Virus record (IMG/VR): IMGVR_UViG_3300042945_003044 | Origin: a virus | Length of the DNA stretch: 64,000 bases | Reading direction: 5' to 3' (one strand) | The notes under the pieces: generated by a model | The model's input: the letters and a program-made list of their open reading frames with translations, nothing else | Told to the model about the DNA's origin: nothing | The model's database searches: none | Program-made: the position numbers and the translations under genes | Shown: in pieces, positions 1 to 64,000 of the stretch | Position numbering within the stretch: position 1 is the stretch's first letter | How the letters are laid out: every line of letters begins with the position of its first letter

Positions 1-1
1 C

Positions 2-631
2 GCCCTATTAGAAACAAATAGTGAAATTAATAAGTCTATATTATCTGGCATAGCAGATCATATGAGAGAGACTATGGTTAAGTCTCAACCATCTATATTG
101 GAAGATATTCGCGGTTTGATAAGAGATGCTTTGAAACAAGAACCAGAATACTCATCCTTAACAAGCGGTAAGCTACGAGCAGAGTTAGGTATTCCAAATC
201 CGTCGATAGTGGATTCTATTGTCAACAAAATAGCAGACACAGTTACTATATCTATGAATCCTGTTAGGGCTACAAATAGAGGCGTTTTAGGCGGATTCAC
301 ATTAACTGCCATATCTTCTCTAGATATCGGGGGTTTGATAGGAGATCCCGACGCTTTTGTTCAGGATAGCTTAAATGGTTATTCTTTACCTTGGCTAGAA
401 TGGCTCATGCTAAGAGGTACTTCTGAGATAGTTAAAAATTATACCGTTGATATGACATCGAATCCTAATTCCAGAAGCGGTATGGCACTGATGGTTACAG
501 ATACTAATTCGTGGAGAGTCCCTTCTGAATTTGCGGGAGTCGCAGAGAATAATTGGTCTACTAGAGCAATAGAGCGCATTGAAAAAAATATACCCACCAC
601 TATTCAAACACATATTGAAAAGAATTTATGA
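2..631 (+). CDS. Putative neck/head-tail joining protein, 5'-truncated by the window edge
   Basis: Frame is open from position 2 to the ATG at 62, so the gene probably starts before the window. Lies two genes upstream of the tail tube gene; its stop overlaps the next ATG (ATGA 628-631). Function from synteny only. Confidence 0.5.
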   Translation, partial: ALLETNSEINKSILSGIADHMRETMVKSQPSILEDIRGLIRDALKQEPEYSSLTSGKLRAELGIPNPSIVDSIVNKIADTVTISMNPVRATNRGVLGGFTLTAISSLDIGGLIGDPDAFVQDSLNGYSLPWLEWLMLRGTSEIVKNYTVDMTSNPNSRSGMALMVTDTNSWRVPSEFAGVAENNWSTRAIERIEKNIPTTIQTHIEKNL

Positions 632-1563
632 CAAATCTATTTCATAATATTTCAGATATATCGTCTTCTCCTTCTATATCTACATTAGAAGAGAATATAA
701 AACTATTTTTAGATTATGCCTTATTAGAAATTGGCGGATTTATCAATATTAATAAGCCATCATCTGGCGCTCAAACTCAAGGTCTTCATATCTTAAACTA
801 TGTTAATGACCCAGCTATGCTAGGCAGGGTTTGGGAATCTAATAAAAAAGATTGGGTATATGAAACCGAAGTGGCTTATAATGGCGTTTCCCCCAATAGT
901 CCGTCCGGAATTTATATAAATGACACATTTGTTCCCATAACCGACACAGGTCCTTTCTCATATAAGATTAACTATCCTTTGGGTAGAGTTGTTTTTAATA
1001 GTCCCATGAGCACTAGTCTAAAGGTTGAAGCAAGCTATTCGTATAGATATATTCAAACCTATATACCCGACAATGCCCCATGGTTTAAAGAAATACAAAA
1101 ACAGTCTTTTGACAAATCTCAGTTTCAATTTTTTGGCGATAGTTTCATAACAGCAAATCATAGGGTTCAACTACCTTGCATAATTATAGAACTAGCCCCT
1201 AGAACTATTCTAGCTCCATATGAACTAGGAAATGTTAAAAACTATATTACTCAAGACGTATTATTCCATATTCTAACAGAAAATACTAATAAGTCTAAAA
1301 ATATAGCCGATTTATTGTTAATGCAAAAAGATAATACTTTCAATCTACTAAATCTGAGAAAAATAGCTATTGATAACCTTTCTGATGTAGATTATATCGG
1401 CCAAAAAAATCCAAATAGACAGGCATATAGACTATTGTCTGAAAATATTAATTATATTACTAATAAATGCATTATAAAAAACTCTACTATAAATGGGTTT
1501 TCTTCGTTGACTAGTAATTTATATAGCACATTAGCAAGATGGACCATAGAGATTTTCCCCTGA
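628..1563 (+). CDS. Putative tail completion/terminator protein
   Basis: 311 aa, directly upstream of the tail tube gene. C-terminal 'VQLPCIIIE...QDVLFHILTEN...IADLL' resembles tail-terminator-type proteins; 'YKINYPLGRVVF' is a common virion beta motif. Confidence 0.55.
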   Translation: MTNLFHNISDISSSPSISTLEENIKLFLDYALLEIGGFININKPSSGAQTQGLHILNYVNDPAMLGRVWESNKKDWVYETEVAYNGVSPNSPSGIYINDTFVPITDTGPFSYKINYPLGRVVFNSPMSTSLKVEASYSYRYIQTYIPDNAPWFKEIQKQSFDKSQFQFFGDSFITANHRVQLPCIIIELAPRTILAPYELGNVKNYITQDVLFHILTENTNKSKNIADLLLMQKDNTFNLLNLRKIAIDNLSDVDYIGQKNPNRQAYRLLSENINYITNKCIIKNSTINGFSSLTSNLYSTLARWTIEIFP

Positions 1564-1575
1564 TTTGATTTTTTA

Positions 1576-1584
1576 GGTGTATTT
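1576..1584 (+). promoter_or_regulatory. Candidate phage late promoter GGTGTATTT
   Basis: Intergenic, about 40 nt upstream of the tail tube ATG (RBS GGAG near 1612). The same core recurs at 20398, 29089 and 30317. Confidence 0.5.
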
Positions 1585-1623
1585 GATTATTGACCAAGCC
1601 AAAATTAACATGGAGATATTCAA

Positions 1624-2622
1624 ATGAGTAATAAAAGAATTTTTTACGCTTGCCAGGCAATCGAAATTCAGCCAATAGCCGCAAATGGTACAACAAGTAC
1701 AGCTGTTAAGCCCAAGGGTGTACAGAGCGTTGGAATGAACACCAACTTCAATCTCGAAAAGATCTTCCAGCTTGGTCAAATCGATCTTTATGATAATATC
1801 GAGAACAATCCCGAAGTTGAAATCACAGTCAATAAAGTATTTGACGGAACCGTACCTGTTTATCTTTTAGCGATGGGTGGCGGTCAGGTAGAGGGCAATA
1901 TAGGCGATTTTGCCAACAACAGAGCAAATGTTAAGCTTGGCATCTATAGTGATACCGGCGCCCTAGCTAGTGGCACAGCACAGCACACAGTAACATGCAC
2001 AGGCATGTATGTTTCCAGTGTTGGTTTTACCTTCCCAACCGATGGTAATGCTACAGAAGATGTTACCTTAGTTGGCAACAGTAAGACTTGGAGCGCTGGT
2101 GGTCTCAGTGCTTTCGTACCAAGTTCCGGCCCATACACAGCCCCAGCCACAGCTCGCAGATGGAAGTTCAATAGAGCAGAGAGCGTATTTCCTACTGGCG
2201 CAGGTGGTATAGGTAGTACCGCTCCTATTCAAAGCGTATCAGTAAATGCTGACTTTGGTAGAGAGTCTATTTACGAACTTGGTTCGTATACTCCATATCA
2301 TAGATACGTCAATTTCCCCGTTGAAGTCACTTCGGAAATTGAGGTTCTTGCTACTACTGGTGATTATTTAAACATCAGCGAAGCCACATATTCCTGCACC
2401 GGAACAGGAGAGGGTAGAGTACAAGATAAAGAAATTAAATTTGTTATTTGCGGTAGTGGCACAGGAGATAATCTAACTATCGATCTTGGCAAGAAAAACA
2501 AGATCACTTCTGTAAACTATCAAGGTGGAGATACTGGTGGTGGTAATGCTACAATTACTTATAGCTTTACTACAGATAACTACCTTAAGGTCACAGCAAA
2601 CGGCACCTTCGAGTCTGTTTAA
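1624..2622 (+). CDS. Major tail (tube) protein
   Basis: 332 aa, Gly/Thr/Ser-rich and beta-rich, with two tube-like halves ('GVQSVGMNTNFNLEKIFQLGQ' and 'IQSVSVNADFGRESIYELGS'). Good RBS; upstream of chaperones and TMP. Confidence 0.75.
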   Translation: MSNKRIFYACQAIEIQPIAANGTTSTAVKPKGVQSVGMNTNFNLEKIFQLGQIDLYDNIENNPEVEITVNKVFDGTVPVYLLAMGGGQVEGNIGDFANNRANVKLGIYSDTGALASGTAQHTVTCTGMYVSSVGFTFPTDGNATEDVTLVGNSKTWSAGGLSAFVPSSGPYTAPATARRWKFNRAESVFPTGAGGIGSTAPIQSVSVNADFGRESIYELGSYTPYHRYVNFPVEVTSEIEVLATTGDYLNISEATYSCTGTGEGRVQDKEIKFVICGSGTGDNLTIDLGKKNKITSVNYQGGDTGGGNATITYSFTTDNYLKVTANGTFESV

Positions 2623-2684
2623 TTTTTGGTTGATTCTAGTCGGTTATATAGGAATAAAAGGACGGACATTTATTAGGAGAATGT

Positions 2685-2828
2685 ATGGAAGAACTATTTC
2701 AGATTATAGGACGACTATATACCGATATGTATAATATGCAAAAGTATATGGAAGTATTACAGAATAAACTTAAAGAACAGGAACAGGAGCTTCTGGCGCT
2801 TAAAAATAAGGGCGCGCAAAACGACTAG
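2685..2828 (+). CDS. Small coiled-coil protein (47 aa), not in the ORF track
   Basis: AGGAGA RBS at 2675-2680, ATG 2685, TAG 2826-2828. Translates as MEELFQIIGRLYTDMYNMQKYMEVLQNKLKEQEQELLALKNKGAQND and fills the gap up to the ATG at 2833. Confidence 0.7.
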   Translation: MEELFQIIGRLYTDMYNMQKYMEVLQNKLKEQEQELLALKNKGAQND

Positions 2829-2832
2829 ATAA

Positions 2833-3870
2833 ATGATTGATCCGGATATTGCTTTATCTTTATATAGAATTTTTACTGGGGCCCTATTTTTTTATTATGG
2901 TGGAGAGCAGTACGAACTAAGGTCTCCATCCAAAGAGATAAGATATAAAGCAGAGTTGTTATATAATAATATAATTAATGAAGAAAAATTTCATAATTGG
3001 ATTAGAGAAGAGAATCTTATTCCGACTATGATATCGTTAGGCGTTTGGCATATGAATACAGATAATTTGATCAAACAGCTAGAGAATAAATTAGATGCGT
3101 TAAAAGTTGACCTATATACTGATAGATTAAAGACTAAAGAAACCGAGAATAATAGAAAAAAAATTAAAACAACTCATAAAGAAATAAATAAAATAAGCAA
3201 CACCAAACTAAATTTTCAGGCCAATACCCTAGAAGGATATGCCAGCTCTATAAAGAACGAATATATAATATGTTCAACTTTATATAAAAATAATAAAAGG
3301 GTTTTTTCTAATTCGCCCAAAGACTCAGCCTCGTATGTTCATTTTAATAATATAGTAAACGAAATTAATTCCTATGTACTCTCTGTATCAGATTATAAGT
3401 CCATAGCCAGAAGCGCTTTATGGAAATCTTATTGGAATTGTGGGAATAAAACATCGATATTTTGTAAGTATACTATAGACTTGACAGATGAACAAAGGTC
3501 TTTATTAAATATTAGTAGAATGTATGACAGTATATATGAGCATCCAGAATGTCCAGAAGATATTGTTATAGAAGATGACGATATGCTGGATGGATGGATG
3601 ATTATCCAAAAGAAGAATAATGAACAGGCTAAAAAACAAAAATTAGGAAACAAAAACGCTAAGATAGAGAATGCTTCTGAAGTTTTTTTAATGACGGACG
3701 AACAGGATATTGGAAAGGTATTAGATCTAAATACCGATCAATCAAAATTTGTATTACAGGAAAAACTAGGATATATCAATAGCAATAAAGGATCGGAAGT
3801 AGAAGATTTTAATTTGCCGGATGTACAGAGAGACTTAATTACAAAAGCACAAAGCATGCGTAAACAATAA
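2833..3870 (+). CDS. Putative tail assembly chaperone (paralog of 4187-5071)
   Basis: 345 aa, helical, between tail tube and TMP; shares collinear motifs with the 4187 ORF. Confidence 0.55.
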   Translation: MIDPDIALSLYRIFTGALFFYYGGEQYELRSPSKEIRYKAELLYNNIINEEKFHNWIREENLIPTMISLGVWHMNTDNLIKQLENKLDALKVDLYTDRLKTKETENNRKKIKTTHKEINKISNTKLNFQANTLEGYASSIKNEYIICSTLYKNNKRVFSNSPKDSASYVHFNNIVNEINSYVLSVSDYKSIARSALWKSYWNCGNKTSIFCKYTIDLTDEQRSLLNISRMYDSIYEHPECPEDIVIEDDDMLDGWMIIQKKNNEQAKKQKLGNKNAKIENASEVFLMTDEQDIGKVLDLNTDQSKFVLQEKLGYINSNKGSEVEDFNLPDVQRDLITKAQSMRKQ

Positions 3871-3882
3871 GAGAAAGTTTTT

Positions 3883-4197
3883 ATGAAAAATAAACAAGAG
3901 CTAATCAAATCTATAGAGAAAAGAATACAAACTACTATGATAGGGGCTTTGGCCAGATTCGAAGAGAATTTTGGTCATTTATGGAATACAGAAGAGGATT
4001 CTGATGAGGCCGAAAGATTTTGGACAATTTGGGAAAACACCAGAAATCAAGTTTTGAATAATGGTAATAATCAGTTGAGATCAGCTTTAGACGATTTGGG
4101 GAATTATTTGTATAGCTCTGGCAAGCAAGATAAACACAAACATCCGTATCGATATAAATTCTATTTTAAAGATGGAGATAGCAGCAATGAAAACTAA
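3883..4197 (+). CDS. Hypothetical protein (104 aa, helical)
   Basis: Intact ORF in the tail operon, overlapping the next gene. Confidence 0.7.
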   Translation: MKNKQELIKSIEKRIQTTMIGALARFEENFGHLWNTEEDSDEAERFWTIWENTRNQVLNNGNNQLRSALDDLGNYLYSSGKQDKHKHPYRYKFYFKDGDSSNEN

Positions 4198-5071
4198 AAC
4201 TTTTAAGGTTAAGATCAACGATAGTGATAGAGAAGTACTGGTTCGTACCCCTTCTTTAAATGACCAGAGAGAAGCTCAAAAGGTTTATAACCAGGCCTTT
4301 ACAGACGCTATAAAGAGCAAGAGCGTGGTTCGGGCCAAGCTCGATGACTTACTAGAAGATCAGGGACTATGGAATGCTGAAAAGCAAAAGAAGTTTAACG
4401 AGCTTCAAAAGGAGCTACTAGAGGGCGAAAAGAAACTAGCTAAGGGCGGATTTGGCCTAAATGAAGCTAAGGATCTTGCCATTCGCATGAAGGTTATTAG
4501 AGACGAAATCAGAGATTTAATAAGCGTACGAACCTCTTTAGATAACCATAGTGCAGAAGGACAGGCAGATAATGCTAGATTTAATTATTTAGTATCATCA
4601 TGCGTGGTGTATAATGATACCAAAGAGACTGTTTTTTCTAGCTTGGAAGACTATATGAATAGAGCCACAGAAGAGGTGGCAATATTGGCCGCCCAGAATT
4701 TGGCTAATATGTTATATGGTTTGGATAACGATTATGAATCTAACTTGCCAGAAAATAAGTTCCTTAAAAAGTATAGATTTGTTGATGATAAATTAAGACT
4801 AGTGGACAAAAAAGGAAGACTGATAGACGCGGAAGGCAGGCTAGTCAATGAAGACGGTAGATTTATTGATGAAGAAGGCAATTTTGTAGATAAGTTCGGC
4901 AATAAGGTAGATAAAGATGGTGATTATGTTGTTGACCCTCAACCGTTTTTAGATGAAAATGGAAATCCTGTCATTTTGGACGAAGCAAACAATGATAAAC
5001 AAGAACCAAATACTGAATCTGACAAGACTACAGATCAGTCATCAACAGAAAACACAGAGTCTACCACATAA
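4187..5071 (+). CDS. Putative tail assembly chaperone with C-terminal DxxG repeats
   Basis: Likely start is ATG 4187 (GGAG upstream at 4174). Immediately precedes the TMP; coiled-coil core with an acidic tail. Confidence 0.6.
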   Translation: MKTKTFKVKINDSDREVLVRTPSLNDQREAQKVYNQAFTDAIKSKSVVRAKLDDLLEDQGLWNAEKQKKFNELQKELLEGEKKLAKGGFGLNEAKDLAIRMKVIRDEIRDLISVRTSLDNHSAEGQADNARFNYLVSSCVVYNDTKETVFSSLEDYMNRATEEVAILAAQNLANMLYGLDNDYESNLPENKFLKKYRFVDDKLRLVDKKGRLIDAEGRLVNEDGRFIDEEGNFVDKFGNKVDKDGDYVVDPQPFLDENGNPVILDEANNDKQEPNTESDKTTDQSSTENTESTT

Positions 5072-5100
5072 TTCTTTGTTGCTATCAGATAGTTTTCATT

Positions 5101-5146
5101 CAGAATCCCTAGCGTCTTTTATTGATTCTAGGGATTTTGTTTTTTA
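5101..5146 (+). terminator. Hairpin followed by a U-tract upstream of the TMP gene
   Basis: CAGAATCCCTAG (5101-5112) pairs with CTAGGGATTTTG (5128-5139) with one G-U pair; 15-nt loop; followed by a T run. Confidence 0.45.
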
Positions 5147-5171
5147 TTATCCTCCAATTGTATAAAATATT

Positions 5172-8100
5172 ATGTCACAATCGTTTAATTTAACAGCCCA
5201 GCTAAATTTAAGAGGACCATCTAATGTTAGAAATATTGTATCTGATATTAGAAGACAATTGGGGTCAATTTCCGCAGATGTGAACTTACGATTGGACCAA
5301 AATGCCTCACGCAATGTTACTCAGCTCAATGCTGCTTTAAGAAATCTTAACAATACTTTTGGCACTACTCAGACAGCGGCCAGAAATGCTGCAAATGCTA
5401 TTAGAGATTTTTCTCAGGCGGTCGGTAATGCCGGAGTGGCTAATTTACCAAGACAGCTCAATAATGTCGTTACCGCTACACAAAGAGTCGGAGCTACTAG
5501 CACCACAGCGGCCAGACAGTTAAATGTTGCTAGAACAGAAATGGAAGAGTTCGGAAGACAGTCGGCCTTAGCTATTAGAAGATTTGCTGCATTTAGCTTA
5601 GCCACCGGCGCCGTATTTTCTTTTACAGGAGCCATCAATAAAGGCATAGCCGCATTTATCGAGTTTGATAAAGAATTCGTTAAGCTGCAACAGGTTACAG
5701 GCGAATCTGCAGATGGTCTTAAGAGACTATCGAATACTATTACGTCATTATCTGTTGATTTTGGAGTAGCATCAGGAGACCTTATCAAAGTATCATCAAC
5801 ATTAGCCCAGGCCGGTTTAAGCGCCAAAGATACCGAGAGAGCATTAAAAGCATTGGCTCTTAGTGCTTTAGCTCCGTCTTTTGATGATATGAATAAAACG
5901 GTGGAAGGCTCTATTGCTTTGATGAGACAGTTCGGCATTGGAGCGTCTGATCTAGAAAAAGCGCTAGGCTCTGTTAACTCGGTTGCTGCCAGATTCGCAG
6001 TAGAAGCCAGCGATATTATAGCCGCTATTCAGCGTACTGGTGGAGTGTTCGCTTCTGCTAGTAATGGAGTTAGTCAGGGTACCGATGCTCTTAATGAGTT
6101 TATAGCGGTATTTACTAGTATACGAGCCACTACTCGTGAAAGCGCAGAAACTATTGCTACTGGTTTACGTACTATTTTTACTAGAGTTCAAAGAGGAGGA
6201 ACTATAGAGGCTCTGAAAGAATTCGGGGTTAATCTAACCGATGCAGAGGGCAAGTTCGTTGGAGCATATAAGGCTGTTGAGTTATTGTCTAGAGGATTAA
6301 ATCAAATAGATCCGAGAGATTTAAAGTTTTCTCAGATTGTTGAGGAGCTTGGCGGCTTCCGTCAGATCGGTAAGGTTATTCCATTAATTCAGCAATTCGG
6401 AACAGCCCAGGAAGCTTTGAAGGTAGCACAGACTGGGCAGGGGTCTTTGGCGGCAGACGCGGCAACAGCCCAGTTGTCCCTGGCTAATCAGATAGCCAAA
6501 GTAAGAGAAGAATTTACTGCTCTTGTAAGAGATATTGGTGGCTCAGATACTTTTCAGACACTGGCAAAGGGAGCGCTGCAGCTCGCTAGTGGTTTGATTC
6601 AAGTAGCGGATAGCGTTAAAGGAGTTTTGCCTATTCTTGGATTGATGATGGCCGTTAGAGGAGCTAGTGTAGCGACTCAATATGGTTCTGGTTTTATAGG
6701 AGGTCTTCGTAGAGGCAACGCTGGGGGAGCAGCTGCTCCTAGAAGAAATGCTTATGGGGGTTATATAAGTAGATATAAAAAAGGAGGACCAGTAGATGTT
6801 CCAGTTGCTTTGATGCCGGGAGAGGCCGTGGTATATCCTGAAGCGGTTAAAGAAGTAGGCGTATCTAAATTAAGAAAAATGAATTATGCAGACAGAAAAC
6901 CTATGGCCAAAGGAGGTAAGGTTGGATTGGTTCCAGGATCTGGCAATACCGATAGTTTTTATACTACTCTTCCAGAAGGTAGTTTTGTTATAAGAAAAAA
7001 GGCTACGGAAGCACTCGGTGGACCAGAAGGTATTTTAGGGTCTTCGGGTTATCAATACGGCGGTTCTGTGCAAAGATTCCGCGGAGGATCTTCTTCCGGT
7101 CTCAAGGAGACGCAAAGAACTCACATAGGACCAAAAGTTCCTCTTAGTTATCGAGAGGCGATGGCAGCGAAAAAAAGAGGCACCGGTTCACTAAAGGTGG
7201 TGAGTGGTAAAACAGAAAGACAAATTAATTTTGAACCCAATATATCTACGTTAATAAATCAGAGACTTAGAAGAAAGACAGGAAAAACTGGAGTTACTAA
7301 AAAAGAGTTAGTCGAAGACATCTCAAAAAGATCCCCCGAACAACTTTTTGGCGATGGAGGCGTACCATCTGTTATATTCAAAGAGTTGCTTGCATCAAAA
7401 AAGCTTGAGGGTCTTAAGACGGCCTTGTTGAGAGGTGTTAAGTCTAGATCTGTACCTCAGACTCTAAGATCAGACTCAGAATTAGACTTTATTCTGGAAA
7501 AGAATATTAAACCATATTTATCTAAAATTAATACTCAGGTCGGTAGTTTGTGGGATGAATTAATGCAGTACCAGGCGCTCACCAATCCTAGAGAGGTTGG
7601 TGGTCGTACAACCCTCCCAGCTGTTAAAAAGGTTTTAGGAAAATCTTTCGGCTCAACTTTTGCATCTGGAGGTCTTATACAAAAATTTGCCAGAGGTACC
7701 TCTAAGCCTTTGGAGGCCATGGGTAAGGCTGATTTACTTAAGGAAGCAGAAAGGCTAGGAGTCAATATTCCTATAGAGCTTAGACGTTTTCTAGATCCAA
7801 GAGCAAAGGGGTCTGAACAGACCAGAGCAAAGATCATTAAAGATCTACAAGAAAAAAGAACTATCACCAAAACATCCGAAGAGAATATTGCCAATAGGGC
7901 TAAAAACAGAAAATTAGCCGTTGTTGGACTACGAGGCGATACGTCCTCTTCTACCGTTACGACTCCGGGACTTAAAGATAAAACAGGAAGACAAAGATTA
8001 CGAGGGGTCCCAGCGACCCTGCAAACCGGCAGTCTACCAAATGATCTAGCGACACAAGTGGAAGATATTATACGTTCTCAATCAGAAAGCATAGTAGCTC

Positions 8101-11100
8101 AAATAGGTCAAGCTATTGCCAAAGCCGCCGGAACAACACCTATTACGGACCAAAAAAGAATTAGTGAAATTTTAACTAAACAGTTACCCAATTTATCTGG
8201 ATTGATGTTTGAGAGCGGATTGGCTGTTGCTGGGGCTCCATATGATCCTAAATCAAAAGCTATTGATTTTAATATGGGATTAGGTAAAAAATTAGCAAAC
8301 CTTTTTGGAGTAGATCCTAAAGCATTAACAGACGCCACAAATGATGCAACAAAAGAACAGGCTAAAAGAAAACTTACAAAAGGACAATTTGATAGAGGTC
8401 GTAGAGATAAGTTAAGGACTAAAAGATTATCTAGAGCTCTTGGTGGTTTTATAGCTATGGCTAAAGGAGGCATGCCTTTAGTAGACGATCTCCCCAACGC
8501 TCCTGGATCTATGTTGCCGATGCCTGGTATGAAACCTGGTTCTCCATTATATGAAATAATACGTAATGGAGGAGGGGCTATTGATTATGATAGGACTTTG
8601 CAAAGAACCACTGGAGATGCAGCATATGCAAGCGCAAAAACTCCAGAACAAAAAGAAGCGGTTTTAACCAAATATTTCAGAGACCCCCAAGCAAGAATCA
8701 AAGATGCTCAAAGTGCTAGATTAACACAATTTGGCAAACAATTACAAGAGCTAGTCAAAAAGGGCGTTATACAGCCGAAAAACTTATCTATAATTAGTAA
8801 ATCTAGTAGAACTCCTGGATTAGCTGAGCATATTAATCAATTATTCGGTATACCTGTTCAAAATATGGTATTTACCAGAGGAGGTAGCAAATTACCCGCT
8901 CTTGAAGCACTAAGAACTAAAGGGCCTAGAATAAATAGAGTAGCTAGGGCTTCTGGCGGAGAAGTCCCCATCATGGCTCAGGAAGGGGAATATGTTATTA
9001 ATAGAAAATCCGCAAAAGCTATAGGATATGGCAATCTTCATACATTAAATAAATATCATAGTGGTGGAATAGTACAAAGATTTGCTAGAGGTTCCGATTC
9101 TCCTCTTAAGATGGCTATGTCAGGGCAGGGTAGGGTTCAAATAGCCAAACAATTGATGGATCAGGGCATGTCTGCTGCCAAAGCATTGGCCGAGGCAACT
9201 AAAGCTATTGAGTCTATGTCTCAGGCGGCTCAACAAACGGCTGCGAGTCTTAAAAAACAATCTCAGAGCGTTGGTTACAGAGGTATGAATGTGTTAGCCG
9301 GTAGAGGAGTGGATATTACTACCGGAGGCGTTCTTGATCAAGCAAAAGAAAAAGAATATAGAGACAATCAAAGAGCTAATAGGGTTGTAAGGAGAGCTTC
9401 TAGAACAAGATTAGCTGTTGATACTAATGCTTATGGTCCTTTGCTGCCTGGCCAAAAGGGTGTTGTTACCAGAACTCCTAGCGCTATAGATAATGCTAGA
9501 AACGAAGCCGTTCAATCGGTATTAGGCAGAGAACGAGCTGGCGGAGCGGGTTCAGTAAAACAAATGATGAGAACTCAATTATCGAATGATAGAAGCTCCC
9601 TCAGAGACAGAGTAGCAGCAAGATTCAAAGACAGATACGATGCCGCGTCCGATCCAGCAGAAAAACAAAAGGTTCAAGATAGAGCTAACAAAGTATTTGC
9701 TAGAGCTAATCAATCATTAACGGCAAATGCTCAACAAAATTATGTACAGCAAATCAATGCTAAGATGCAGATTGCTCAACAAGCCGCTGCTGATGACGCT
9801 GCTGCTAGAATTCGTATTGCTAATTTTGCTAAACAAAGCGCCACTGCGGCACAACAACAGCCAACGCTATTTCAAAAAATTACTCAGGGAATTAGTAAAA
9901 TGGCGACGGCCGCACAAAAGTCTGCTGGTTTTGGCGGCGGATCAGGAGGAGGACTAATACCTTCTGGCAGCAGAGGAGCAAATATGATGGCCCAGGCTAG
10001 AGATGCTAGGGCTCAAGGTTTACGAGGTCAGGCTTTTAGAGATAGCATGGCAGGATCGGCTGGCGGAGGTATAGGTAGTAAAATAGGAAATGCGGCTATG
10101 GGGCTTTCCTTTGCCATACCAATGATCGCAGATCAGTTTACGACAGCAGACCCAAAAACAGCAGAGCAGGCTAAGAACAATGCTATGATATCTGGTAGTA
10201 GCACAGCTATTGGTAGCGCAGCTATGCTTGCCTCTATGGGTCCTGTTGGCATAGCTGCTGGTATAGTAGCCGGAGCAGCAGGATTAGCTAAAGCATTTAC
10301 AGACGCAGAAAATGCAGCAAATGATTTTAATAGAGGTTTAAAGGTAGATAAATTAGAGCAAACGCTTGAGGCAGCAGCCAAGTCCCTAGATAAATTCTCT
10401 AAAGACATAAAGAACAACGTATTTGCTACAGACGCCAAGAAAAATGTAGTAGAAGCCACTAAACAAGCCCAAGCTATCACAGACTCAGACTCACAAACAG
10501 TAAAAAGAGGACTATTTAATTTTTTTGACACTGCCGATAATGGTACGAGCTCAGAGAAACGAGCGGCAGCAGAAAGATCTCAAATATTGGATAAACAAGG
10601 GATAATGGCATATTTGCGTTCTACAGAGATGTTTGGTGGGGAAGACGCTAAATCCAACCGGGCGTTTTCAATGAGTCAAAATATACCAGAACTATCTAGA
10701 GAAAGAGCGAAGAATTTTACCGGAGCGGCTGATGCCTCCAGACAATTTATAACAAGTAAAATCAGATCAGGATCTTCTATTGAAGGTCTCAAATCGGACA
10801 AAGATTTTGCTGGTTTCACTAAAAGCTTAGCTCTTGCAGACGCAGCGCTACAAGAACAAATTCTAACTATACAAAATAATACTTCGTTAGAAGAAAATAA
10901 AAAGAAAGCTCTCATAGATAGTACTATTGCGACAGTAGCAGACGCTAAAGCCAGAGAAATTCAGTCTCAAACTCTAAAAGAGATGGATCTAGAAGCTCTT
11001 AGCAAGTCTACTATTGTTTTACAAAATAGCTTAGAGAGAATGTTTCAAAATATGGAACAGTCTATTATGGCGAATGCTTTTGCGCTAGATAAGCTTACCG

Positions 11101-14100
11101 CTAGTGCAGAGCTCACCACCTCAGCACTATCAGGATCTGCCAGGGTAGGATCTGTAAAGCTAGATAGTATAAACGTATTGCAAAATAGTAGAGCTTATGG
11201 GGCTAATGCGAATGCGGGAGCTGTAGACCAGGCAGCTTCTATGTTCGGCAGCGAAGCTAAGTCAATGAAAGGGATATTACAGGTTTCTGGTAGACTTGAG
11301 GATACGTTATTATCTACAATCAATAGTACTTTAAAAAATAATCCATCCGCAAGTAACGAGGCCGTTGGTATCAAATTAGACCAAGCTATATTTAAAGCTT
11401 TAAACGACTTAGAGCTGCCACCAGACCTATCAACTAAATTATCTGGCGAGGTAAAGAGCGCCGTACAGGATATGAGGAAATCTGGGGATGATAAAATTGA
11501 TTTTAGTCAATTGGTAGAAAAAATTCCACAACTCGGAAACGTTGTAGACAGTGCAAAGAGAGCTCAAGAAACTGCGATACGAGCTCTAGAAAACTGGCAG
11601 AATGCACTAAACGATTATGCCAATACAACTAATCAATTGATAGATCTACAAATTGATAGTAATCAAAAGCTAAGACGAGCTACTGATACCCTGGTTTCTG
11701 GGCAAAATGAGCTTAATAGAGTTTTAGGTAAAACAGTATCATTACAAAGCGTAGTGGCTGACACTAGAGCTGCAACTGCGTCTCAGACCGGAGGCCCAAC
11801 ATCTGCTGTAGATATTAGAAGACAGATACAAGATTTAGAATTGACCAGACAATCTCAACAATCAAGATCCGACGCCGCCGCTCAAAAGGGTTTTTCTGGT
11901 AAAGACGAATTTATGATGATGCAGGGAAGGCTGAGGGAAACAAGTGTTGCGTTAAGAGAGTCATACGATGCGCTTAAAGGCCTTAGCGAAAACACTACTG
12001 TTGCTAGTGCAGCGTTAAATAAAATGTCGGAGATTCAACAGAAGCAACAAGCTGGAGTAGCCATCATTGAGAAATTGGTCACCAGCACCCCAGCAGAAAT
12101 TAATAAATTTAATCAGGCCTTGGCTAGATTAGATAACAATATGAAGGGTCGGGCTAATTTTGGGACCAATGCCGACCAGAGACGCGACAGCCTAGAAGCT
12201 TTTAACATGATCATGCCGTTTCTCGGAGATAAGCAGAGTGGTATGAAGGCCAATGTTCTAGAATCTATGCTTAGAGAATCTGGCATAAACTCTTCGCCAA
12301 TGATGCAGCAAGTGATAGATTCTTTAAGAAATCCAGAAGCCGATCCACAAATGGCAGAAGCTATAGGTATATATAGAGAAGCGCTAGCTGAACAAGCATT
12401 TGCAAATGAACAGTTAGCTGCCTTGAATCAGCTTATTGCGGAGAATAATTCTGACACCGCCGCTGTTAAATTAGCTACAGCTATCGGAGGTGTCTCATTA
12501 AACTTTGAAAGCAGGCAACTGCAAGATATTAATGATAATATTAAAAATTTAATTACTGTTGTTAAAAATAATAGGGAGGATAAGAAGCCAGCAGCAGCTG
12601 AGGCAGAGATGCTCGCAAGAGGAGGTGTTGTATATGCTTCCGCGGGTCAGTTAATTAATTTTGCTCCAAAGGGGACGGATACAGTACCGGCTATGTTGAC
12701 CCCAGGAGAATTTGTTGTCAATAGATCTGCTACTCAAAAAAATCTACCTCTTTTAAAATCTATTAACAATGGATACTCGAATGGTGGAAGAGTACAGTAC
12801 TATAATCAAGGAGGTTTAGTATTTGGCGGAGGTTGGGGATTGGATCAAAAGCAAGATGCGGAAAAGCAGGCCGGGATTCAACAACAAGAGACAGCGACAC
12901 AATATCCAGACATATTATCTCTTAACGCTAATCCATATGACCACATGACAAAGGCCGTCGCTCTGCCGGGGTATTTTTACGCCTCGAATCCGGCACCAGG
13001 AGATATTTCAGATTGGTTCAGTCCTAAAGTTGGACGGAAGCCTTTGGTGAGTATCGGCGCCAATGCGAGTTTAGGAGCATCTTATGATACTATTAGTATG
13101 ACTACAGAGGATGATCGACCTACGATTGAGAAAAGAACTACTTTTACAGGTCCCATAGATGTGGGTTATGTGCCGCAATCAGATTTTTTTGATAATGTAA
13201 TATCTGAGAGAGATATTCAAAGAAAAAAACATATCACAAAAAATCAAATAGAGGACTATAAAAATAAATTAGAAACGCTGTTAAAACTTAAAAGATTTGT
13301 TGTGCAAAGTTCTGATGCCGGTACGTTTATGGGGTCTATTGACACAGGTTCAAAAAAAATAGCCACAAAAGTAGACGCGGATAATAGACCTAAAATAGAG
13401 CCAACTATTGAAGTGGGTAAATATGTCAATAGAGGATTGTCTAGTGTGCCACTAGTAACACTGAGCGGTCTAACAAAAACCACTAACGGTCTTTATGGCC
13501 TATACTCAGTAGCAGATCTAGAAGGAGAAGGGTCTTCTGGTCAAAATACTAATGCTGGAAACCCTTATGGTTTTACAAATAGATCAACAGCCACTACTAT
13601 CATTTCTCCGGACATGAAGGTGGTTGCCGGGTTATCCAATATGAAGCATGATACTGTTGATCCGTCTATAGGCATGGCATTATCTAAATACGTCACTAAT
13701 TATGACGGTATGGCTAAGGCTACTGGTCCGATAATGCAAAACAATATCCAGTCATTATCAAGAGTATTTGATGCTTTGTCTCAAACTAAGATTCCAGAGA
13801 TCGAGGCAGACGGTTCGATTTCTGAACCATTGAAAGAAACCGATTCTTCCTTAAAGAATAAAACATATATTAACAAATTACAACAGCTATTATCTGGTGC
13901 AATATTTTCGGCTCAATTCGATGAGACAGAAATTAAGGGTAAAGACAATGTTAAACCACCAATAACATTATTTAATTTAACGGCCGATAAATGGAATAAT
14001 TTAGCTAATTCTTTTAAAAATTATCAGCCTGCGCCGCCCACCAATAGCTATGCTGAAAACAGTAGTAATTTTATACCTATAAATCCAGCGCAAAAATCAC

Positions 14101-16280
14101 TACCGTGGATAGCTGCTGGATTTAATCATGTAGATGCTATCAATAACCTAAAGGGAGAATATCAAAAAAATAATACATCTAATATAAAAGTTACATCAGG
14201 TTCCGTCGAAGATGAGTTCATGAAATTTAACTACAAAACTATTCAAGGAGGATTTGGCACCAATAAAACATTAGATCAGTCATTAGGAGCCATTAAATAT
14301 GTTGTTGCTGATTTAGATGCCAACAGCAAAGAACAGCCGCTAAACCCATTCAAAGATTTAGACCCTGTTAATTTAATTGGTAGATCGATATATGCGGATA
14401 GTATCGAAACCTTAAAAGGGCGTATTCAACCAATAATTAATGCAGTGACAGGAGGTCTCAATACAGATAATTTGCCGCCAGTGCCTTACGCCACTGTGCA
14501 AAAAATAAATAGCACTGATCTTGGTGCGCTAGATTATTCCGAAGACACAAAAAATAATGCTTATATGCCAAAGACAGCTGTTCTTGGCGGTAACTTTAAT
14601 GCTACTAATTACATTAATGAAATTAAAGGATTATTTAATAAAAAAGAACTAATAGCAGGAGCTGTGGCAGCTGAAACTACTGATAAACGCACTGATGCTG
14701 GTATAAAACAAGCAAATATAGAAAATCCGTTGGGTATAGCTAGGGGCATTATACAGAAAGTACTAGCTCCTATAAGCGGCGTTTTATCGGCATACAATAT
14801 GAAGCTGATGCCCTTAACAAAAGCGACAGACATATTGCCATACGGTAATCTTTTATTTGGTGGGCAAAAGTTTTTTGGACAAGCTGTTATGGAAAAAATG
14901 AAAGGGAGGACTCCGCCAGAGGCGTTGTATAATGTTTGGGGAGCAATAGGAGCTGCCGCACAAACATTTTTAAAACTAGGAGCAGGAGATTCTCAAGGAT
15001 TGTCTTCGATGCTAGGCGTTAGCTTTGACGGTAAACCAGACGCTACAATACCAGACAAAGTTAATCAATACGCAAAGTTTTTAGCTAAGCAAGGAATGAT
15101 GTCCCAGGGTCTGGGGGCAGATATCTTGGATAAAGAAATAAATAAAGACAATCAAAAGGCAATCGAGGGGGCTTTTGGGGATAAAAACCAATCGATTTTT
15201 GAGGCTACTGGACTAGAGAAAACAACTTGGAATAAACAATCTGATAGAACTTCTCCCAAAACCATATTAGATTTGGGTAAAAAGATACTGAATCCATACT
15301 CTATGTTTCCTACGGAAACAAGAAATAATCTCTTTGGTATTTTAGAGAAAGAGCTTGCTAATCAAAAGGTTAACCAGGGCGTTATTGATACTATCAAGAA
15401 GGTTCGATCTTTCTACAATACTTTTTTGGATCCTTTTGTGAATGGTGATGGTCAAGCCGGCAATGATAAATGGAGACGTGGTTTTGATAGCCTATACCCC
15501 GACGCCAATTCTGCTTTACAGCTATTAACGAATGGAGCATTTGGAAAATTACCAGATTATAATATGGCGTTACAGCTCCAAGCAAAGAGAAAAGCCTTAG
15601 CAGAGGAAGTCAAAAAGCCGCAGAAGAAAGCCAGAGGGGGCATAATCTATGCTCAAACAGGCACTCTAGTTGATTATCAGCCCAGAGGCACCGATACCGT
15701 TCCAGCCATGTTGACCCCCGGAGAATTTGTGGTCAATAGAGCGGCCACTCAAAAACATCTACCTGTCTTAAAAGCTATTAATAGTGGCCAATATTCTACT
15801 GGTGGAATGGTTAATTATCTTAATCAAGGGGGTATTATTATACCTCAATATCACTCTAATATCCCAAATGTATCGTCTACAAATAAGACTGTAGGTGTAT
15901 CTAATTTACAGCTGGGCTTGGCCCCATCGGCTGTAAGTGCTTTGGAAAATTTTAATCGCGCTTTTGCTCAAAATGCAGCATTACTAAATATTAATTTAGA
16001 TGATAAGAGTCAAAAGGCTATTGATAATTTTACAATTAGATTACAGAATGTGGCTAATACTATCAGTGGTTTGGCTATTCCAGAAAATATTCAAATTACA
16101 GCACAACATAAAGTAGAGGTTATAATAAATGGCGGAGAGGCACTAAAGGGAATGAGCGAAGGAATGAAAGAATATGTTGTTTCTTCGATCAATACTGCCG
16201 TCAGTAGGCTTAATGTTACTACAGAGAATGCTCTTGGGGAACAATCTAATCAAATACTTAAAGGTAGTTCATCAGTATGA
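5172..16280 (+). CDS. Tape measure protein (TP901-family core) with multiple internal globular segments, 3702 aa
   Basis: N-terminal TMP core ('AFIEFDKEFVKLQQVTG', 'RATTRESAETIATGLRTIFTR', 'LKEFGVNLTDAEG'); long Ala/Gln/Leu helical stretches; TMP-type 'GTDTVPAMLTPGEFVVNR' motifs; canonical position after tube and chaperones. Confidence 0.9.
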   Translation: MSQSFNLTAQLNLRGPSNVRNIVSDIRRQLGSISADVNLRLDQNASRNVTQLNAALRNLNNTFGTTQTAARNAANAIRDFSQAVGNAGVANLPRQLNNVVTATQRVGATSTTAARQLNVARTEMEEFGRQSALAIRRFAAFSLATGAVFSFTGAINKGIAAFIEFDKEFVKLQQVTGESADGLKRLSNTITSLSVDFGVASGDLIKVSSTLAQAGLSAKDTERALKALALSALAPSFDDMNKTVEGSIALMRQFGIGASDLEKALGSVNSVAARFAVEASDIIAAIQRTGGVFASASNGVSQGTDALNEFIAVFTSIRATTRESAETIATGLRTIFTRVQRGGTIEALKEFGVNLTDAEGKFVGAYKAVELLSRGLNQIDPRDLKFSQIVEELGGFRQIGKVIPLIQQFGTAQEALKVAQTGQGSLAADAATAQLSLANQIAKVREEFTALVRDIGGSDTFQTLAKGALQLASGLIQVADSVKGVLPILGLMMAVRGASVATQYGSGFIGGLRRGNAGGAAAPRRNAYGGYISRYKKGGPVDVPVALMPGEAVVYPEAVKEVGVSKLRKMNYADRKPMAKGGKVGLVPGSGNTDSFYTTLPEGSFVIRKKATEALGGPEGILGSSGYQYGGSVQRFRGGSSSGLKETQRTHIGPKVPLSYREAMAAKKRGTGSLKVVSGKTERQINFEPNISTLINQRLRRKTGKTGVTKKELVEDISKRSPEQLFGDGGVPSVIFKELLASKKLEGLKTALLRGVKSRSVPQTLRSDSELDFILEKNIKPYLSKINTQVGSLWDELMQYQALTNPREVGGRTTLPAVKKVLGKSFGSTFASGGLIQKFARGTSKPLEAMGKADLLKEAERLGVNIPIELRRFLDPRAKGSEQTRAKIIKDLQEKRTITKTSEENIANRAKNRKLAVVGLRGDTSSSTVTTPGLKDKTGRQRLRGVPATLQTGSLPNDLATQVEDIIRSQSESIVAQIGQAIAKAAGTTPITDQKRISEILTKQLPNLSGLMFESGLAVAGAPYDPKSKAIDFNMGLGKKLANLFGVDPKALTDATNDATKEQAKRKLTKGQFDRGRRDKLRTKRLSRALGGFIAMAKGGMPLVDDLPNAPGSMLPMPGMKPGSPLYEIIRNGGGAIDYDRTLQRTTGDAAYASAKTPEQKEAVLTKYFRDPQARIKDAQSARLTQFGKQLQELVKKGVIQPKNLSIISKSSRTPGLAEHINQLFGIPVQNMVFTRGGSKLPALEALRTKGPRINRVARASGGEVPIMAQEGEYVINRKSAKAIGYGNLHTLNKYHSGGIVQRFARGSDSPLKMAMSGQGRVQIAKQLMDQGMSAAKALAEATKAIESMSQAAQQTAASLKKQSQSVGYRGMNVLAGRGVDITTGGVLDQAKEKEYRDNQRANRVVRRASRTRLAVDTNAYGPLLPGQKGVVTRTPSAIDNARNEAVQSVLGRERAGGAGSVKQMMRTQLSNDRSSLRDRVAARFKDRYDAASDPAEKQKVQDRANKVFARANQSLTANAQQNYVQQINAKMQIAQQAAADDAAARIRIANFAKQSATAAQQQPTLFQKITQGISKMATAAQKSAGFGGGSGGGLIPSGSRGANMMAQARDARAQGLRGQAFRDSMAGSAGGGIGSKIGNAAMGLSFAIPMIADQFTTADPKTAEQAKNNAMISGSSTAIGSAAMLASMGPVGIAAGIVAGAAGLAKAFTDAENAANDFNRGLKVDKLEQTLEAAAKSLDKFSKDIKNNVFATDAKKNVVEATKQAQAITDSDSQTVKRGLFNFFDTADNGTSSEKRAAAERSQILDKQGIMAYLRSTEMFGGEDAKSNRAFSMSQNIPELSRERAKNFTGAADASRQFITSKIRSGSSIEGLKSDKDFAGFTKSLALADAALQEQILTIQNNTSLEENKKKALIDSTIATVADAKAREIQSQTLKEMDLEALSKSTIVLQNSLERMFQNMEQSIMANAFALDKLTASAELTTSALSGSARVGSVKLDSINVLQNSRAYGANANAGAVDQAASMFGSEAKSMKGILQVSGRLEDTLLSTINSTLKNNPSASNEAVGIKLDQAIFKALNDLELPPDLSTKLSGEVKSAVQDMRKSGDDKIDFSQLVEKIPQLGNVVDSAKRAQETAIRALENWQNALNDYANTTNQLIDLQIDSNQKLRRATDTLVSGQNELNRVLGKTVSLQSVVADTRAATASQTGGPTSAVDIRRQIQDLELTRQSQQSRSDAAAQKGFSGKDEFMMMQGRLRETSVALRESYDALKGLSENTTVASAALNKMSEIQQKQQAGVAIIEKLVTSTPAEINKFNQALARLDNNMKGRANFGTNADQRRDSLEAFNMIMPFLGDKQSGMKANVLESMLRESGINSSPMMQQVIDSLRNPEADPQMAEAIGIYREALAEQAFANEQLAALNQLIAENNSDTAAVKLATAIGGVSLNFESRQLQDINDNIKNLITVVKNNREDKKPAAAEAEMLARGGVVYASAGQLINFAPKGTDTVPAMLTPGEFVVNRSATQKNLPLLKSINNGYSNGGRVQYYNQGGLVFGGGWGLDQKQDAEKQAGIQQQETATQYPDILSLNANPYDHMTKAVALPGYFYASNPAPGDISDWFSPKVGRKPLVSIGANASLGASYDTISMTTEDDRPTIEKRTTFTGPIDVGYVPQSDFFDNVISERDIQRKKHITKNQIEDYKNKLETLLKLKRFVVQSSDAGTFMGSIDTGSKKIATKVDADNRPKIEPTIEVGKYVNRGLSSVPLVTLSGLTKTTNGLYGLYSVADLEGEGSSGQNTNAGNPYGFTNRSTATTIISPDMKVVAGLSNMKHDTVDPSIGMALSKYVTNYDGMAKATGPIMQNNIQSLSRVFDALSQTKIPEIEADGSISEPLKETDSSLKNKTYINKLQQLLSGAIFSAQFDETEIKGKDNVKPPITLFNLTADKWNNLANSFKNYQPAPPTNSYAENSSNFIPINPAQKSLPWIAAGFNHVDAINNLKGEYQKNNTSNIKVTSGSVEDEFMKFNYKTIQGGFGTNKTLDQSLGAIKYVVADLDANSKEQPLNPFKDLDPVNLIGRSIYADSIETLKGRIQPIINAVTGGLNTDNLPPVPYATVQKINSTDLGALDYSEDTKNNAYMPKTAVLGGNFNATNYINEIKGLFNKKELIAGAVAAETTDKRTDAGIKQANIENPLGIARGIIQKVLAPISGVLSAYNMKLMPLTKATDILPYGNLLFGGQKFFGQAVMEKMKGRTPPEALYNVWGAIGAAAQTFLKLGAGDSQGLSSMLGVSFDGKPDATIPDKVNQYAKFLAKQGMMSQGLGADILDKEINKDNQKAIEGAFGDKNQSIFEATGLEKTTWNKQSDRTSPKTILDLGKKILNPYSMFPTETRNNLFGILEKELANQKVNQGVIDTIKKVRSFYNTFLDPFVNGDGQAGNDKWRRGFDSLYPDANSALQLLTNGAFGKLPDYNMALQLQAKRKALAEEVKKPQKKARGGIIYAQTGTLVDYQPRGTDTVPAMLTPGEFVVNRAATQKHLPVLKAINSGQYSTGGMVNYLNQGGIIIPQYHSNIPNVSSTNKTVGVSNLQLGLAPSAVSALENFNRAFAQNAALLNINLDDKSQKAIDNFTIRLQNVANTISGLAIPENIQITAQHKVEVIINGGEALKGMSEGMKEYVVSSINTAVSRLNVTTENALGEQSNQILKGSSSV
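12609..12816 (+). repeat. Internal TMP repeat, copy A (ARGG..GTDTVPAMLTPGEFVVNR..INNGYSNGG..NQGG)
   Basis: About 70 aa, closely similar at protein level to 15624-15833. Confidence 0.85.
15624..15833 (+). repeat. Internal TMP repeat, copy B
   Basis: ARGGIIYAQTG..GTDTVPAMLTPGEFVVNRAATQKHLPVLKAINSGQYSTGG..NQGG. Confidence 0.85.
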
Positions 16281-18631
16281 TAAATTCATATATTAAAATT
16301 CCAGATAATGTTGGCGCATCTTTCGAAATAGTCAATGGAAGATTTATTTTACAGGCACCAGAGCCGACGTTTGTTGGTCTCGACGCTTCTTTAATAGGTC
16401 ATTTTATACCATATTTTGCCAAAAATCTTTTATCCACTGGTGCAACAGAATGGGAAGCCGGTATAGGCAAAGTAATATCTACCACTATAGTGGAAAGAGA
16501 AGAGGTTTCTGGTTCGTCTAACAATGATGAGTTAGTATTTTTTAGTTTCGGTGGGACAAAAACGTTTTTCGTATATCCTAATCAGTATTCTGTGGATCTT
16601 GGGTATAATAATTTAATTACCAGTACGGGCGTGTTCAATATTGGAGACGTAAGGTCTACATACGTTGTAGATCTATCTACCAATCATGCTTCTGGTACTC
16701 TGCCCGTAGCATCCGGTAATCGCGGTCTTATACTAGATTTTAAAGCATATAATAGAAATAATAAGGATTTACATATTATTGCTTCTAGTGGAGATTTAAT
16801 AGATGGTTCAGCTTCTTTAACTATAGATTATGATAATGCCTACACCTCTTTGGTATCGAATGGTTCTGGCTGGATAGAACTAAAAAATGAGGTTAATCTA
16901 AATATAGATCCGGATTTGATGGGTACTCCACAAGGACCAAATGGCTCTATTCAATACAAAGTTAATTCTACCTCTTTTGGTGGCTCAAATATATATTATA
17001 GCAACGCTTCTAATAGCCTGCTATTTGGCGGTACGGGATCGGAACAATCCGCCGATACAGTCATATCAGGATCTGGTACAACCATTTTTAATAAAACATC
17101 CAAGAATACAGACTTTATTATTAATGGTAGTGGTAATAGAAATTGTATTTTTGATGCTTCTGGAAAGATAGGTTTAAATTTGCCGTCGGGAGCAAAGCCC
17201 GCCACATTACTACACATCGTTGGACAGGGATGCGATAGTAACATAAGATTGGAGAATAGGAGTTCCTGCTCCACTCCTAAACTTGTACTTTATCATAAGC
17301 CCTCTACCACTCTTGATAGTGGGTCATTAGTTGGTAGCATACATCTAGCAGGCAAAAATTCTGTTGGATCAGAGATAGACTATTCTCAAATTCGCACAAG
17401 AGCCATTTCTTCTCAAGCCTCTAGTCCTAGTGGAGAACTTGTTGTATCAATAAATAATGGCGGTTCCTCATTAGATAGCTTAACCGTTAATTCAGATTCG
17501 GTTGCTATTAGAAATAAAAACAGACAATTACAAATATCTACAAGCGGTGTGATTGCTGATAAAATAGTCGTTTCGGATTCTTTACATTTATTGCCATTGT
17601 CTATTAGTGGTAGTATACTGAGCGTAGGACAATCTGGTATTTTAGAGAGCGCAGGATATACCAAGTCGGATCTAGCTTCGATTGGAACTAAAGCGTCCTT
17701 ATCTGGCGCTATTTTTAGCGGTAATATTACTGCTCCCAGGATTAATGCTCCAGCACTTTCTCAGTCGTCTGGATCTTACATAGATTTTTCTAGCTCTACT
17801 CTTATTGGTAATTGGAATATAGGAGCAGACACGATATTAGCAAAGGATACAAATAACACATCCGATCAAGGCTCTGTTTTAACGCATACTGGATCTGGAA
17901 TAGCATGGTCAAAACCAAGCGCAGATAATTTTATATGGTCGGGCTTAGATATATCTTGGGAAAAATATCCTATAAGATCTTGCTTTATACAAAACGGGGG
18001 AGACGTTTTAGCTATTAGTGCTATCGGTTTAAGCAATGAGTTTAGTGTTGGAGATACGGTAAAAATTAGTGTTAATACCAATAATTATTTTAGAACAATT
18101 AATAGCATTACAGAAAGTAATGGCTATACAAATATCGTATTGAATCAGATTCTACCGATCTCTGGAACGGGTAATATTTTCTCCATAAATAAAGGAGGAT
18201 ATTTAAATCTTAGTGTAGAAAATTCCGGAGCACCAGCTATTTCGCCTCAGACAACAATTAGTTGCAGACCTCTTACCAATACTATTTTTAATCAAAATAA
18301 GCATTCTATAGACTTTCAGATTAATGGCGAATCAGTTGCTCCAGCAATTTATGTAAATGCTAAGCCGTCCAATAGATTAGAGGCCGTCTCCGCCACTGTT
18401 ATTAATGGATCGTCACCTAAGATTGTTCAACAGTCCGGTAATTTAAATAGATATGCATCTTTAAGCGTTAGTGGCTATATTTATACAGACAGTATTAGTA
18501 TAGGTCAAACACCAGTGCCTTCTGGATATATTTTAACTTCTACATCTGGTAATATTGCGCAATGGCAGTCTACAAATACTATTAGTGATCTAGACGGCGG
18601 CGTAATTGTATTTAGCGGAGTAAGTCTATGA
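16277..18631 (+). CDS. Tail fibre/structural protein (784 aa)
   Basis: N-terminal 'EWEAGIG...SSNNDELVFFSFGGTKTFFV' fibre-type motif; 'TLPVASGNRG...LIDGSASLTI...LVSNGSGW' fibre module; 'GPNGSIQY...FGG' and 'GKIGLN..P.TLLHI' fibre repeats. Confidence 0.7.
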   Translation: MINSYIKIPDNVGASFEIVNGRFILQAPEPTFVGLDASLIGHFIPYFAKNLLSTGATEWEAGIGKVISTTIVEREEVSGSSNNDELVFFSFGGTKTFFVYPNQYSVDLGYNNLITSTGVFNIGDVRSTYVVDLSTNHASGTLPVASGNRGLILDFKAYNRNNKDLHIIASSGDLIDGSASLTIDYDNAYTSLVSNGSGWIELKNEVNLNIDPDLMGTPQGPNGSIQYKVNSTSFGGSNIYYSNASNSLLFGGTGSEQSADTVISGSGTTIFNKTSKNTDFIINGSGNRNCIFDASGKIGLNLPSGAKPATLLHIVGQGCDSNIRLENRSSCSTPKLVLYHKPSTTLDSGSLVGSIHLAGKNSVGSEIDYSQIRTRAISSQASSPSGELVVSINNGGSSLDSLTVNSDSVAIRNKNRQLQISTSGVIADKIVVSDSLHLLPLSISGSILSVGQSGILESAGYTKSDLASIGTKASLSGAIFSGNITAPRINAPALSQSSGSYIDFSSSTLIGNWNIGADTILAKDTNNTSDQGSVLTHTGSGIAWSKPSADNFIWSGLDISWEKYPIRSCFIQNGGDVLAISAIGLSNEFSVGDTVKISVNTNNYFRTINSITESNGYTNIVLNQILPISGTGNIFSINKGGYLNLSVENSGAPAISPQTTISCRPLTNTIFNQNKHSIDFQINGESVAPAIYVNAKPSNRLEAVSATVINGSSPKIVQQSGNLNRYASLSVSGYIYTDSISIGQTPVPSGYILTSTSGNIAQWQSTNTISDLDGGVIVFSGVSL

Positions 18632-19146
18632 GCTTTAAATTTAAAAGAGATATTTCTACAACCCTGGCCCCAGCCTTAGATCAGGTTGACGTGGGAGAAC
18701 TAGTACTAAATGTGCAGACCGGTACTCTCTATACAAAGAAAAGAGATTCAGAAGGCAATGAAAGTATAGTCAAGTTTATTTCTGTACCACTATCTTCTTC
18801 TGGAGATGGGTCTTGTAGCAATATGCTACCGGTTATATCTTTTGCTGATGTCACTAATTTTTGCTGCAATGGTTCGGTATTAGTGGCTACTATTAATAAC
18901 CTCATGGCTAGCTCAATATACAAATATAGTGTACAAGATTTAACCAGTAATTCTACTGTCATATTTTCTCAGAGTTCTGGGGACATCACTCCGCTTGGTA
19001 GATCCACTAGACAAGTTCCTATTTCTATTAACATCAACACTAATCAGCCTAATGCTTTAATAAAGTTTAGTGTTTTAGACAATAACAACAATTTACAAAG
19101 CGAAGCTATAGTGGCCATTTGTTGCAAGAACTGTGCCGCAACATAA
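18628..19146 (+). CDS. Fibre-associated protein: Mtd_N/hyaluronidase-like N-terminal motif plus one Cys-bracketed domain
   Basis: 'FKFKR...P..DQVDVGELVLNVQTGTLYTK' is a familiar N-terminal motif of phage fibre proteins. The C-terminal domain runs from 'FCC' to 'ICCKNC'. Confidence 0.6.
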   Translation: MSFKFKRDISTTLAPALDQVDVGELVLNVQTGTLYTKKRDSEGNESIVKFISVPLSSSGDGSCSNMLPVISFADVTNFCCNGSVLVATINNLMASSIYKYSVQDLTSNSTVIFSQSSGDITPLGRSTRQVPISININTNQPNALIKFSVLDNNNNLQSEAIVAICCKNCAAT

Positions 19147-19155
19147 GGATAAAAC

Positions 19156-20379
19156 ATGATTCAAAAAAGACAGATTTCGCAAAACCTATGTTCTAGTGGC
19201 GTAGCTATCACCTTTAGTGGAATACCAGTAGATATAAGTAATGATTATAGATTAAGCTTTTGGAAAGATAGTTGCATCCCTCAGCAGTCAGATATTATTA
19301 TTAATCCAACAGGATATCAAATTAGACCAGCTTCTAACACAATAGACGCTGTGGTATATGTATCCTCTAATACTGCTTATACCGTAGATAATTCTTCTTC
19401 ATCCGTTATAGGGTTGAGCGTTGTAGATATTGCTTCTAGTGGCGAAGTATATAGAGATTACATACATATTTCATGTGGTAATTTATGCAGCGATGCGGGT
19501 AAGCCGTTGGACACCGCTGTTCCAACCCGTACTCCCACCCCTACCCCAACCAACACTACCACACCAACCCCAACAACCACGATCACCCCAACAGTCACCA
19601 ACTCGCCGTCTGTGACGCCAACAGTGACGCCGACAATATCGATAACACCATCCAAAACACCAACTAGGACGCCTACTCCTACCAGAACAAATACTCCTAC
19701 TGTGTCTATAACTCCTTCATTTACCCCATCGAGCACAGTAACTCCAACCAATACTCCGACAAATACTCCTACTGCTTCGGTTACAGTTACTCCTTCGATT
19801 ACCCCATCTAACACCACCACTCACACCCCTCCACCTACGCCTGGTCTTACAAGTACTCCAACCCCAACAGTTACTCCAACTATATCCTTAACTCCCACCC
19901 AAACTATCACCCCTAGTATTACTGCTACTAATACCGTTACGCCCACCCAGACGCCTACGTCATCGGTCACCCCTACTATTTCACAAACACCAGAACCAAC
20001 ACCAACGACCACCCCTACGCCAACACTCACTCCGACAATGACTCCTTTATATACTAGGCCTAGTTTTGCGGTTACTTTTGATCAAATTAATTTTTCAGGT
20101 AAGTGCGATACCGGTATATTAATATCCGCTAATGTCTCTGGTGTACCAAATACCGTTTATAACTATAGCTTTAATGTAGAATCTATTGGTAATAATAACA
20201 ATATTAATAATATTTTTATTGAGCCAAGAACCGGCCAATTTGCAATGTCCAATAACAATAATAAAATTTTTACTTACGTTTATACACTAGAAAAAATAGG
20301 CTCTTTTGTAGTTAGTTGTAGTGTTTCAGATAGCACAAGCACAGCACAAAGTTTGACAACAATTGCTTGTCAAAGTTAA
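19156..20379 (+). CDS. Mucin-like Pro/Thr stalk protein with two Cys-bracketed domains
   Basis: 407 aa; about 175-aa Thr/Pro/Ser tract between two globular domains. Confidence 0.75.
19519..20046 (+). repeat. Degenerate Pro-Thr(-Ser) coding repeat
   Basis: [17 protein letters not shown]...TPTMTP. Codons are synonymously varied, so the repeat is at protein level rather than a DNA microsatellite. Confidence 0.9.
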
Positions 20380-20397
20380 TTCAAAAAGAAACTATAT

Positions 20398-20407
20398 TGT
20401 GTATAAT
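20398..20407 (+). promoter_or_regulatory. Candidate late promoter TGTGTATAAT
   Basis: Intergenic, about 60 nt upstream of ATG 20468. Confidence 0.45.
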
Positions 20408-20467
20408 AGTTTAGAATCTTTTATTTTGAAGGAGATTTTGGTATATTTATAATGATTTTAGGAATAT

Positions 20468-21283
20468 ATGGCTAATTTATTTATTAAATTCCCCAGCACA
20501 CAACAAGAGCCCCCGATGCCAGAAACAGTAAATACCTCACCTTCGCTGTCTGTTAAGTTTGATTTTTCTCATTATGGTATAGAGGGAAATTCTAAAACTA
20601 TTACTTTGCCAAATGCCCAATGTCTTAAGGGCTCCTTTATCGTTGTAGCGGAGGCTTCTAACTTAATACCGGGTAGACAATATACTATATTATTTGAATT
20701 ATTGAACCCGTCATCTACTCGACAGGTGTTTGACCCGGCAGCTATAACGATCTTTGCTTCGACACCAACGCAAAAATTTACCACGGTAGCTAACGTAGAT
20801 CCACAGTATAATTATATTTTAAAAGCAACCATTAATCAGACAGATACTGGTATAGCTGCCTCTGATATGGTAGCCGCTAGCTGTGCTTCTATTCCAGCGG
20901 TACCTACACCAACCCCAACCGCTAGGCCTGTCACTGCATCTATGCCTCGTGTAAACTTTGATGCTGGTCCGGTCATGATGGTAAATCCTCCCAATAGGTG
21001 CAGAGAACAACTCAACATTATTTGCACCATATCAAATGCCCGTATCGGAACTACATATAAATACGACTTTGTTTGTCTTACTAGCGATGCGGCGCCACTA
21101 TTGTCACCGGCTACCGGCTTTGTGACCGCAGGCTTCTCCGAACAAAACATAAATACCGTAGTGACCGTTAATCCATCCAAAGGCAATATGGTTAGTTTAC
21201 AGGTTAGAGTATTTGATGCTAAATATCCTGATATAATACTAGATGAAGATATATTACTAATTCAATGCTATGGGTGCGAATAA
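20468..21283 (+). CDS. Protein with two Cys-bracketed domains and a short PT linker
   Basis: 'SNLIPGRQYTILF' and 'SNARIGTTYKYDF' copies of the family motif; ends 'QCYGCE'. Confidence 0.75.
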   Translation: MANLFIKFPSTQQEPPMPETVNTSPSLSVKFDFSHYGIEGNSKTITLPNAQCLKGSFIVVAEASNLIPGRQYTILFELLNPSSTRQVFDPAAITIFASTPTQKFTTVANVDPQYNYILKATINQTDTGIAASDMVAASCASIPAVPTPTPTARPVTASMPRVNFDAGPVMMVNPPNRCREQLNIICTISNARIGTTYKYDFVCLTSDAAPLLSPATGFVTAGFSEQNINTVVTVNPSKGNMVSLQVRVFDAKYPDIILDEDILLIQCYGCE

Positions 21284-22848
21284 TGAGTAATTTAATTGTA
21301 AAATTTGCAGAAAAAAATATTTTAGTGAATAACGAAGGATGTTGTTCTACCGGAGTATCTAGCATAGTTACCGTATCGGGTATGATACCCGGACATAAAT
21401 ATTATTGCGAACTATCTTCTATATCTAGAGGCTCTATTGTTTTTGCTCAAAACAATTTCTATGTTATGACACAGTCTCTAAATCAGCCTATGAATATACC
21501 AATAGGATTTTCTTTAGAGGGGTCTAGATCTTATATTATTAAATTCAAAATTACGGACCTTGATTATAGAAAAGACGCAAAGTATTGGCTGCCTAATCGC
21601 AATGAATGGTATAAGAGCGCTTATTATAATGCAGATACAGAAGAATATTCTCAATACGCAACTATGAGCAATAATAATCCTGTTGCAGTAACCAGTAATA
21701 CTTCTGGCGACGGTTCTGCTGGGGCATCGGGCAATTTTGCGAATTTTGGAAATACAGCCGATTGGAATGGTCAAGACGGCAATTTGACTACCGTTGGTAC
21801 CAATGGCGGGCCGAGTTATTATGGTACCTATGATCAAAATGGAAATATTAATGAATGGCTTGATGATATATCGACCTCTCTTAAACCATATACTGGTGGT
21901 TCTTGGAATAGTCCGATCTCTGAACTTGGACAAATAGTTGAAAACAAACCGGTTTTTGAGTCTAGTTCTTTAGGACTTCGTATTGCTGCCGAGGTTAATC
22001 AAACCCTTAGTATTGATACATCTACTTTTTCCATGGTATCAGGATCTTTTCTAGGCATGAACGATGCGGATGATAATGGGATAGGCTCTGTTCCGCATTC
22101 TTTTTATATGAAAAAGCATCCGGTAACTAATAATGAATATATGGTATTTTTAAATTCCGTCGCTGCGAAATCTGATAGATATGGCTTATACAATAGTAAA
22201 ATGACCACAGACCCTAGAGGCGGCATTACTAGATCATCGAATACTAATCAAACATTTAGCTATACTTGTAAGCCCAATATGGAAAATAAGCCAGTGAATT
22301 TTGTGAGCTGGTTAGATGGAGCAAGATATTGCAACTGGTTATATAATACCTCTATTGATCCCAATAGTGTTGAGACGGAGAAGGGGTCGTATGAAATGCC
22401 CGCTGATGCTACTAATGTGCCGTATGTGGGCTTCAATTATGGTGAAGATATTCTTACGGTAGAGTGCGGCAGACCATCTGCGCCAGACGTTGAATTTGTT
22501 ACGGATTCCAAAGAACTTATGAAGAGTTGTGGTCAGTATAAGAGTGTGGTTGCTTCGATTAAAAATGCTAAAATTGGTAGATCATATTCTTATCTATTTT
22601 CTACTCCTGATGATTATTTTGCTAATATATCGCCTAAAAGCGGAACGATAATAGCTGGTAATAATATTCAAAATATTAATACAGTATTTAGTTATAGTGG
22701 GTCTCTTAAGAAAATTAGCTTGAAGCTAGAGGTAACAGATTTATTAGATAATATAAAAACAGATACAATCTTGTTTTTTGATTGCGATACGTGTTTTCCG
22801 ACTCCTACGCCCACCCCGACCCCAACACCTACGCCAACTAATATATAA
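21283..22848 (+). CDS. Cys-bracketed domain protein carrying a circularly permuted FGE-sulfatase (SUMF1/C-type-lectin fold) domain; putative adhesin
   Basis: Start by TAATG overlap at 21283. FGE-family motifs 'WLPNRNEWYKSAY', 'YGTYDQNGNINEW', 'GGSW', 'LGLRIA', 'PVTNNEYMVFLN', 'KPVNFVSWLDGARYCNWL'; PT tail. Confidence 0.85.
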   Translation: MSNLIVKFAEKNILVNNEGCCSTGVSSIVTVSGMIPGHKYYCELSSISRGSIVFAQNNFYVMTQSLNQPMNIPIGFSLEGSRSYIIKFKITDLDYRKDAKYWLPNRNEWYKSAYYNADTEEYSQYATMSNNNPVAVTSNTSGDGSAGASGNFANFGNTADWNGQDGNLTTVGTNGGPSYYGTYDQNGNINEWLDDISTSLKPYTGGSWNSPISELGQIVENKPVFESSSLGLRIAAEVNQTLSIDTSTFSMVSGSFLGMNDADDNGIGSVPHSFYMKKHPVTNNEYMVFLNSVAAKSDRYGLYNSKMTTDPRGGITRSSNTNQTFSYTCKPNMENKPVNFVSWLDGARYCNWLYNTSIDPNSVETEKGSYEMPADATNVPYVGFNYGEDILTVECGRPSAPDVEFVTDSKELMKSCGQYKSVVASIKNAKIGRSYSYLFSTPDDYFANISPKSGTIIAGNNIQNINTVFSYSGSLKKISLKLEVTDLLDNIKTDTILFFDCDTCFPTPTPTPTPTPTPTNI

Positions 22849-22863
22849 GAAGAAGGTTTCGTA

Positions 22864-25800
22864 ATGAGTAGCGTTAAAATTAGTTTCGGTAATAAAATAG
22901 TACTTAAAGCTGATACTCCGAGCTGTTGCTCTGTAGGACTCTCTATACCTATTTTGCTTGAGAATCTAATTCCTTATGATACATACACAGTAGAATATAG
23001 CTCCATAGGTCCCGGCTCAGCCTCGTTCGCTAGTGCGTCAACCGAGATAATAGCCTCCGCATCATCAGAATCTATAGACAATATAGTATATTTAGAAGGT
23101 TCCGAAAGCTTTGTTATCAAAGCCCGCGTAACTATTAACGATAATGGTGTTATTAAGACCCTATCAGAAGATATATTGGGTATAGATTGTGGAGGACTAC
23201 CACCAGCTAAGCCTTCTCCAACTCCAACCTCAACCGTAACCAAGACTCCAACGCAAACACCCACTAAGACCCCAACAAATACTCCAACTGGTACACAGGT
23301 TCCTAATACACCCACACCAACCCCTACCACAAGTGTTACAGCATCAGTCACGCCAACAATTACTGTAACATCATCAAACACCCCTACTCCTACTCCTACA
23401 GCGTCTGTTACGCCCACTATTAGTGTTACTCCTTCTGTAACACCCAGTATAACCCCAACACTTACTCCATCGCCAACCAGAGGCTTGCCCAAAATCAGCA
23501 TTAGGCTCGGTAATGACTCTGAATCTTGCGGCTCGGATGATCTAGTTATATATACCACTATCAGTGGACTATTACCAAATACTACATATAAATATGCTTT
23601 AAATTTACCGGCTGGGCTAGAAGGGGTTCCTAATTTTGGCACTATCAATAGCTCTTCATCAGGATTCGCCACCTGTAAGAATTATTTGATCTATCAGAGT
23701 CAATTATCTAATAAAGTATGTGGCTTAACAAATTATCCTTTAATATATAGTGTTTATCTAACAGACAATACGCTGCTTAGAACATACGCTATTAATCTTA
23801 CATGCGATTCCACAGATTGTCATTGTCCTAATTTCACAATCTCTGGCACCATACCGGTGATAGACGGACCCTCTGTAACACCCACGCCCACCAGAGAAGC
23901 CCTATCTATTCCAGGGGTAGGAGACTTGGGTTCTTTACCTAGATTCCTGTGTCCATCTATAATTACTAAGAAAAAATTAAGCGGTAATAAATTCGTTGTG
24001 GATTTACTATCTACGAACAATTATGAGATTAATTTAACATATAGTTTTTATGGATCCCCAGAAAAGCTGTCTCTCTATGATCTTGATGGTACAGAATTAT
24101 ACAATAGTGGATATATTGGTACTGTAGATAAAGACGATAATAATGAGTATTTATTTTGTGCGGGTATAGATCGCAAAAATCATACCTATGGTACATATGA
24201 CACTATTAAAATACCTAATAGGGGATCGAGATATATTGTTTGTATCTTGGAGTCTGCGTGTGACGAAAGCACAGAATGGAAGATTTCGTTCTCTTGTGCT
24301 CCGGTACCAACACCTACTCCCACCTCTACAGTAAAACCATGTCCACCTTGTCCATCGTCAACCCCAGCACCTACCACTACGCCCACTAGCGACACTGGCT
24401 GTTCATATAGATTTAATAATTTTGTTGATTCTGATGCCAGAAAAGAGAAGAAGTTTGCTGTAGCCTGTAGCGATGTAACAGATACGGATCTTACTAGTCC
24501 AATTTCTATAGATAAGCCAATTGATGCAGCTATAGTTGCTAATACCTTATTATTAGCGGGATCGTCGATCTGTGTTGGTGTTCCGTATACCAATGTAGCA
24601 AGTAAAATATCTTTATCTAAGATTAAAAATAACGGTTTAGATATTTCGTTCGGAGTATCCGGGTCCACAACCCATTCCTTTAAAAACGATATCGGCGCTC
24701 AAGTTAGTGTGAACGCTAAGAAAATTCTACCTCAAGGCGGTAAGTTTCTGGTTGTTAGCTATACCAGTGGTAGCGCTGTGATATCAAGACATTTTGCTTC
24801 AACAGGTTCTATAGACACGACCTTTGGAAACAGAGGCTTTTTAGAGATATCTGCTATCGAAGACACAAAAATAGTAGGAATAGGGGACGCTTTAATAGTA
24901 AATAATAATATTATATTGTTCTTAGAAACTTATGATATAGTTAATAAAAAATATACATATAGCGCAGCTAGTATTTCTGGTGCTGGTCGAATCAATACTT
25001 CGTTTGGTACCGGAGGCATTGTGAACATAGACGCCGGATCGGTTTCTACTCAGTATCAGATTAAAAGGGCTGCTGTAATAGATCAAAAATTATTAGTTGT
25101 TGCACAAAATAAAAACGAAACAGGATCTTCGGTTGTTGTCGTGTCCCGCATAAATCTGAATGGTTCTGTTGATACTAGTTTCTATAATAATGGTACTCTT
25201 AAGATCCAACCCTCTGATCTGATTGTCGACCCCTTGATAAAAACAGAGCCGATGCTCAAAACATGTCTCATAAATAATGAAGGCATATACTTAGCAATAA
25301 CATATGCTGATAGTAATATGGTTGGAGTATGCAAATACAAATATCAAAATGGTAAAGACGGATCTTGGAAACTTGCGATACCACAGCCGTATAGCGGAGC
25401 AGTAACGGTTTTACCAGAATATGATGCGTCAATGTTTGTAGAAGATGGTCAATCATGGTATGTTGGTTATAATATAGCTTACAACGAATATACTATCTCA
25501 GACACGGAATTCAATAGCCCAATTCCGAGAAAGGGACCCGTTACACTTAGAACCGTTGCTGATACTATTAGTCGTAATCAAATACCTTATAGTTTAGATC
25601 CAGAACCAATGCAGAGAGAAGTCCTACAAGATATATCGGATGTCACAGCATCATACGCCCGTAAATCTTATAGATTCGTTATAGCCAAATACAATTTATC
25701 ATCTGGTAATACGACTCCTGTACTTTTGGGCGGTACAGAGACCGATCTATTCGGAAACCAGAGAAAGAATAGGCTTAGTGCTCAAAATATACAGTCTGAG

Positions 25801-26397
25801 ACCATTTCTGCGCTAGTAGTCTATAATAATAAGCTGTATATAGTTGGCTTTGGGGGTAACGACTATAACTATTCTTTCAGAGTCGCTAGAAGATCCAAAG
25901 ACACGTCTGGAGAATTTACTGTTGCTGATACTACATTCGGTAATAATGGTTATATAGAATCAGATTTTGATTATCTATGTAATTACGATATAGAAAACAT
26001 AGAACCTCCCATGTTTGAGGATAATCCCTGTGAAATATTCCCAACACCAACACCAACCCAGTCGTCTATCCCCGCTTCTGTAACCGTCTCATCCACCGAG
26101 TATGGCTGTTCAGGGGGTGCTCCGAGAATTACACTGAATTGGTTAACTAATAAGGCCTCTTCTGTCGCTCAAGAATATATAGCAAGAATTATTGTACAAG
26201 GAACCTCGCCAATCACCACAGTATCTGCTTCTGCTTTAACGATTCCGGCTCAGACATTATCTGGATCTATTAATATATCGTTAGCAAATGCCGCTAATTT
26301 TAATAATCAGATTTGTCAAATACAAATCTTAAAAACAGACTCTCTAGATATTTTATATAACAATGCTTTGGTCTTAAACATACCATCGTGTAATTAA
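22864..26397 (+). CDS. Large modular surface protein: Cys-bracketed domains, PT stalks, delta-60-like beta-propeller repeats
   Basis: 1177 aa; PT tracts at about 23206-23480, 23870, 24301 and 26041; repeats '[10 protein letters not shown]', '[11 protein letters not shown]', '[11 protein letters not shown]', '[11 protein letters not shown]', 'ADTTFGNNG'. Confidence 0.75.
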
Positions 26398-26410
26398 GGA
26401 ATGATTAATA

Positions 26411-28549
26411 ATGGCTACACTTCAATTTCAACAAGATATATGGAACTTTTGTGATCTAGAGAGCTGTTTGGAAACATATACTCTCCCTATTATATGCACA
26501 GAGCTGGCTACTAATCAATACTATACGCTAAGCTATGAGGTTGTTGCTGTACAATATTTTGATAATGTCATAGGAGAGATACGTTTTCCAGAAGACGATA
26601 ATAGATTCTTTAGCGCCTCGTCACAAAGTATTAGGCGCGAACCCTCCGTGCTTTTAATAGGTGTAAAAACAGCTATTATTAAAGCTTATCTAAAAAACGA
26701 TTCTGGACAAGCGTTAGCTCATAATACCACTTTGGTACGATGCACAAAATGTCATGACAAATATAGGTCAGATTTTAGTGTTAAATTAATATTAGACGAT
26801 ATCAATAAGTCGGGAGATAAGCTGCTACCAAACTGTGATCTCCCAATCAATCTTGTAGCGGTTGCAGAAAATTTAGTACCTGGCCGCAAATACAGATATT
26901 CTTTTAGTTCTGCGCCTAGTACTGGTGTTCATTTTTCAAACGCTTCGGGTGAACTATTCGCTAGTAGTGAAACTGAGCAAAATTTTAACACATTAGTATC
27001 CATAATTTCAGCCAATACGTCTCCTGTGTTTTATATTAGTTTTAATTTAACAGATTTATCCACCAACGTGTCTAAAAGAACGCCTCTATATGTATTTAGC
27101 TGTGGTAATACTTGTGGAGTTTTGCCAGAATCAATAGATATCAATTTAGATACAGAGACTGTAGATAATGCTTTATCAAGCTCTAGAGTATTTACTATAT
27201 CATTCAAAGATATACAAAATAGTAACGATATAGATCTTTCGGATGCGGCATTAACAATATCTAATGTCAGATACAACGGAGTATTGCAACAAAATCGTTT
27301 ATTGAATATTCAAAAAATCAACAAATCTTCTGTTGGTATTAATCTATTAGATAATTCACCTATCCTAAGTCATAATCATAATATTACTTTTTACCTAAAA
27401 GTTATTAAACCGGGCTTCATGCATACTGGACAAAATCTTGTATTAGCAGACAAATCCAATAGAACCATCGAAATAAACCTATTAAACAATAGCGGTATGC
27501 CCACATCTGTGTCACACGCAACAGTTACGACTACCACTAACAATATTGGAGAAATTACTAATTCAGTCGTACTAACTTGCGAGCCCACACAACTAAAACC
27601 GGAAACATGTGATATTATCGTACCAAGTGGAACTGTGTTGAGATCAAAAACTGGTACGGTTTTGAACGGAGATATAACTTTTAGAGCTATTCACTTCGGA
27701 GTATCTGATGAAAAGGCTTTAAAAATATTTCCTGGCGGATTCAATGTGTCTAATTATTTAGATAATAATTATAACTTGGTATCAGATAATGCGGTATTTT
27801 ATACTTATGCCCTTTTCTCTATAGAAGCCACGGATCAATTCGGTAATGTCGCTTATACTATGTCTAAGTCAGCTACCGTAACACTAGAGCTCAATAGTCA
27901 AATACAATCAAATACTATTCCGCTATGGTCTATGGACACAGATATTGGTATATGGACACAAGAAAATCCAGTAACTTATGATAATGGTTTAGTAGATATG
28001 CCTATTAACAGATTATCTGTGTGGAATTTAGGCATTAAATCAACAGATGTATGCACCACACTATCTTTACCATTTCCGTCCACAGTCTTAACTAATTATT
28101 TAGAAGAGATAGACGAGACTGGTCTATATATTAAGAAAACCCCTTTCTTAGCTGGAGATGGTAGTGGGGTTAATATAATAAAAAGTAATCCAGGACAAAG
28201 ATCTATAAATATCGTTCGATTTGCTAAAAAATATGGAAATCTAACTAATTCTAGCACATTCTCTTTTTATCTAACAAGAGAAAATGCAATCGCAAATACT
28301 AATAGCATAGGATCCATAAGTTATACAAATTATACTTCCGGTACTACCAAGTGCGAATGCGGAACCATGGATTGCACAGATAATACCGTAACTCCTACTC
28401 CAACACCGACAATAACAGTCACTAGTAGTATTACGCCCACGATAACCAGAACCTCTACCCCCACTCCTACTAGTACTAGTACATCTACCCCGACTCCAAC
28501 ACCAACAATGACACAAACACCACTGCCTCTTGGGGTGTCATCTAACTAA
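26411..28549 (+). CDS. Modular surface protein: two Cys-bracketed domains, a ZU5-like region and a PT tail
   Basis: 'ENLVPGRKYRYSF' family motif; 'FPGGF...IPLWSMDTDIGIWTQE...INRLSVWNL' resembles ZU5-like domains of bacterial surface proteins; C-terminal PT/ST tract. Confidence 0.65.
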   Translation: MATLQFQQDIWNFCDLESCLETYTLPIICTELATNQYYTLSYEVVAVQYFDNVIGEIRFPEDDNRFFSASSQSIRREPSVLLIGVKTAIIKAYLKNDSGQALAHNTTLVRCTKCHDKYRSDFSVKLILDDINKSGDKLLPNCDLPINLVAVAENLVPGRKYRYSFSSAPSTGVHFSNASGELFASSETEQNFNTLVSIISANTSPVFYISFNLTDLSTNVSKRTPLYVFSCGNTCGVLPESIDINLDTETVDNALSSSRVFTISFKDIQNSNDIDLSDAALTISNVRYNGVLQQNRLLNIQKINKSSVGINLLDNSPILSHNHNITFYLKVIKPGFMHTGQNLVLADKSNRTIEINLLNNSGMPTSVSHATVTTTTNNIGEITNSVVLTCEPTQLKPETCDIIVPSGTVLRSKTGTVLNGDITFRAIHFGVSDEKALKIFPGGFNVSNYLDNNYNLVSDNAVFYTYALFSIEATDQFGNVAYTMSKSATVTLELNSQIQSNTIPLWSMDTDIGIWTQENPVTYDNGLVDMPINRLSVWNLGIKSTDVCTTLSLPFPSTVLTNYLEEIDETGLYIKKTPFLAGDGSGVNIIKSNPGQRSINIVRFAKKYGNLTNSSTFSFYLTRENAIANTNSIGSISYTNYTSGTTKCECGTMDCTDNTVTPTPTPTITVTSSITPTITRTSTPTPTSTSTSTPTPTPTMTQTPLPLGVSSN

Positions 28550-28569
28550 GATAATATAGGAAATTTAAT

Positions 28570-29097
28570 ATGTCTCAAAAAAATTACATGTTACTTAAAG
28601 CTATTTTAACAGATGGTAACTATACATCTGAGGATTTAATGATGGTAGAGTGCCTAGAAAACCCTGCCACTCCTGGACCTACGCCTTCTGTGTCGAGATC
28701 TCCAACCCCGACCCCTACTCTTACTCCTAATATGACGCCTAACCCCACTCCAACAGTAACTCCCTCTATGCAAGTGGATCCAGAGATAGTGCTCAATCTT
28801 GCAAATAATTGGACATATAGATACAACAATCTACTAATTATTAGAGTTATCCCTGCTAATTCATCATCTAATATATCCGTATTGGTACCCGTTTTACCTT
28901 CTGCTTTACTTCCTCAGCCCGGCCAGCCTGCGCCAATACCATCTTCTGCTAGCCTCTTTGTTGGAGGAAATAAAGTTGGAGATTTATCTTTTATCGGGCC
29001 GTACTTTGGTAAAAGTATTAAATTAACACTAAATGGTTCACAATATATTGGCACAATAAATATAGGTCAAATTATTTTAACTAATACCGGTGTATAA
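28570..29097 (+). CDS. Small PT-linker protein with a C-terminal beta domain
   Basis: 175 aa; PT tract at about 28663-28766; AGGA RBS upstream. Confidence 0.7.
   Translation: MSQKNYMLLKAILTDGNYTSEDLMMVECLENPATPGPTPSVSRSPTPTPTLTPNMTPNPTPTVTPSMQVDPEIVLNLANNWTYRYNNLLIIRVIPANSSSNISVLVPVLPSALLPQPGQPAPIPSSASLFVGGNKVGDLSFIGPYFGKSIKLTLNGSQYIGTINIGQIILTNTGV
29089..29097 (+). promoter_or_regulatory. Candidate late promoter GGTGTATAA
   Basis: Overlaps the stop codon of the upstream gene; about 47 nt before ATG 29144 (RBS GAGG). Confidence 0.5.
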
Positions 29098-29143
29098 CTA
29101 AATATATCGCATAGATACAAAGAGTAATAATAAGAGGCAAAAC

Positions 29144-30235
29144 ATGTTGATTACTAATGAGTTTATAATAGAAAGATATTTAGGTAGTGAACCTTTGCCA
29201 CTATTATCAGCTCCCGCTGGATTAGAACCTAGTTTATTATTACAATATAATAATTTTATTAGCAACATATATACAATATATGGTAGTCAAGAAGAGAATG
29301 GTATAATTCCAGTTTTTTTTAAAAATATAGACGGATCTCCTGGTTCCAGTAGTAGTTTAACCGAGCTTAAAAGCGGACAAGAGTACTATTTTATTTCTAA
29401 AAATTCCGCATCTTTTCCATATGTTATTCCAGCTATCGGCGGCACCATTTCTAATCCTTTGCCACCAGAAAAATGTGCCACATTATCTCCATGCTGTCCA
29501 ACCGTTTCGTTCCCTAATAATTCTGTTTCTTTATCTGGTTCTGGAAATATCTATGCGGATATATCAGCTAATACAAGTGGGTTAATCCCCGGTAGACAAT
29601 ATTCATACTCTTATAGTTCATTAGCCTCCAATTGGCCCAGCACAATCACTCCGTTATCTGGAACATTTATTCCATCGACTTCTGGAGATTCTATAACTAA
29701 TATATTTAATTTTGCTCCAACTACTGGTAATTACTCTGGCTATTTTCCTTATAAGTTGGATATCTATCCAGATAAAGATTTTAGTCAAAAAAATATATAT
29801 TCTATATTAGAATTAAGGGTAACAGGTCCAGATAATCTGGGCTGTCCGGTTATGTCGGATACTATTATGGTAAAATGCAATCAATGCATACCTCCAAAAT
29901 GCGCAGTTAAAAAACCAAAACCAGTTTTTGTTGGAGGTCCCAAGCTGTCTGTTGGGGGCAACTGCTGTGCAGTAGGTGTGCCATTAGCGGTGAATATTTC
30001 CGGAGCAGAGCCTGGGAGATCCTATAATTTTGGTTTTGAGAGTTGGCCATCGGATATCAGTGTATCGCCAGCTAGTGGAATTTCTGGATTTGGAGACGGT
30101 AATGGTAAGATAGCGTGTTTAGTAGATATGGCGGGACAAACAAAAGCTATAGTAAAGTGCGTTATAGAAGATCCAGAATCGAATGAGCATCTTGTGGACT
30201 TTATTTCTATACAGTGCTCCTACAATTGTCCGTAA
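29144..30235 (+). CDS. Protein with two Cys-bracketed domains
   Basis: 'SGLIPGRQYSYSY..ITPLSGTF' and 'SGAEPGRSYNFGF..VSPASG'; CC and CxxC/CxxxC termini. Confidence 0.75.
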   Translation: MLITNEFIIERYLGSEPLPLLSAPAGLEPSLLLQYNNFISNIYTIYGSQEENGIIPVFFKNIDGSPGSSSSLTELKSGQEYYFISKNSASFPYVIPAIGGTISNPLPPEKCATLSPCCPTVSFPNNSVSLSGSGNIYADISANTSGLIPGRQYSYSYSSLASNWPSTITPLSGTFIPSTSGDSITNIFNFAPTTGNYSGYFPYKLDIYPDKDFSQKNIYSILELRVTGPDNLGCPVMSDTIMVKCNQCIPPKCAVKKPKPVFVGGPKLSVGGNCCAVGVPLAVNISGAEPGRSYNFGFESWPSDISVSPASGISGFGDGNGKIACLVDMAGQTKAIVKCVIEDPESNEHLVDFISIQCSYNCP

Positions 30236-30316
30236 TTATTCTGTATAATAAAAATCGCGCTCTTTAAGTTTAGCTATAAATAGCCGATTTACGCTTAAAA
30301 ATAAATATCTATAATA

Positions 30317-30325
30317 GGTGTATTA
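30317..30325 (+). promoter_or_regulatory. Candidate late promoter GGTGTATTA
   Basis: About 44 nt upstream of the likely ATG at 30369. Confidence 0.5.
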
Positions 30326-30368
30326 TCTTATTAGATACCTTACACGAATCCATAGGAACTTAGTTTTT

Positions 30369-31013
30369 ATGTCAACTACCGAACCTGGGTCAGAACTTAT
30401 TTCTCAACCCACTCCAACTCCAACAATTACTCCAACGGCTACTAATAAGCCGTGTATCAAGCCACCCAGAATATCATTTGATAATGGTAGTAAAACATCA
30501 TTGACTGGAACAGAATGCTGCTGCCCGGACAGCATCATATTGAAGTGCGAGCATCTTCATCCTGGGAAAAAATATACAGCTAAAATCGTTAGCATGGGTC
30601 CAGCAAAATCTAGAATATTTCCCAATTCCATATCCTTTGTAGCCTCACAAAGAACTCAGGAGTTAGAGTTTTTTAGTCAATTTGTATGCGATGATAATAA
30701 CATCAGACCTCTTAAAAATGCTGCATATATTTTACAAATTAATAATGCTAATAATTTAGATATGTCAAGACTCGATATCGGATTATTAGATGTTAAGTAT
30801 GGAAATACCACTATCGGCAGTAATAAATATAATTTATTTATAGATACAAATAGTCGTAAGATATTTGTGGAATTTGATAATGCTTTAATTCCGTCATCCA
30901 CAAACCCTATTACTTTTATGCTTTCTATAGATGGAGATGGTATTGTTGTATTGCCTAGAAATATTATTTTGGACACTGTTGGTATAGTACAAGAGTCTAT
31001 TGCTTTGTCTTAA
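30369..31013 (+). CDS. PT-linker protein with a partial Cys-bracketed domain and a domain paralogous to the middle of 26411-28549
   Basis: Likely start is ATG 30369 (AGGA upstream) rather than GTG 30318; 'ECCC...HLHPGKKY..FPNSISFVAS'. Confidence 0.7.
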   Translation: MSTTEPGSELISQPTPTPTITPTATNKPCIKPPRISFDNGSKTSLTGTECCCPDSIILKCEHLHPGKKYTAKIVSMGPAKSRIFPNSISFVASQRTQELEFFSQFVCDDNNIRPLKNAAYILQINNANNLDMSRLDIGLLDVKYGNTTIGSNKYNLFIDTNSRKIFVEFDNALIPSSTNPITFMLSIDGDGIVVLPRNIILDTVGIVQESIALS

Positions 31014-31115
31014 CTATATCATATAATGATTAATAAAAAAAGAATATGATACTACAGGAGTATCTTTAATTATATATAATTTGTAATATTGCAAATAATA
31101 TAACAGGATAATAAT

Positions 31116-33017
31116 ATGCCGCCATTCTTCCCTCCTCCGCCCAATCCACCAGGAACATCGACTAAATCTTCTGTTGCTATACTATATAACGGCTCGGGAC
31201 TACACAGTATAGTGGGACCAACGCCTTTTATGTCTATAGATAGAACTATTAATAGGGACAATGCTGGTGTGCCAACTAGCATGATTACTTCTATCAATCT
31301 CGATGGGAAAATCGTTAAAACCACAGGGTCTCAGTCTGGTATATCGGCTGTTTATAAAGCCATAAATGATCTTAAAGATCTTTTTACTAAATGCGAGCAA
31401 GGGGTTTTGGAGGTCCAGTGCAATGGTACGAACCTAGCTGAGTTTTCAGGGGTTAGAGTTTCAAATTTTAAGGCAGATAAATCAAGCGACAATTGGGTAT
31501 TTACAGCAGATTATTCTATAGGCTTAGAAATAGTAGAATCTGCTATTAGCGGAGAGCCACCGGTATCGAACACTTCTGATAGTTGGTCTATAGAGCCTAT
31601 AGAGGATTATATCTATATGACCTGGGATTCCGGAGTACAAAAGAAGCCAGAAGGATCCGAAAATACTAGGATAGGCTCTTTAGGCGGTAGTAATTTTAAA
31701 TTTACTAATATGCCCCAGTATAGAGTTTCGCATAGGGTGTCCGCTGCTGGCCTACAATCGTCTGGTAATTCTTCAAGCAGCACTCCTGGTAACAATAATA
31801 CTTCTTGTCCTGCTGGTAAAGCAGGTGAGATGAGTAAGGCCTATTTGAATGCTAAAAAGTGGGTGGAACAAAGACTGGCCTGGCCTTTTCAAGGTAGCGG
31901 GGCCTATATTGCTGGCGGAGGCGCTGGTGGCGGGTCTACTACATTACCTTTTGGTTCTTCGATATCTCTCTTCAACCATGTTAGATCTATTAATTTTAGT
32001 CTCACAGAAGGTTCTTATGAGGTTAATGATAATTGGCTAGCTTTTAATAGTGGGGTGCGATATATAGAAGATTTTTCGATAGAGTCGTCTACTAGTGATA
32101 ATTATACGACTACCGTTAGGGTTCAGGGTACAGTTAGGGGTCTAGAAACAGAAACCACTGGGATATTACGTACTGGCTTAGCTCCTGATAATAGTGGTTT
32201 AATAGGATTAGACTTCGCTAAGGAAACCGCTAATGGTCCACTAACGAGCTCAGGAGGATCAACTAGTTCTCCTTCGTCAGCTACTCCGCCCGCAACAACG
32301 GGAAATATAAAGGCATTCAAATACCAAAATGCCCTAGACGGATGGCTTGATGATATTAAGCCAACTCTTTACACAAGGGCCTGCTCTATAGTCAACAGCA
32401 GAGAGAGAACACAGACTTATGTAAACCCTGCTGCCTCCAACCCTCCTGTGGCACCAATCAACCCCATTTTTGCTAAACAAACTTTGCTTAATGTTATTCC
32501 GGTATCCACCACAGAAGGACATAGTTTATTAAATGGTACCATTTCTTACTCTTATGAGTTTAATAATAAGCAAAATGCTATCAGCGGGACTTTGTCGCAA
32601 AATATCTCTATTACCGATGATGGACCAGCTGATGTAATAGCAGAGACTTTCGTTGTTGGCAGACAATTAGGTCCAATCATACAGAAGATGGGGAAATCTT
32701 CTGCTAGAAAAAGCGTTAGTGTGGAAGTGGTGGTCGTACCACCTTCTAGTATAAGTGAGTTTTTACAAGTTAACTCAAGTTGTCCCTTATATACTGGTGG
32801 CTATATATATCAGACTATCGATACTATTATAAGCGGTTTACAGCCTTTCGGGGCGCAGGTTACTCCCATATGGCCCCAAAGCAGAGGAGCAATACCGGGG
32901 AATGTTTTTTTGAATAGCGATAATAGAACTTGGAATCCTACAGAAGGAAGATATAGCAGGAGCGTTTCCTGGACATATCAAACGTGTCAAGCCACAGATA
33001 ACTGGATGAATCATTAA
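31116..33017 (+). CDS. Putative distal tail/hub structural protein (633 aa)
   Basis: Beta-rich and Gly/Ser-rich with repeated strand modules ('DYSIGLE', 'GSYEVNDNW', 'GTISYSYEF', 'GRYSRSVSWTY'); precedes two giant tail genes. Confidence 0.5.
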   Translation: MPPFFPPPPNPPGTSTKSSVAILYNGSGLHSIVGPTPFMSIDRTINRDNAGVPTSMITSINLDGKIVKTTGSQSGISAVYKAINDLKDLFTKCEQGVLEVQCNGTNLAEFSGVRVSNFKADKSSDNWVFTADYSIGLEIVESAISGEPPVSNTSDSWSIEPIEDYIYMTWDSGVQKKPEGSENTRIGSLGGSNFKFTNMPQYRVSHRVSAAGLQSSGNSSSSTPGNNNTSCPAGKAGEMSKAYLNAKKWVEQRLAWPFQGSGAYIAGGGAGGGSTTLPFGSSISLFNHVRSINFSLTEGSYEVNDNWLAFNSGVRYIEDFSIESSTSDNYTTTVRVQGTVRGLETETTGILRTGLAPDNSGLIGLDFAKETANGPLTSSGGSTSSPSSATPPATTGNIKAFKYQNALDGWLDDIKPTLYTRACSIVNSRERTQTYVNPAASNPPVAPINPIFAKQTLLNVIPVSTTEGHSLLNGTISYSYEFNNKQNAISGTLSQNISITDDGPADVIAETFVVGRQLGPIIQKMGKSSARKSVSVEVVVVPPSSISEFLQVNSSCPLYTGGYIYQTIDTIISGLQPFGAQVTPIWPQSRGAIPGNVFLNSDNRTWNPTEGRYSRSVSWTYQTCQATDNWMNH

Positions 33018-33022
33018 AAATT

Positions 33023-36000
33023 ATGCTATCAGTACCATGTTCAACAGAGGGTCCGCAGCCCAAGCCAATAGCTCAAACACTGTTTTTAGGAGCAAGTGTT
33101 AGTAGTTTTAATGCTAATATGGGTTGGGGCGGTCAGCCATCTACGGTTTCGATTACTCTAGTGGAAGACAAGGGGTGTGAAGGAATACCTCAAATAACAT
33201 CGACCACTAGTTACGAACCCAATCATTATTATACCTGCACCGGCGACAACTGCTATATTGATGAAAGAGGTAATGCTTTTAACGCTTATAGTACTCCAAA
33301 GCCAAAAGAAAAATTGATTCCTGGAAAAGTTTACTATAAATTCGACGAGCAGCATGGTTTTGCGTCGGAGTACCTTAGAACAGGAGATCCCGGTTTTTTT
33401 GGAACCGCTACCACTTTAGGGGCTGCTGGCGATCCGCCCGTACCAGTTAGTTATGATATAATAGGTACGCCTGTTTATTTTAAGATGCAGGATTTTGCAT
33501 TTGCGGGTCTGGTTCAATCATGGGAACGAGAGGTTAGTAGCGGAGGCGCGACTTATAGAGTGTCTATAGAAGGACCAGATAATATACTAAATAATAGTTG
33601 GATTATTATAGGAGATTATTCTGGTGCAGTATTTACAAAAGCTCAAAGCTCCACTGTTCTATACGGAGGACCAGTAAATTCATCAACTAATGATATGTCG
33701 GGCCTAGGTACTTTGAGCCAAGGGGCCATACCAAACGTTTTTAATGTGTACGGCTTTTTAGAATCTTGTGGAGTAGATAACTTCGGAGCTGCTAAAATTA
33801 ATGATAATGGATTGAAAGCTAAAGATATCAAAGACGCTTTGTTGGTATTAACATCATCGTATCGCAGTGATGACGGGCTCGATCAACTGGATCAATTGAA
33901 TAAAAATAGATTTTCTCCATTTGGCAGAATACTGGTGAAGTCGATACAAAAAGAATCTGATCTTTCAAGAATATCGACGATAAATAGTTACGGGGTTATA
34001 CCTCCGTTCCCGGACCGTAATGGACAATTGAGATGTCAATGTGTTTTAGATTTAGATGAACTTCCAGATGTGCCAGATGATTTTAGGATTTCTGGATCGG
34101 TAATTAGTATTATGGATTTTGTTCGACAGATTACCGATGAGGCAGGATATGATTTTTATTGGGAAATGATTCCGATAATGGCATTTGATAATAGTACACA
34201 GGTTATTAGTGTTATTAAGCTGCATACAGTATCTAGAAGATTTCAGCCGGCGACACATATGATTAAAGATACCATAGCCGCCTATGAGGCCAATGGTATA
34301 CCCATATCAACTGGTAGTCTCGGAAAAGAAAATAATCCCAGTAATATTAGAAGCTTATTATTTGGTCCACCGATACAAAGACTATATCAGACCAAGAGCT
34401 ATAGATTAGCATACACACAATCTAATTATATATTCGATAGTGTGTTAAATCAGTTCGTTAACTATCATGCTTTACCAGGTAACCTTTTAGGTAAAATAAG
34501 ATTTCCAACAGGATATTCTCAAAGAAATCCATATGTTTCTGAAACAATGAATGGCTCAGAAAATCATAGTTTATTAAATATGTCTGAGGAGATTAGGCCA
34601 ACCGGTCAAAGATTTAATAGCGACGATACTGCATACGATGACCCTTGGGGTAGTACAAATACTATTAAGCACGGTAATTATGGTCCAACAGAGAATATCA
34701 ATCCGTCGCCAGCGGGATCGCAGACCAGACCGGCTAGATTCATACCGCTATATGAAGATGTAATTTGTCCATTTTTTGGATATCAAAACGAAGAAAATAT
34801 TGAGATGTCAACGGGATCGGATAGTAATGTATTTCGTAGAATTAGGCCAGTATGGTTTGATACGTGGACCGGTCAGATTATTGTGGCTATGTATGTTTCC
34901 GAACTACCTATTACTAGTGTGCCTCTACGATCTTTGTTTACCGCAGGATCTTTTTTTTCCATAGGAGAATCAGAGATTCGCGCTGCTATGTCAGGACCCG
35001 AAGCTTATCTTATATACTGTTTAGAAAAAATCTTTAAACCAGATTTATTCTTAATGCTCTTAGCGGCGTATAAAACAGCTGGTAGTCCTATTTCGGAAAC
35101 TTTTGGATCATGGCAACAACAGGCTAATGCTGCTGGATCTACTGGCATACCCGATGAACCTCGTCCTGATCAACCGGATTTAGCGGGCTCTAGCTTTGAT
35201 GTATTTTTACATCCTAATTTTTTAAGAGATTTTGATATCTTGACTAGTTTTGTAGCTAATCTTGGACAAAAATATTATGGTAAAAAATATATGGTTAGAA
35301 TGCCGGGGGTCAGAGCTTATAAAGATCAGCAGTATTTTGATATAACTGCTCCGGCCAACTCTTCCCCATTTTTTGTATACCAAGGTAGCGGCAAGATTTT
35401 CTATAATTACGAACCGTGTTCTGAAGCATGGGAAGAGCCTCAAAATTATATAGACGATACTATTGCGGTTGGTTCATCGGATTATTTTACTTTGGCTAAT
35501 GATAATGCTTGTATTCCTCCTATTGTGGGGTATAATGCTTCTGACAATTTTGATAGAACACGATTCTTTTTGAGCACTTTACCGAATATCAATGCCTTCA
35601 TAGGTGCTTTGGGTAGAAATGCCGGAGATAAGGACGGCAAATTGCATCAGGATCTTTTGGTTCAGTGGCAGGCTGCCAAGGCAGGCGGAATAAATCGACC
35701 ATTAAGCGACTTTACGCTTCCTAGTTTAGATATTTCCAGCCTGTCTGCTTCGGAATACATAGTGAAACCAGTGGCTGCTCATCCCGACGCGTTTGGCAAT
35801 ACGTTGCCAGAAGCAGTATGTAAAAAACTCTATGTTAAAACAACCTCAGAAGAGGGTTTTGCGTTTTTATATCCTGAAACCATGAGAGGGCCGAGAGTAA
35901 TAATAGACGCTCCTGGTATTCAGTTAGCATCTAGCAGCTTATCTTATGAAACAGATCCATCGTCTACAATAATAGCAAATGTGTCAATTGAAGACCTAGG

Positions 36001-38986
36001 CATATATTACAAGGCGACACAAGAAAATGGTGGGACTATAGACGTCCCCTTTGTAAAATATATGCTAAGTTATTGTGCCCCAATATTTAACGGAGCTTTT
36101 TTAAGAGGCAATCCTCATAATATATCATCTCTTTATCCTTCCTTACAGCCAAAGGCTGCTCATCCCTTTTTTGCGGCTATACCTGTTAAATCCAAGATTT
36201 TTTCCTATGGACCATGGACGAATTATCCTTATTTGATAAGAGAAGAAATTTTTCCAACACATAATGTGTCAGCCGCGTCCAATGGGGTAGAAAACCTAAT
36301 CGGAGGAGTCAAAGTAGAATATGATCAGGATTTAGCGCCATGGAATTATGGCAATATGTCTTTGTTAGATAGGGTAGCTGTCAAAAAAATACAAGCCATG
36401 GCTAATTATCAGCCAGTAGGAGAAATGGGCAGTATACAAACTCCTGGTTTACCGATATTCGGTATTGGATCAAGGTTTATCAGCAGGACCGCTCAAACTT
36501 ATGGTAGTCTTCCAACGAGCCAGACTATTCATAATAATGTTCTATATACTAGATCGTCTAGTAGTACCGCAGTATATACTGATGAAAAAGCATCAGGATC
36601 ACCGTTACCGGAAATCGTATCTAGAATGTTTGGTGGTAATATAGTAAATCCTCCAAATCCAACAACACAAACCTCCTTAACTTATAATTTATTGACTTTG
36701 ACGGCGCCGGACGAACAATTAGCCCCCATCATCACTAGTATTAGTATTAGTTTTGGTAGAGACATCACCACAACATATGGATTTAGAACACATACTAGAA
36801 AACTGGCTCTTTTTAACAAAGCTGATACTGACAGAACCAAAGAGTTCGCTCTACAAAATATAAAAAGAAATAAACAAATAGCTAATACATATAATAGCTC
36901 ATTAAAAACCATTAATGAACAAAAAGATAATATACGTAAAGGCATAGGGTCTGGTAAAGGATATGCTAATCAAGCTAATTTGTCTCAAAAGCGCAAAAAG
37001 TTTTATGATTGGAGTCCCAGCGTATTATTTATAGGAGGCAGCGTTCCTTTTATACATAATCAGTTTATACGAGAAATACAAGAATCATCTAATGAAACAG
37101 CATCCGATGCTAGGCAGAATGATGAGAATAAACCGGGTAAACCAACGGTTCCAGAAAACGGTATCTCTTTGAGATACGGCGCTGATCCAGGTGACGATGC
37201 CACAAAAGCAGCTAAATTTAATGATGACGCAAAAACAATAGCCACTCTTTATGAAACACATAGACGTAAAACTTTTGTGGGAACATATACTCCCGCGGAC
37301 GCCAAAACAGAGTTGGGCCATGAATATGCGTCCAAATCTGTGATGAGCGTAGATGGTTTGTTTTCTCCAGTTTCTTTCTATCCTACTTGGGCCGGGTCAA
37401 CATCCCATATGTCTGTTTACAATCCGGAACAGTGTCCTTTCTGTAACGGGGATCAAAAGTTAAATGTTAACATTTATAATTATAAAACCAGAGAATCCTC
37501 ACAGGCCAATTTCAAATGCCAACATTGTGGCGTTCAGTCCGTACCCAAAGGTAGCTCAAAAACACAGCTTAAAAAATCTGCGGAGTCTTTACCTCCGTAT
37601 ATTGTTGCTAGTGGAACAGATATTTCTTCGCTATTATCTTTGAATGAGTCCTCATCAACAACACAATCGTCTAGTGATAGCGATTCATCTAGCTCGTCAG
37701 GTTCGGAAGAGGGTGTGGAAATACCTATTAATCTTTTTAGCTTACAGCCTATTGTGGTTCCATACGGTCTTTTCCGTAATCCTAATGCTTCCGTAGAATC
37801 TAGATGTAGACACAGTATTCAGGTGGTGGGTAGAGGCGCTGAACCACCCAAAAATGATATGGGTTTTAATATTAATAGTAATTTAGGAGACTATTATTTA
37901 ACTAATGGAAATAAGCAAAAGCCGAACGAGCAGGGTCAGGGACACAATATAGATTTTTATGAGTATGACATAGCTGGTAATCCCAACAGACTAATGAATC
38001 ATAGATTTTTTGGTTTACGTGGACCTATAACTTTGCATGGCTGGGGATACGATACGGAAGGCTATCCGGTACCCAATGCTGCTGATGAGCCCGTTGAATT
38101 TGATTCTAATGGACGGCCCAAGAGATTCTTGGTCACAATTACGAGAACCGCTAAAACTTATGCTCAGCTAGAAGAAGGTGATGTATTTGAGTTTCCGGTT
38201 GATAATACAGCAAATAAATATATAAAAAGATCTAAGCCTATAGTTGTTAATGATAATGGTGCTTTTAGAGAAATTACAGACGAAGATAATGTCACGCTAT
38301 ATGAAACAGAAAACGATCCCGATAATCCTGGATTATTTGAGGCCGGTGCCAATCAGACCCTGGGAGACATTATAGGCATCGGATGGTCTGTGGAAAACGG
38401 AAAATGGATCAAGAAAAAAAGCAACAAGTTTTATAAAGACTGGGCCGAAAGATCCGATCTATGGCCTGTTGGACCGATAGATTTGAGATGGGATGAAAAT
38501 CGTAGAGTTTGGAGTGTTTCTACATCCGATGTGAGTACAACTTATAAATTTGTTTATGTTACTCTAGAAGAAGATCTAATAAAAGACGATTATACCGATA
38601 CTACTTATGTGGCAAGAGCATTCTTAGACGATGTAGAATATTCCGCAGAGCCATTACAGCAAAACTATAGAAGATTAGTATTTGTTCAAGACAAAGCGGG
38701 TTATACCGCCCCAAGAGGAGCCAAGCTACTATGTCGTTATGATTCCAATACGGGATTTTATGAGCCGATTACTAAGCCGTCTTATATTGTTTACGGTATT
38801 ATTAATAGTGGAAATCAAGCCACCCTTGAAATGAGTTATGTACAAGGAAAACGCAGAGGAGAAAATAATCCTACAATGTTGACCAATTTTGACAATCCAT
38901 TTGGATTTAGAACAATTGTGGGCAATAAGGGTATGTTTAATTTTACGGCCGGAAGATGGATACTGAGCGCCACTAAGGAGTCTTAG
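33023..38986 (+). CDS. Large tail-tip/baseplate hub-like protein (1987 aa)
   Basis: N-terminal 'QTLFLGASVSSFNANMGWGGQPSTVSITLVED' and 'FAGLVQSWE' hub-like motifs; 'PIITSISISFG..ITTTYGF'; CPFC..CQHC zinc ribbon; 'GPIDLRWD'. Confidence 0.6.
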   Translation: MLSVPCSTEGPQPKPIAQTLFLGASVSSFNANMGWGGQPSTVSITLVEDKGCEGIPQITSTTSYEPNHYYTCTGDNCYIDERGNAFNAYSTPKPKEKLIPGKVYYKFDEQHGFASEYLRTGDPGFFGTATTLGAAGDPPVPVSYDIIGTPVYFKMQDFAFAGLVQSWEREVSSGGATYRVSIEGPDNILNNSWIIIGDYSGAVFTKAQSSTVLYGGPVNSSTNDMSGLGTLSQGAIPNVFNVYGFLESCGVDNFGAAKINDNGLKAKDIKDALLVLTSSYRSDDGLDQLDQLNKNRFSPFGRILVKSIQKESDLSRISTINSYGVIPPFPDRNGQLRCQCVLDLDELPDVPDDFRISGSVISIMDFVRQITDEAGYDFYWEMIPIMAFDNSTQVISVIKLHTVSRRFQPATHMIKDTIAAYEANGIPISTGSLGKENNPSNIRSLLFGPPIQRLYQTKSYRLAYTQSNYIFDSVLNQFVNYHALPGNLLGKIRFPTGYSQRNPYVSETMNGSENHSLLNMSEEIRPTGQRFNSDDTAYDDPWGSTNTIKHGNYGPTENINPSPAGSQTRPARFIPLYEDVICPFFGYQNEENIEMSTGSDSNVFRRIRPVWFDTWTGQIIVAMYVSELPITSVPLRSLFTAGSFFSIGESEIRAAMSGPEAYLIYCLEKIFKPDLFLMLLAAYKTAGSPISETFGSWQQQANAAGSTGIPDEPRPDQPDLAGSSFDVFLHPNFLRDFDILTSFVANLGQKYYGKKYMVRMPGVRAYKDQQYFDITAPANSSPFFVYQGSGKIFYNYEPCSEAWEEPQNYIDDTIAVGSSDYFTLANDNACIPPIVGYNASDNFDRTRFFLSTLPNINAFIGALGRNAGDKDGKLHQDLLVQWQAAKAGGINRPLSDFTLPSLDISSLSASEYIVKPVAAHPDAFGNTLPEAVCKKLYVKTTSEEGFAFLYPETMRGPRVIIDAPGIQLASSSLSYETDPSSTIIANVSIEDLGIYYKATQENGGTIDVPFVKYMLSYCAPIFNGAFLRGNPHNISSLYPSLQPKAAHPFFAAIPVKSKIFSYGPWTNYPYLIREEIFPTHNVSAASNGVENLIGGVKVEYDQDLAPWNYGNMSLLDRVAVKKIQAMANYQPVGEMGSIQTPGLPIFGIGSRFISRTAQTYGSLPTSQTIHNNVLYTRSSSSTAVYTDEKASGSPLPEIVSRMFGGNIVNPPNPTTQTSLTYNLLTLTAPDEQLAPIITSISISFGRDITTTYGFRTHTRKLALFNKADTDRTKEFALQNIKRNKQIANTYNSSLKTINEQKDNIRKGIGSGKGYANQANLSQKRKKFYDWSPSVLFIGGSVPFIHNQFIREIQESSNETASDARQNDENKPGKPTVPENGISLRYGADPGDDATKAAKFNDDAKTIATLYETHRRKTFVGTYTPADAKTELGHEYASKSVMSVDGLFSPVSFYPTWAGSTSHMSVYNPEQCPFCNGDQKLNVNIYNYKTRESSQANFKCQHCGVQSVPKGSSKTQLKKSAESLPPYIVASGTDISSLLSLNESSSTTQSSSDSDSSSSSGSEEGVEIPINLFSLQPIVVPYGLFRNPNASVESRCRHSIQVVGRGAEPPKNDMGFNINSNLGDYYLTNGNKQKPNEQGQGHNIDFYEYDIAGNPNRLMNHRFFGLRGPITLHGWGYDTEGYPVPNAADEPVEFDSNGRPKRFLVTITRTAKTYAQLEEGDVFEFPVDNTANKYIKRSKPIVVNDNGAFREITDEDNVTLYETENDPDNPGLFEAGANQTLGDIIGIGWSVENGKWIKKKSNKFYKDWAERSDLWPVGPIDLRWDENRRVWSVSTSDVSTTYKFVYVTLEEDLIKDDYTDTTYVARAFLDDVEYSAEPLQQNYRRLVFVQDKAGYTAPRGAKLLCRYDSNTGFYEPITKPSYIVYGIINSGNQATLEMSYVQGKRRGENNPTMLTNFDNPFGFRTIVGNKGMFNFTAGRWILSATKES

Positions 38987-38988
38987 TT

Positions 38989-41900
38989 ATGTATAAAGAC
39001 GATAAAATTAATCAGTGTACCATATATAATAGCGCCTTTATAGACGATATATTACCATACACATTAGGCTTAAATAGTGACGATCAGCTATCTTTAAAGT
39101 TTAATAATAATGTAGTATCTAATGTAGATTTCAAAATTAATCAACTAAGAGAGCTAATTACTCAGAGCAAAAACTTATTGGGGGTATCGGATCCAGAATT
39201 ATTAAAAGATGTCTGGATTCCTATTTTTATAACTAACGATAATTACGTACAAAATAAAGAAATCAAAAGATATGGCACCAATAAAAAGAAAATTTTTGGT
39301 ATAGAAGACTTTATTAGTTTTCGTGGAGAATATAAAAATTGGATCATTAATAATGCTAATACTAAATTAAGTTCTGATTGGTACACCCACTCTAACGACA
39401 TTTCATATAATATAGATTATAGTATAATGTGTTGGTATAGATTAGAGTCTAATAATATTTATTCAACACATGTTTCTATTAAAAATATACCAAATGGATA
39501 TCCTGTGGTTTGCAATCAGGCATTGTCTTATACGGATAATGGTCGCTCCGTAAACATATCCACAAATGACATCCTGATTAAAAAGAACGACTCCACCCTG
39601 CTCTTGCCGCATAAAGATAATAGTATTATTGGATCTAGTACAGAAATTAGTAGTAGTGCTAATATGACCTTTAATTCTGAACAATCTGTTTTTAATTTAT
39701 CTAAAGTTGAAGACCTCGCAACTCTTAATCCCTTATTTAAAGTACATACTGAAACAATTATGGGTTTAACGACTGACGGCCAGAGGTCCAATGATAGATT
39801 ATGGATAGCAGACGGAGAGGCTTACTCTTACTCTTTGAATAAAAGACGACAAAAAGAGGATTTTTCCTCTGGTATCTGCACCCACACTTATCTTAGCCCC
39901 TCATTGTTTTATAAGGCTAATAGCATATATCACAGATTAACAGCCGCCCAAATAAAACTAGCTAATGGAAGCTCATTACCTAAAGATAAAGCCAAGGCCT
40001 TGCGTAAATTATCTTATTTTTTGGCCACGGCACCAACAATTGATCGAGTATCACTAGATCTTTTGTATCATCCAGAAATACAGCAGCTACTATCCACTTT
40101 TTTAAATACCGATATAGCCGCTAATTTAACCATGACAACAGTGGATATAAATAAAGAAATAACGCTATTTGCTAAATTACTGTATCAAATTATGGTAAGA
40201 TATAAAAACCTTAGTAGTAACGCCACCTTTGTCGGTTCACTATCTTCTTCATTAGTTACATCAAAAAAAGATTTATTCAAACGAATCATTAACAAGTATC
40301 CTGCTCATCTTAGGATAACCTCAGATACTAATGTTTCATATAAACATCTAATGCCAGATGGCCCCAATTTTAGTTGCAGAAGATTATGGAGGTCTTTTTG
40401 CGATAAAACTTTAAGACACAATAATTTTGAAGACCTAGGCCCAGATCAAACATGGAGACTTATTTTATATAATAATGAAAAAATAGAATGTCAAGGACTA
40501 GAACTAGAAACTAATTTTACAAGAAATACCAGTGAAATCTTATTAGATAATACCGGATCTAATGCAGTAGATGCTCCGGAACAAGAACTAAATAATAAGT
40601 TATTACCTTTAGCAGATATTACCAGGTCTCCACTTGGCGCCGTATATAACGTAGGAGGACCTGGAGATTTTGGTACTTCTCCCGCACTTGACCTTGGACC
40701 CTCTATCAAAATAACATTATCAGATGATGATCTGCGTTGGGACTTTACGCAGTCGCCCCCGGCTATAGTTACTGAAAAATCATTTTTCGTAGGGGGTGTT
40801 GATCAAACACAAAATTTTACTAATTATAGAAATAGAGCTTTTTGGGAACAGGTCGAAGGTCCTGATTGTTTAAGGTTTAGTAATTGTGCTATAGACCCTA
40901 ATATTAAGGGAAAATGCGCATATACAATCAAACAAAAAACAACAACAGACGAAATGCCGAAAATTTGGATTCGCAGCACAGGAAAATATGTTGTTAGAAT
41001 GACCATGTTCTCTCCTTTCGATACGCAAACTGACACACTAACTATTTATGTTGCTAATAGTGCTGGTGAGTACGAGCCAGGAAAAATTGTTCCCAGCGAA
41101 GCCATAGATATATCTAGCCGTATTGATGAATTTCCAGCCAATCTTCCAGTAGGCGCAGATTCTGAAAACACTATTCCAAACGACATACTAAAAACAATGT
41201 GTTGTAACTTGAGTCAGTTTGCTCTTGGTAAACAAGGTTTGTTTTGGCCATTAAAATCAGATTCTTATGCTATAGTCCCATTAGCCCCTAACGTGATAGG
41301 TACCACAGGAGACTTTAGTGTGCCTGGTATGGTAAAGCTTCAAGATACTGGGCCTTATTTTGGGGTTAAAAAAAATAACTCCATAAATAATAAACCGTTA
41401 ACGTTTACTATCAAACCTAACAATACCATAATATATATAGACAATATGATATTAGAGCATATAAGAGACGGATCTGATAAATATACTAATTGTAATTCTT
41501 TGTTAATAGATCTTTTATATGCTTCTCCGACCAAATTAGGAAGTAGGCCTACAGGAACTTCCGGATACTATCGAAGACGAAGAGGGCTGGCTCGTACTTT
41601 GAATAGGTTTTTTGCTAGGCACGAAACCCCTACTGTGGCCCCATCTGGAGATATTATTGTTAATTTTGATGATCCTCGCACCTCCATGAAGTTTGCGCCC
41701 CCAGTTAAGGCATATGGGGGATATGATCAAAAGGTCGTCAATAGTCTGGGTATTACTATCCCGTATCATCCGGCTCCAAGCGGTACGATGCCGGTATTGC
41801 TAACTAAGCATAATTTTGAAACACCCGATAATATCTTATGTCATAAAAAATATTTAAATATTAACAGCTCGGGAGATATTATTTTTAGTAAAGGAACTTT

Positions 41901-44900
41901 CCATCCTCGTTTAGGATGGATACCTTCACCGAATTCTCAGGATACAGCCCTGTCGTCTTTGGCCAACGACAGTCTGTATCAGCAGCATAAAAATAAAAAT
42001 TCTGTATTAAAATGGAAGATGGATAAAAAAAATACATTCGTTTTTAAAGGCCTAGGTATATATGGTTTAAAAGCTTCTTATTATCACGACAAGCAACTTG
42101 CTCCTAGTTATAAAAGATCAGCTATCTATATTACAAACAGAAGCGGGGTTCCTTATAGCGATTATACTGGTCATGATAATAATCTTGGATATAGAAGTTC
42201 GAGCGATGCTTACGAATATATGTCTGATGAGTACCATGTAGATATTTTAAATGCTGGCTTAGCAGATATGACTTGTGATATTACTAATAACGCAGTGGTT
42301 TATGGGATCGATAGGCCGGATATAGATTCGTTAACGATTAGGGATATTGAAGTTAGAATTAATAACTTAAACTATCCAAATATTAAACATATGGTAGTTT
42401 GGCTAGAAGCTTCGAATGCCGCGTGGTCTGGAATCAATAATACCACAGATATACTTGATAATCCAAATCAGATAGATATATCCACAGTAGGATCACAATT
42501 TGCCGATTTAGCAGCGTACAGGACGGCATTGATTAATATGAACGCTAATCCTGATCCTAGTACCAGGCGACTATATTTATTAAACAGAGACTATATTGAA
42601 GACTATACTTATAATTATAGTATAACATTTTCGGATAATACTTCTTTGGATATGGGTGGTAATCCTAATAAAATCAACAGTGAAGTTTTATTTAAGAATA
42701 ATCAAACATATACTCAAAACCACAAGATTAAGCCCACGCTCACTCCTAATGGGTACGACGATGCTGCGTGTTCGATATATAGGTCTTCAATGGTTAAGAA
42801 CGGACTTATTCCCAAAGAAGCCTGCCTGCATAAATTTAATGGCTTACCACTCAAAGACACAACGTTTGCGCTTTATGTAGGAATATGGGACTATGAAGAC
42901 AATTTTATTGTAAGAGATATGAATCCATGGAATGCTACTTTGCTGGGTATGAAAGGGGTCACAGATAAAGTAAAACCAGGTATATTAAGCAATGCCTTGT
43001 GTTCTTGGGATCTCATAATACATACAGATAAGACTACTAGATCAGAGCCAACTGATCCCATTGGTCTATTTGATCGTAAAAATCAAGACCCAACTTTTAC
43101 CAACGGCAGCAGTTTTATAGCAAATTTCAAGGACCGCAAACATCTTATTCCACAAGTAAATTTAAATGCTCCATATAATTATCTTGATAATTCGAATTTT
43201 TGTGCTTATAAAGAACCAGAATTAACCACGGCTACGAGATTTAATATGGTGGAATTCCCCACCTGGGCAATATTACAGATTATAACAGCCATGACGCCAG
43301 TCTATGGTGGTGGCGGTTCGGTTTTTACTGGAGATCCTAGTACTGGGTATGGTGCTATTTATGATTTTTTTGCTCAAAATAGAGCCTCTAATCTTACAGA
43401 AATACAACAACGTAAAACACAAGTAGGAAGATATTCTAGACGACCATTTGGGGCCTCAGACAAAGCGCTCGTGGCGATTAGTAACGACGGTAATGTTTGG
43501 TATAAAACAGAACTACCTATTTTTAGATACGACAACTGCCATACTCTGCAAAATAATCAGTATTCATATATTAAGCTCAAAAAAAATAATATACCTTTTT
43601 TATCTCATTTTGATTTTCAGTTCTTCGCAGAATCTGACGCAGAGTTTTTACCTAGCGCCTCCGACTGGGCCGACAGCCTATTCAAGCACAAGTATATTGT
43701 TGATAATGCGGTGGTTGGGTTTAGTGGAGGCTTTACCTCTACAGATTTAATAGGGAATAAGTCTGTTATAAAGATCTATGGCCCAAGGGCGTATTATCTT
43801 TTTGACACTAATGATACCATTAGTATTTCTAGTCCCACGACAACAGACGCAAACAGAATGGTTAATAGAACAATAGCTTCTAAAGCTTTAATATCTATTA
43901 ACAATAAAGAATACACGGTATTTAAACTCAATACTAACATAAATGATGCATCGTATTTTACTAAACCAGAAGACAATCAAGACACCTTGATCATTTTTAA
44001 AAATGACTATACTACGATAGGGGGTGCAACTCCTATCAATATATGGGGCTTAGAGAAATCTCAGACACCAAGAAAAACACCAGATAGACACTTTAGCGCA
44101 TTTGGAGAGGGCTCATATGGTAGAGGAGTAGAGAATATTAGGGAAAATACTTTGTCTTATTTATTCGATCAGAATCATATAGAACCTATTTATGAAAATA
44201 TTAATCATAAACATAAATTTTTATTTAGATTTGATTCTATAAAAGTCAATAATTTAGATATCAATTTAGAAAATATTGCGTCTCCTACACGCAATAACAC
44301 TATAAGGGGCTTTCCTTGGTCAATAGATACTGAACAAAGAGGATTACTTAAGCAGTATGTTTTACTGGGTAAACCGTCACCACAACTACTGCAACAGATA
44401 GATAACCTGAAAAAACAGAAAGAGACCGCTAGAAAAAACATTACAGACGAAGACGCTTTAAAAGCAAGATTACACGCTATTGATGCTTCTATACCAGTGT
44501 CGCAAGTTGAAATAATGTTTATTCCAGATCTTAAAGCATATATCTCTTTTCTAGAGCCAGATTTGGAAGATTGCGACCCGTGCTTAAAAGATAGTGCGGA
44601 AAAACTTTTAAAAATTAAAGAGGAGCAAATAGCTCCATTTTACAAATTTAACACCTCTTATGCCTTTATAGATCTAAGACTAGATAGATTTAAAAGTAGT
44701 TCGGAAGTACCGGATACTGGAACCATATCTATAGCTAATGATTTTATTTTTAATCAGCCTCAAAATAAGCTAGATGCGAATACAATTAATACTATAAATA
44801 CTAGAATAGCTTTTTTAACAACTAAATCTCAAGCGTTTGAAAATAGACTCAATATAGCAAAAGAGGAGGATTCTTTTCCTACAAATATAACACTAACCGA

Positions 44901-46023
44901 ACTAAAAGCGCTATCTATTCCTGATTTGGGGTCATATCTGGCTTTATTGTCTAGTGAAGATGAGCCGACTAGTTGCTTGACCCCAAATTATGTAGAAGAA
45001 GATTGTCGTATAGGGTTTACTTCCAGACTAATACAAAAAAGACACGAAGAGCTACAAACATTGACTAGGTTGAGAGATACCAATAATCTTTATACCGAGG
45101 GAATATTACCGGTAATACAAAGGTCTGTGACGACTGGTGCCGATGGAGAATTAACCGAACAAATTTCTTATAATACAGATTATTTTTGGGTGCATATAGA
45201 CCCAGATCAAAAGTGTTCACTAGCAACAGATATGACAACTAAAATTATGAAAGAAGTAAAATATAATTGTATACCTAATAGCGCAAATATTAATGGAGTA
45301 GGTATATTAGGAAAAGAAAATCAACAAGTATGCCCGGAAACCGCTTCTATAACTGGCGGGGACGAGGATGTAAGCTCTGAAGGCCCTGGTAAAACTATAT
45401 ACTCCTTAACTGGTGGCAGAAGCAGGGATTTGGCTGCGGCACCAGGGGTATCAAGCTGGCAAGAGATACAAATTGGTAGCACGGATATTACATTTACAGA
45501 AAGATATATGTGGCTCAATGGCGGAGAGGGAGATTCCTCTCATTTAGATACATTGGTTGCTATTTTCGAGAAATACGATATACCCAGCAACGCTAGAAAA
45601 CCAAGAACAGAGGTTCGTCTTGGCGACGTTATAGACGTTAATAATGCAGATAATATTAAAATTAGATTTATACGTATTCCTAGAAAATATAAAGAATATG
45701 ATCAGCATTATGATAGATATCAGCCTAATTGGTTAGGACAATTAGGTAAAACCACGCCCGGCAGAGGATTGGGAGGAGAAACGCAGTGGGGGTTTGATTG
45801 CTGGGTATGTTTAGATAAAAATACTGGTAGATATGTTAACCCACCAGATGGATACAAAATGCAGAATGAAATGATTTATAGGGCATTTTTTGGTAGCGTA
45901 GACGGAGTAGAAAACAAGAATAGTATTATGACAGAAACCAAGGAGCCTTGGGAGTGGATTCCATATGAATATGATGCCACAGATCCTCCGCAGGCCCCGG
46001 CTTCGCCACCAGCAAATGGTTAA
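38989..46023 (+). CDS. Giant virion-associated protein (2344 aa) with PKD-like and proprotein-convertase P-like segments
   Basis: 'FWEQVEGP...TGKYVVRMT..QTDTLTIYV' (PKD-like); 'IRDIEVRINNL..IKHMVVWL...KFNGLP..FALYV...LCSWDLII' (P-domain-like). Last gene of the + strand block. Confidence 0.55.
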   Translation: MYKDDKINQCTIYNSAFIDDILPYTLGLNSDDQLSLKFNNNVVSNVDFKINQLRELITQSKNLLGVSDPELLKDVWIPIFITNDNYVQNKEIKRYGTNKKKIFGIEDFISFRGEYKNWIINNANTKLSSDWYTHSNDISYNIDYSIMCWYRLESNNIYSTHVSIKNIPNGYPVVCNQALSYTDNGRSVNISTNDILIKKNDSTLLLPHKDNSIIGSSTEISSSANMTFNSEQSVFNLSKVEDLATLNPLFKVHTETIMGLTTDGQRSNDRLWIADGEAYSYSLNKRRQKEDFSSGICTHTYLSPSLFYKANSIYHRLTAAQIKLANGSSLPKDKAKALRKLSYFLATAPTIDRVSLDLLYHPEIQQLLSTFLNTDIAANLTMTTVDINKEITLFAKLLYQIMVRYKNLSSNATFVGSLSSSLVTSKKDLFKRIINKYPAHLRITSDTNVSYKHLMPDGPNFSCRRLWRSFCDKTLRHNNFEDLGPDQTWRLILYNNEKIECQGLELETNFTRNTSEILLDNTGSNAVDAPEQELNNKLLPLADITRSPLGAVYNVGGPGDFGTSPALDLGPSIKITLSDDDLRWDFTQSPPAIVTEKSFFVGGVDQTQNFTNYRNRAFWEQVEGPDCLRFSNCAIDPNIKGKCAYTIKQKTTTDEMPKIWIRSTGKYVVRMTMFSPFDTQTDTLTIYVANSAGEYEPGKIVPSEAIDISSRIDEFPANLPVGADSENTIPNDILKTMCCNLSQFALGKQGLFWPLKSDSYAIVPLAPNVIGTTGDFSVPGMVKLQDTGPYFGVKKNNSINNKPLTFTIKPNNTIIYIDNMILEHIRDGSDKYTNCNSLLIDLLYASPTKLGSRPTGTSGYYRRRRGLARTLNRFFARHETPTVAPSGDIIVNFDDPRTSMKFAPPVKAYGGYDQKVVNSLGITIPYHPAPSGTMPVLLTKHNFETPDNILCHKKYLNINSSGDIIFSKGTFHPRLGWIPSPNSQDTALSSLANDSLYQQHKNKNSVLKWKMDKKNTFVFKGLGIYGLKASYYHDKQLAPSYKRSAIYITNRSGVPYSDYTGHDNNLGYRSSSDAYEYMSDEYHVDILNAGLADMTCDITNNAVVYGIDRPDIDSLTIRDIEVRINNLNYPNIKHMVVWLEASNAAWSGINNTTDILDNPNQIDISTVGSQFADLAAYRTALINMNANPDPSTRRLYLLNRDYIEDYTYNYSITFSDNTSLDMGGNPNKINSEVLFKNNQTYTQNHKIKPTLTPNGYDDAACSIYRSSMVKNGLIPKEACLHKFNGLPLKDTTFALYVGIWDYEDNFIVRDMNPWNATLLGMKGVTDKVKPGILSNALCSWDLIIHTDKTTRSEPTDPIGLFDRKNQDPTFTNGSSFIANFKDRKHLIPQVNLNAPYNYLDNSNFCAYKEPELTTATRFNMVEFPTWAILQIITAMTPVYGGGGSVFTGDPSTGYGAIYDFFAQNRASNLTEIQQRKTQVGRYSRRPFGASDKALVAISNDGNVWYKTELPIFRYDNCHTLQNNQYSYIKLKKNNIPFLSHFDFQFFAESDAEFLPSASDWADSLFKHKYIVDNAVVGFSGGFTSTDLIGNKSVIKIYGPRAYYLFDTNDTISISSPTTTDANRMVNRTIASKALISINNKEYTVFKLNTNINDASYFTKPEDNQDTLIIFKNDYTTIGGATPINIWGLEKSQTPRKTPDRHFSAFGEGSYGRGVENIRENTLSYLFDQNHIEPIYENINHKHKFLFRFDSIKVNNLDINLENIASPTRNNTIRGFPWSIDTEQRGLLKQYVLLGKPSPQLLQQIDNLKKQKETARKNITDEDALKARLHAIDASIPVSQVEIMFIPDLKAYISFLEPDLEDCDPCLKDSAEKLLKIKEEQIAPFYKFNTSYAFIDLRLDRFKSSSEVPDTGTISIANDFIFNQPQNKLDANTINTINTRIAFLTTKSQAFENRLNIAKEEDSFPTNITLTELKALSIPDLGSYLALLSSEDEPTSCLTPNYVEEDCRIGFTSRLIQKRHEELQTLTRLRDTNNLYTEGILPVIQRSVTTGADGELTEQISYNTDYFWVHIDPDQKCSLATDMTTKIMKEVKYNCIPNSANINGVGILGKENQQVCPETASITGGDEDVSSEGPGKTIYSLTGGRSRDLAAAPGVSSWQEIQIGSTDITFTERYMWLNGGEGDSSHLDTLVAIFEKYDIPSNARKPRTEVRLGDVIDVNNADNIKIRFIRIPRKYKEYDQHYDRYQPNWLGQLGKTTPGRGLGGETQWGFDCWVCLDKNTGRYVNPPDGYKMQNEMIYRAFFGSVDGVENKNSIMTETKEPWEWIPYEYDATDPPQAPASPPANG

Positions 46024-46035
46024 ATTTCAATAAAA

Positions 46036-46374
46036 CTATTTTTTAGTTTTTTGAGACTCTTCTTTTTGGTATTTGTGCCACCCCTTATTTGGCAACCAAT
46101 TGCCGTCATCATCTTTTCTTTTGGGAAATAGGGTGCCTCCCTTTTTGTGCTGTCCGAATGCTAGAATTGCTCCACAATCAGCACATCTTAATTCATAGTA
46201 ATCGTTGCCTTCCACAGAACGTACTATGAATCTTAGGTTGGTGCTTTGACACAAGCCGCACTTCTCTTCCGAAAAGATTTCTTGTATCAGTGCTAGCTCT
46301 TTGAAGATTTCTTTTTGTCCCGCTCCCTCAAGCTCGAACTGTAGTTTATCGCTTGCTTTATATATAACTTTCAT
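46036..46374 (-). CDS. Hypothetical zinc-finger protein
   Basis: Likely start ATG 46374; CGLC and CADC pairs; 'LAFGQHKKGGTLFPKRK'. Confidence 0.7.
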   Translation of the reverse strand: MKVIYKASDKLQFELEGAGQKEIFKELALIQEIFSEEKCGLCQSTNLRFIVRSVEGNDYYELRCADCGAILAFGQHKKGGTLFPKRKDDDGNWLPNKGWHKYQKEESQKTKK

Positions 46375-46375
46375 A

Positions 46376-47116
46376 TTATTCTTTCCATGTTGTAGCATAG
46401 CCGAATAGGTCTTGTGTGATCAAGGATATATCCTGCTGATACTTTGATAACATTCTAATTAATTTAACAGCATCTTCGTGAGGCATATCATAGACATTAT
46501 CGTATTTTATGCCATTTGACTCTAATACTTTTGATACGTTTATATTAAGCCTTTGGGCCATAACGTCAACAAAATTAATTTGATTATTTGTTATTTTTGA
46601 AACAGTATTACTATCGGGATGATCCTCTATTTCTTGAGCTAATTCTTCAGCTGCTACCACCTTTCTTAATCTTAGGGCTCTTCTAAGCGCCCTACCTTCT
46701 GCCCTGGTTTCGGCTACGGCCACAGGATGATTACGGTAGATCTTGTCGCAATTGCCCCAATAAACGTCTGCGGCGCCGTCTACACAGACAGTATTTAAAT
46801 CTGGCTTGTCCTGGTGGCCAGGATTTAAAACGTATGTTAGAGAGTGTACCACGGTAGCCCTTTTCTCATTGTCTGGACTCGGGGATTGTACCACCTGTGT
46901 ATTAGAAGATATTATTTTACAGCTCATCGCTTCTTCAAATACTCTACGTAATCCGTCGGTGGTAGGGTTGCCGCTTATTTTTTCATCATCAGACAAAAGG
47001 CCTAATACATATTCGGTCCATTCCAGATCTCCTATGGATGGTTTTTTGACCACATTTTCTTGGACAGCGGTTTTTTCTTCTGTATGAACAGAGTCGTTTT
47101 TTTTATTCTTACTCAT
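46376..47116 (-). CDS. Putative Rad52/Sak-like ssDNA annealing protein
   Basis: 'DGLRR...DGAADV...AVAETRAEGRALRRALRL' resembles the Rad52-superfamily core; the C-terminal 'ITNNQINFV' helical module is typical of phage annealing proteins. Confidence 0.5.
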   Translation of the reverse strand: MSKNKKNDSVHTEEKTAVQENVVKKPSIGDLEWTEYVLGLLSDDEKISGNPTTDGLRRVFEEAMSCKIISSNTQVVQSPSPDNEKRATVVHSLTYVLNPGHQDKPDLNTVCVDGAADVYWGNCDKIYRNHPVAVAETRAEGRALRRALRLRKVVAAEELAQEIEDHPDSNTVSKITNNQINFVDVMAQRLNINVSKVLESNGIKYDNVYDMPHEDAVKLIRMLSKYQQDISLITQDLFGYATTWKE

Positions 47117-47921
47117 GAGTGTCCTTTATTGCTATAATTCTATCTTCTATACTTGGAAATTTGTTATCAATACTTTTTAAGATTTTTTCTAAAGCCTCGC
47201 ACACAAGATTGGCTCTAGTTTTTGAAAAATCTTTGGTTTGCTTTATCCTAATTAATACGTATCCTTTTCCTATTAGGAGTCCTTCTTTTTTTTGATCGTA
47301 TTTTATATTTTTAGCCAAAGTTTCTTCGCCCCAAACCGGTTGAAAATGAGAAGGGCCGTCAACCTCTATTGCTGTGTTCATAGTAGGTAGAAAAAGATCG
47401 ATCTGCAACTTTGTGTTTGACAAAACTTGTTCTTTGTGAAAATCAACACGCCAGCCTTTACCAATAAGATATTCTAAAATATGGTTTTCTAATTTGGAAC
47501 CCCTCTTACTAGACAACCTAACTGCCTCATTAGCTTTTTTAATCATATTGCTTTTTTTGTCATCAGATAAGTTTTCCCACTGGTCTTTTTTTTGTTTGAT
47601 AATTTTTTGTTTAGATATATCGTCCATTCCTTCCCAAGACTTTATTAGACCCATTCCTATTTTTGACTTAGTTGTTTCTGATCTAGATGTTCCTAGGGTT
47701 GGGTGTTTATGCTTACCTGTCTGTAATGCGTTTTGTTGAGCGGCAGATTTATCTCTAATTTTAATACCTAGTTTTTTTGCATCTCTACGCACCTTATTTG
47801 CGTATGTACCTAATTGTTCCGCAACATCAGCAAAGCTTTTTTGTTTTTTGATATATAAATCAGTTATTAGCTTTTTTTTATCGCTGTCCGATAAAGAACT
47901 ATAAGATTTTGCATAACTCAT
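47109..47921 (-). CDS. HTH/NUMOD3-like plus Vsr/DUF559-type endonuclease (homing-endonuclease-like)
   Basis: N-terminal HTH ('SFADVAEQLGTYANKVRR'); 'GTSRSETTKSKIG' NUMOD3-like motif; C-terminal 'SKLE...IDLFLP..AIEVDGPSH..D..K...GYVLIRI'. Confidence 0.7.
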   Translation of the reverse strand: MSYAKSYSSLSDSDKKKLITDLYIKKQKSFADVAEQLGTYANKVRRDAKKLGIKIRDKSAAQQNALQTGKHKHPTLGTSRSETTKSKIGMGLIKSWEGMDDISKQKIIKQKKDQWENLSDDKKSNMIKKANEAVRLSSKRGSKLENHILEYLIGKGWRVDFHKEQVLSNTKLQIDLFLPTMNTAIEVDGPSHFQPVWGEETLAKNIKYDQKKEGLLIGKGYVLIRIKQTKDFSKTRANLVCEALEKILKSIDNKFPSIEDRIIAIKDTHE

Positions 47922-48354
47922 TTGGATTAAGATCTCCTAATACTGCGGTTGGATTTTTCCATATATTACTATATATAGTAGCTATGTCCGGGGTTTGTGC
48001 TATAATTTTTACCCTATCATTTTCTAGTAGTTCAGACCAAAAACTAAATTTTGTAGAGGTATCGGTCATCCACGGAATATTTTGCGCATAATAATATATA
48101 TTTTTAGCGCAATATGAGGACACTGATATCATTAAACCTACTATGTCAAAAACAAATAAATCTCCTCGAAAAAATTTCGCTTGATTTATATGTAATACTG
48201 GAATATTTTTTGTGTCTATATTATTATAGCTATTAAATATTAGAATATTTAAATCTGGTCGCACGTTCATAAGATGACGCAATGATTCTATTATTTCCTC
48301 GGATTGACGACCATCTAAATGTAATAATACAAAACCTATTATATTTTTATTCAT
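47899..48354 (-). CDS. Hypothetical protein, possible glycosyltransferase N-lobe-like fragment
   Basis: 151 aa alpha/beta protein at the end of the glycosylation cluster ('IYYYAQNIPW', 'IIAQT'). Confidence 0.45.
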   Translation of the reverse strand: MNKNIIGFVLLHLDGRQSEEIIESLRHLMNVRPDLNILIFNSYNNIDTKNIPVLHINQAKFFRGDLFVFDIVGLMISVSSYCAKNIYYYAQNIPWMTDTSTKFSFWSELLENDRVKIIAQTPDIATIYSNIWKNPTAVLGDLNPNELCKIL

Positions 48355-49067
48355 AGTAAAAACTCTATAAATTTAGAGATATCGGCACCACCTTTATATA
48401 GATTTTTATCAATAGGTTGCATATTTTTATGGTCTAAGACCGTAATTCCACATGCAATCGCCTCATATATATAACTGTCATTTATATTAAGAAAATACTT
48501 ATAAGTTTGTAATATATTAGCTTTTTCATGTTCTGATATTATTCCAACATTATATGTATTTGCTATATCGGGGTTATCAAATAGTCTAATCATGGTTTCT
48601 TTTTTAGAGTCAGAAAGCATAAGATATTTTGTTAGATTAAACGGAATCTCTGATACTTCCCCAAGAAAACCGGCCATGATATTGCTTCTAGGAGTATTGG
48701 ATGATCTATCAAAGAATATGTGGTTATTTATATATTTTTGAATATTCACGCATCCAGGATTATCTGTCTCCTGATTCAATAGATGGGTGACCTTATTATT
48801 GATTTGCTCTACTAATACGAGGTCTGCATTATGATGGTATAGAAAAATTTTTATCTTGTCAGATTCAGCGTACTCCTCTATAAACATCATAACAGTGTCG
48901 TCTATAGTTTTTGTGTCTATAATATAGTTTGGAATACCACTATAAGGATATTTAAAAATATTGTCATTGCTTATCGCAAAATGCGATTCAATCTTACAAA
49001 GCTTAAGATTCTCTATAAATCTATACTTTAATTGCGAACTATCTATACAAAAATAACATTTTTTCAT
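48351..49067 (-). CDS. Divergent GT-B glycosyltransferase-like protein
   Basis: C-terminal 'EKANILQTYKYFL...YIYEAIACGITV' resembles a GT-B donor-binding motif. Confidence 0.45.
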   Translation of the reverse strand: MKKCYFCIDSSQLKYRFIENLKLCKIESHFAISNDNIFKYPYSGIPNYIIDTKTIDDTVMMFIEEYAESDKIKIFLYHHNADLVLVEQINNKVTHLLNQETDNPGCVNIQKYINNHIFFDRSSNTPRSNIMAGFLGEVSEIPFNLTKYLMLSDSKKETMIRLFDNPDIANTYNVGIISEHEKANILQTYKYFLNINDSYIYEAIACGITVLDHKNMQPIDKNLYKGGADISKFIEFLL

Positions 49068-49744
49068 ATTGAGGAAAATCTTTTTGCCTTAAGAATGTCT
49101 TTATGTGACCCTACTTTAAATATATTTTTTTTGTCTATTACATTAGTGGAAAACTCTATATTTTGATCTATTAGTTTGTTGATAAGTTCAAAAAGATACA
49201 GTTGCCCAAAAACATTTTTATTTAAAAGCCGCATATTGTCGATACTCTTTTCATCTAAGAATACGCATTCTGACCAAGTGTGTGGTAGGTCATAGAAGAT
49301 ATATTTGGCCGCTTGTGTACCAAGACTTCCTAAACTAAAGTTTTCTTTTTGATTATTCAGATAATATAAGGTTGATTTATCACTGGTTTTTATTTTTGGA
49401 TACTCTTTAAAAAGTATGCCGCTACCAACAATAAATAAGTTTTTAATGTCTGATAAATACTGTATTGCTGTTAATATAGCATGAGTTTGATTAGATTTAG
49501 CATAGTATGGGTCAACGATAGAAGTGACGGATTTATGTTTATTATTTAGATATTTTCTTACCTTTTCGTTTTCGAACCCTGTTAATACGCTAATTCTAGC
49601 GTGCTTAAATTGTGACTTAGCTTTGGATAGCTGATAGTCTAGCACAGACATATTGTTATTCAGTGATAGCAGACATTTTGGCCCTATAGATTTCATACCC
49701 TTAGTAATCTCAGAAGCTAAAAATAAAATATTTACATCACTCAT
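49064..49744 (-). CDS. Nucleotidyltransferase-like protein (sugar/choline-phosphate NTP-transferase fold)
   Basis: 'ILFLASEITKGMKSIGPKCLL...VLDYQL...VLTGFENEKV...YAKSN'; the Gly-rich loop is degenerate. Confidence 0.65.
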   Translation of the reverse strand: MSDVNILFLASEITKGMKSIGPKCLLSLNNNMSVLDYQLSKAKSQFKHARISVLTGFENEKVRKYLNNKHKSVTSIVDPYYAKSNQTHAILTAIQYLSDIKNLFIVGSGILFKEYPKIKTSDKSTLYYLNNQKENFSLGSLGTQAAKYIFYDLPHTWSECVFLDEKSIDNMRLLNKNVFGQLYLFELINKLIDQNIEFSTNVIDKKNIFKVGSHKDILKAKRFSSI

Positions 49745-50492
49745 AATATACTACTCTGGGATTTTCATACTTATTGACAGCTTTTTCTAAAGAAGCATAT
49801 CCATCTTTTATAAAAACATAGTATTCAAAAGGTAAGAATAGTCCATAAATATCTTTTATAGTCATTGAGTTATGGGTAATAAAATCGCAATCTGGTTGGT
49901 AAATATGTAGAATCTCTTTAATAGAAGATATAGACTTATTAAGATCTGGTATATTGTCTATTTTCCAAATCCAAAAATATTGGGTATTATTCCTTCTCAT
50001 ATTTGTATCTAATATCATATTGAGCACTTGGCCTATTTCGCCCTTCTCAAATATGCAGTGTATCTTATATCCATATTTTCTATTGGCATCGGATTCTATA
50101 AGGTCTATATACTTCTTAGCATCTTCATCATTATCGACAATAATAGATAGGTATCCAGGACAGCCATCTTCTGTGTTTATTTTATTAATAAGAGAGTTAT
50201 CGAAAGAGACTCCTCTAGCGTCAACAACCAGATAATATCGTAATTTAAGTCTCTCTAGTAGTTTATTTTTAAGGTCCATACCCTTGATATGTTCTTGATT
50301 GCTGTCATAAGCAGATTTAGAGAAACCATATCGACACAAATAGTTATTTATTTTGTAATACCCGTGTTCTATGCTAATGTCTTTTTCTTTTATGTTTTTT
50401 ATCTTATCCACAATACCGAATTCGCATTTTGGCTCGTGGTCTTGTGCAGCGGGCGACGAAAAAATACAGTTTTTGCAGTTGGTGTCTTTCAT
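49737..50492 (-). CDS. Hypothetical protein with an N-terminal Cys cluster
   Basis: CKNC..C..C N-terminus; inside the glycosylation cluster. Confidence 0.6.
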   Translation of the reverse strand: MKDTNCKNCIFSSPAAQDHEPKCEFGIVDKIKNIKEKDISIEHGYYKINNYLCRYGFSKSAYDSNQEHIKGMDLKNKLLERLKLRYYLVVDARGVSFDNSLINKINTEDGCPGYLSIIVDNDEDAKKYIDLIESDANRKYGYKIHCIFEKGEIGQVLNMILDTNMRRNNTQYFWIWKIDNIPDLNKSISSIKEILHIYQPDCDFITHNSMTIKDIYGLFLPFEYYVFIKDGYASLEKAVNKYENPRVVYYE

Positions 50493-50493
50493 G

Positions 50494-50907
50494 TTAAACG
50501 GCTATTCTTTCTATAGTTATGTTTAATATAAATTGTTCTTTGTTGATATTTTTAAGCGTAATATCTGTATTGCTTTTTAATACTGATATAAAATATGAGA
50601 TATCAAAGCTGAATCCTTTATTATCCTCTATGATATTAAGGAATTCTGTTTCCTCTACAGCCCCAGATAAATAGTGTTTAGCCAAATCTTTCATATCTAA
50701 TATGTTAAAAGACAGTACTCCATTTAAACAAAGCTTTTTGGATAGTTTTAGTATAGTTTCGTATACGGACTCATCGATATTCATGAGAACGCCTGGAGAT
50801 TGTATTTCTATCTCTTGAGCATAATAATTGGGTATCTGCGCGCTTTGCTCTATGGTTATGGAGTTGGTATCGTTTGGTACGTGTGATATTATAAATGATT
50901 TGATCAT
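50494..50907 (-). CDS. Hypothetical protein, possibly a degenerate methyltransferase-like fold
   Basis: 'LKLSKKLCLNGVLSFNILD' resembles the 'LKPGG.L' segment of class I methyltransferases, but no SAM-binding motif I is visible. Confidence 0.4.
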   Translation of the reverse strand: MIKSFIISHVPNDTNSITIEQSAQIPNYYAQEIEIQSPGVLMNIDESVYETILKLSKKLCLNGVLSFNILDMKDLAKHYLSGAVEETEFLNIIEDNKGFSFDISYFISVLKSNTDITLKNINKEQFILNITIERIAV

Positions 50908-51677
50908 AAAATGAATGGTGTTGATACGACGTGATTAATATGAGACATTAAGCGATCCACAAACTTATCAAAATTATACAAGTTATCGAATTCATTCATG
51001 TTGTCTTCGCGAGCATGCTCTGAATAAATAAGATCATGTATTTTATTGTCTTCTATAAGTCTGAGATATTTGTTTTTAGCGAACTGATTCTTGAAGGTTA
51101 TTGGTAGGCAGCCGGCTCGATAGCCCGCTAAAAGATCTATCTTATTGGTGTTATTTAATAAGACCTTATACTGACTTAAGAAACCATATATCTCTTGTAT
51201 ATCTCTATTATAAAAGATTTTTGGGTCTATAGCATCATATTTAATATTCTGAGAATCCAAGAACCTAATTATCATTTCTGTGTGATAAGGATCCTTATCT
51301 CTGATGTATAATAATGTTTTATTTTGAATAGACAATGGCTTTATTGGTTTTGGTAGACCATAAGAGTCATCCGCTAAATTAAATTGGTATACATGCTCAC
51401 AATTTTCTGATTCGTCTTCGATTTCTGAGATACGTAGATTAACAATATTAGTATGAAAATATTTAGCGATTTCATTTTCTTTTCCACTATATGCGTTATC
51501 GTACAACAGTACGCATGAAGCCCCGCACGTAATGTCTGATTCATATAGAGTTAGAGTCATGCCCGGTATTGAGCCGAGTATGCTGTCCATTACAGAGCCA
51601 TGGGGATAGTATACTATCCTATGATTTTTTGTGCCTTTGATGGCGGTTCTTGCTATATTAGATAGTTTATAGTTCAT
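50904..51677 (-). CDS. Divergent glycosyltransferase-like protein
   Basis: 'FLSQYKVLLNNT..LLAGYRAGCLPITF...YNFDKFV' resembles a GT-B C-lobe. Confidence 0.45.
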   Translation of the reverse strand: MNYKLSNIARTAIKGTKNHRIVYYPHGSVMDSILGSIPGMTLTLYESDITCGASCVLLYDNAYSGKENEIAKYFHTNIVNLRISEIEDESENCEHVYQFNLADDSYGLPKPIKPLSIQNKTLLYIRDKDPYHTEMIIRFLDSQNIKYDAIDPKIFYNRDIQEIYGFLSQYKVLLNNTNKIDLLAGYRAGCLPITFKNQFAKNKYLRLIEDNKIHDLIYSEHAREDNMNEFDNLYNFDKFVDRLMSHINHVVSTPFIL

Positions 51678-52654
51678 ATAATAGCACTCTTAATCAATTT
51701 AGATAAATTTATGATAGATATACTTCGTCTTTTCATTTGATATGAATATGAAGCCAATTCGGTTTTCATAGGAACCGCTATATCTGAGTAATCATCAAGA
51801 CTTATAACTGTATTTCCGCATAGTCTAGCATAAGTTTCTTGCAAGTATAGAGTATTTTTTTCATTTAGAGATAAATATATATCACAAGATTTATGTGCTG
51901 CTATTATTTCTGATTCTGTAAATTGTTTAAAAATAAAAATTTCTTTTCCATATTCTGTTGGAAGGCCAAATTCTGAACGCATATTTTTAATATTGTTTTC
52001 TAATAGCTCTATATTAGGAGCATTATAATAATCTAAAAAGAATACGCAAACAGCTCCAAACGGACGTTCAGATATGCTAGAGTATAAAGAAAAAATTATT
52101 TTTTTGATAATGCCCTCATCTTCATCAAAATTACCTATAAAATACAGTTTCTTTGTATGATGATAGTTATCGAAAACGTACTTATTATTAGTATAATTAA
52201 TCAAATTATTCTTATCTACCCCTGTGTCTAATATAGATATTTTATCGGCTAGATCGGGACAATAAGTTGTTATGGTGGAAGCCTCTTTTTTTGATTGGAC
52301 CACTATATTATCAAAGAAACGTAAAATATCTAGAGAACTGGATGATATTCCAAAATCTTCTATATTTTCTATTATTGGAAATACATGATGTTGAGAAGCT
52401 ACGTCAGGCATATATTGTATGTGTTCTAACGGCAGATGCTGTACACATATATCGTATTGATTTTGTGCTATACTTGTTTTTTCAGTAATAAATTCTATTT
52501 TTTTCGGTAAAATTCTGTGCAATGATGATAGATATACTGGTCTAGATACCACATCCTCAGTACCATATCGCTTAGCCAACTGGCTAATATACAATCTAGA
52601 TACCTGTCCCAGAGTATCGGTATTTCTATAAGGACCTATAAATAAAATACTCAT
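51674..52654 (-). CDS. GT-B (GT4-like) glycosyltransferase, degenerate
   Basis: 'ILFIGPYR...GQVSRLYI', 'YDICVQH', 'LYFIG', 'AAHKSCDIYLSL'; lacks a clear ExFG..P..EA motif. Confidence 0.6.
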   Translation of the reverse strand: MSILFIGPYRNTDTLGQVSRLYISQLAKRYGTEDVVSRPVYLSSLHRILPKKIEFITEKTSIAQNQYDICVQHLPLEHIQYMPDVASQHHVFPIIENIEDFGISSSSLDILRFFDNIVVQSKKEASTITTYCPDLADKISILDTGVDKNNLINYTNNKYVFDNYHHTKKLYFIGNFDEDEGIIKKIIFSLYSSISERPFGAVCVFFLDYYNAPNIELLENNIKNMRSEFGLPTEYGKEIFIFKQFTESEIIAAHKSCDIYLSLNEKNTLYLQETYARLCGNTVISLDDYSDIAVPMKTELASYSYQMKRRSISIINLSKLIKSAII

Positions 52655-54324
52655 GGATTATTTGCGCCTACTATAAAGTCTTCATTTATTGGTGAGTTCT
52701 GTGCTCTTGCTCGCTCAGCCATATTGTGGTTATTTATTTTGTTTTGTATAGCGGCCAGTGCATTTGTAATAGAGTATTTCTCAAGCGTAATGCCTTGCTG
52801 AGTAAAGCCATAATCAGCATAGAATAACATATCTAGGGTGTTCATATTACATAAAAACTTTAAGTCTTTTAGATATTTAGAGCACACCAGAGTTAAAGTA
52901 TTTAAGTTATGAGACTTATCAATATTTTGCTCCATAATATTCTGAGGTATTGGCTCTAAATACAGTGGTGGACTATCCCATTGTTTTTTGGCACAATTAT
53001 CTGGATTTAGTGAACTAAGATAGTGTTCCCATTTTTTGTATATATCATCCCAATCGAAATGTTTTTCTACTAACTCCCTAGTTCTCCTCCTAATTTGTAT
53101 CATCTCGTTGTCTGTATAGTTCAAATACTTATGAATAATCTGTAGCAGCTGCGCGTTGTCTGGATATACCCTAAAGGCTTTAGTCTCCAACTCTTTAAAT
53201 TTTTTACGCACTCTAATCGGGTCTGCTTCAAGCTTCTTGACAATATCCTTCATAGCACTATAGTCAACAGTAGCAATCGGCGTACCGCATGCGGCCCCTT
53301 CTACTTGAGGCATTCCAAAACCTTCGCAAATAGCATATTGTATATACAAATCAAAAAGATTATAAATTTCTGAAAGTTTCGCGCTAGTTGGTGCGTCTGT
53401 AACTGATGGCATAGACATAGAACGACTGGAGCATTTTGGACATTTAATAGTTGCCCCAGAAAATACAGAAGCCTTGACATGATGACATTGTTTACAGAAG
53501 TATGAGAATAATATCTTGGAAAAAATATTATTTTCTTTTAGCAGCGAGGGGATGTCCCACCCGGCATCAGGATAACTGGTATGTAGCCATAAAAAACACT
53601 TATCTTTTTTTGCGTGATTACTTATATTAAGTTCGTTAATCAGTTTTTTAAACGATACTATTAGTTCCGGAATAAGTTTGCGCTTTTGATTACGCATGAC
53701 TGATCCAATTAAAAACGTATCAGATAAACCGTACTCTGTTTTAAGCTGCTGTCTTTTAGTATCGTCAAAACTTTGAAATAGATTTATATCTACTCCAGGA
53801 GACACGGTATTTATATAATTGATATGATTGTTGCTTTGATAGGCGAGTACTTTGGCGCCCCAATCGGAATAGGTGAATACGGCATCAGCAGAAGCGTATG
53901 TTTCGATCCATGGCTCTTGCTGAGGATAAGAATCAACAGTTGGCATTACGACCCAATGGTAAAAATCCCTTAAAGGACTAATAGACTGATAATAATTCAT
54001 CCAATAGTCACGTACATCTATCACCACATTTGGACGAAAATCCAGAAGCACCTTTTCAAATCGCCACCTGCCGAATTGGTTTTCCGTTGTCTTATTGTAC
54101 TCTGTGTATCTAGGATCATTTGAACTAACGGCGTTTGCATAGTATTTCCATTTTATACTACCTCTTCTTGGATCATCCGTTAGTCCATAAGAAGCAAATT
54201 CTGCAATCTCAAATTTATTTGAGTCATACAGTCTTTGCAGTAGTTCTTTGGTATAGTTTGCAAACCCGGTATTTAAAAAACTCGCTTCTGAACAAACTAG
54301 GATTTTGAGTTTTGTATTAGTCAT
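52651..54324 (-). CDS. GT4-family glycosyltransferase with a zinc-ribbon insertion
   Basis: Likely start ATG 54324; 'TGFANY', 'PGVD...F', 'VMRNQKRK', 'EGFGMPQVEGAACGTP', 'FDWD'; CKQC..CPKC insert. Confidence 0.85.
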   Translation of the reverse strand: MTNTKLKILVCSEASFLNTGFANYTKELLQRLYDSNKFEIAEFASYGLTDDPRRGSIKWKYYANAVSSNDPRYTEYNKTTENQFGRWRFEKVLLDFRPNVVIDVRDYWMNYYQSISPLRDFYHWVVMPTVDSYPQQEPWIETYASADAVFTYSDWGAKVLAYQSNNHINYINTVSPGVDINLFQSFDDTKRQQLKTEYGLSDTFLIGSVMRNQKRKLIPELIVSFKKLINELNISNHAKKDKCFLWLHTSYPDAGWDIPSLLKENNIFSKILFSYFCKQCHHVKASVFSGATIKCPKCSSRSMSMPSVTDAPTSAKLSEIYNLFDLYIQYAICEGFGMPQVEGAACGTPIATVDYSAMKDIVKKLEADPIRVRKKFKELETKAFRVYPDNAQLLQIIHKYLNYTDNEMIQIRRRTRELVEKHFDWDDIYKKWEHYLSSLNPDNCAKKQWDSPPLYLEPIPQNIMEQNIDKSHNLNTLTLVCSKYLKDLKFLCNMNTLDMLFYADYGFTQQGITLEKYSITNALAAIQNKINNHNMAERARAQNSPINEDFIVGANNP

Positions 54325-54334
54325 AATAAACTTA

Positions 54335-54352
54335 GAGGGGCTTTCGCCCCTC
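54335..54352 (-). terminator. GC-rich GNRA-loop hairpin between ssb and the GT gene
   Basis: On the - strand GAGGGGC-GAAA-GCCCCTC, followed by TAAGTTTATT and the ATG at 54324; the U-tract is imperfect. Confidence 0.6.
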
Positions 54353-54387
54353 ATAGTTCTCTAGTTCCGCTAATGATTGTTCTGTCC

Positions 54388-54765
54388 TTAGAAAGCAACA
54401 ACTTCTTCTGTTGACTGATCCTTTGAAGCGGATCTAGATAGCTTTGTGATTTTTGAAAAATTATTGACTCTTACCTTCAGAGTGCTATGCTTAACGCCAT
54501 CCTTTTCCCAAGAATCATTTCTTAGAGATCCTTCGATCATTACCAGATCACCCTTCTTGAAAGAAGTTCCGATAATCTCTGCGCCAGAGTCCCAAGCTTC
54601 ACAATTGATAAAAGAAGTAATCTTGTCCTTTGTGCCGTTTGCCTTTGTGTATTCGCGTGATACCGCAACGGTAAAATTAACGACAGAAGTTTGCTTGTCG
54701 CCCGAACCAACCATGCGCACCTCTGGATCACGAGCTAGATTACCCTTAAGAATCGTAATATTCAT
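54388..54765 (-). CDS. ssb: Single-stranded DNA-binding protein
   Basis: 'LKGNLARDPEVR..VVNFTVAV..FINCEAW..KKGDLVMIEGSL..WEKDG'; acidic C-terminal tip 'EEVVAF'; AGGAG RBS. Confidence 0.95.
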   Translation of the reverse strand: MNITILKGNLARDPEVRMVGSGDKQTSVVNFTVAVSREYTKANGTKDKITSFINCEAWDSGAEIIGTSFKKGDLVMIEGSLRNDSWEKDGVKHSTLKVRVNNFSKITKLSRSASKDQSTEEVVAF

Positions 54766-54818
54766 TTAAGTTCTCCTTGTTTATTTAAACCAATCGTGAG
54801 CCAACCGCTCACAACACT

Positions 54819-54846
54819 ATAGTAGGGAAGACCCCGGCGATGTCAA
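54819..54846 (-). promoter_or_regulatory. Sigma70-type promoter upstream of ssb
   Basis: On the - strand TTGACA (54846-54841), 16-nt spacer, TACTAT (54824-54819). The -35 box overlaps the DnaE-C stop codon. Confidence 0.6.
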
Positions 54847-56474
54847 GACGACGGCATAAAACATTTCTCTACGATCAAGCCGTCCATCTCTTTGTTTTTA
54901 GAGCCTATAAATATTAGTATATTATTAACAAATAGATGGTGTTTGTATTCTAGATATTTTTCTGGAAAAAATATAATAGAGTCTATGGAGCCATATTGAT
55001 CCGATATGCTTATAAAAGCCATTTCTTGTCCTGGGTTCTTACCTTTTTTTGTTTTGACTATATGGATATTATCTATTTCTCCAGCAATGATAATATTTTT
55101 GGTTAAGCCTTTATTATTATGGAAATCCTTACAGTCTGTATTAGTCATAGCCATATCATATGAATCTAGTTTGGAACAGCTTATAGCCGTGCCTAGTAGT
55201 GTTTCTTCGGTGTCAGATAACCATTCTATTTTATCTATCAAAGAATATGGAGGATGGTCTAAAGTTTCCAGAATATTATTAATTACTTCTTTTCTTTTTT
55301 GTGTGAGTTTAGGCTTTTGTAGTAGTTGCAGGACGGACTTATTCAGAGACAAATTTTTCGACCCATCGACTGAGCTTATCAAAAAATCGATCTCTTTTTG
55401 TGTAAGTCTTGAGATAAGTTCATATTGTAAAATCATCTCTGTTCTGTTGATCTTAAGATAATCAAAAGCCCCTGATGATATCATATTTTTAGCTGCCAAA
55501 GAATTGATATTAGGGAGTACCTGTAATAGGATATATGCCCAGGACATAGACCCTAGATCTTTTCCGTGACATAGGGCGGTAATCTTTTCATATACCGAAT
55601 CTCCAAGGCCCTTTATATTTGTTAAACCAAAATAGATAACTTTATTCTTGAGATAGAATAGTTTAGACATATCTCTAAAGTCCGGTACTCTAATATCTAT
55701 ATTCATTTGATTGGCATTTTTTACCAATTCTTTGATTTCTTGTTTCGGATCAACTTTGTCTTTTGCATATCTGAGATAAGAAGCAAAAAATATTCTAGGA
55801 AAATGAGCCTTGGCAAAAGCCGATAAGTAAGCATTTATAGCGTAACTAACGCTATGAGACTTATTAAAAGAGTATCTTTGGCTTTTTTCGATCCATCCGA
55901 AAATTTCTTCGGCTTCTGATTCTGTCACTATTTTTTTAGTCTTACATCCTTCTATGAACTTGGTTTTCAGTTTAGCCATTTCCTCTGGCTTTTTCTTTCC
56001 AATGGCTTTTCTGAGAACGTCAGCTTCCTGCAAATCGAACCCAGCTATCTCTTGAGATATTTGCATCGCCTGTTCTTGATATATCATCTCCCCATAGGTT
56101 TCTTTGAGTATATGCTCTAAACTAGGATGAAAATAATCTATAGATTCTGATCCATTTTTCTTGTCTATATAGTGATTACTAACGCTCTTGCCATCTCTTA
56201 AGGCTTCCAGACAACCAGGGCGCAATATCGCTATCAAAGCAGATAGCTGTTCAATATTATTGGGTTTCAATTTTTTTGCCATAGATTGGCCAAGCCTAGA
56301 CTCTAACTGAAAGCATCCTTTTGTATTGCCAGAGCCTATTAATTCCCAAGTTCTATTACAAGCAAGATCTATGTTATCAATATATGGAGAAAAATTAATA
56401 CGAGGTATTGACTCCCCATCGTGTTTATCCAATGGAAATTTACATCCACAATCAAACGTATAGTATTCTGACAT
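54843..56474 (-). CDS. dnaE: DNA polymerase III alpha, C-terminal part (fingers, HhH, OB fold)
   Basis: 'GCFQLES', 'LIAILRPG', 'ILKETYGEMIYQEQAM', 'ADVLRKAIGKKK', 'YSFNKSHSVSY', 'FGLTNIKGLG', 'GQEMAFISISD'. Confidence 0.93.
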   Translation of the reverse strand: MSEYYTFDCGCKFPLDKHDGESIPRINFSPYIDNIDLACNRTWELIGSGNTKGCFQLESRLGQSMAKKLKPNNIEQLSALIAILRPGCLEALRDGKSVSNHYIDKKNGSESIDYFHPSLEHILKETYGEMIYQEQAMQISQEIAGFDLQEADVLRKAIGKKKPEEMAKLKTKFIEGCKTKKIVTESEAEEIFGWIEKSQRYSFNKSHSVSYAINAYLSAFAKAHFPRIFFASYLRYAKDKVDPKQEIKELVKNANQMNIDIRVPDFRDMSKLFYLKNKVIYFGLTNIKGLGDSVYEKITALCHGKDLGSMSWAYILLQVLPNINSLAAKNMISSGAFDYLKINRTEMILQYELISRLTQKEIDFLISSVDGSKNLSLNKSVLQLLQKPKLTQKRKEVINNILETLDHPPYSLIDKIEWLSDTEETLLGTAISCSKLDSYDMAMTNTDCKDFHNNKGLTKNIIIAGEIDNIHIVKTKKGKNPGQEMAFISISDQYGSIDSIIFFPEKYLEYKHHLFVNNILIFIGSKNKEMDGLIVEKCFMPSS

Positions 56475-56496
56475 ATAACCTATTTATGATTAGTCC

Positions 56497-57195
56497 TTAC
56501 TCGGAGATCGCAAAAGAGTCTCTGAATTTGATTTTCCTAGCAAGATTTCTATGTAGCTTCAAAAACCTTAAAAGCAGTTCTGCTGTATCCATAACGTCTT
56601 TTAGAGCATCGTGGGCGCCTTCTTTTGGGATTCCAAAATAATCTCTTACAGAATCTAGGGTATAGTTTTTAAGATCTCCATTATTTTCAAACCATAAAAA
56701 CATCATATGCATCAAGTCTATAGTATCTCTAGGATAGAATAGGCTTGTGGTTCCTTCCTTGGTTACATTCTTATACTTTTTACTTAATCTATCTACGATC
56801 TTTAAATCGAATCTATGTATATTATATCCACATGCAATTGGAGCGCTGAAAAAAGATTTTCTTTCAGATCTGCTGTGATACATATCTAGATAGGACACAA
56901 ACATTTGCCACCCAGATTCTTGCTTTTGATAAGCATGCCATTCTTTTAAGATTTGCTCCTTAGAAGAACTCTTAACCTTAGCATGAAAATCTAAAACATC
57001 AGAATCCGCATAGGAATACGTCGGGTTCTCTTCTATTGCTTCTGGCTTTAATGTACAATTAAATTGAGAGTCTTTAATAATCTCTAACTTAATCGGATCT
57101 ATCATTACGGCTGCAATCTGAACAGGGCTGCATCGCGATGGATCAGCCCCGTCAGTTTCCATATCAAACACGCATAATTTTTGAAAATTAACCAT
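56497..57195 (-). CDS. DEDDh 3'-5' exonuclease (DnaQ/epsilon-like)
   Basis: ExoI 'VFDMETDG', ExoII 'GYNIHRFD', ExoIII 'AHDALKDV'. Confidence 0.9.
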   Translation of the reverse strand: MVNFQKLCVFDMETDGADPSRCSPVQIAAVMIDPIKLEIIKDSQFNCTLKPEAIEENPTYSYADSDVLDFHAKVKSSSKEQILKEWHAYQKQESGWQMFVSYLDMYHSRSERKSFFSAPIACGYNIHRFDLKIVDRLSKKYKNVTKEGTTSLFYPRDTIDLMHMMFLWFENNGDLKNYTLDSVRDYFGIPKEGAHDALKDVMDTAELLLRFLKLHRNLARKIKFRDSFAISE

Positions 57196-57367
57196 TTAAC
57201 TCTTCTACAGTGGTATTAGGTGGTACAAACTGATTTGACCCATCGGCCAAATTGACGCAGTTTACCACTCGACAGCAACTTACTCTAACGTCCTCAATTC
57301 TCCTATATTCTGTACCATTGACAGAAAATTTGACACCAACAGCAACCTCAGACAATAGCTTGGGCAT
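57188..57367 (-). CDS. Small beta-rich hypothetical protein (59 aa)
   Basis: GGAGG RBS within the last codons of dnaE-N, ATG 57367; its end overlaps the exonuclease start; 'SCCRVVNC'. Confidence 0.7.
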   Translation of the reverse strand: MPKLLSEVAVGVKFSVNGTEYRRIEDVRVSCCRVVNCVNLADGSNQFVPPNTTVEELNG

Positions 57368-57368
57368 A

Positions 57369-59237
57369 TCAACCTCCATTTTTAAGAATTTGAGAGACTT
57401 CCATCATTTTATCTAACATCGCAACACCCAAAATATCAAATTTAATTATTCCCAAATATTCCAAGTCTTGCATCTCCATGCCAGCTATAGTCTGATCTGC
57501 TTTAGAATCATAAACCATAGGACACACAGAGTCAAGTGGTTCGCTGCTTATTACTACACCGGCAGCATGTTTAGACTGATTAGATTTAGTACCCTCCAGT
57601 CTTATAGCCTGCTCAAAACGCTTTGCTAAAGGACCCTCAAGCTCTCCGTGTTCGTTTAAGTAACACCATTCTTTCAGTTTGTCTCCATTGTTCTCTAAAG
57701 CCCATCTTATGATAGAAGATTCCCCCGTATCGTCTTTCATTTCTTGCAATTCATCCGCTATCTTAGCTTCGTCTGGGATATTCTTTGTGATTCTATTCAT
57801 TTCTTCAAAAGATATATTACCATAGACACGTAAAACTTCTTTTAAGGCTCCTCTGCCTTTCATAGTATTAAAAGTAATCATTTGAGAGACTTTGTTATAA
57901 CCGTATTTGTTTTTTATATAATCTACAACTTCTTCTCTCTTATTGATTGGAACGTCAACGTCTATATCTGGCATGGACACACGATCCGCGGTATTTCTGC
58001 CTGCGTTGTAAAAACGCTCGAAAATTAAATTATACCTGATAGGGTCTATAGATGTTATGCCAATTAAATAAGACACCAAGCAGCCAGCGGCAGAGCCTCT
58101 ACCTGGGCCTGGGAGCCATCCATTCTCAGACACATACTGCACAATATCTTGAACTATCAAAAAGTAACTAGATAAACCGGCCTTTTGTAGAATATCTAAT
58201 TCATATTTAATGCGGTCAACATAAACTGGATGATCTGATTCTGGTATATGATTTTTTATTTTTTTTGCCCAGCCATCACGGCATAGTTGTCTGAGATATT
58301 CATCGGGGTTTTGATTATTTGGACATTTAAAAGGAGGTAGTATCGGAGGGCTTGATATGTTATAATCTTCACATAAGGAATCTACATATATTGTATTTTC
58401 TATCTCTTCTTCTGTGTGGATCTCGATCATTTCTTTAGGAGATAAAATATGAAAGTTATCGGATCTAAAAAAACAGGCCATAGAAGTGTCTTCATTATTT
58501 AAGAGCTTTTTATTGATTTCTGCTATAGTTGTTTTAAGATTGTTGCACAATAAGATCCTTTGATCCACAGCATCTTCTTTGGAACAATAATGAGCGTCTG
58601 GCGTACATAATACCTTAGTATTAGTGGTTTTTCCTAACTCTCTAACATATTCTGTCATAGATATTTGTTCTGGACTATATTGCTGGTCCATGAGTTGGCT
58701 TTCCAAGAAAAAGTTATCAACCCCAAACATTTCTTTCATTTGTGCCACAAAATTAATACCAATATTTTTAGCGTCCTCTGGTTTTGCTTGTTGGGTAATA
58801 TCGTGTAAATAAGATCCTAGATGACCACAGTAACCTATAATATTTCCGTCTAGATATTCAGATAATTCCGCTAGGCTAATTCTAGGTTTGTGATAAAATC
58901 TACTTGGGTGATTACAAGCGGATACTATTTTAATCAAGGTTTGCCATCCCTTATAGTTTTTTGCCAACAATAAAAAATGCGTTAAGTCTCTATTTTCTTT
59001 TGTTTTTATAGTAGAATTTTGATGGCACAAATATATTTCGCAGCCAAGGATAGGCTTGATCTTATTTGTTTTCATCGTATTATGAAACTGAACAGCGCCG
59101 GCTATGGTACCATGATCCGTTATTGCGCAGCTCTTAACTCCTATATCCAAACACCTAGCGGCTATTTGACTGGGTTTGCTCAAGCCATCAAGTAGAGAGT
59201 AGTGGGAGTGTACGTGTAAAGGAACATAATTTTTCAT
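57369..59237 (-). CDS. dnaE: DNA polymerase III alpha, N-terminal part (PHP plus palm/thumb)
   Basis: PHP motifs 'HVHSHYSLLDG', 'TDHG', 'GCE', 'DAHY'; 'GPGRGSAAGCLVSY', 'FERF', catalytic 'MPDIDVD', 'HAAGVVI', 'KFDILG'. Confidence 0.95.
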   Translation of the reverse strand: MKNYVPLHVHSHYSLLDGLSKPSQIAARCLDIGVKSCAITDHGTIAGAVQFHNTMKTNKIKPILGCEIYLCHQNSTIKTKENRDLTHFLLLAKNYKGWQTLIKIVSACNHPSRFYHKPRISLAELSEYLDGNIIGYCGHLGSYLHDITQQAKPEDAKNIGINFVAQMKEMFGVDNFFLESQLMDQQYSPEQISMTEYVRELGKTTNTKVLCTPDAHYCSKEDAVDQRILLCNNLKTTIAEINKKLLNNEDTSMACFFRSDNFHILSPKEMIEIHTEEEIENTIYVDSLCEDYNISSPPILPPFKCPNNQNPDEYLRQLCRDGWAKKIKNHIPESDHPVYVDRIKYELDILQKAGLSSYFLIVQDIVQYVSENGWLPGPGRGSAAGCLVSYLIGITSIDPIRYNLIFERFYNAGRNTADRVSMPDIDVDVPINKREEVVDYIKNKYGYNKVSQMITFNTMKGRGALKEVLRVYGNISFEEMNRITKNIPDEAKIADELQEMKDDTGESSIIRWALENNGDKLKEWCYLNEHGELEGPLAKRFEQAIRLEGTKSNQSKHAAGVVISSEPLDSVCPMVYDSKADQTIAGMEMQDLEYLGIIKFDILGVAMLDKMMEVSQILKNGG

Positions 59238-60277
59238 GTAGATCCTGGCGCCTTATATGATCCAAAGGTATGATTGGGACTCTTATACAGATTAACAACC
59301 GTATCGATATTATATAATTCTATATCGTGTTTAACTTGTTCACATTTAGTCATGAATGACCCGTTTTGACAAGTCTGACCGTCTCTGTATTCAATTATAG
59401 GGTCGATGCCGGTATTTTCAAATGTTGTTTTTCCGAAATGACACAACTTACTACACATCCAGCTCTTGTTTAATCTAGGCTTTTTTGTTTTCTTTATATA
59501 CTCAAATTTTTGCCTAAGCATATCTTCTGTTTCTTTTAAGTGAGATTTTTCAAAACAAACAGAAAAAGGACCCCCGTCATTGATAAAATAAATAGAAAAC
59601 ATGATATGCTCTATTTCAGGATATAAATGACTGATAGCATAATGATATATTCTTAATTGTGGGTCTTTTTCTAGTTTTTCTTGAGTCTTTTCTTGTCCTG
59701 TTGCCCAGTCCAGCCTTCGTCCAGTTTTCCAGTCTACGATCTCTATGGTTTTATCGTTGACTTTTGTTATTAAGTCGATGGTGCCTTTTAGGGCCAGATT
59801 GCCTTCTAACTTTGATCCGTCCGGCAAATCGTATGAGTATTTAGCCCACGATTTTTTAATTTCAAAATCAAAATGTTGCTCTGGACACAATATTTGTCTA
59901 TTGCGTGGATCAAACATACCGTCATTAAATTCGATAGCTTTATATACCCAAGCATGACAGTCTTTATAGTCTTTTATAGACCACTTATGATGAGTACTTA
60001 TTTCGGAATAGTGCTTATATACCTTTTCTATTATGGTGTTAAGGCTATAGTCATCAACATTAACTTTCCCTACGATATCATCCGTAAAAAATGCAATATT
60101 GTCCTGTTGAGACTGTTTAATAAACGCCAAGATTTCTAGAACCTTATGTACAATAGTTCCTTTATCTGCCTTTTGTCCGGATGGTCCTCTCCAACCCAAT
60201 ACATATTCCATAAAGAACTGCTGCTCGCACATACTATGGGTATTATATGAACTGCTTCTAAAATACGTTATTATAAT
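59234..60277 (-). CDS. PD-(D/E)xK exonuclease, Cas4/AddB-like
   Basis: 'SSSYN..C..QF', 'KGTIVHKVLE', 'LKGTIDL..IEIVDWKTG', 'QLRIY', C-terminal 'CSKLC..C'. Start uncertain (ATT 60277 or ATG 60316). Confidence 0.85.
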   Translation of the reverse strand: MIITYFRSSSYNTHSMCEQQFFMEYVLGWRGPSGQKADKGTIVHKVLEILAFIKQSQQDNIAFFTDDIVGKVNVDDYSLNTIIEKVYKHYSEISTHHKWSIKDYKDCHAWVYKAIEFNDGMFDPRNRQILCPEQHFDFEIKKSWAKYSYDLPDGSKLEGNLALKGTIDLITKVNDKTIEIVDWKTGRRLDWATGQEKTQEKLEKDPQLRIYHYAISHLYPEIEHIMFSIYFINDGGPFSVCFEKSHLKETEDMLRQKFEYIKKTKKPRLNKSWMCSKLCHFGKTTFENTGIDPIIEYRDGQTCQNGSFMTKCEQVKHDIELYNIDTVVNLYKSPNHTFGSYKAPGST

Positions 60278-61005
60278 GATAGCACCTCTTTTAAAGCGTT
60301 TTGTATCTCCATGCATTGTTCATATATAGACATTTGATCATTATCTATAACAAAACTAAAATTATTCCAGTCGTACTGATCTTTGTCTAAAATATTTTCA
60401 CTAATATGATCAGATTCGTATGGACTACGCGTTAATCTAATAACGTGTCCACCACTATTTTTAATAATATCTACCTCGTTAGGAAATCTACAATCTGTAA
60501 TAATTGCTATTTTTGGCGCTTCTCTCTGTATCTTTCTGATAGTAGCATCTGCCCAAATATTAGGGCTTAATTTACGAAATATATCTGTGCCAATATACTG
60601 CATAACTTCTCTCGCTGTCATTGCAGCCCCGTCTAATTCTAAGCTGGTAAGACTATTTTTGGCATCTTCATTTCCATAACACTGATCACGACTCAGACCA
60701 AGAATATTGATACAAATATCTTTTTTTAAGGTATCAGCAAAATTATATATTTTGATATAAGGATTGAGCCTTTCTCTAATCTCCATTAGTATATAATCAT
60801 CAGTATCGTTAACCAGCTGCTCAGCATCATAAATGCCTTTGTAGCTTCTATTACCCAGTAAGTCCGATACGATAATTTTACCATTATTATCTATTTTAAT
60901 GTCCCCAGCCAACCCGAGCTTAGACATACATAATGATACAATAAAATTACCGGATGTTGTTTTTCCAGACTGTTTTTTACCAGAAAATCCTAGAATCAGT
61001 GTCAC
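60271..61005 (-). CDS. Deoxynucleoside monophosphate kinase
   Basis: P-loop 'GFSGKKQSGKTT', 'FADTLK', 'REVMQYIGTD', 'ITDCRFPNE', 'HISE'; GTG start. Confidence 0.88.
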   Translation of the reverse strand: MTLILGFSGKKQSGKTTSGNFIVSLCMSKLGLAGDIKIDNNGKIIVSDLLGNRSYKGIYDAEQLVNDTDDYILMEIRERLNPYIKIYNFADTLKKDICINILGLSRDQCYGNEDAKNSLTSLELDGAAMTAREVMQYIGTDIFRKLSPNIWADATIRKIQREAPKIAIITDCRFPNEVDIIKNSGGHVIRLTRSPYESDHISENILDKDQYDWNNFSFVIDNDQMSIYEQCMEIQNALKEVLSL

Positions 61006-62177
61006 AATATTTCTCCTATCTTTGGCCTAATATATTTATTAATTTCTTCCACCGTCATATCCCCAACATCTGCATAATTAACAGAATGCTCTTGGCATAT
61101 ATTTTCTAGTCTTATATGATCTATTAAATAGGTTCTTGAACACTTATTCGTTATGCTCTCTGCGGCTTTAAGGCCAGCTTCGTCATTGTCCATAATCGTA
61201 ATAATCTTCATAGCACCAGATATGTCTAATAACATTTTTTGCTTATCGCTGAGTGAAGAACCGAAAACAGCTACTGCATTATATATGCCCGCTTCTTCTA
61301 GCCTCCAGACATTGCCGGGGCTTTCTACTATGATTACTGTTTTAGTATCAGTTATATGATTTTTAGCATTCCATATATTGTACAAATTTTCTTCACTTCT
61401 AAAACCAGAACTATGTCTCCATTTAGATATTGTTTTACTGGGACATGTAGTTTCTGGACTATGAAAAGATGAACACTTAGAACACTTATCAAATATGCTT
61501 CTGCCAGTACAGGCCACCACCCACTTACCAGTTAGATCATAGATAGGCACTACTGCTCTCAAATACATCTCTTTATTAGGTTTGAGACATTCTCCGACAT
61601 CAAATTTTTTCAGAATTTCGCTAGAAAAGCCCCTAGACAAAAAGTATGGCGAAGGAATATCTAGTGATTTTTTAACCAAATTTTTATCTATTTTAATAAT
61701 ATCTCTATTGATATGTTCTTTTGATAGATACTTTATGGTATTGGAGAACTTTTGTTTTTCTATTTCTTTAGAATCTACATTTAGTTGATCAATATTCTTT
61801 TCGCCGAGAATATCGTTGATCACTGCTATTGTTTCTTGAAAAGAAACTGTTGGGTCTCCATCTTTAACCCAATTAAATTTTTTATGGGACAATACCCCAC
61901 GTATAAAACCTATCACAGATGCCTTAAAAACCTTTTCACACTGATGCGTTCTACATTTCCAATTGCCTCTATATGTATCTCCTTCGTGATATAGGTTTAA
62001 AGCAGACTCGTTGTCTCCTCCGTGTATAGGGCAGCTCATAGTCAGCATTCTAGACATAAGCCGATATTCAGAAATATCTAGTCTAGATAAAACTTCTTCT
62101 ATATTATCACAAATATTATCCGATAATACTTTTAACTGATTTTGATTATACGAAGTCGATTTGATCTTTATTTTCAT
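61002..62177 (-). CDS. dnaG: DNA primase
   Basis: Zn domain 'CPIHGGDN..WKC..C'; 'YFLSRG', 'RAVVPIYD..G..VACTGR'; TOPRIM 'IVESPGNV', 'MDNDEAG'. ATG 62177 is the likely start. Confidence 0.88.
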   Translation of the reverse strand: MKIKIKSTSYNQNQLKVLSDNICDNIEEVLSRLDISEYRLMSRMLTMSCPIHGGDNESALNLYHEGDTYRGNWKCRTHQCEKVFKASVIGFIRGVLSHKKFNWVKDGDPTVSFQETIAVINDILGEKNIDQLNVDSKEIEKQKFSNTIKYLSKEHINRDIIKIDKNLVKKSLDIPSPYFLSRGFSSEILKKFDVGECLKPNKEMYLRAVVPIYDLTGKWVVACTGRSIFDKCSKCSSFHSPETTCPSKTISKWRHSSGFRSEENLYNIWNAKNHITDTKTVIIVESPGNVWRLEEAGIYNAVAVFGSSLSDKQKMLLDISGAMKIITIMDNDEAGLKAAESITNKCSRTYLIDHIRLENICQEHSVNYADVGDMTVEEINKYIRPKIGEIL

Positions 62178-63624
62178 CGATTGTAAAGCCATTAGTTTTT
62201 ATACCCAAATTATTTTTAAGTTCTATTCTTGTTTGACCTTCGGAAATTTTGGCGCACCAACCCTTCATGTGACAATTAATATAATCATTGTCGTCGAGCC
62301 CTCCGCCATGACGACTTATTACAGGTATAAGCTTTCTGTTCCCCGCTTCTGGTCCGTCTTCTGCTATTTCTTCATCTGACTTACGCTTAAATATAGTAAA
62401 ATTACTGCAAAGCCATATGATTCGATCCGATCCAGATGCGGTGTCTGTGCTTTCTTTGGATATGCCGTCTCTATTTAATTGTACAAACGCCACGATTGGT
62501 AGCTTATATTTGCAAGCAAAATTATGAAGAGCGGTCATCATAAACCCTAGAACCTGATATTCCTTCATGTCTTGAGATATACCAGCAGAGTCCATGAGCT
62601 TTAGATAGTCATAAAATATAACGCAATCTTTAGCGGTTCCATCGTCATTCAGTCCAACTTCTTTAATGAGCCATCTTTTCATCATAGATATTTGTTCATC
62701 AAAGGGCTTACCGGCAATGCTTTTATGAAAAATGGGCGTTTGTTTTAAATCCTCTACTGCTTTGAGTACCTTTTCTTTCATAGCTGGCGTCTCTGCGAAT
62801 TTGCCGGTTTCTATTTTTGACATTTCGACCTCGGCGCTCATAGCTATGAGTCTGTGTATATGGTCTTCTTTGGTCATTTCTGTGTCCATATTTAAGACCG
62901 GAATTTTTAGCTTATTGGCGATATGAAAACCTATATTATCAGACAATAATGTTTTACCGACTTTCGGTCTAGCTGCTATCACATTGATAGTGCTTTTTCT
63001 AAGTCCACCGCCTATAGCCATGTCGTATACAGGAAACCCAGTGGGTATACCCATCTGACTAATCGGATTATCTATTAGATTATTGATATAATCATCTAGG
63101 TTTTTACTAATCGACTCCGGTTCAGTAGCATTATCCACCAGCCCTGTAGAAAAATCAAGTATCGTGTCTTCCGCGATAGAAAGAATAGACGATATGCTTT
63201 CGGTGCCGGTAATATCTAATAGCTTCTCTTGAGTATCTCCGAGCGATTTATATAGGTCTCTTGCTATTTCTAGCTTTTTTATCTTTGCGGCAAATTTTTT
63301 AACATTAGATTTTTCAACAGGGAAATCTCTAATGGCCTGTAAATGCTGAACCTCTTCCTTTTTTTGTAATAGGTGAGATATCCCTAGTTCTTGGGCAGCT
63401 GAGTATATGGATGCTATATCTAGTTTTTTCGTACTAATAGTATCTGTATGTTCTGTTTTTCCAACAGATAATACATGAGCTAAGCATTTATATATATATT
63501 GATTACTGTCTATAGTAAATGTTGATTCTTTAAGAAGATCACATACTTCAAGATAAGAGTCATCGCCATATTGGAATATACCGCTTAGAACTGCTCTTTC
63601 TGCGGCAGGGTCGCATAGTATCAT
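62146..63624 (-). CDS. dnaB: Replicative DNA helicase
   Basis: 'AERAVLS', 'GIPTGF', Walker A 'AARPKVGKT', 'DTEM', Walker B 'IFYDYLKL', 'VQLNR', 'SRHG'. Confidence 0.95.
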   Translation of the reverse strand: MILCDPAAERAVLSGIFQYGDDSYLEVCDLLKESTFTIDSNQYIYKCLAHVLSVGKTEHTDTISTKKLDIASIYSAAQELGISHLLQKKEEVQHLQAIRDFPVEKSNVKKFAAKIKKLEIARDLYKSLGDTQEKLLDITGTESISSILSIAEDTILDFSTGLVDNATEPESISKNLDDYINNLIDNPISQMGIPTGFPVYDMAIGGGLRKSTINVIAARPKVGKTLLSDNIGFHIANKLKIPVLNMDTEMTKEDHIHRLIAMSAEVEMSKIETGKFAETPAMKEKVLKAVEDLKQTPIFHKSIAGKPFDEQISMMKRWLIKEVGLNDDGTAKDCVIFYDYLKLMDSAGISQDMKEYQVLGFMMTALHNFACKYKLPIVAFVQLNRDGISKESTDTASGSDRIIWLCSNFTIFKRKSDEEIAEDGPEAGNRKLIPVISRHGGGLDDNDYINCHMKGWCAKISEGQTRIELKNNLGIKTNGFTIDENKDQIDFV

Positions 63625-63631
63625 ATATTTA

Positions 63632-64000
63632 TTAGCCTTGTGTGGTTGAGCACTTGTTACACTTATATCTCGCAGCGCCTTCTGTTATTAGCTGCGGATG
63701 TACACTTTCCGACCTGCCGCATAATCTACAAGTAACCTTGACAGGAGTATAGTTTCTATTACGAGATACGGGAGGCTGCTTACTCAATATTCTGTCTATG
63801 TCGATATCTTCTTTATGCATATGCAGCTCTGGCATACTCAAAAATTTATTGGAACTATTGCGCCCTGTAGTAGACTTAATAGGCTTATGCTGAGATGTCT
63901 TCTTCTTTGTTGTCTTTGTCTTTTTATTGGCTTTGGGTTCTTCTAGAACTTCCGGAGCATCATCCATCAGCCCTTTTTGTAAAATAGCTATAAGTTGCTG
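63632..64000 (-). CDS. Hypothetical basic zinc-ribbon protein, 5'-truncated by the window edge
   Basis: Frame is open to the window end (QQLIAILQKGL-MDD...); CRLC..CNKC at the C-terminus; immediately upstream of dnaB. Confidence 0.65.
   Translation of the reverse strand, partial: QQLIAILQKGLMDDAPEVLEEPKANKKTKTTKKKTSQHKPIKSTTGRNSSNKFLSMPELHMHKEDIDIDRILSKQPPVSRNRNYTPVKVTCRLCGRSESVHPQLITEGAARYKCNKCSTTQG

Follow-up and report, generated by a model that had tools for sequence, protein, structure and literature searches.

How does a phage gene come to encode a lectin-type domain whose two halves stand in swapped order and which sits in a loop of another domain, and what might such a protein do? 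This question is raised by a gene of an uncultured freshwater phage. The window analysed here comprises 64,000 nucleotides and represents the minus strand of an IMG/VR virus record of 121 kb, whose completeness is estimated at ~84%. The gene lies on the plus strand of the window at 21265..22848 and encodes 527 amino acids counted from the first ATG in the ORF list and its translation, the numbering used below. A second ATG at 21283 (M7) overlaps the stop codon of the upstream gene (20468-21283) as TAATG (sequence 21275-21285), a stop/start overlap that is typical of translational coupling. Because of this overlap, and because all eight orthologues described below start at the residue aligned with M7, the true start is, judging from the sequence, probably 21283 rather than 21265, which would give a protein of about 521 residues. 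The first-pass annotation had read positions 21565-22440, corresponding to residues 101-392, as a circularly permuted domain of the formylglycine-generating enzyme (FGE)-sulfatase/C-type-lectin type that splits a Cys-bracketed domain and lacks the catalytic Cys pair of FGE.

The protein matches PF03781 in two stretches with 47.7 bits (E 2.1e-12), well above the curated cut-off of 23.3, with a native chain that does not follow the collinear order of the profile. When the stretches were scanned separately, residues 109-215 matched profile positions 112-208, and residues 276-361 matched positions 34-110. The same swapped order was obtained in a six-frame genome search with PF03781. An HMM built from 66 normal-order single-domain homologues aligned residues 99-244 of the native protein to hmm 139-290 and residues 266-383 to hmm 22-134; the two matches do not overlap, and each part of the fold occurs exactly once. 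After rearrangement of the insert in silico (residues 246-392 followed by 100-245), a single match covering hmm 22-289 with 320 bits was found. Two swapped partial matches in the native order and one full-length match after rearrangement are the outcome that had been predicted, obtained here with the HMM of the 66 homologues. Moreover, a family profile searched against the sequences of solved structures revealed the same swap against TvpA (2Y3C; the best match, E 6.8e-11), pFGE and FGE. The family profile was needed for this comparison, as a single-sequence search of the same sequences gave a weak match to CarF (listed as CotH) alone. The swapped partial matches with PF03781, the 66-sequence HMM and the solved-structure profile bear out the proposed circular permutation, confirming at the level of sequence comparison that the insert is an FGE-sulfatase-type domain with its halves in swapped order.

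The permuted domain, delimited by the swapped HMM matches, the model and the structural matches, covers residues 101-387 (21565..22425, plus strand, as are all features below). The normally C-terminal half of the fold is placed first, at residues 105-245 (21577..21999). It contains the segment from GGSW to GLR (residues 211-243, 21895..21993), which aligns to the C-terminal end of TvpA, that is, to the region varied by diversity-generating retroelements (DGRs) in TvpA-type proteins. Between the two HMM matches, a variable linker of residues 246-265 (22000..22059) joins the ancestral C-terminus to the ancestral N-terminus. The normally N-terminal half follows at residues 266-383 (22060..22413) and is aligned by the family profile to human FGE 37-143.

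Structure prediction, which had been proposed as a check on the permutation, returned one compact domain. The AF2 model of residues 100-392 alone, based on a 54-sequence alignment, has a pLDDT of 92 and a pTM of 0.91. Its top Foldseek matches are all of the FGE fold, including TvpA, CarF, PorK, EgtB, FGE, pFGE, PvdO, ToxD and CalU17, with TM-scores of only ~0.3 over ~160 columns, and OvsA is also among its structural neighbours. In VIA, model residues 1-145 (protein 100-245) align in each case with the C-terminal half of the matched chain, as for TvpA (190-329), human FGE (219-371) and EgtB (287-433), with Z of 6.7-8.7. The best structural match is TvpA (Z 8.7, rmsd 2.1 over 119 residues), and human FGE and pFGE match with Z 6.7-6.9. 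A confident and compact model with half-length alignments is as expected of a circular permutant under a sequential aligner. The model shows the insert as a single compact FGE-type fold, of which each structural alignment covers about half.

The domain that hosts the insert is likewise visible in both alignment and model. The N-terminal part of this beta-sandwich module (module 1) comprises residues 7-100 (21283..21564), with the conserved Cys26, Cys27 and Cys48 and with strands predicted by the model across residues 11-98. Its last strand lies beyond the insert at residues 388-402 (22426..22470), carries the EDIL..EC motif with the invariant Cys401, and aligns with the final strand of the sister module; the model places this strand at 392-401, and its identity among orthologues is 0.74. 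Once the insert is removed, residues 7-100 and 388-404 can be aligned over the full length of the uninterrupted module at the N-terminus of gene 22864, including the closing EDIL..C motif, with a score of 150.5 versus 33 ± 6.4 for shuffles; module 1 is 33% identical to this sister module. Sister modules have a hairpin loop of 6-9 residues at the position where the protein of gene 21265-22848 has ~290 residues. In the whole-protein model (pLDDT 78), residues 8-98 and 392-402 form one beta-sandwich, and single sandwich domains of ~100 residues matched by VIA span model 4..402, with 91-107 residues aligned and Z of 8.7-9.6. The insert sits in the last hairpin of module 1, between strands 89-98 and 392-401. 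The contiguous paralogue in gene 22864 and the single sandwich across model 4..402 uphold the earlier claim that the host domain is split, and the match to the host domain suggests that the two chain ends of the insert lie close together. As Cys26, Cys27, Cys48 and Cys401 are invariant among orthologues, the term 'Cys-bracketed' is apt for this module.

A second sandwich, module 2, follows at residues 403-510 (22471..22794) and is paralogous to the C-terminal module of gene 20468. Its VIA matches are to macroglobulin/Ig-like domains with Z of 10-11, reaching 11.1 at model 404-510. The protein closes with a Pro/Thr tract and the stop codon (22795..22848), identified from the translation, and the tract is kept in orthologues. 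A Foldseek search with the model of all 527 residues yielded nothing but long multi-Ig proteins at TM ~0.15, which is uninformative, and beta-sandwich matches made up the whole VIA result for this model, so that it assesses the host modules alone. The host modules match many unrelated Ig-like/MG-like sandwich domains (Z 8.7-11.1) and no Pfam or PHROG family. On the model, they clearly belong to the beta-sandwich fold class, without assignment to one specific family. The Pro/Thr tract forms the very end of the protein (22795-22866 region), and the next gene begins 16 bases on with an opening module 33% identical to module 1. This arrangement could reflect the fission of a longer multi-module gene, or some read-through.

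Eight orthologues (P0002-P0009), which come from other samples and independent assemblies, share 50-58% identity with the protein in full-length alignments and have the same junctions. The connector residues that flank the insert on both sides are among the best conserved, and gene order is preserved on the P0003 contig, where the neighbours have 781, 170, 395, 283, 518, 1155, 738, 147 and 369 residues. These data bear on whether the gene could be an assembly chimera, or what is left of a degraded tandem array, in two pieces that have ceased to make up a domain. A remnant would fit the frequent occurrence of tandem arrays of the FGE-type domain in relatives, but junctions kept in eight orthologues from other samples, highly conserved connector residues, shared synteny in one orthologue, single occurrence of each profile segment and a confident, compact model all argue against both versions, and this explanation is already close to refuted.

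Conservation is uneven within the domain. Among the nine orthologues, the mean pairwise identity of residues 215-236 is 0.31 versus 0.65-0.73 for the core, and the segment from GGSW to GLR is the least conserved part of the domain. The linker of residues 246-265 has an identity of 0.27-0.39 and carries a 30-residue insertion in P0002. Since other loops and linkers (133-165, 244-275 and 362-387) are poorly conserved as well, residues 215-236 are not singled out as a binding site by variability itself. Orthologue P0007 has an insertion of ~130 residues (its residues ~147-300) in the variable loop aligned to residues 133-165 (window ~21661-21759). The same loop is the site of the chain break in a second permuted register described below (bNa), which indicates that an insertion as well as a cut can be accommodated there.

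The variable patch has the same position as the region diversified in TvpA-type proteins. There is no Cys between GGSW and GLR (residues 211-243), nor a Cys pair there in any of the nine orthologues. The FGE catalytic pair is absent on this basis, and the translation agrees with the first-pass annotation in this respect. The permuted domain might nevertheless keep an enzymatic role of the FGE/EgtB/PvdO superfamily and act on a component of the host envelope. In favour of such a role, many of the structural neighbours are enzymes (EgtB, OvsA, CalU17 and FGE), and the catalytic-residue check covered the FGE-specific Cys pair alone. However, in addition to the missing Cys, the best match in both sequence and structure is the non-enzymatic TvpA, and the region equivalent to the active site is the least conserved among orthologues, unlike a catalytic site. 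An enzymatic role is consequently considered quite improbable. For TvpA itself, FGE activity is lacking and a binding function is presumed (PMC5758913).

A different route to variability would be a DGR that targets the domain and has its reverse transcriptase and template in the ~16% of the genome that the record lacks. No class of DGR targets is larger than the FGE-type lectin domains, and in the TvpA class the diversified region is the C-terminal end of the domain (PMC5758913), which lends this possibility some appeal. Against it, no RVT_1 match at E <= 0.1 is present in the 121-kb record, and a blastn search of the gene against the whole record with a word size of 7 found no template repeat, as no part of the gene recurs at DNA level over more than 38 bases. 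In addition, the GGSW-GLR segment is not Asn-rich, and the equivalent of the variable region, residues 211-243 of 527, is internal to the chain. None of the hallmarks of TvpA-type DGR variable proteins, namely a nearby reverse transcriptase, a template repeat and a C-terminal variable region, was found in the record. Without a reverse transcriptase or a second DNA copy of the gene, variation in the present record does not appear to be retroelement-driven, and a DGR hidden in the missing part is very improbable.

The genome setting offers further clues to function. A tape measure gene (3,702 residues; phrog_28, E 5e-29) lies ~5 kb upstream of gene 21265-22848. Pfam and PHROG scans of 10 neighbour genes gave almost no matches, apart from a weak DUF5122 beta-propeller match in gene 22864 (E 0.005) and matches of genes 19156 and 26411 to phrog_15511, a family of unknown function. 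The genes across 18628-31013 have in common a Cys-bracketed module of ~100 residues and Pro/Thr tracts of up to ~175 residues. No match to the GenBank phage collection was found by tblastn with the protein or by blastn with 6 kb around the gene. It is gene order that points to the tail, an assignment that no PHROG or Pfam family supports.

The protein might instead be a decoration of the virion surface, which would stick to non-host material such as mucus, particles or biofilm matrix, or build a Pro/Thr-rich coat; in that case, the domain would not serve for receptor binding and would not determine the host range. This alternative is suggested by nine neighbour genes in which the same Cys-bracketed modules and long Pro/Thr tracts are combined with a variety of other domains, by the Ig-like sandwich modules, which are typical of accessory decoration proteins, and by the absence of a match to any baseplate or fibre family. 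However, the gene belongs to a block directly after the tape measure gene, and same-fold relatives adjoin Mtd_N tail-fibre genes, so a purely decorative function is regarded as unlikely. The preferred reading is a tail-associated adhesin composed of two Cys-bracketed sandwich modules, a Pro/Thr tail and a nested, permuted FGE-type lectin-fold domain as binding head, with a probability of roughly 0.75. The protein is most likely a non-enzymatic tail adhesin, and the position downstream of the tape measure gene, TvpA as the nearest solved relative and the variable patch at the position of the TvpA variable region together suggest a receptor-binding role.

To place the permutation in its family, 260 homologues from two database searches were classified by the query pieces a (residues 105-152), b (157-245) and N (262-385). 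Normal order (Nab) was found in 66 homologues, and tandem normal order (NabNab) in 41. The register of the present protein (abN) is represented by 27, and a second permuted register by 23 (bNa) and by a further 38 in which it forms an array or two separated units (bNabNa). The cut points are sharp, at ~138/142 of 295 for abN and ~193/198 of 295 for bNa, and copies of the bNa unit that are set apart by long spacers occur as well. Stand-alone abN proteins have 305-331 residues and are encoded on phage-like contigs, one of them a 110-kb contig with RNR, PhoH, RecA and DnaB. On another contig (L004, 5878-8996), a stand-alone abN protein directly follows a pair of Mtd_N-domain genes, and one gene of the pair has Laminin_G_3 in addition; the group resembles a tail-fibre cluster, and the phage contig is an unrelated one. 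A tandem relative is located on a 203-kb phage-like contig. Some relatives of the bNa register (P0244, P0246 and P0255) end in Cys-rich motifs followed by Pro/Thr linkers, and P0246 has a further Cys-rich module after the linker; the building style of the present gene cluster is thus also used with the bNa register. The literature searched, which took in few subscription journals, does not describe permuted forms of the FGE or C-type-lectin domain.

Among the loci sampled, chain order differs between phage and cellular copies. In bacterial and archaeal species genomes, each of the best 80 loci is collinear, and some are tandem arrays in which two or three full domains follow one another. By contrast, nearly all of the best 80 IMG/VR loci have a permuted order, with 56 single bNa units and at least 12 more bNa arrays; abN occurs in only three of these 80, and two proteins among them contain both permuted registers. 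The loci were ranked with a permuted query, which favours permuted matches in both collections, and the contrast between permuted phage and normal-order bacterial copies still stands. The two dual-register proteins (L086 and L092) have a 748-aa ORF with the registers in series, ab-N and then b-Na. According to record titles, 56 of the 80 bacterial and archaeal loci are from Planctomycetota and 10 from Verrucomicrobiota. The link to these phyla made in the first-pass annotation holds in this sense for the closest cellular homologues, and gives a weak hint to the phage host. A single origin, or a count of origins, for each register could not be read from trees, in which the registers are interleaved, mostly with weak support. 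In FastTree (116 rows) and quick IQ-TREE (64 rows) trees, with the pieces re-ordered to a common order, the starred branches force at least two changes each.

A possible route to the present architecture can be outlined. The tandem arrays in Planctomycetota and Verrucomicrobiota genomes and the two permuted registers in phage relatives suggest that a tandem array of normal-order domains may have given rise to the permuted form by loss of the outer pieces. The ancestral C-terminal part would then come first, a linker of ~20 residues would join the old termini, and the new termini at profile position ~140 would be plugged into the host loop. On this route, the ~140-cut register would subsequently have been nested in the hairpin of a tail beta-sandwich module, with the domain of ~290 residues serving as a putative non-enzymatic binding head. 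The variable patch from GGSW to GLR (residues 215-236) may be the ligand-contacting surface, by analogy with TvpA and Mtd, and would vary by ordinary mutation, not by a retroelement. More speculatively, moving the chain ends off the variable segment, which in normal-order proteins forms the C-terminus itself, could leave the binding face of the domain free even where the domain is part of a larger chain. A broader version of this history is tentative, and we hold it at slightly less than even odds. In this version, a normal-order, often tandem domain passed into phages from Planctomycetota/Verrucomicrobiota-like bacteria, and its register was changed there two or more times (at ~140 and ~195), giving a phage-specific clade with the ligand-facing variable segment off the chain end, and the ~140 register put the chain ends together at a distance from this segment, allowing the nesting in a hairpin. 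If true, the arrays, both registers, the dual-register protein and the nested copy would together document, with a completeness unusual in nature, a permutation that arose by duplication and was followed by insertion of the domain.

In phages and bacteria, massively variable binding proteins are built mainly on FGE-type C-type-lectin folds. To our knowledge, domain databases model this fold in one chain order only, so that members of the permuted clade, which dominates the phage matches, are labelled 'formylglycine-generating enzyme' with broken partial matches, or missed. The present locus adds the rarer abN register and a domain-in-domain architecture. It indicates that the fold can be cut at a second site and nested in another domain, a finding relevant to the construction and exchange of receptor-binding heads in phages. 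For protein engineering, it may provide a natural design for a lectin-type binding surface displayed from a loop. In addition, chain order, permuted in phages and normal in bacteria among the best 80 loci per collection, may be a simple marker to separate phage copies from cellular ones.

Among known systems, human SUMF1/FGE (1Y1E) and its paralogue pFGE (1Y4J) share the PF03781 family and fold with the present domain. Compared with FGE, the present domain is without the copper-binding catalytic Cys pair and has its chain order swapped, and it is part of a protein from a phage structural region, whereas FGE is a maturation enzyme. TvpA (Treponema denticola variable protein 1, 2Y3C) belongs to the same fold subclass, and in both proteins the GGSW-to-GFR segment is the variable part. 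However, TvpA is a stand-alone domain of normal chain order that is diversified by a retroelement in its C-terminal variable region, whereas the present domain is permuted, carries its variable segment internally, is nested in another domain and has no retroelement in its record. Mtd (major tropism determinant) of Bordetella phage BPP-1 is a phage tail protein that likewise uses a C-type-lectin-type fold as binding head, and an abN-register relative of the present domain adjoins Mtd_N-domain genes. No sequence similarity between Mtd and the present domain was detected, and Mtd differs in its fold subclass, normal order, C-terminal variable region and dependence on a retroelement. The bNa-register FGE-type domains of other uncultured phages belong to the same clade as the present domain (39-47% identity) and are likewise phage-borne, in tail-type proteins. 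The sampled domains of that register are cut at ~195 and lie linearly in the chain, whereas the present domain is cut at ~140 and lies inside a beta-sandwich hairpin.
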